This document shows positions 1-64,000 of a DNA stretch of 64,000 nt, piece by piece. How positions within the stretch are numbered: position 1 is the first letter of the stretch; every line of letters starts with the position of its first letter. The stretch is from the human T2T-CHM13v2.0 reference genome, Homo sapiens. The DNA is taken from assembly GCF_009914755.1 (NCBI RefSeq), contig NC_060925.1; one strand, given 5' to 3'. The translations under genes and the position numbers were made by a program. A model generated the notes under the pieces. That model had not been told where the DNA came from and ran no database searches. It was given only the letters and a program-made list of their open reading frames with translations.

Positions 1-1245
<1,245 letters not shown>

Positions 1246-1275
1246 GTTTGGATAAGTACTGATTGATAGATGTAA

Positions 1276-1560
<285 letters not shown>

Positions 1561-1778
1561 TGATCTCCCTACTTCAGGTGATCTGCCCACCTCAGCCTTC
1601 CAAAGTGCTGGGATGACAGGCATGAGCCACCACACCCGGCCTATCATTGTTACTATTATTATTATTTTGGGGTTGGGGGAGGCTTTACTTCTAAAGAGAA
1701 AGGTCAATGTTTTTGATTTTCCTCCTTCTGCCATGTGGCTTTTCTAGAAATAGTCTTTGAGTTTCTTTTATTAGTTAA

Positions 1779-1985
<207 letters not shown>

Positions 1986-2113
1986 TAGTAGAGACGAGGT
2001 TTCACTCTGTTAGCCAGGATGGTCTTGATCTCCTGACCTCGTGGTCCGCCCACCTCGGCCTCCCAAAGTGCTGGGATTACAAGCGTGAGCCAGATGGCAC
2101 CGGGCCTGTTTAG

Positions 2114-2254
<141 letters not shown>

Positions 2255-2663
2255 TGAGTAGCTGGGATTACAGGTGCACACCATTATGCCTGGCTAATTT
2301 TCGTATTTTTAGTAGAGGCGGGGTTTTACCATGTTGGTCAGGTTGGTCTTGAACTCGTGATATCGCGATCCGCCCACCTCGGCCTCCCAAAGTGCTGGGA
2401 TTACAAGCGTGAGCCACCATGCCTGGCCTATACTTAGTAAATACTTTCTAAGTGGCAAGTTGCAATTCAAATGTCACTTTTTACATGAATCTTTTTTTTT
2501 TTTTTTTTTTTTTGAGACGGAGTCTTGCTCTGTCGCCCAGGCTGGAGTGCCGTCGTGGCGCCATCTCAGCTCACTGAAACCTTGGCCTCCCAGGTTCACG
2601 TGATTCTCCTGCTTCAGCCTCTTGAGTAGCTGGGATTATAGGCACCCACCACCGTGCTCAGCT

Positions 2664-2699
<36 letters not shown>

Positions 2700-3249
2700 T
2701 AGAGACAGAGTTTCACCATGTTGGCCAGGCTGACCTCAAGTGACTTGCCTACCTCGGCCTCCCAAAGTGCTAGGATTATAGGCATGAGCCACCGTGCCCG
2801 GAATGAATCCTTTCATGACTCCCAGAGGCAGAATTCAACGTATCTACCACTGAATTCACATAGCTCAGAGTTACATTACAAAGTGCTATAAAAATAATGG
2901 TTTCTGATCAGGCATGATGGCTCACACCTGAAATCCCAGCACTCTGGGAGGCCAAGGTGGGAGAATCTCCTGAGCCCAGGAGTTTGAGACCAGCTTGGGC
3001 AATCTTGTCTCTACAAAAGAAAAAAAAATTTAATTAAAAAATTAGCTGAGCTTAGTGGCGTGCACCTGCTGGGGTGCCTACTGGGGTGCCTACTCCCCAC
3101 CTACTGGGGAGGCTGAGGTGGGAGGATTGCTTGAGCCCGGGAGGTTGAGGCTGCAGTGAGCCAAGATCATGCTACTATACTCTAGCCTGTGTGACAGAGT
3201 GACATTCTGTCTCAAAGAAAAAAAAATAAGTTTCTTTAATAATGTGGTG

Positions 3250-4120
<871 letters not shown>

Positions 4121-4194
4121 TGATGCTGACCACATTCAACTACTTCTGTATTAATACCTTGATTAGTACACTAATGAAAATTTCTGTATAAATT

Positions 4195-5267
<1,073 letters not shown>

Positions 5268-5318
5268 TGAGCCACTGCGACTGGCCCTCTTTTTTCTTTT
5301 TTCTTTTTTTTTTTTTGA

Positions 5319-5684
<366 letters not shown>

Positions 5685-6374
5685 TGACTCCTGGGTTCAA
5701 GTGATTCTCCTGCTTCAGCCTCCCCAGTACCCACCATCACACCCATCTAATTTTTGTATTTTTTGTAAGGATGGCATTTCACCGTGTTGGCCAGGCTGGT
5801 CTCGAACTGCTGACCTCAACTAATCCGCCCGACTCAGTCTCCCAAAGTGCTAGAATTACAGGCGTGAGCTACCACGCCCGGCCTAAAGAACATTTATTGA
5901 TCACACTACTGGTTAAGTGGTGCAAAAGAAACACACAACTTTTTATCTACACAGTTCTATAATTTTTATGAAAATCAGGGACCTTGAACATACATCATGT
6001 TTAATAAGGAATCAAAGCAATTGCTAACAAATTCAGAGCATTCCTCTGGACTCCTTCAACCGGTTCTAACAGTTGCTCTCCAAGGTAGAGATGGCAAAAT
6101 GTTGTGATTACCAAGGAGCCACCTTTGAGAAAGATTAAGAGGGCAGTGTGGCCAGATAGGCCATCAGCAATACATTTCATCAGAATAAGGGAAGAGGATG
6201 CATCTGTTTAACCATATTCCCAAAAAAGTAGAGACTGGAAAGAAAAACAGAGAGAAAGCCAATAGTGTTAGCAGCTCTTTCAGGGGGAACAAAAAGAGAA
6301 GATGAAGTGTGACCAAGTGTACAAAGCTGGAAGGATGCAAGAAAAAATTGCCATCTAGTAGTTGCTTCAGCTCT

Positions 6375-6909
6375 TTTTTTTTTTTTTTTTTACATATTTC
6401 AACTGTTTTATTTGCTTTCTGGGGTGTCAAATGTGAGCGCTCTCAGGGTCCAGCCCCAAGCAGTGTCCAGCAGATTCTTCTCCGCCCAAGGGTCCTGGAC
6501 ATGGAGGTTTCAGACAAAAGGCACTGGCTGGAGCTCTGGAAGTCAGGCAGAAGCCACCCTGAAGCTGGGGGTCTCAAGTCTGCCTTTGGGGAGAGAAAAT
6601 ACATTCACTTTGGCAGGATTGGTTTTTCACTTTTGGATGAGGTCAGGGTCTGAGTCCTCCCAGCTCTCCTTGTCTTGCAATGTGTTCTGCAGATCCTGGT
6701 GGCATTTCTGCAACTCCTGGAACCTGGAGACATATGGATCAGAGTGCTCATCCAAGGCAGGAACCCCAGAAGGTTCTCCCCGGGCAAAGGCAGGGCGCTC
6801 CACCCTCCAGGGTACCTCTGACAACATCAGTAATATCAGCAGCATCTGAGAGCAACGCCATGGCACAGGTCCTGGCCTGCGCGTGATGGTCCTGGTGCTG
6901 GTTGCTATC
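6375..6909 (-). pseudogene. retrocopy of a short GDF15-like mRNA (signal peptide + N-terminal prodomain only)
   Basis: T18 at 6374-6391 (poly-A on the minus strand) and AATAAA at 6407-6412 rc. 16-bp TSD TAGTTGCTTCAGCTCT (6359-6374)/TAGTTGCTTCAACTTT (6910-6925) with a TT|AAAG L1 endonuclease-type site. ORF 6866->6627 contains SQMLLILLMLS and HSDPYVSRFQELQKCHQDLQNTLQDKESWEDSDPDLI, matching recalled human GDF15 SQMLLVLLVLS and HSEDSRFRELRKRYEDLLTRLRANQSWEDSNTDLV. Confidence 0.85.
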
Positions 6910-7051
6910 TAGTTGCTTCAACTTTAATGTGAATATATCCACTGTCTCTAGAGAAGGACCAGTAACCTAAAACTAAAGGAGAAACTAAATAAAAAGAATA
7001 ATACAAGTTTACCAAAGACTAAATCACAAAGTGGATTTCCTTTTTTCCTAA

Positions 7052-7186
<135 letters not shown>

Positions 7187-7582
7187 TAAAAATACAAAAA
7201 ATTATCCGGGCGTGGTGGCAGGCACCTGTAGTCCCAGCTACTCGGGAGGCTGAGGCAGGAGAATGGCATGAAACTGGGAGGCGGAGCTTGCAGTGAGCCA
7301 AGATCGCAGTGAGCCACTGCACTCCAGCCTGGGCGACAGAGCAAGACTCTGTCTCAAAAAAAAAAAAAAAAAAGCAACAGTGAGAAACTTCCAGTGTTCC
7401 AAAAGTACTAATTTAAACCATTTCTTTAATCCTTTGAAAGGCTTCTTTTTCACTAGTTGCTGCCGTTATCTCCCAGAAACATTAGTGACAACCCATGTGA
7501 CTTTAATATAATTTCTCAAGGTCTGCATGGGAATTTTCAGTGTATTGTGTTCAAGAAACTCACCTGCTCCAACGCAATATTT

Positions 7583-8456
<874 letters not shown>

Positions 8457-8459
8457 TAG

Positions 8460-8644
<185 letters not shown>

Positions 8645-8986
8645 TGATCCGCCCGTCTCGGCCTCCCAAAGTGCTGGGATTACAGGTGTGAGCCACCGCA
8701 CCTGGCCCTTTTTTTGTATTTTTAATAGAGACGGGGTTTCACCATGTTGGCCAGACTAGTCTTGAACTCCTGACCTCAGGCAATCTACCCGCCTCGGCCT
8801 CCTAAAGTGCTAGGATTACAGGCATGAGCCACCACACCCGGCCTGTAATAAATTTTTAAAGGCCTCTTTGGCAAATGTTTGGTAGATGAACAAACGGCTA
8901 GCAGTGAAGAATTGGGAGGGATATCAGGGACAGAGCAAGTGGCTGATTACCCTTTGAGCACACTCTTTTTTTTTTTTTTTTTTTGA

Positions 8987-9448
<462 letters not shown>

Positions 9449-9634
9449 TAGAGATGAGATTTCACTATGTTCCCCAGGCTGGTCTTGAACTCCAGAGCTT
9501 AAGCATCCCAAAGTGCTAGGGTTACAGGTGTGAATCACTGAGCCTGGCCTGAGCACATTCTTTATTGAACAAGTGGCCACTTATATAGTATTTTTGCCAA
9601 AAATATTTACCTTTAATTATAAAGAAATAATCAG

Positions 9635-9738
9635 ATCATTTTGTAGTTCATAAGCATGATGATTGGGCATTCACATGGATGTGTGAAATGTGCCATCCAC
9701 AAACATTGTTATGATGTTGGCACATTACCTGTCTGACA
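9635..9738 (+). pseudogene. U13 (SNORD13-like) snoRNA retrocopy
   Basis: ATCATTTTGTAGTTCATAAGCATGATGATTGGGCATTCAC...GTGCCATCC...GGCACATTACCTGTCTGAC follows U13 over its full length (C box TGATGA, D box CTGA) and is followed by an A-rich tail. Confidence 0.88.
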
Positions 9739-9774
9739 TGAAAAAGAGGAAAAAGGGCTGGGCGCAGTGGCTCA

Positions 9775-10088
<314 letters not shown>

Positions 10089-10372
10089 TTATAAGCAGTA
10101 ATCAGACAAAACTAATTCAAAGCTGTAGCTGAACTCTTTGCTTTCAAAGTTGAAAAGGAAATGAAAGCAATTTTTTGCAGGTAAATCAGTAAAATAAATA
10201 CTATGGAAATGAGGAAAACATGGACTAATCAGTTCAATTCTGTAATGATATGTGACCAAATGGCATCTATGCAAGTGACAAATCACAAAATAAACCAACT
10301 AAAGAATAATCTTCAAATGTACTTTTAGTTCTTAGCTGCAAAGATGCTGGTCTGCATTCATGTGCATTGCTA

Positions 10373-10675
<303 letters not shown>

Positions 10676-10720
10676 TCAAAAAAAAAAAGAAAAAAAAAGA
10701 GGGCCAGTCGCGGTGGCTCA

Positions 10721-11062
<342 letters not shown>

Positions 11063-11379
11063 TCACCCCCAAAGAAAACCCTCTACTCATTAGCAGTCAT
11101 GCCCTAAACCCTATTCCTTTAGCCTCTGGTGATCACTAATCTACTTTGTACATATTTTATATAAAATAAGTCACACAATTTGTGGCCTGGTGTGACTGGC
11201 TTCTTTCACTTAGCATAATGTTTTCAGTTCCATGCATGTTATAGCAGGTATCAGTATTTCACTCGTTTTTATTGCTGAATAATATTCCATTTTGTGGCTA
11301 TGTCACATTTTGTTTATCCATCAGCTGATGGACCCTAGAATTGTTTCCACTTTTTGGCTATTATGAATTCAATGCTATG

Positions 11380-11750
11380 GAGAGCTGAGCAACCAAGGCT
11401 GAGAGCGAGATGCCAGTGGTTGTGGGTCCCTAGGGACAGTCTCAGCCAGGCTGCTTTGACTGCATGGAGATAGGCTTTGATAATGGGTTGAACAGTGGCC
11501 ATGGTGGCCACGGTGCTCCTCAGCACCCTCTGTCTCAGGATTGGGATGCAGGATCAGGAGGTGATGGGCGGCATTGGGAAAACCATGATGCAGAGTAGAG
11601 GCATCTTTGATACATTCATGACGATGGGGATGGGCTAACGATGCTAACCATGGTTGCCCACGACATCTACATCTTCCCATCGATCCCAGTCTATGCACTG
11701 TAATAAAACAAAGTCTTTGAGTTAAAAAATGGACACACAAACAAAAAATA
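11380..11750 (+). pseudogene. ROMO1 processed pseudogene, copy 2 (inverted duplicate)
   Basis: ATG 11410, premature TAG 11431-11433, frameshift after GF, terminal CGA TGC TAA ending at 11647, AATAAA 11702-11707, A-rich tail. Confidence 0.93.
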
Positions 11751-12126
11751 TTGATGCCATGAATGTTCATGTACAAGTTTTTGTGTGAATATTAATTTAT
11801 ACAGAAATTTTCATTAGTGTACTAACCAAAGTATTAATACAGAAGTAGTTGAATGTGGTCAGCATCATGCAGTGAATTTTTGTTGGTTTTGACTGCCCAA
11901 CAGTCTTTCTCTTTCCTCTTAGTAACAGGATGCGTATTCTCTTATGTGTAACCACATAAGGAAGCTGACTCCACTCTTACATCCAGGGGTAACTTGGCTT
12001 AAGCCCGGCACACGCTTATCCCCATAGACATTGACTAGATCAGTGATGAACAGGTGACCTTAATTCAGGCCAGTGAGATATAAAAAGACCTTTGCTGGGG
12101 CTTCTGGAAAGCATACTTTCTTGTTA

Positions 12127-12642
<516 letters not shown>

Positions 12643-12717
12643 TTAACACTGAGGACAAAGCTTTGCCTGAATTTTCAGCTGATGACTAAATTCCCTTAAT
12701 TGTTTAAGATATTTCGA

Positions 12718-13012
12718 GGCCGGGCGCAGTGGCTCACGCCTGTAATCCCAGCACTTTGGGAGGCCGAGGCGGGTGGATCACGAGGTCAGGAGATCGAGAC
12801 CATCCTGGCTAACACGGTGAAACCCCGTCTCTACTAAAAATACAAAAAATCAGCCGGGCGAGGTGGTGGGCGCCTGTAGTCCCAGCTACTCCAGAGGCTG
12901 AGGCAGGAGAATGGCGTGAACCCCGGGGGGCGGAGCCTGCAGAGAGCCGAGATCGCGCCACTGCACTCCAACCTGGGCGACAGAGAAACTCCGTCTCAAA
13001 AAAAAAAAAAAA
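12718..13012 (+). mobile_element. AluY (AluYe-like), present only in the right arm
   Basis: GGCGAGGTGG and GAACCCCGGGGGGCGGAGCCTGCA variants, CpG-rich, TSD AGATATTTC(G/A)A at 12707 and 13014. Empty site in the left arm at ~3281-3300. Confidence 0.8.
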
Positions 13013-13050
13013 GAGATATTTCAAGATGATTTTTCTGTTGTTTGCTATAA

Positions 13051-13377
<327 letters not shown>

Positions 13378-14428
13378 TAATGTAACTCTGAGCTATGTGA
13401 ATTCAGTGGTAGATACGTTGAATTCTGCCTCTGGGAGTCATGAAAGGATTCATTCCGGGCACGGTGGCTCATGCCTATAATCCTAGCACTTTGGGAGGCC
13501 GAGGTAGGCAAGTCACTTGAGGTCAGCCTGGCCAACATGGTGAAACTCTGTCTCTACTAAAAATACAAAAAAACTAGCCAAGCATGGTGGTGGGTGTCTA
13601 TAATCCTAGCTACTCAGGAGGCTGAAGCAAGAGAATCGCGTGAACCTGGGAGGCCGGAGTTGCAGTGAGCCGAGATGGCGCCACGGCACTCCAGCCTGGG
13701 CGACAGCAAGACTCCGTCTCAAAAAAAAAAAAAAAAGATTCATGTAAAAAGTGACATTTGAATTGCAACTTGCCACTTAGAAAGTATTTACTAAGTATAG
13801 ACCAGGCATGGTGGCTCACGCCTGTAATCCCAGCACTTTGGGAGGCCGAGATGGGCAGATCACGAGGTCAGGAGTTCAAGACCAGCCTAACCAACATGGT
13901 AAAACCCTGCCTCTACTAAAAATACAAAAATTAGCCGGGCATAGTGGTGCGCACCTGTAATCCCAGCTACTCAGGAGGCTGAGGCAGGAGAATCACTTGA
14001 TCCTGGGAGGCAGAGGTTGCAGTGAGCCAAGATCGCACCACTGCACTACAGCCTGAGCAACACAGCCAGACTCCATCTCAGAAAAAAAAAAAAGGTATTT
14101 ACTAAGTACAATAAGCTAAACAAAATTAAGCAGATTTCTTTCACTGTAGACCTTCTGAGGGCCTTTATTATACTAATATGAATTATGACTATATCCAAGA
14201 GAGGGATATAATATGCAGTATTTACTAAATTTACTTCACCCTGAACACCTAGCATTATTTCAAGGAATATGGTTGGCTCAGGAAACACTGGTAGTAGAAT
14301 GTTAACAGATGGCTAGAAGAGAAGAACAAGATCATCCTGGCCAATTTATTAAGAAGTTTTTATGGTGGGGGGTGCGGTGGCTCACACTTGTAATCATAGC
14401 ACTTTGGGAGGCCAAAGCAGGTGGATCA

Positions 14429-14883
<455 letters not shown>

Positions 14884-15275
14884 TCAAAAAGCTGAGGCAG
14901 GAGAATCGCTTGAGCCCGGTGACGGAAGTTGCAGTGAGCCGAGATCGCACCACTGCACTCCAGCCTGGGTAACAGAGCAGGACCCTGTCTAAAAAAAATA
15001 AATAAATAAAATAAAGAAAGAAAGAAAAAGAGAGAGAGAGAGAAAAAAGAAAATTAAAAGGGATGAAAATGTGAGAAGAAAAAAAATAGGAATTTGTAAG
15101 GATGGAGAGGGAGATGGGAAAAGTGTGAAGTAGCCATAAAGCTAACTAATGTGTTTGATGACTCGTTCAGAATCTGAGAGTGCCAAGTCTAGTAGAGTAA
15201 AAGACATTAGGAAATTGCCTCTAAATTATATCATTGTCAGTTCTTTCTCAAAACGTACCTGTTAATTTAATTTAA

Positions 15276-15632
<357 letters not shown>

Positions 15633-15780
15633 TAAGGTCCAGTGAATGACAAACCAGTGAATTAAGTTATTTTTTGAGCTTGAATTTCATAGAATCATGG
15701 AACATAAGATCTGAAGAAACTTGGAAATTGTCTCATAAAACTAATCTAGTGTTCTTCCCTCTCATTCATTCATTTATTAA

Positions 15781-16266
<486 letters not shown>

Positions 16267-16639
16267 TGAAGTTGCAATACTTGAGCTAAGTCTTCAAAAA
16301 GGAACAGGCGTTTACCCGGTGAACAGGATGGGAAGAAATTCTGGCTGAAGGGATAGCATATGAAAAAGCACTGGAATATGATATAGGAGGGTATATTTAG
16401 AGAAGAGAATGTAATTTGGTATATAAGAGATGCCAGTCATTTCTCCTATACTTGCATCCCCTTCTTAGCAACCTGCCCTTCCCAAAGTCAATACATAGTG
16501 GATACCCTATATATTGAATGGCTCTGTAGTCCTGGCCACAAAATCAGGAATGAGCCCTTGACTAGAGCTAACGAGATTTTTATCATTCAGGAATAAAGTA
16601 AACTGTATAGACTTTCATTGTTGTTAATGGCATACAATG

Positions 16640-18330
<1,691 letters not shown>

Positions 18331-18871
18331 TTTTCCGGTTCAGCCTCTTCCCACTACAAAGGATGCCACAAGAAGCTGGGCACAGTGGCTCACACCTGTA
18401 ATCTTAGCACTTTGGGAGTCTGAGGCAGGAGGAATTGCTTGAGGCCAGAAGATCGAGACCAGCCTGGGCAACAGAGCAAGACCCTGTCTCTAAAAAAAAA
18501 GTGGGCTACAATGCCACTGCCCTCCAGCTTAAGCAACAGAGTGAGACCCTGTCTCAGAAAAGAAAAAAAAAAGGATGCCACAATAAATATATTTGTATGC
18601 ATAGTCTTACGTATTGATGTTTAATTTTTTTTGCCTCCCCTCCCTCCCTTGGTGTTTTTATATCTATAGAAAAGATTCCCAAAAGTGAAATTGCTGCATT
18701 AAAATTATGTGTTACATTTTTAAAGATATTACCACAGTACTTTCCAGAAGGAGATAGCAATTTTTATTTCCCCCAGCAATGTGTGAGAATTCTCATCTCC
18801 CCACATTTTTTCTAGTACTGAATGATTTGATAACCCAAATAGTTTAAAATGGTATCTTTAAAAGTCTATTC

Positions 18872-23190
<4,319 letters not shown>

Positions 23191-23519
23191 ATGTTATAAA
23201 CGTTTTTGATTTTTGTTTTTGAGACAGTCTCGCTCTGTTGCCCAGGGGGCAGTGGAACGGCATGATCTCAGCTCACTGCAACCTCTGCCTCCCGGGGTTC
23301 AAGCGATTCTCCCTGCCTCAGCCTCCCAAGTAGCTGGGATTACAGGCGCCTGTCACTACACCCGGCTAATTTTTGTATTTTTAGTAGAGATGGGGTTTTG
23401 CCATGTTGGTCAGGCTGGTCTCAAACTCCTGATCTCAGGTGATGCACCTACCTCGGCCTCCCAAAGTGTTGGGAATGCAGGCGTGAGCCACCGTGGCCAG
23501 CCCTTTATTTTATTTTTGA

Positions 23520-23627
<108 letters not shown>

Positions 23628-23783
23628 TAGCTGGGACTACAGGCATGCGCCACCACACCCAGCTAATTTTTGTATTTGCAGTACGGACGGGGTTTCACCA
23701 TGTTGGCCTGGCTGGTTTTGAACTCCTGATCTCAAGTGATCTGCCTGCCTCAGCCTCCCAAAGTGCTGGGATTACAGGCGTGA

Positions 23784-23966
<183 letters not shown>

Positions 23967-24559
23967 TAAGTTTTTTGTAGAGACAGGCTTTCCACCATGT
24001 TGCCCAGGCTGGTTTCGAACTCCTGCGCTGAAGCGATTTGCCCACCTTGGCCTCCCAAAGTGCTGAGATTACAGGTGTGAACTACCATGCCTAGCCAAAA
24101 GTATTTTGTATTTTCATGATTACTAGTGAAGTTGCGCATCTGATTTTTGACATTTTCTATTTCATCTTTTATAAATTGCCTGCTGTTATTCATTGTCCAT
24201 TTTTCTCTGCTGGATTGTTTATCTTTTTGTTATTAATTTATAGGAGTTCCTTTTACATTCATAGTATTTGTCTTTTGTCTACAAATATTGCCTTTCATTT
24301 GATTTAGTTTACGTTGTCTTTTGATACGCACAAATTTCACAGAATGGCTGCCAGAGTCCTACTGCTGCTACCAGGTGAATTTAGTATGGTGGTAGGTAGA
24401 AGGAGTTTCCAGAAAACAGGATGCTGGACAGAAAACCTAATGGGTGCCTACTATATAAACTTTAGTAAAGATGTTACCTTTCTAGCAATGAACTGCAAGG
24501 AAATGTCAGAGACACCAGTTATGGGTGCTGTTAGCTATCTGAGTCATGGTGTTCTTGTC

Positions 24560-28700
<4,141 letters not shown>

Positions 28701-29433
28701 TTTTGTGTCAAACTTTAAAAACCACCTCCACTCGAAAGTTACTTTTCTTCCCTTAATTTCCCAGAAGAGTTTTTTAAGTATTGGGAAAGAGAAACTAGAA
28801 CATGCTTGTATATTTTCAATAGAAAGGAAGAAATTGATGAATCAGGAGAGATTTGGGAAATTTTCAGCTGCAAAGCCCATGACTAGGCTAGAGGGGATGG
28901 GAAACAGAGCCCAGATGGAATGATTGGCTTTGGAACAGCCTCACTTCTCCCCTTGTCACAGGAGGGAAGACAGGATATGGGTTCTGATGCAGGTAGGTTG
29001 GGGGATTTGGTGGTGAGAGGATGACAAAGTTCCTATCTGCTTGCCTATGTTTTCCCAATGACGTAAAAGGCAAATTCGTTAGCTGAGAGAGCAGAGCAGG
29101 AAAAAGCTGTTAAGGTTTGAGGAGAGATGGAGTTTAGAGGTTTAGAGGCCAGGTTGATTAGCAATTCTAACTTCATTTTCCCCCCTTGAAACAAAAGAAA
29201 ATTTATTTAAAGTTTTTATCAGTATAATGATTTGATCTGATGGAATGACTCTGTTTCCCTTTGAAAACTTCTTTCTTCTTAAGGAATGGTTCATATGGTT
29301 ATATTTTTCTTTTCTTTTTTTTTCGAGATGGAGTCTTGCTCTATCGCCCAGATTGGAATGCAATGGCATGATCTCAGCTCACTGCAACCTCCGCCTCCCG
29401 GGTTCAAGTGATTCTTGTGCCTCAGCCCCCTGA

Positions 29434-29955
<522 letters not shown>

Positions 29956-30171
29956 TAAATGACTTGGCCTCAATGTGCTATACCTGGGCTCCTAGCAGGG
30001 TGAGCTTGTTTTCAAGAAGTGTTTGGGTTCATTCTTTTTTTTTTTTTGAGATGGAGTCTCGCTCTGTTGCCCAGGCTGGAGTGTAATGGCATGATCTCGG
30101 CTCACTGCAACTTCTGACCCCCAGGGTTCAAGTGATTCTTGTGCCTCAGCCTCCCAAGTAGGTGAAATTAA

Positions 30172-30688
<517 letters not shown>

Positions 30689-31320
30689 TAATTCATTTTC
30701 TACACTTACCACACAGATGCTAAAAGCTCAACAACTTGAGTTTGAGTTATTTGCCTTCTCTTTGTTCACTTCGCATTTATATTATATGTCCCTAAAGAGA
30801 GAATTTGATTGGATTGATTTGCCATTACTTGACATTGAGTGCTGCTTTTGAACAGCTATTTTTTGAAGTTCAAAATATCCTATTGCCTCAATGGCAGTAG
30901 GTAGCTTGCATATAGTGGCCTTTGACTTATGTTTAAGCTACTGGTTAATCAGCTGTGATAGCTGGGTTTGTTTCATTCAAAACAGGTCATATGAGTCATC
31001 GCACTTGAGCAAGAACAGCATCTCACTTTACCTAGAAGGGGGCCATGTACATGGCAAGCCCAGTTGGCTGCATGGACTTCATTCAGCTGTTCTGGAAAAG
31101 TGTTCATATCCTTTGTCTCAGTAATTCTACATCTGGCAATCTAACCTAAGGAAGTAATCTTTAGGAGACAGTATAGTAGAGTGGTTAAGAACATACATGT
31201 TTGGGCTGGGTACGTCCCCACCCCCCCCCAAAAAAAAAGAAAAAAAGAACATACATCCTTTGGAGTCAGACGTATTTAGAATCGAATCCCAAATGGAAAT
31301 GTAAAATAAGTCACTTCTAG

Positions 31321-31844
<524 letters not shown>

Positions 31845-31994
31845 TGACTAATTTTTTGTATTTTTAGGAGAGACAGAGTTTCGCCATGTTGCCCAGGCTG
31901 GTCTCAAACTCCTGAGCTCAGACAATCCACCCGCCTTGGCCTCCTAAAATGCTAGGATTACAGGCGTGTGCCACCACGCTGGACTTAAATATAT

Positions 31995-34445
<2,451 letters not shown>

Positions 34446-34762
34446 TTGATTGTTGGTGGGGTTTCTTTGTTTTGTTTTTGTTTTTGAGACAGGCTGGAGT
34501 GCAGTGGTGTGATCACAGCTCCCTGTAGCCTAGAACTTCCTGGCTGAAATGATCCTCCCACCTGAGCCTCTTGAGTAGCTGGGACCACAGGTGTGCGCCA
34601 CCACATCTGACTTTTTTAAAACTTGTTTTTGTAGAGATGGGGTCTCCCTATGTTGTGCAGGCTGGTCTCAAACTCCTGAGTTCAATTGATCCTCCCGCTT
34701 TAGCCTCCCAAAGTACTGGGATTACAGTGCGAGCCACCATGCCCAGCCAACACTTTTTATTA

Positions 34763-35048
34763 AAGGTTCAACATCCCTAATCTGAAATTCCGAAATCTGA
34801 AATTATCCAAAATGTGAAACTTTTTGAGCACTGACATGACACCACAAGTGGAAAATTTCATACCTGACCTTATATGATGGGCCACTGTCAAAATGCAGGT
34901 ACACAACATACAGCATCCCCAAGGGAAAAATAAAATTCGCTTCAGGCTATGTTTATAAGGTGTATATGAAACATAAGTGAATTTCATGTTTAAAAATTCC
35001 AAAACATTTCTGGTCCCAAGCATTTCCAATAGGAAATTTTCAACATGT
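34763..35048. mobile_element. Tigger4/MER46-type DNA transposon relic
   Basis: AGGTTCAACATCCCTAATCTGAAATTCCGAAATCTGAAA ... TTCTGGTCCCAAGCATTTCCAATAGGAAATTTTCAACATG, with degenerate inverted ends. Confidence 0.7.
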
Positions 35049-35152
35049 TTCTGCTGTCTTTTTTTTTTTTTTTTTTTTTTTTTTGAGACAGGGTCTTACT
35101 CTATCATCCAGGCTGGAGTGCACTCTCACCACTCTTGGCCTGTAAAGCCTAA

Positions 35153-35476
<324 letters not shown>

Positions 35477-35479
35477 TGA

Positions 35480-35827
<348 letters not shown>

Positions 35828-36356
35828 TAAAGGGGTGATATTTAAGATGAGACATGGGGACACCATAGGAGCACTTCTGAAAAAGGTGCAGCATGAGAAA
35901 AGGTATGAAGAGATATGTTAGTAACATCCTAGAGAGGAATCATTCATTGAAGTAAAAACTGCACTAGGTTAACCCCACTCTCCATCACTGCAGCTTACAA
36001 CTACAGGACCTGAAGCAACAAGACACTGACAGGAAAACACGAGACACAGCATCAAGATGGTAGCACAGCTCACGGCCCACATCCCCACTCCCCTCCTCCT
36101 CACACAAAGGCCCAAAGCAAATCTTTGCATGATCACTTATTACCGTTTGTAAACGTTTAGTTAACTGAGTTTTGACCACAACTGAGTTTTGGTTCCAACT
36201 TTGATGGGGCAGAGGGCCTGAAGAAAGGATGAGCTGGCCACGCGCAGTGGCTCATGCCTGTAATCCCAACACTTTCGGAGGCCGAAGCAGGCGGATCACC
36301 TGAGGTTGGGAGTTTGAGACCAGCCTGACCAACATGGAGAAACCCCGTCTCTACTA

Positions 36357-36515
<159 letters not shown>

Positions 36516-37499
36516 TCAAAAAAATATACATATTTTTAGTAGAGACAGGGTCTCACCATGTTGGCCAGGCTGGTTTCAAACTCCTGACCTCAAGTGATCC
36601 ACCTGCCTCGGCCTCCCAAAGTGCTAGGGTTATAGGTGTGAGCCACCACACCCGGCTGGACACTCAATTTTAAATGATGTTACATTTTAAAAATTGGGTA
36701 CATTGGTTTTGGGGGTTTGCTTGAGACAGGGTCTCTCTGTCGCCCAGACAGGAGTGCAGCATCAAGATCTCAGCTCACTGCAACCTCTGACTCCTGGGCT
36801 CAAGCAATCCTCCCACTGGCTGACGCCACCACACTGGGCTAATTTTTTAAGTTCCTTTTTTTTTTTTGTAGAGACAGGGTCTCACTATATTGCCCAGGCT
36901 GTTCCTAAACTCCCTGGCTCAAGTGATCCTCCCACCTTCTCCCTTCAAAGTGCTAGGATTACAGGTATGAGCCACCACACCCCACCGGGTACGTTGGTTT
37001 TAGTTTTGTTGGTTTTATTTATTTATTTAATTTATTTGTATTATTACTATTTTTTGAGATGGAGTCTCGCTCTGTTGCCCAGGCTGGAGTGCAGTGGCTC
37101 GATTTCGGCTCACCACAACCTCCGCCTCCTGGGTTCAGGCCATTCTCCTGCCTCAGCCTCCTGAGTAGCTGGGACTACAGGCATGTGTCACCATGCCTGG
37201 GTAATTTTTGTGTTTTTAGTAGAGACGGGGTTTCTACATGTTGGTTGGGCTGGTCTCAAACTCCCGACCTCAGGTGATCTGCCCACCTTGGCCTCTTAAA
37301 GTGCTGGGATTACAGGCGTGAGCCACCACGCCTGGCCTATGTTGTTATTAACTTAAAGCTGAAATAACTTAAAACTACAAATTGGGTCTTTTTTATGTCA
37401 GAAAAACAAACAAAAACCCACTGTGTTTGGAAGGCTCCCTGTAATCTATAAGAAGATCTTTAAATCTTACCAGGTTTCTAAATTATTTTCTCTTCTTCC

Positions 37500-37509
37500 T
37501 TTCTTTCCT

Positions 37510-37569
<60 letters not shown>

Positions 37570-37570
37570 T
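37500..37570. repeat. (TTTC)n tetranucleotide repeat
   Basis: ~15 TTTC units at an Alu tail. Confidence 0.95.
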
Positions 37571-38004
37571 CCTTCTTTTTTGTTGTTGTTGTTGTTGACA
37601 GATTCTCGTTCTTGTTGCCCAGGCTGCAGTGCAGTGGTGCAATCTTGGCTCACTGCAACCTCCGCCTCCTGGGTTCAAGTGATTCTCCTGCCTCAGCCTC
37701 CTAAGTAGCTGGGATTACAGGCGCCCGCCACCATGCCCAGCTAATTTTTGTATTTTTAGTAGAGAGGGGGTTTCGCTATGTTGGCAGGGCTGGTCTCGAA
37801 CTCCTGATCTCAAGTGATCTGCCTGCCTCGGCCTCCCAAAGTGTTGGGATTACAGGTGTGAGCCACTGCGCCACACCTTTTCCTGGTTTTAAATGATCCT
37901 CTCACCTTGGTCTCCCAAAGTGCTGGGATTACAGGGTTGAGCCACCCTGTCCAGCTATTTAGATTTAGGATTGAAAGGACTAATGGTCTGAAATCAGAAA
38001 TTAG

Positions 38005-38271
<267 letters not shown>

Positions 38272-38519
38272 TAATCACCCTGCTTGGCCTCCCAAAGTGC
38301 TGGGATTACACCATGAGCCACCACACCCAGCCAATCAAAGGAGAAGGTTGGTAGAAAAAGTTGTATCTAGCTAAATTATATAAGCAAAAAAGTACTATGT
38401 TGGCCAGGCGCAGTGGCTCTCACCTGTAATCCCAGCACTTTGGGAGGCCGAGGTGGCTGGATCGCTTGAGGCCAGGTGTTGGAGACCAGCGTGGGCAACA
38501 TGGCAAAACCTCGTCTCTA

Positions 38520-38729
<210 letters not shown>

Positions 38730-39715
38730 TCAATTTTCTATAGAAGGTAATTTATCCAACAATCTAGGGTATCAGTAGGGGAATTGAGAATACTAGAGCA
38801 ATTTAAAAAGACCATTGAACTGCTTGAAAAGCTAATACTATTCACTTCCAGGAAAGACTGTCAGATTCAAAGCCTATTTGCTCTTACTTTACACACAATG
38901 CTAATAAATTTTGTTACCTAGTTTCCTAGGACACAGATTAGGAAGAGAATTGCTAAAGCCAGGCACCCAGGAAGTAGCAAGTGGTATTATCTAATATCTT
39001 AACAAAGGATGGGATAAAACAGAAAGAAAATTATTGGAAGGACATAAAAGAACTCAAAATCACACTAGCCTCGGATCATTTTGGGTAGGGCAAAAAGCAT
39101 AGCATATTTTAATATTTCTCAGAGATGCATTACTTTGGAGTTTCATTCTGAATGCTAATAATGACCAAGAAAATAAGAAGAGTTTAAATTATATTTGCTA
39201 TACATTTCAAGAAGGCAGGGATCTATTTTATTTAAAATAAATTTTCATTAAAGTCATATTTTAAAACATTTTATACTGAAAGGGATTAGTTTTAATTATT
39301 TAGAAAATGAATTCAGGCTTTTCACATTATCCAAAGGTGTCAGATAAATGAAGCCTTAATGAATTATAATAGCAAAGTCAGAGTAAATACATACCTGTTT
39401 ACATTGACATATCTTCTAAATGTGTCTTTAGATCTGGTTGGCTGCTTTGACCCCCAAGGAAGAGAGAATAAATAATGCATTTCCCTACAAGCTGATTAAC
39501 AGTAAAAGTTAAAAAGATCCCATTGATATGCTCAGCCCCTCGGAAGACAAAATGAGTAGAAAATAGGAAAGGCATGTCATACTTTGTTCTGAGTTCTCAA
39601 GGATTAAGGAATGGTCATACAAACCAACCCACAATGTAATGTTTATACTGTTAAATAATACAAAACTATATAAATTAACAAAGATTATATATGAAAACAA
39701 TTCTGTGGCTTATGC

Positions 39716-39748
<33 letters not shown>

Positions 39749-42106
39749 CATTGCTTAGAAATTGTTTAGAACTACAGCACACATATATGGCATTGCTTAG
39801 AACTATAGCATACATATATGCTAGAGTTTAAGTGTTTAAAAGGCTGGGCGCGGTGGCTCACGCCTGAAATCCCAGCACTTTGGGAGGCCGAGGCGGGCGG
39901 ATCACGAGGTCAGGAAATCGAGATCATCCTGGCTAACATGGTGAAACCCTGTCTCTACTAAAAATACAAAAAATTAGCTGGGCGTGGTGGTGGGTGCCTG
40001 TAGTCCCAGCTACTTGGGAGGCTGAGGCAGAAGAATGGCGTGAACCCTGGAAGGCAGAGCTTGCAGTGAGCCGAGATCGCGCCACTGCACTCCAGCCTGG
40101 GTGACAGAGCGAGACTTTGTCTCAAAAAAAAAAAAAAAAAGTTTAAGAATTTAATAAGGTCATGAAATCCATTAATGGTATGGTTATCACTTTGGGATGC
40201 TTCTGAGGCTCTCAGGGAGTTATTGGAAGGTCAAAGTAAGATGAAGGCAGAAGATTCTGTGAGGCTATCAGCCAAGACCACCTGAGCCCATCTGCTTTTC
40301 TTCTGTTTTTTGTTTTGTTTTGTTTTGTATTTTGAGACTGAGTCTCACTCTGTCGCCCAGGCTTGAGTGGAGTGGCACGATCTCGGCTCACTGAAACCTC
40401 CACCTCCCAGGTTCAAGTGATTCTCCTGCCTCAGCCTTCCCAGTAGCTGGGATTACAGGCGCCCGCCACCACCTCCAGTTAACATTTGTATTTTTAATTG
40501 AGACGGGGTTTCACCATTTCAACCAGGCTGGTCTCAAACTCCTGATCTCAAATGATCAGCCTGCCTCAGCCTCCCAAAGTGCTGGGATTACAGGTGTGAG
40601 CCACTACACCCAGTCCATCTGCTTTTCTTCTTTGCTGTCTAAGACAGCAAGGTGTTTCTTGCCTGTTTTACTTAGGGGTAACAGGACTCATCAAGACACA
40701 CTGAGGGACTCAGCCAAGCACACCACAGGTCTTAGGGCTGCAGTCTACTGTTACATTTCCCTACCTAGAAGCTAAACCCCATGGGAGCTGGAACCTTGTC
40801 TGTCTTGTGTATAGCACAAGGCTAGCATGTGGTAGTATACAAACATTTCTTGAATAAATATCATAGAGTGGCAATGAGAGTCTGAGGTAGATAAGTGCCT
40901 GCAGCCTTAATTTGGAAAGATTTTCCCAGGAATAAGAGCTTGAAGTGGAGATATACGGTCTACTCAGGGAGTTCAGGGTCGTGCATGATAATCTGTAATG
41001 GAACTATGCACCCCAGAATGAACTTTGACAAGGTCCCAGATTCAGGCATGAACATTTAGGGAAAGTATTTTAATTACTATGCTAGTTTTTCTTTGGGACT
41101 GATAATTTAAGTGTGTTTCTTAAAAATTTGTGTTTGGGTAGCTTTATTTATTCAGGAAGAACATCTTTATTTTTTTGGAAAACAGAAAACCTTTTCCTTG
41201 TTTTGCCATTCAGCAGGGCAGAATGTTTAGACTGATTCTTTTTTATAGAAGTAACTTAAGCATACCCAAATGTCTAAGTATACAGTTGTACCCCTTGACG
41301 TGACAAGAGAAAACAATCCAGGTGGAAATGAACAGTGAGAGACGTGTAGGTTCCCTATTCTTTGAGGAGTAACATAGGGAAATGAAAGTGAACTGAAGAG
41401 AGGAAGAAAAGTGGAAGCTGAAGAAACAGCCAAGATAATCAGGAAGAGAGATTTAAAATCACGCTCCTCTTGAGCTCCATGTGCATTTGCGCTTGCTTCT
41501 TTCTCTGCCTCTTGGTTGTTTCAAGGTACCAGGCATGAGTTCCCACACAGCACACCCTCGACCTCTCCTGGTCACACTCTGTCATGAGTCACAACCTTGA
41601 TTGTGAACACAGCAAAGAGCAGGGCTCTCAGGGAGGAAGACAGTGCCTGATCCAGTGTCCACTACTTCAAGAAATGGGCATAAGGTGGCAGCACTGGTAG
41701 CACCTGCAGGTGTCTTGGAGAGGAAGCTTGGCCAAGGGCCAGCTGCACTTGAGCTGCTAAGTCCCAGGGAGAAAATGGAAAAAAAGAACTCTGCTAAAGT
41801 CCTCCTTACTAGAGTAGTCAGTAACGGGAGGAGAAAGGCTTCTCGTAGGGGAACGACGGTAGTCAGGAACTCCACTGGGAGGAGTGGGTGAGAGGGTCAC
41901 ATTGCTGTCTGGCACCCACACATCTGTTGGAAGAATGCTACCACTTATGAGAAAGGATTGAGACAGGTGAACAACATGGATGAAACTTGAAAACAGTATG
42001 CTAAATGAAAGAAACCAGTCACAAAAGACTGCATATTATATGACTCCATTTTTAAAAAATGTCCATGAATACACAAATCTGTAGAAATGGAAAGTAGATA
42101 TTTTTC

Positions 42107-42137
<31 letters not shown>

Positions 42138-43008
42138 TTTGAGATGGAATCTTACTCTGTTACCCACGCTGGAGTGCAGTCTTGCGATCTCTGCCCATTG
42201 CAACCTCTACCTCTTGGGTTCGTGCAATTCTCCTGCCTCAACCTCCCAAGTAATCGAGATTACAGGTGCCTGCCACTAGACCTGGCTAATTTTTGTATTT
42301 TCAGTAGAGATGGGGTTTCACCATGTTGGCCGGGCTAGTCTCAAACTTCTGACTTCAGGTGATCTGCCCACCTCGGCCTCCCAAAGTGCTGGGATTACAG
42401 GTGTAAGCCATCACCCCTGGCGTACAGAAAGTAGATTAATGGTTGCCTAGGGCTTGAAGCTGGGGAGAATGGGGAGAGGAGGCTAAAGGGTATGGAGTTT
42501 CTTTTCAGGATGATGAGATGTTCTAAAATTGATTGTGGTGATGGTTGCATAACTCTGAATATGCTGAAACCATTGAATTGTACAATTTGATGGGTGAATT
42601 GTAATTATATTTCAAAGCTGTCATAAAAAATGACTGATGAACATTTATTTAAAAATCAGACAGTAAAGGTTATAATGTGAGTGCATTCTTACCATCTTTC
42701 CCCTCCCTGGTCCTATGAATGTGGATGGCCACAATGGGAGTAAGAGGCATCCCTCTTCGTGGAACCACCCATCTTTTTTTTTTTTTTTGAGACAGGGTCT
42801 CGCTTTTTTATTCTAGGCTTACTATAGCTTTTACCTCCTGGAATCAAGGGATCTCCCACCTTAGCCTCCTTAGTAACTGGAAGGGAACCACCCATCCTTG
42901 AGACAGTGCCTCTCAGCCGGGCGCCATGGCCCACGCCTGTAATCCCAGCCCTTTGGGAGGCCGAGGTGGGCAGATCACGAGGTCAGGAGATTGAGACCAT
43001 CCTGGCTA

Positions 43009-43233
<225 letters not shown>

Positions 43234-43364
43234 TTATTTTAGAGACCAGGTCTCTATATAACTGTTGGCCAGAGTAGTCTTAAACTCCTGGCCTCAAGCA
43301 ATCCTTCTGCCTTGACCTCCAAAAGCACTGGAATTACAAGCATGAGCCATCACACCTGGCCAGG

Positions 43365-43515
43365 CTTCAAACTTTAATTTGCAGAAAAATAACCTGGAAT
43401 ATTGTCAAAATGCAGATTCTGTTTCAGAAGGTCTGAAGTGGGGCCTGAGATTGTGCATTTCTAAGATGCTCCAAGGTGAGGTTTAAACTGCTAATCCTAG
43501 GATCACACTCAGAAA
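43365..43515. mobile_element. MER5-type hAT relic
   Basis: AAAATGCAGATTCTG...GGTCTGAAGTGGGGCCTGAGATTGTGCATTTCTAA...CCAAGGTGA motif string. Confidence 0.65.
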
Positions 43516-43563
43516 TGAGAAGCTCTAAGAGACCCAAAGAAATTATATTCTTTGATTGGGATC

Positions 43564-43597
<34 letters not shown>

Positions 43598-43699
43598 TGC
43601 TTCTACTAACAGTTAATATTAGTACCTTGAAAAAGTACATTTCTAACATTATTGGATTTATTGCACATTTTTATTGAAAACCTCAGAATTCAGAATTTA

Positions 43700-43865
43700 T
43701 AAGAGAGCTGAGTTTGAATCCTGACTCCATCATTTACCAGTATTGTAACCTTAAATTACATAATCTATATGAGCCTCAGTTTCTTTGCTTATATAGGACA
43801 TAATAATGCCTCTTATTGGATTTTTGTGAGTATTAGAGACTATATAGCACACACATAATAGTCAC
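43700..43865. mobile_element. MIR
   Basis: GAGTTTGAATCCTGACTCC...GAGCCTCAGTTTCTT...ATAATAATGCC core. Confidence 0.7.
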
Positions 43866-43969
43866 TTGTGAGATAGCTTCTATTATTATTATTATTATTA
43901 TTATTTGAGACAGGGTCTTGCTCTGTCACTCAGGCTGGAGTGCAATGGTGCAATCATAGCTCACTGTAA

Positions 43970-44215
<246 letters not shown>

Positions 44216-44376
44216 TGAGATGAAGGATCTACCACACTTTCGTTTTCATGTTTATATTACTCCATATTTTCTTTTAAATCTTCTAAATCTCCCAAATCTT
44301 CAAATTTTGGTTCTGTAAGAGATGCTTCCCTAAGATATTTTTTCTTCTTTCATTTGAAGACATCACTGTCGTTTAG

Positions 44377-44517
<141 letters not shown>

Positions 44518-45370
44518 TGAGCCTCCCAAGTAGGTGGGATTACAGGGGCCCATGACCACGCCCGGCTAATTTTTGTATTTTTAGTAGAGATAGGGTTTCT
44601 TCATGTTAGCCAGGCTGGTCTTGAACTCCTGATCTAAGGTGATCTGCCCACCTCGGCCTCCCAAAGTGCTGGGATTGCAGGCATGAGCCATCACATCCAG
44701 CCTGTATCATTTGGAAGCGATGTATTATTTGGAACCAATCCAAATAAAAGACAACACACACCTATGTGTGGGTGCAGTGGCTCATGCCTGTAATCCCAAC
44801 ACATTGAGAGGGTGAGGCAAGCAGATCACTTGAGGTCAGGAGTTCAAGACCAGCTTGGGCAACATGGCAAAACCCTGTCTCTACAAAACATACAAAAATT
44901 AGTCAGGCATGGTGATGTGTGCCTGTAGTTCCAGCTGCTCCAGAGGCTGGGGTGGTAGGAGCACTTGAACCCAGGATGTTGAGGCTACAGTGAGCCAATA
45001 TCATGTCACTGCACTCCAGCTCGGGCAACAGAGTGAGACCCTGTCTCAAAAAAAAAATAAAAATAAAAATAAAAAAAAGGGCCCAGCTGTAATCCCAGCA
45101 CTTTGGGAGGCTAAGGCAGGTGGATCACCTGAGGTCAAGACGAGCCTGGCCAACATGGGGAAACCCCATCTCGACTCAAAATGCAAAATTTAGCCAGGCG
45201 TGGTGGTGTGCGTCTATAATCCCAGCTCCTCAGGAGGCGGTGGCAAGAGAATCACTTGAACCTGGGAGGTAGAGGTTGCAGTGAGCTGAGATCATGGCAC
45301 TGCACTCCAGCCTGGGCAACAGAGCAAGAGTCTGTCTCTAAATAAATAAATAAATAAATAAAGTGATTCA

Positions 45371-45735
<365 letters not shown>

Positions 45736-45814
45736 TCACACCTCTAAGCAGGAGGATTGCTTGAGCTCAAGAGTTTGAGACCATCCTGGGTAACATAGTG
45801 AGACCCCATCTCTA

Positions 45815-45955
<141 letters not shown>

Positions 45956-45992
45956 TCACTGCACTGCAGCCTAGGTGAAAAAACGGGACCCG

Positions 45993-46027
<35 letters not shown>

Positions 46028-46043
46028 CAGGCACAGTGGCTCA

Positions 46044-46307
<264 letters not shown>

Positions 46308-46361
46308 CTATCTCAAAAGCAAAACAAAACAAAACAAACAAACAAAAAACAAAACAAAAAA

Positions 46362-46425
46362 AGAAAGAAAGAAAGAAGGAAGGAAGGGAGGGAGGGAGGG
46401 AGGAAGGAAGGAAAGAAAGAAAAAG
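46362..46425. repeat. (GAAA/GGAA/GGGA)n purine repeat
   Basis: Direct observation. Confidence 0.9.
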
Positions 46426-46947
46426 AAATTCAAAAAGGAATTTTGGTCTCTGATTTTTAAGTGTAAAGCTGAAATAATTCAACAAAATTTATTTTTATTT
46501 TTGTTACAAATTCTTTCATACTTAGTTACATCATTGTGGTTTGTGGCCTCTGTTGTTTTCCTTTTCCTTTACAGGTACACCAGGCAAGTTCTCCTAATGC
46601 CTGGCCCTCAGGGAAGCTTATAGAGTGAGGCAATTTGGAAAACCCTGTTTTGGAACTGAGTTGCTCCTCAATAGCTCCCCATGGAAGAAGGATTCCTAGT
46701 ACTGTACATCACTGGCACACAACTTGGTCTGGAGTGAGGACTGTGGCTTCCTTCTTGAGGCACTCTGACCCAGGAGATTCACAGACTGGAGCACCAGGTG
46801 ATCACCCAGGCACCTTGTCCTCCCATGTAATACTTGAGCTAGTCTCCTCTGAGTGTTATAATGACAGACCCAAGAGGCTGCCCAATTTGTTTGCTTTCAT
46901 TTTGTTTTTATATTCTTTCAACTTTTAGGCTGACCTTATCTCCCTGA

Positions 46948-47649
<702 letters not shown>

Positions 47650-49795
47650 TAATTTTTCAATATACTTTTATAAATTTGACCTCTTGCCAACAACTTTCTA
47701 TTACTGTGTACCCAGCACTACCCATATGAATGCCTAAGCAGTATAGAACTTAAGAATTTGTTTTCTTCTCTTTTCTAAATTATTAGGAGTCTAATGCTGT
47801 CAACTGGTAAATGTTTTGAGTTTAAGGTAAACATCACATAGTTAACAAATACTTTTACAAATGCTATAACAGACAATTGGGTTTGGGGCCAGGCATGGTG
47901 GCTCACACTTCCAATCCCAGCACTTTGGGAGGCTCAGGCGGGCGGGTCGCTTGAGCCCAGGAGTTCGAGGCCAGCCAGGGCAACAGGGCAAAAACCTGTC
48001 TCCACCAAAAATACAAAAATTAGCTGGGCGTGGTGGTGTACACCTGTAGTCCCAGCTACTAGGAGGCTGAAGTGAGAGGATCGCTTGAGCCCAGGAGTTT
48101 GAGGCCAGCCAGGGCAACATGGCAAAAACCCATCTCCAGCAAAAATACAAAAGTTAGCCAGGTGTGGTGGTGTACACTTGTAGTCCCAGCTACTAGGAGG
48201 CTGAGGTGGGAGGGTTGCTGAGCCCAGGAGGTAGAGCCTTCAGTGAGCTGAGATCACGCCACTGCACTCCAGCCTAGGTGACAGAGTGAGACCCCATGTC
48301 AATTTAAAAAAAAAAAGAAAAAAAAAAAGAAATAAAAAGAAAATTGAGTTTGGAGATGCCATTTTTTAAAAACTTTTTTTTTTTTTTTGAGATAGAGTCC
48401 CTCTCTATCACCCAGGCTGGAGGGCAGTGGCGCAATCTTGGCTCACTGCAACTCCACCTCCCGAGTTCAAGTGATTCTCCTGCCTCAGCCTCCCAAGTAG
48501 CTGGGACTACAGGCGCATGACACCACACCCGGCTAATTTTTGTATTTTTGGGAGAGATGGGTTTTGCCGTGTTTGCCAGGCTGGTCTTGAACTCCTGACC
48601 TCACGTGATCCTCCCACCTCGGCCTCCCAAGTGCTGGGATTACAGGCATGAGCCACTGCGCCTGCCCTAAAATCTTTTTTTTTTTTAAATAGAGAATTCT
48701 GTTGAACACATATTTTCAAACTTGAAAAATAAAACAAGGGGTCTACATAGTCAATGCAGCTTTGAATATTTAAAATTTCTTCAGGTAACTGTTCTGCTTT
48801 GTGTCGCTGCTAGGTGAGGCACTCAAAAAGGCTGAACTGAAGGAACGAACTAGCTGAAAGGGACAGCCACACTTTCATGGAGTGAGGAAGTGCTGGTTGC
48901 CAGTCTGGGACTTCCCAGGTCACTAATTTTGAAACCCACCAAACACTGATCTAATGATCAAATTCTAGTCTTTCAGTAGCAAGGATTGAAAGATTGGAAG
49001 ACTTTATTCTGTTTCCTCATTGGAAGACTTTATTCTGTTTCCTCACCTAGCACCAGGATTCTGTTGGGGAGTTCCAATGAAAGGGACTCTAAGTGGGGCT
49101 TGCTCTTTCCTTTCTCATCTGTCCAATTAAGGAAATTATTTGATTTGGCGCATCTTAGCCATTCATTTTGGTGGACAGATGTTTCTCTTGCTACAAAGAC
49201 CAAGGACCATTCTAAACCCAGACTTAGCTGAATCAGTAGAACAAATATCTTATGATTCCACATAGCTGCCTTAGGAGCACTGGGTTTCAAAACCATGCAG
49301 GAATCCTTGGCATGAGCACTGTTATGTACAGGAGCCTGAGTTTGAGAGCATACGGTGTGGTATAAATTTTACATTGTGTACATTTTTGTGCTATTTAGTC
49401 CAAGTATAATCACCCAGTGTGAGAGCCTAAGTGACCCTGAGACAAAAAAAAAAAAAAAAGGAAAAGTCCCAGCGCAGTGGCTCATGCCTGTGATTCCCAG
49501 AACTTTGGGAGGCCAAGGCAGGCGGATCATGAGGTCAGGAGTTTGAGAGAAGCCTGGCCAACATGGTGAAACCCCATCTCTACTAAAAATACAAAAATTA
49601 GCCGGGCACGGTGGAGGTTGCAGTGAGCCGAGATCGCGCCACTGCACTCCAGCCTGGGCAACGGAGCAAAACTCCCTCTCAAAAAAAAAAAAGAAAGAAA
49701 AACAAAAAAGAGAAGAGCGAGAAGGAAAGGGAAGAGCAGAAGAAAAGGATAAGTTACTTTAATTATCTTATCCTCTACAAGAAAAAAATGACTAA

Positions 49796-50380
<585 letters not shown>

Positions 50381-51328
50381 TAGCGAACTGTAGCCTTGGA
50401 TTCCAGGCCCCAGGAAATACTCCCACCTCAGCCTCCCGAGTAGCCACTGTACCTGACAAAATGAGGGATCTTGATCTGAGTGCTAGGAACTTATAAACAA
50501 ATATTGAATCCAACAGGCTTGTACTATTTTGGAGGTATGTTTTTCCTTTTAAGTAGATATCAGCTTATAATGTACTTTATGGGAGGTACAACAGTAGTGT
50601 ATACTCAATGTTGTATATCATAGTAGAGTAATTATAAGAGGATCTCCCATTTATAGTAAACTGAATGAAAGGATTGACATCCCAAACCAAAAAGTGGAAA
50701 ATGGCAAACTGGTTTCAAAATATCATAGTGAAGAGATGGCTATTCTACTGGAGGGGACCCTCTGCTCTGATGCTTCTAAGCAGACATAGTCCTTATAACT
50801 GGATTTTGTGAGTCTATTTGAAATCCTGGTTATTACAGTTTATGAATGGATACAGCCATTTGGAAACCTGACTTAGAATGAAAGTCTAGACATTTGTCTC
50901 AAAAGTAGAGCTAGCTCTCAAACTATATGCTCCTTGCTTTGAATACTGAGTAGGGCATAAGCCTTTAACTTTCCTTTCCTCATCTCCTACTCCCACTCAC
51001 TTCCAAGAAGAACACCTCTGTAGAGTTTTCATCTGTCTTTGTAGTACTCCATTCCTGTAAATTCCTTCTCCACGTTTTTGCTATTTCATTTAGTTTGGAA
51101 AATGGCAGTGTGGAATATGTTTGGTATAACCTTAATCCTGGCCAGCGTCTCTGATCCCTAAAAAAAAAAGTATACATACATATATATATATATAAAAATA
51201 TATATATATTTAGAGAGAGAGCGAGTGTGTGTTTTCTGGGGTTAAAAACACAGAAGTAAAAACCTTAAACACAATAGAAAACAAACCTCCCTTATTATCC
51301 AGGTCCCCTGCATATTTTTAGTTGTTTA

Positions 51329-51669
<341 letters not shown>

Positions 51670-52343
51670 TTAAATATTTCTCATATTTTGGCATCACACA
51701 CAAAAATATGATGCCAGAGGTTTGTGTGTATGTGTGTGCATGTGTGTGGTGGAGGTGAGGGGGAGACTTGGTCCTATAGCACGGTGTGCAATGGTGAAGA
51801 ACCTACTAAATTAATTAATCTTCACATTAGCAGATAACTGAGAATATGAATCACTCACAGGCAGTCAAAAGGTGATGTCAGTGAACAGTTATGGCACAGC
51901 ATGACTGCTCCTGTTTGACACTGCATTTAGTCCTAGCACTACTGCTATTGCAGGGCTCTCCTATGAATTTTATTGTGGAATTTCAGAAATTTCTACTGCC
52001 AGTTGGGTGCAGTGGCTCATGCCTGTAATCCCAGCACTTTGGGAGGCCAAGGTGGGAGGATCATTTGAGCCCAGGAATTCAGACCAGCCTGGGCAATATG
52101 GCGAACCCTGTCTCTACGAAAAAATTTTTAAAAATTACCTGGATGTGGTGGCACATGCCTGTAGTCCCAGCTATTAGGGAGGCTGAAGCAGGAAAACCAC
52201 CTGAGTCCAGGGAGGTCAAGGCTGCAGTAAGCCATGGTCACACCACTGAACTCCAGCCTGGGCAACAGAGTGAGACCCTGTCTCAAAAAATAAATAAAAT
52301 AAAGTAAAATAAAATTCTACTGCCAAGTAGTAGCTAAATGTAA

Positions 52344-52562
<219 letters not shown>

Positions 52563-55157
52563 TGACCTCAGGTGATCCGCCCGCCTTGGCCTCCCGAAGT
52601 GCTGAGATTACAGGTGTAAGCCACAGTGCCCGGCGCTAAATGTAATTTCTATAGCATTAATAAGTATTCCAGGAGGTAGTTAAATCAAGGAACAAGGTAC
52701 TTAATGAAGTTTTAAAATACAGCTTTGGAATGGTTATTATTAGCAATCATCATACTGTTAATTTCTAGTTGAAAGAATAACAGGCTCACAAAAATTTCTA
52801 AGTCTTAGGAGAAGACCGATTTTGGTGGAAAGTGGGTCAGAAGAGCATGTGCAACTCAAGGATTGCTGAGGATGAACAAGTGCATAGGGTAAAGTTGCTT
52901 CATCATGAAAGGTGAGTATTTAGGGTAGAGACTGCGGTCTTGGTCTACATTACTTGGTTGAGATTATAAAATGGTTTCTGTCGACCCTCTCTACAATCAG
53001 TGACAAATTGTACTAATAATGATGGACTCCTAAAAACCCTCAGTAGCCAATCAGGTTGCAACCTCCTTCACCTTGAAGCTTTTTCCTAGAGAATATTTTC
53101 TTTCCGAAGGTTGTGTGGTACTTCCACTCTCCTTGATTCCACCTTGGAAACACTGGCTACTACTTCATAAAGAACTGGAAGGTAGGTGTGGTGGAGTCAA
53201 CTAGAATCCCTCTTTTCTAAACCCTTTGGACTTCCAACTTTATCTGGGCTAAAGGGGCAAACACGTTAGCCACAAACTCGGGTTTTTGTTAGACAGAGTA
53301 TCCATATTTTATTTATTTATTTATTTATTTAATTTTTTGAGACGGAGTCTCGCTCTGTCACCCAGGCTCGAGTGCAGCGGCGTGATCTCGGCTCACTGCA
53401 AGCTCTGCCTCCCGGGTTCACGCCATTCTCCAGCCTCAGCCTCCTGAGTAGCTAGGACTACAGGCGGCCGCCACCACGCCCAGCTAATTAGAGTATCCAT
53501 ATTTTTAAGTAGCTGTGAGTGATTAGGAGAAAAATACTTCAATGAGCTCTTGGGCTTTGTTCTGAAGTCGAAAGGGCCTAGTAAAAATGTGTAATCTCCA
53601 TCCTGGTTTTGGTGTTTGGGGCAAAAATAGTGCCTAATGTTGCACAACACTGTGTGCTCTTGAGTGTAGTTTGCGGATGAGTTATATTAATGAATACACA
53701 TTGTGATAGAGGTGTGTGTGTGTGTTTCCGTGCTTTTTTTTTTTTTTTTTTTTTTGGAGACGGAGTCTCATTCTGTTGCCCAGGCTGGAGTGCAGTGGCA
53801 CAATCTCGGCTCACTGCAACCTCTGCCTCCTGAGTTCAAGCGATTTTCTCCTGCCTCAGCCTCCTGAGTAGCTGGGATTATAGGTGCCTGCCACCATGCG
53901 CAGCTAATTTTTGTGCTTTTAGTAGAGACGGTGTTTCACTATGTTGGCCAGGCTGGTCTCGAACTCCTGACCTCAAGTGATCTGCCAGCCTCGGCCTCCC
54001 GTATTGTTTTTAAATGGCTTGTTGGATAGGCTTGATGAAGTGTGCTGGATTATTTCCTCCATTGTCTCCTGTTCTCTCCCTCCCACAGCAAGACTAGAAG
54101 AGCAACAACACACTTCTATACAGGTCTCTAGTAGTCTCTTTGGAGGGGTAGGCCAATAAGAACCAACCTGCTGGTCCCTACCCCCAACCCCTCTGGTGAC
54201 TTCTGAATCCAGTTTCAATATTGTTAAATTTCAGGGAAGAAAGTGATAATGTGGAAAAGTGCCAAAACTCAGTCTGATTTTTCCTGGCAGCTTTCCCTTG
54301 GTGTCATTGGTAAGTTCCGCATTTCACTGGAGTGGAGTGCCACACTGCTACTATGACTATAGTAGTCACTCCCACGCCTGACTTTTTTGTTTGGTCCATT
54401 TTATCTTTAGGAATAGGCATTTTCTGTAGGGATAGATGGGTTTAAACCCTATTAAAGCTAGTCAGAATGTTTTTCATTAGGGGCCACTCAATTCCTGTCT
54501 TATACCTAATAGATTTCTTTGGATTTTCTTTGATTCTTATACAAAAACACCCAGTATCATCATGCTGGAGGATTCTCTTAAGGTGGTTGCTTTGCAGAGA
54601 ACAGACAGCACATTTGCTTTTTTAGCCACCTATCCTATTTCATAGGACTGCATGCCTGCCTCCCTCCATTTTGTCTGTGCTTACACTGTTTTTTCCTTCT
54701 CTTTCCAACTCTTCTACAGAACTTGTGTTGGAATAAAAGACTCCATTCCAGATCCATTCCAGAGTTGCTGTGAGAAACTTCCCCACTGACTCTTTTTCCT
54801 AACTCAGTAAAATGGCAGTGTAAGAAAGCTTTATGCAGGCAAGGGCTGAAAGAAATCTCCACCTAGAATACAGTGTTTGATTTTTCCTTCTGATTTTCTT
54901 GTCAACTCTCAAAAACTTCCCTTATAATCATTTTATATGTGTGAAATTTCCCTAGGTTGGTTTTAAAGAACAAAACAAAACAAAAGCAACCTACATTGGT
55001 TTAACATGGGAAATCCTAGATAACAGACTTTTCCTGTTCCTGGGCAATAGCCTTCTGTGCTAAGATTGGTGACCTTACCTTGGTAATATTGTTGGTGCTT
55101 AGCCTTCCAGATCTAAAAACAGCTTAGTGTAATAAGTACCAAGCACAAAATTGTTAA

Positions 55158-55413
<256 letters not shown>

Positions 55414-56169
55414 TAGCAAGGATGGTCTCGATCTCCTGACCTCGTGATCTGCCTGCCTCGGCCTCCCAAAGTGCTGGGATTACAGGCGTGCGCCACCACG
55501 CGCGGCTCAAGCTTTAAGTAGGTTTTTCATACAGTATTTTTTGTATTAGTTGGTGAATACAAATCTTCAATGAGCTCAGCAGAAATAAGAAATCCAAATT
55601 TCCTGATCTGCCCAGTGGTTTTATGAAACCCCAGTCCCGTTTTTTTGTTTTTTGTTTTTTTAAAAAATATTAGTAGTAGCTTTACTCAGTCTTTTCCACA
55701 AAAATAAGCTCACTGGTCAGCAAGCTCACCAGTGAGACTGGTGAGTGAGGCTGTACTTAGAAGAATATGAAAGCCTTGGTATCTTTTTCCTCATATTAGA
55801 CTGGCCCTGGGTGTTATTTTTGTTTGAAACCTGCCACAAGCCAGACCAGCCTGGACTTTTACTTATTTTATTTTTTATTTCAGTTTTGGTGGAGGTGGTG
55901 GTGAGGGTAATTTTTAATTTATATTGAGACAAAATAAGCTGGCTGACTTATGCCTGAGGCTCTTTTTTTCACAGCTACTTTGGGGAAAAAAAGTCTCATT
56001 CAGAAATTAACATTTCTCAAAATGTGTTCCTTATTCTGAAATATAAATGACCCCAAATTGCTTAAGAGTTTGAGATGAGTGGGGAAAAGATCTAGAAAAG
56101 CATTTATTGTGTGCCAACCAAGTTTGAGGCCTCCTGGTTTGCTCCTTTGGGATTCTAGATCCTTGGCAG

Positions 56170-57400
56170 TCACAGTTTTACCGCGAAGAGCTGTTGAATG
56201 CCATTCCGAGTTCATTCCATTTTTCTCCGTGTGTGCATCCAGTTCGTATTTTACAGCTCCCGTATGGGAGCCGGTAACATAATGAATTGCCTTGACTCTC
56301 GCTTCAATCCACTTTCCTCGCTTAATATGCAGCCCAAAGTTTTGCAGCTCGCTGTCAGATGGTAGTGCTAGACTTTCACACCGATCCCAAAGCCTCCGCT
56401 GGGGCTGTTTCTTAACACGGAGTTACAAACTTTAAGAACAGACAGCTCCAGACGGAAATCCACGCCAGGCTTTGAACTCTGCTTCTGGCTTCCGTCAACT
56501 GACATAGTTGCCCTTTTGCTCAAACTCGCAGCTCCAGTTCGCACTCGAGAGAGCTCTGCTGGGTGTCTGCTGCTGTTCCGCGGCGGGAACGTGTGGGGGC
56601 AACAACCTGGCGCTCCAGCGATTCTCCACGCCTTAGTTAGGAATCTAAGCAAACCCTCGCTAGGGTCCCTGGGCTTAAGACGACTTCTCCCACAAGGATT
56701 GGGTGGAGGAAGGAGCCGAGCCCGATCTTCTGTTTGTTTGTTGAGTTTTGTATTTCAGACATTTAGGGGAAGCAAATTGCGAGAAAGGAAGGGCTGTCTT
56801 CCCTGCAAACGTTTCCCTCTCCTAGCAAACCCTCCAGGCCTCGGTTCCACATTTTGCAGTTGACTCTCTGGATTTTAATAGGTTGTTCCCTTGTCCTCGG
56901 GCCCAATCCATGCACGCTGTGCAGCCGGATAAAATGGGAGCACATCCTCTGCCATTTTCAGCCGGTTTGTCCTGGCAGCCCTGCCCCCTTCCTTGGCTGC
57001 TCTGCCGCTGGAGTTAATACGCCCAGAAACTCCGCCTGATCCTCCAGGCCTCAAATCCAGTCCGCGTTTGCTAAGTGCCGTGCGGTCGGGGACGGCGATA
57101 AGAACTCTCCTGTGAGGGAGAGCTAGCGAGACTTTAGTCCGGTTTCCATGTCAACGATTCAGTCCATATTTGCCATCAGGCTGTTGGCCGAGGTGCTTTC
57201 GCGAGGGTAGCGCTGTCCTAGTCCTAGTTCTCCAATCTGCGCCGGGATTCCTGAGCTGCCTGGGTGTGGGGTTAAAAGGCAGGGGCCGTGGGGGAAAAAA
57301 CTCCACCGAAGGGAGGACCCACTGCCCCCAGCCGGGGTCTCGCTGCTCGGGCCAGCCACGTGCCCAGCTCCTCCCCTCCCCCGCTTTCCCGTTGCCACTG
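56170..57400. promoter_or_regulatory. secondary CpG-enriched unique region ~3 kb upstream of ARID1A (enhancer or divergent-transcript promoter candidate)
   Basis: Repeat-free and clearly CpG-richer than its flanks. ETS-like ACGGAAAT at ~56452 and TTTCGCGAG at ~57197. Confidence 0.45.
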
Positions 57401-59019
57401 CCCTTAGGGAAAGCTGATGGGCCAGTTTCTAAAAAAGTTCCCTCAGCCCAACATTTCCTGGGATTGTGGTGTGGGGCTCTAAAAGTAAAAGTGGAAGAGA
57501 ACCCTAGTGAATTAAAAAAAAAAAAAAGTAGAGAAATTCCACATTATCTCCTCCAACCCAGGTGGATAGATTTTTGTGCACTTTACCTTATTGCTAGAGA
57601 AAAATGGTGACTGTTTTCAAAACAGCTTGCCCACGTGTAGGGAAGGAGATTTTTGGCGCTTTCCATATTTCACAGCCATTGAAGAAAGGGGATGAGGGCT
57701 TTCTTTGGAGAGAAATCCATTCTAGCTTCCAGATTTTCACTGGGCTCCAGGTTTCCCATTACACCCCAGCTCTAAGGAAAATGGCAGAGTAATGGCATGT
57801 AAAAAAATCCTCATTTGTGTGCAGGACTCAGGACTGTTTGCCAGCTCAGGGGCAGTTGATTAAATAGCCAAGCTCTATTTATGAGGCAGCCTATAATTTG
57901 GTTTCTAGGACCTAATGCACCGGGGAGAGTTGTTGCCCCTGAGGACTGTGAGTGAAAAGAGGGCACTGGCCCATACCAGTCAGTCGGATCTTCTTGGTAG
58001 GCTGGTTTGGTTCTTGGCTTGAGGCCGGGGGAGGGGAGAAGAATAAAACTGTGGGATTTTTTTTTTTTTTAAATCTCATCACTCTTAGATTAACAGGAAG
58101 GTTTTGCCTTTCTGGTGTAGGATGCAGTAAGTTTTCTTGGGGAGAGAAATGAGTTCAGGCTTTGGAATTATTCATAGTGACCAGGGACATTGCCAGCACT
58201 CCCGGGTCCTGCATAATCTAAGATAATGCTCCTGTGGCCATGAAGTCTCCCTTTACAAAATCTGAGGGGGAAAAGAGATCCTGGTGTCTAGGAACACTGG
58301 CCTGGGCCTTTCCCAAGGCAGCCTTGGGTCTGGTGAGGAGCTGGAATCCCCTCTGGCTTTTGTAGCCTGTCATATCAGAACATTCCAAGTCAGCCTGAGG
58401 AAGAAAAGGCTGCTGCTGGGATTTGGTGGGGCCTGTAGATCAGGAGAACACTGGAGCTTTCTGTGTATGTCGATCTTTTCAGATAAACCTGGCCTTCTAC
58501 CCAACTCCAGCTCAATCGGGGTCTCTTAGAATGTAATGGTAAACTTTAAACAATCTTTACGCTACAGGATAGAAAACAAATCTGACAAGCATCCATTTTC
58601 TAAGTGACTTGTTGGACTGTGCCTTTTCTTCAAGGAGAAAATGGTTTCCATTTTCTGCATCTCTCTTCTGTAATGGTTTGAACACTCAGGTTCCTGCAGT
58701 CCCTGGAGCCTCTTCTGTGGGTTTTCAGTATTAGAAGGTACTGTCTTTGGAGACTGGGGCTACTTGTCATGGTAGGCTAAGTTTTCTTAAGAGGGAGTGA
58801 GAAACGGTGTTTAGGTTTTCCTGCTGGGTAACTGTTCTATGCTCCTAAAGCAACTTCAGTGGCCTCCATTTTAAGTTAGTGGTGAGATGATCAGTTTTGA
58901 CTTCAAATCCATTTTGATATTCTGATCCCATTGTTGAATGTGCTCACAACTTGATTTTTTTTTTTTTTAAAGGCAAGTAGACCGAAGGCAGCTTTGGTGA
59001 CTCCACTTCTTTTTAAAGT

Positions 59020-59135
59020 CACCCTCCTCTGCCCTCTGACTTTAAGTGACAGGCAGTTCCCTCCCCTCTCTTTCAATTCTGTAAAATGGGGATAATCCGG
59101 ACCTCATGCCCCCAGAGCCTTGTAAGGACCGGCTA
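59020..59135. mobile_element. MIR at the edge of the ARID1A CpG island
   Basis: GTGACAGGCAGTTCCCTCCCCTCTCT...CTGTAAAATGGGGATAAT core. Confidence 0.6.
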
Positions 59136-59975
59136 ATAAGGGCAGGCGAGTGGGAAACGAATCGTCTGAACAATGATCAGTCATTCTTTCGGGCTTGCAA
59201 AGAGGGTAAAAAAGGTTGGGTCTTTAGCGGGGTCCGTAGAAGGCTTTGAAGACGAAAAGTGCTGTAGAGGTGCTAAGCAGCAGCCAACGGACCGGGCCCG
59301 CTGCCAGGGGGTCAGGGCTGGGCCGAGGCGGCCGCGGTCTCAGGCTCTGGCCAATTTTGCAGCCGCGGGTAAAGTTCACGCTGCCCGCTCCCCTCGGTAC
59401 GGCCGGGAGGGGACAGACCTGGATAGGGACGCCGGGAGGGAGGCGGCGCAGGCTCCAGAGATGCGCGGGCTCCGGGCCGGGTTTTCTCCGAAGCCTTCGG
59501 CGGCGGCGCTGCCTAGCGAAAGCGGCTGAGGGCCTGCCGCCGCCGCGGCTTGTTCTCTCCCCTCCTCCTTTGTGAAGGGAAGGGAGCGAGTCCGTTCCAC
59601 GGCCTGCGCCCGCTCCGCTCTCCACTCCGGGTTTGCCAGGCGGCCGCGACGGCGCTGGGTAAAATGGCAGTGCTGAGCCTCGTGTCGGAGTGAGGGGGAC
59701 TCGGAGGAGAGTGGGGCGCTCTAGCCGCTCAGTCCGGCCGACCGCTTGCTCGCCCGCCCGCTGCCGCGCAGCAGCCTCGACCCAAGCCGCAGCTGGCGAG
59801 GGGAGGCAGGGCGCCGGGCTCGGCCCGCGCTCTGACTCTGGCTCCCGGCGCCCCGGCTGCTGCCGCGCGCCCTCCAGCCCGCCCGTCCCGGGTCCCCCTC
59901 CCCCCGCTCCCTCCCTCCCTCCCCGCCCCCTCCCCCTCGCCTCCCTCCCTCCCTCCCTCCTCCTTTCTCCGGCAG

Positions 59976-64000
<4,025 letters not shown>

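What the first reader, a model, noticed from the sequence alone, without database searches (positions are those of the whole stretch)
6359..6925. Retroposed mRNA of a truncated GDF15-like gene: possible trace of an undescribed prodomain-only GDF15 paralogue
Seen in sequence: a complete L1-mediated retrocopy (16-bp TSD with 2 mismatches, uninterrupted 18-nt poly-A, AATAAA ~15 nt upstream of it), only ~535 bp long. Compared with human GDF15 as I recall it, SQMLLILLMLS matches 9/11 and the SRF...SWEDS..DL block matches 16/30 (~72% nt). Spacing is exact: an ACG at 6884 sits 13 codons before the internal Met (6845), where GDF15 Met1 lies relative to Met14, and 24 codons separate LS from HS in both. 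After DPDLI the frame stops, and the insert has no RxxR site or cystine-knot mature domain. Inference: the fresh-looking tail and TSD suggest a primate-era insertion, yet ~30% divergence and extra residues in HSDPYVSR (more like non-primate GDF15 as I recall it) are too much for a primate GDF15 retrocopy. The donor may have been an older, separate gene encoding a small secreted GDF15 prodomain-like peptide. The alternative is an ancient GDF15 isoform that was intronically polyadenylated or alternatively terminated.
Basis: partly seen in the sequence, partly recalled or inferred. Interest (0 to 1): 0.9.

Follow-up and report, generated by a model that had tools for sequence, protein, structure and literature searches.

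The report
Retrocopy of a lost GDF15-like transcript
This is a dead, L1-made copy of an old spliced RNA that began in a now-decayed duplicate of the first exon of the hormone gene GDF15, so it records that this unannotated duplicate was once transcribed and spliced.

Summary
Window 6348-6925 (minus strand) is a processed retrocopy with target-site duplications, an A18 tail and an AATAAA 15 nt before the tail.

The parent is not GDF15 itself.
- The 5' half is 78% identical to a GDF15-exon-1-like pseudo-exon ("psiE1", chr19:18516315-18516587), which lies 4 kb upstream of true GDF15 exon 1. True exon 1 is only 64% identical.
- The 3' half is 74% identical to a terminal-exon-like piece ("B", chr19:18503848-18504086).
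- The two halves meet exactly at psiE1's ancestral splice donor and B's acceptor.

Unexplained: in today's genome B lies 12 kb upstream of psiE1 on the same strand. A colinear transcript therefore cannot be drawn.

Both relics are dead.
- Human psiE1 carries stops and frameshifts.
- The retrocopy has ACG in place of the start codon.
- Its open frame depends on two compensating 4-nt indels.
- That frame is broken in two orthologous copies from other genomes.

Whether the parent ever made a secreted peptide is not shown. The find is a modest evolutionary curiosity.

The parts
6902..6925 (-). 5' target-site duplication. The core is 6902-6920. It may extend to 6925, where it is preceded by TT.
   Evidence: The same 19-nt core recurs at 6348-6369 with one mismatch and a 3-nt indel.
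6630..6901 (-). Part derived from the GDF15-exon-1-like exon psiE1: a short 5'UTR plus 85 codons. ACG at 6882-6884 stands where the parent has ATG. There is an internal ATG at 6843-6845.
   Evidence: 78% identical to chr19:18516315-18516587 (E=4e-54). 63.6% identical to true GDF15 exon 1. Three-way alignment.
6629..6630 (-). Exon-exon junction (AAG|TGA). The stop codon at 6627-6629 is the first triplet of the second exon.
   Evidence: Homology to psiE1 ends at the AAG that precedes GT in GDF15 exon 1. Homology to B starts right after B's polypyrimidine-AG.
6392..6629 (-). Part derived from terminal exon B.
   Evidence: 74% identical to chr19:18503848-18504086 (E=3e-31).
6407..6412 (-). AATAAA polyadenylation signal, conserved in B.
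6374..6391 (-). Uninterrupted A18 tail, absent from the parent locus B.
6348..6369 (-). 3' target-site duplication.
6627..6908 (-). 93-codon stop-to-stop open frame, with the stop included. It is not a conserved coding frame.
   Evidence: The frame is broken by a shared 1-nt deletion in the orthologous copies P0001 and P0003. Its middle is off the ancestral frame.

Best explanation
The element is an L1-mediated processed pseudogene of a two-exon, capped and polyadenylated RNA.

Shown:
- Exon 1 of that RNA came from psiE1. This is an old duplicate of the GDF15 promoter and first exon that still lies 4 kb upstream of GDF15 (chr19:18516100-18516587).
- Exon 2 came from B (chr19:18503848-18504086). 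B is a terminal-exon-like piece with a branch-point-like CTAAC, a polypyrimidine tract and AG acceptor, AATAAA, and a GT-rich downstream element.
- The two parts are joined exactly at splice sites.
- The cDNA was inserted at a TT|AAAG-like site upstream of ARID1A.
- The insertion predates the split from at least two other genomes that carry it.
- Both the copy and psiE1 are now non-coding relics.

Inferred:
- The insertion dates to roughly the early-primate era.
- Because B now lies upstream of psiE1, the parent RNA needs some other origin. One option is a later tandem duplication that placed a second B downstream of psiE1 and was since lost (my odds about 0.5). Others are trans-splicing between two pre-mRNAs (about 0.2) or another rearrangement (about 0.3).
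For: Retrocopy hallmarks:
- Tail, polyadenylation signal and target-site duplications are all present.

Parent loci:
- The whole-assembly DNA search gave 3 of 3 scored candidates: the element itself, psiE1 (78%, query 16-296, E=4e-54) and B (74%, query 299-531, E=3e-31).
- A sensitive blastn over 100 kb around GDF15 found one psiE1, one B and one true exon 1 (62.8-63.6%).

Lineage:
- In the three-way alignment the retrocopy and psiE1 share a 29-nt deletion relative to GDF15 exon 1.
- They also share derived residues in the block that is conserved in human GDF15 and in 4 of 4 other GDF15 proteins.

Splicing:
- psiE1 homology ends at AAG. GDF15 exon 1 has AAG|GTAAG there, and psiE1 has a GTGAG donor 5 nt further on.
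- B homology begins directly after TTTCTTTCTAG.

Transcription from psiE1's own promoter:
- The 5' end of the copy lies about 20 nt upstream of the start-codon position.
- psiE1 keeps a TATAAAG and a 25-nt block shared with the GDF15 promoter.
- Promoter homology reaches about -260.

Neutral decay:
- Polarised changes are 22 retrocopy-only and 19 psiE1-only.
- CpG observed/expected is 0.23 and 0.22, against 0.76 in GDF15 exon 1.

Shared insertion:
- P0001 and P0003 translate across the element and its flanks.
Against: - B lies 12.2 kb upstream of psiE1 on the same strand. No second B exists within 100 kb, and there is no B relic between psiE1 and GDF15. The parent transcript therefore cannot be drawn on the present genome, and the proposed duplication is hypothetical.
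- Human psiE1 has 5 extra nt (CACAG) between the junction AAG and its GT. The exact-junction reading assumes that these were gained later, using GDF15 exon 1 as outgroup.
- The 3' half is more diverged from B (K2P 0.353 +/- 0.046) than the 5' half is from psiE1 (0.237 +/- 0.034), a gap of about 2 SE. This fits a paralogous B' but could equally be rate variation.
- No genome of another mammal could be searched, so the age and the ancestral gene order are untested.
- The A18 tail and the well-kept target-site duplications look young for 20-27% divergence.
Confidence: 0.85

Rival explanations
1. The parent was a working protein-coding gene, and this is the reader's main idea. A duplicated GDF15 promoter and exon 1, spliced to B, would encode a secreted peptide of about 85-94 aa, made of a signal peptide and the N-terminal part of the GDF15 prodomain. 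That gene was later lost in the human lineage, and the retrocopy is its fossil.
For: - A parsimony node for the retrocopy/psiE1 ancestor, polarised by GDF15 exon 1, has ATG and an 85-codon frame open to the donor. It has no stop, and 8 codons are unresolved.
- This holds despite a long shared stem. There are 60 changes shared against GDF15 exon 1, compared with 19-22 on each tip.
- The hydrophobic signal-like stretch is kept.
Against: - The block conserved in human GDF15 and in 4 of 4 other GDF15 proteins is heavily altered in the retrocopy and psiE1 lineage. This looks like relaxed constraint.
- An unknown share of the 60 stem changes belongs to the GDF15 branch.
- No intact psiE1-type protein was found among 1.84 billion representatives. 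The 8 hits were 3 copies of the retrocopy, 4 GDF15 proteins and 1 repeat protein.
- Human psiE1 has stops and frameshifts.
- An open 85-codon frame in GC-rich DNA is weak evidence.
Confidence: 0.2
2. It is a retrocopy of GDF15 itself, either an old GDF15 mRNA or an alternatively terminated or intronically polyadenylated isoform. The divergence would then be due only to age.
For: The GDF15 exon 1 likeness is significant (E=6.7e-6). The retrocopy keeps ancestral GDF15 states that human GDF15 has lost.
Against: - The retrocopy is 78% identical to psiE1 but 63-64% to GDF15 exon 1.
- It shares the 29-nt deletion with psiE1.
- Its 3' half has no match in GDF15 intron 1, exon 2 or the 3'UTR at word size 7. 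It matches B instead.
Confidence: 0.03
3. It is a chimeric retrocopy made by L1 reverse transcriptase switching template, from a polyadenylated RNA ending in B to a psiE1 RNA.
For: The order of the two parts is not colinear with the genome. Such chimeras are known from recall, with no paper read here.
Against: - The junction coincides with a splice donor on one side and an acceptor on the other, with no gap needed.
- The two source loci lie 12 kb apart in a genome of 3.1 Gb. That is very unlikely for two independent RNAs.
Confidence: 0.04
4. The GDF15 resemblance and the retrocopy features are chance.
For: None. Pfam and PDB sequence searches with the frame gave only sub-threshold unrelated matches, but neither library holds the GDF15 prodomain as a matching entry.
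Against: DNA E-values of 4e-54 and 3e-31 to two loci flanking GDF15, and a protein E-value of 6.7e-6.
Confidence: 0.01

Closest known systems
L1-mediated processed pseudogenes (retrocopies) of spliced mRNAs
   Same: The element is intronless with an exon-exon junction. It has a poly(A) tail after AATAAA and target-site duplications at a TT|AAAG-like site. It has decayed neutrally and has no conserved frame.
   Different: The parent is not an annotated gene. It is a combination of a decayed GDF15 exon-1 duplicate and a distant terminal exon, and their present genomic order is the reverse of their order in the copy.
GDF15 (TGF-beta superfamily hormone), exon 1: signal peptide and N-terminal prodomain
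   Same: Homologous over about 85 codons, including the start-codon position, the signal-like stretch and the SWEDS block. psiE1 also copies the TATA-containing promoter.
   Different: There is no exon 2, so no furin site and no cystine-knot domain. A 29-nt deletion puts the end of the exon in another phase. Identity to human GDF15 exon 1 is 64% at nucleotide level and 43% at amino-acid level.
'Orphan' retrocopies whose parent gene has been lost or degraded (concept recalled, no paper read here)
   Same: The retrocopy preserves the exon structure of a transcript that no longer exists in working form.
   Different: Here the parent's pieces are still recognisable in the genome, so it is not a true orphan.
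Chimeric genes formed at tandem-duplication junctions, with the 5' part of the downstream gene joined to the 3' part of the upstream gene (textbook concept, recalled)
   Same: The transcript joins a GDF15-type 5' exon to a terminal exon from the 3' side of the upstream neighbour. B lies 6.1 kb past the putative last coding exon of PGPEP1.
   Different: No duplication junction or second B copy is present in the human assembly. The duplication is therefore inferred, not seen.

Membership tests
L1-mediated processed pseudogene | Exon-exon junction with the intron absent | tested here: met
   The two halves map to loci 12 kb apart. They meet at a donor (AAG|GT) and an acceptor (polyY-AG|).
L1-mediated processed pseudogene | Poly(A) tail at a genuine polyadenylation site that is not encoded at the parent locus | tested here: met
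   The A18 tail starts 15 nt after AATAAA. B has the same AATAAA but no A run.
L1-mediated processed pseudogene | Target-site duplications and an L1 endonuclease-like target | tested here: met
   The 19/22-nt duplication has 1 mismatch and a 3-nt indel. TT precedes AAAG at the possible 5' end. The target motif is a consensus recalled from memory.
L1-mediated processed pseudogene | Presence at the same site in related genomes, with an empty site in outgroups | tested here: inconclusive
No empty site could be sought because no mammalian genomes are held.
GDF15 / TGF-beta superfamily protein | C-terminal cystine-knot domain after a furin site | tested here: not met
   No TGF_beta match in Pfam. 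The frame stops at the first triplet of the second exon.
GDF15 / TGF-beta superfamily protein | Homology to GDF15 exon 1 | tested here: met
   E=6.7e-6 in the assembly. P0005-P0008 at E 3.4e-7 to 8.9e-4.
Template-switch chimeric retrocopy | Junction unrelated to splice sites, with partners from unlinked RNAs | tested here: not met
   The junction lies at splice sites. The partners are 12 kb apart.
circRNA-derived pseudogene (recalled concept) | Non-colinear junction in a copy that lacks a transcript's true 5' and 3' ends | tested here: not met
   The order is non-colinear. However, the copy starts near the promoter-proximal 5' end and ends at B's poly(A) site with a tail.

The most novel reading that the evidence does not exclude
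Early in primate or euarchontan history the PGPEP1-GDF15 interval may have held a working two-exon gene. It would have been driven by a duplicated, stress-type GDF15 promoter, and it would have encoded a secreted peptide of about 90 aa consisting only of the GDF15 signal peptide and N-terminal prodomain. It would have been built at a tandem-duplication junction onto a terminal exon from the PGPEP1 side. The chr1 retrocopy would be its only full-length record in humans, and the gene could still be intact in some other mammal.
Probability: 0.15. Interest if true: 0.6.

Novelty: new member of a known kind. Interest (0 to 1): 0.35.

Why it matters
GDF15 is under intense study in nausea of pregnancy, cachexia and appetite control. 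The non-coding interval upstream of it is where regulatory variants are sought.

This retrocopy shows that a second, TATA-bearing copy of the GDF15 promoter and first exon lies 4 kb upstream of the gene. That copy was once transcribed, spliced and polyadenylated in the germ line. I found no description of it in six full-text searches.

The relic could still act as an alternative promoter, a decoy first exon or an enhancer. This is untested.

The reversed order of the two parent pieces is a small puzzle. It may record a lost tandem duplication or a trans-splicing event.

The retrocopy itself is an ordinary dead pseudogene.

Tried and rejected
- Pfam and PDB sequence searches with the 93-aa frame gave only unrelated sub-threshold matches.
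- PF01470 over the assembly did not find the PGPEP1 exons: 0 of 5 candidates passed.
- A Pfam scan of 125 plus-strand open segments of 45 aa or more from chr19:18485001-18505000 found no peptidase match.
- I then located the putative PGPEP1 exons with four short recalled motifs. Pfam support for them is weak. The N-terminal piece scores E=0.072 for Peptidase_C15, the C-terminal piece gets nothing, and PDB gets nothing. The PGPEP1 assignment of these exons therefore rests on recall, plus the review's statement that PGPEP1 is the upstream neighbour (PMC7299427, passages read).
- From recalled hg38 coordinates, B's poly(A) site may coincide with the annotated 3' end of PGPEP1. This is unverified.
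- The self-comparison of the 40-kb interval was swamped by Alu matches. A masked re-run found only the promoter and exon-1 duplication.
- Polarising the stem changes with a reconstructed node plus other-mammal GDF15 proteins was stopped. The alignment by reference gives only a qualitative answer.
- The cattle copy-number paper (PMC3276122, passages read) concerns a different gene.
- Supplements of the papers were not opened.

Full report
**What is in the window.** Read on the minus strand, window 6348-6925 has the full anatomy of an L1-made processed retrocopy.
- A 19-nt core at 6902-6920 recurs at 6348-6369 with one mismatch and a 3-nt indel.
- An uninterrupted A18 occupies 6374-6391.
- AATAAA sits at 6407-6412, with 15 nt between it and the tail.
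- The 5' copy of the duplication may extend to 6925, where TT precedes AAAG.
- The body (6392-6901) is about 510 nt.
- Its longest frame is 93 codons stop to stop (6627-6908).

**Is the GDF15 likeness real?** Yes.
- A six-frame search of the whole assembly with the 93-aa frame returned true GDF15 exon 1 at E=6.7e-6, 43% identity over residues 7-91.
- HMMER over 1.84 billion representative proteins gave 8 hits at E<=0.001.
  - P0002 is identical to the window's own frame.
  - P0001 and P0003 are two orthologous copies of the retrocopy.
  - P0005-P0008 are four GDF15 proteins or exon-1 fragments (E 3.4e-7 to 8.9e-4).
  - P0004 is a repeat protein that I regard as spurious.
- Pfam and PDB sequence searches gave nothing relevant.

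**The parent is not GDF15 itself.** A DNA search of the assembly gave three places:
- the element itself;
- chr19:18516315-18516587, plus strand, 78% identity, query 16-296, E=4e-54;
- chr19:18503848-18504086, plus strand, 74% identity, query 299-531, E=3e-31.

Six-frame translation placed the true GDF15 start codon at chr19:18520335 and the end of its coding sequence near 18523069. The first hit is therefore a separate GDF15-exon-1-like piece 4 kb upstream of GDF15, which I call psiE1. True exon 1 is only 62.8-63.6% identical to the retrocopy. psiE1 and exon 1 are 64.8% identical over about 400 nt that include the promoter.

**Three-way alignment of retrocopy, psiE1 and GDF15 exon 1**.
- The retrocopy and psiE1 share a 29-nt deletion near the end of the exon.
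- They share many substitutions. Sixty sites set them apart from exon 1, against 22 private to the retrocopy and 19 private to psiE1.
- In the protein alignment the block after SRF is conserved in human GDF15 and in 4 of 4 other GDF15 proteins. It is altered in the retrocopy.
- The two extra residues in HSDPYVSR, the DPDLI motif and the N-terminal PGP.PW.CS pattern are ancestral GDF15 states. They are also seen in P0005-P0008, and human GDF15 has lost them.

**The junction is a splice junction.**
- Homology to psiE1 ends at the AAG at 6630-6632. At that position GDF15 exon 1 has AAG|GTAAG. Human psiE1 has AAG, then five extra bases, then GTGAG.
- Homology to the second locus, B, starts at 6629. 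That is immediately after B's TTTCTTTCTAG, which is preceded by a CTAAC branch-point-like motif.
- No gap is needed across the junction if the five extra bases in human psiE1 are a later gain, as the GDF15 outgroup suggests.
- B ends with the same AATAAA. In the genome this is followed by a GT-rich stretch, not by an A run.
- The retrocopy's 5' end lies about 20 nt before the start-codon position.
- psiE1 keeps a TATAAAG and a 25-nt block shared with the GDF15 promoter. Promoter homology reaches about -260.
- The source was therefore an RNA started at psiE1's own promoter, spliced to B and polyadenylated at B's site.
- This rules out reverse-transcriptase template switching in practice. It also rules out a circular-RNA source.

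**The unexplained point.** B lies 12.2 kb upstream of psiE1 on the same strand.
- Within 100 kb (chr19:18455001-18555000) there is exactly one B, one psiE1 and one exon 1 at word size 7.
- The 3.6 kb between psiE1 and GDF15 holds about 2.4 kb of multi-copy (Alu-like) sequence and no B relic.
- A colinear psiE1-to-B transcript therefore cannot be drawn on this genome.
- Four recalled motifs place putative PGPEP1 exons at chr19:18476975 and 18497485-18497718. Support from Pfam is weak. If the assignment is right, B sits 6.1 kb past the stop codon of the upstream neighbour PGPEP1.
- A GDF15-type 5' exon joined to a 3' exon from the upstream gene's side is what a tandem duplication spanning the interval would create at its junction.
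- The 3' half is more diverged from B than the 5' half is from psiE1. K2P is 0.353 +/- 0.046 against 0.237 +/- 0.034. Without CpG sites it is 0.327 against 0.210, a gap of about 2 SE. This is what a paralogous, since-lost B' would give, but rate variation could do the same.
- I give a lost duplication about even odds. Trans-splicing and other rearrangements share the rest.

**Age.**
- Tip changes are balanced, 22 against 19. CpG observed/expected is 0.23 and 0.22, against 0.76 in GDF15 exon 1. Both relics have drifted neutrally since they split.
- Per-lineage divergence is roughly 10-17%. From recalled repeat-age scales this points to about the early-primate era. That is inference.
- The psiE1/exon-1 duplication is at least twice as old (K2P 0.46-0.51).
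- P0001 (221 aa) and P0003 (132 aa) are open frames predicted on short unnamed contigs. They run across the retrocopy and into its 3' and 5' flanks respectively.
- Their amino-acid identity to the human translations is about 82% and 86% by my hand count. In a simulation this corresponds to roughly 9% and 6.5% nucleotide divergence. The insertion is therefore shared and not fresh.

**Coding potential.**
- The retrocopy has ACG where psiE1 and GDF15 have ATG.
- Its frame stays open only because a private +4 insertion is offset by a private -4 deletion. The roughly 17 codons between them are out of the ancestral frame.
- P0001 and P0003 share a 1-nt deletion that breaks the frame.
- Human psiE1 has stops and frameshifts.
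- The retrocopy is therefore not a gene.
- A parsimony node of the retrocopy/psiE1 ancestor has ATG and an open 85-codon frame up to the donor, with 8 unresolved codons. The parent may have been coding when it was copied, but this is weak evidence.
- No intact psiE1-type protein appeared in the protein searches.

**Literature.** Six full-text searches found no description of a GDF15 retrocopy, a GDF15 exon-1 duplicate or a PGPEP1/GDF15 chimera.
- The searches were: GDF15 with 'processed pseudogene'; with PGPEP1 and duplication; with retrocopy; with 'gene duplication', primates and prodomain; and 'PGPEP1-GDF15' and 'GDF15-PGPEP1'.
- For some searches I saw listings only.
- I read passages of PMC7299427, which describes GDF15 as a two-exon gene flanked by PGPEP1 and LRRC25.
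- I read passages of PMC3276122, which is not relevant.
- Genome annotation for chr19 was not available to me, so psiE1 or B may be annotated there.

**Verdict.** The 'fresh insertion' reading and the 'prodomain peptide' function are not supported. The element is an ordinary dead processed pseudogene. It is of interest for revealing an undescribed, once-active duplicate of the GDF15 promoter and exon 1, and for the reversed order of its parent pieces.

Noticed in passing
L007:1100-1587 (chr19:18516100-18516587): psiE1 is a decayed duplicate of the GDF15 promoter and exon 1, 4 kb upstream of GDF15. It keeps a TATAAAG, a 25-nt block identical or nearly identical to the GDF15 promoter, and a GTGAG donor. 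It might still act as a start site or regulatory element.
   Followed up: partly
L005:8800-9110 (chr19:18503800-18504110): B keeps all the marks of a terminal exon: CTAAC, a polypyrimidine-AG, AATAAA and a GT-rich downstream stretch. From recalled hg38 coordinates its poly(A) site may be the annotated 3' end of PGPEP1, which is unverified.
   Followed up: partly
L005:2485-2718 and L010:1951-2034: Putative last and first coding exons of PGPEP1, found with recalled short motifs. Pfam gives Peptidase_C15 at E=0.072 for the N-terminal piece only.
   Followed up: partly
window ~6760-6775: P0001 and P0003 share a 1-nt deletion in the CCTTCT run relative to human and to psiE1.
   Followed up: partly
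window 7071-7100 and beyond: The 5' end of an Alu on the plus strand lies about 150 nt from the retrocopy. It is not nested with it.
   Followed up: no
P0004 (582 aa): A tandem-repeat protein matched the N-terminal 32 residues of the query in 9 stretches (E=7.5e-8). I regard this as a low-complexity artefact.
   Followed up: no
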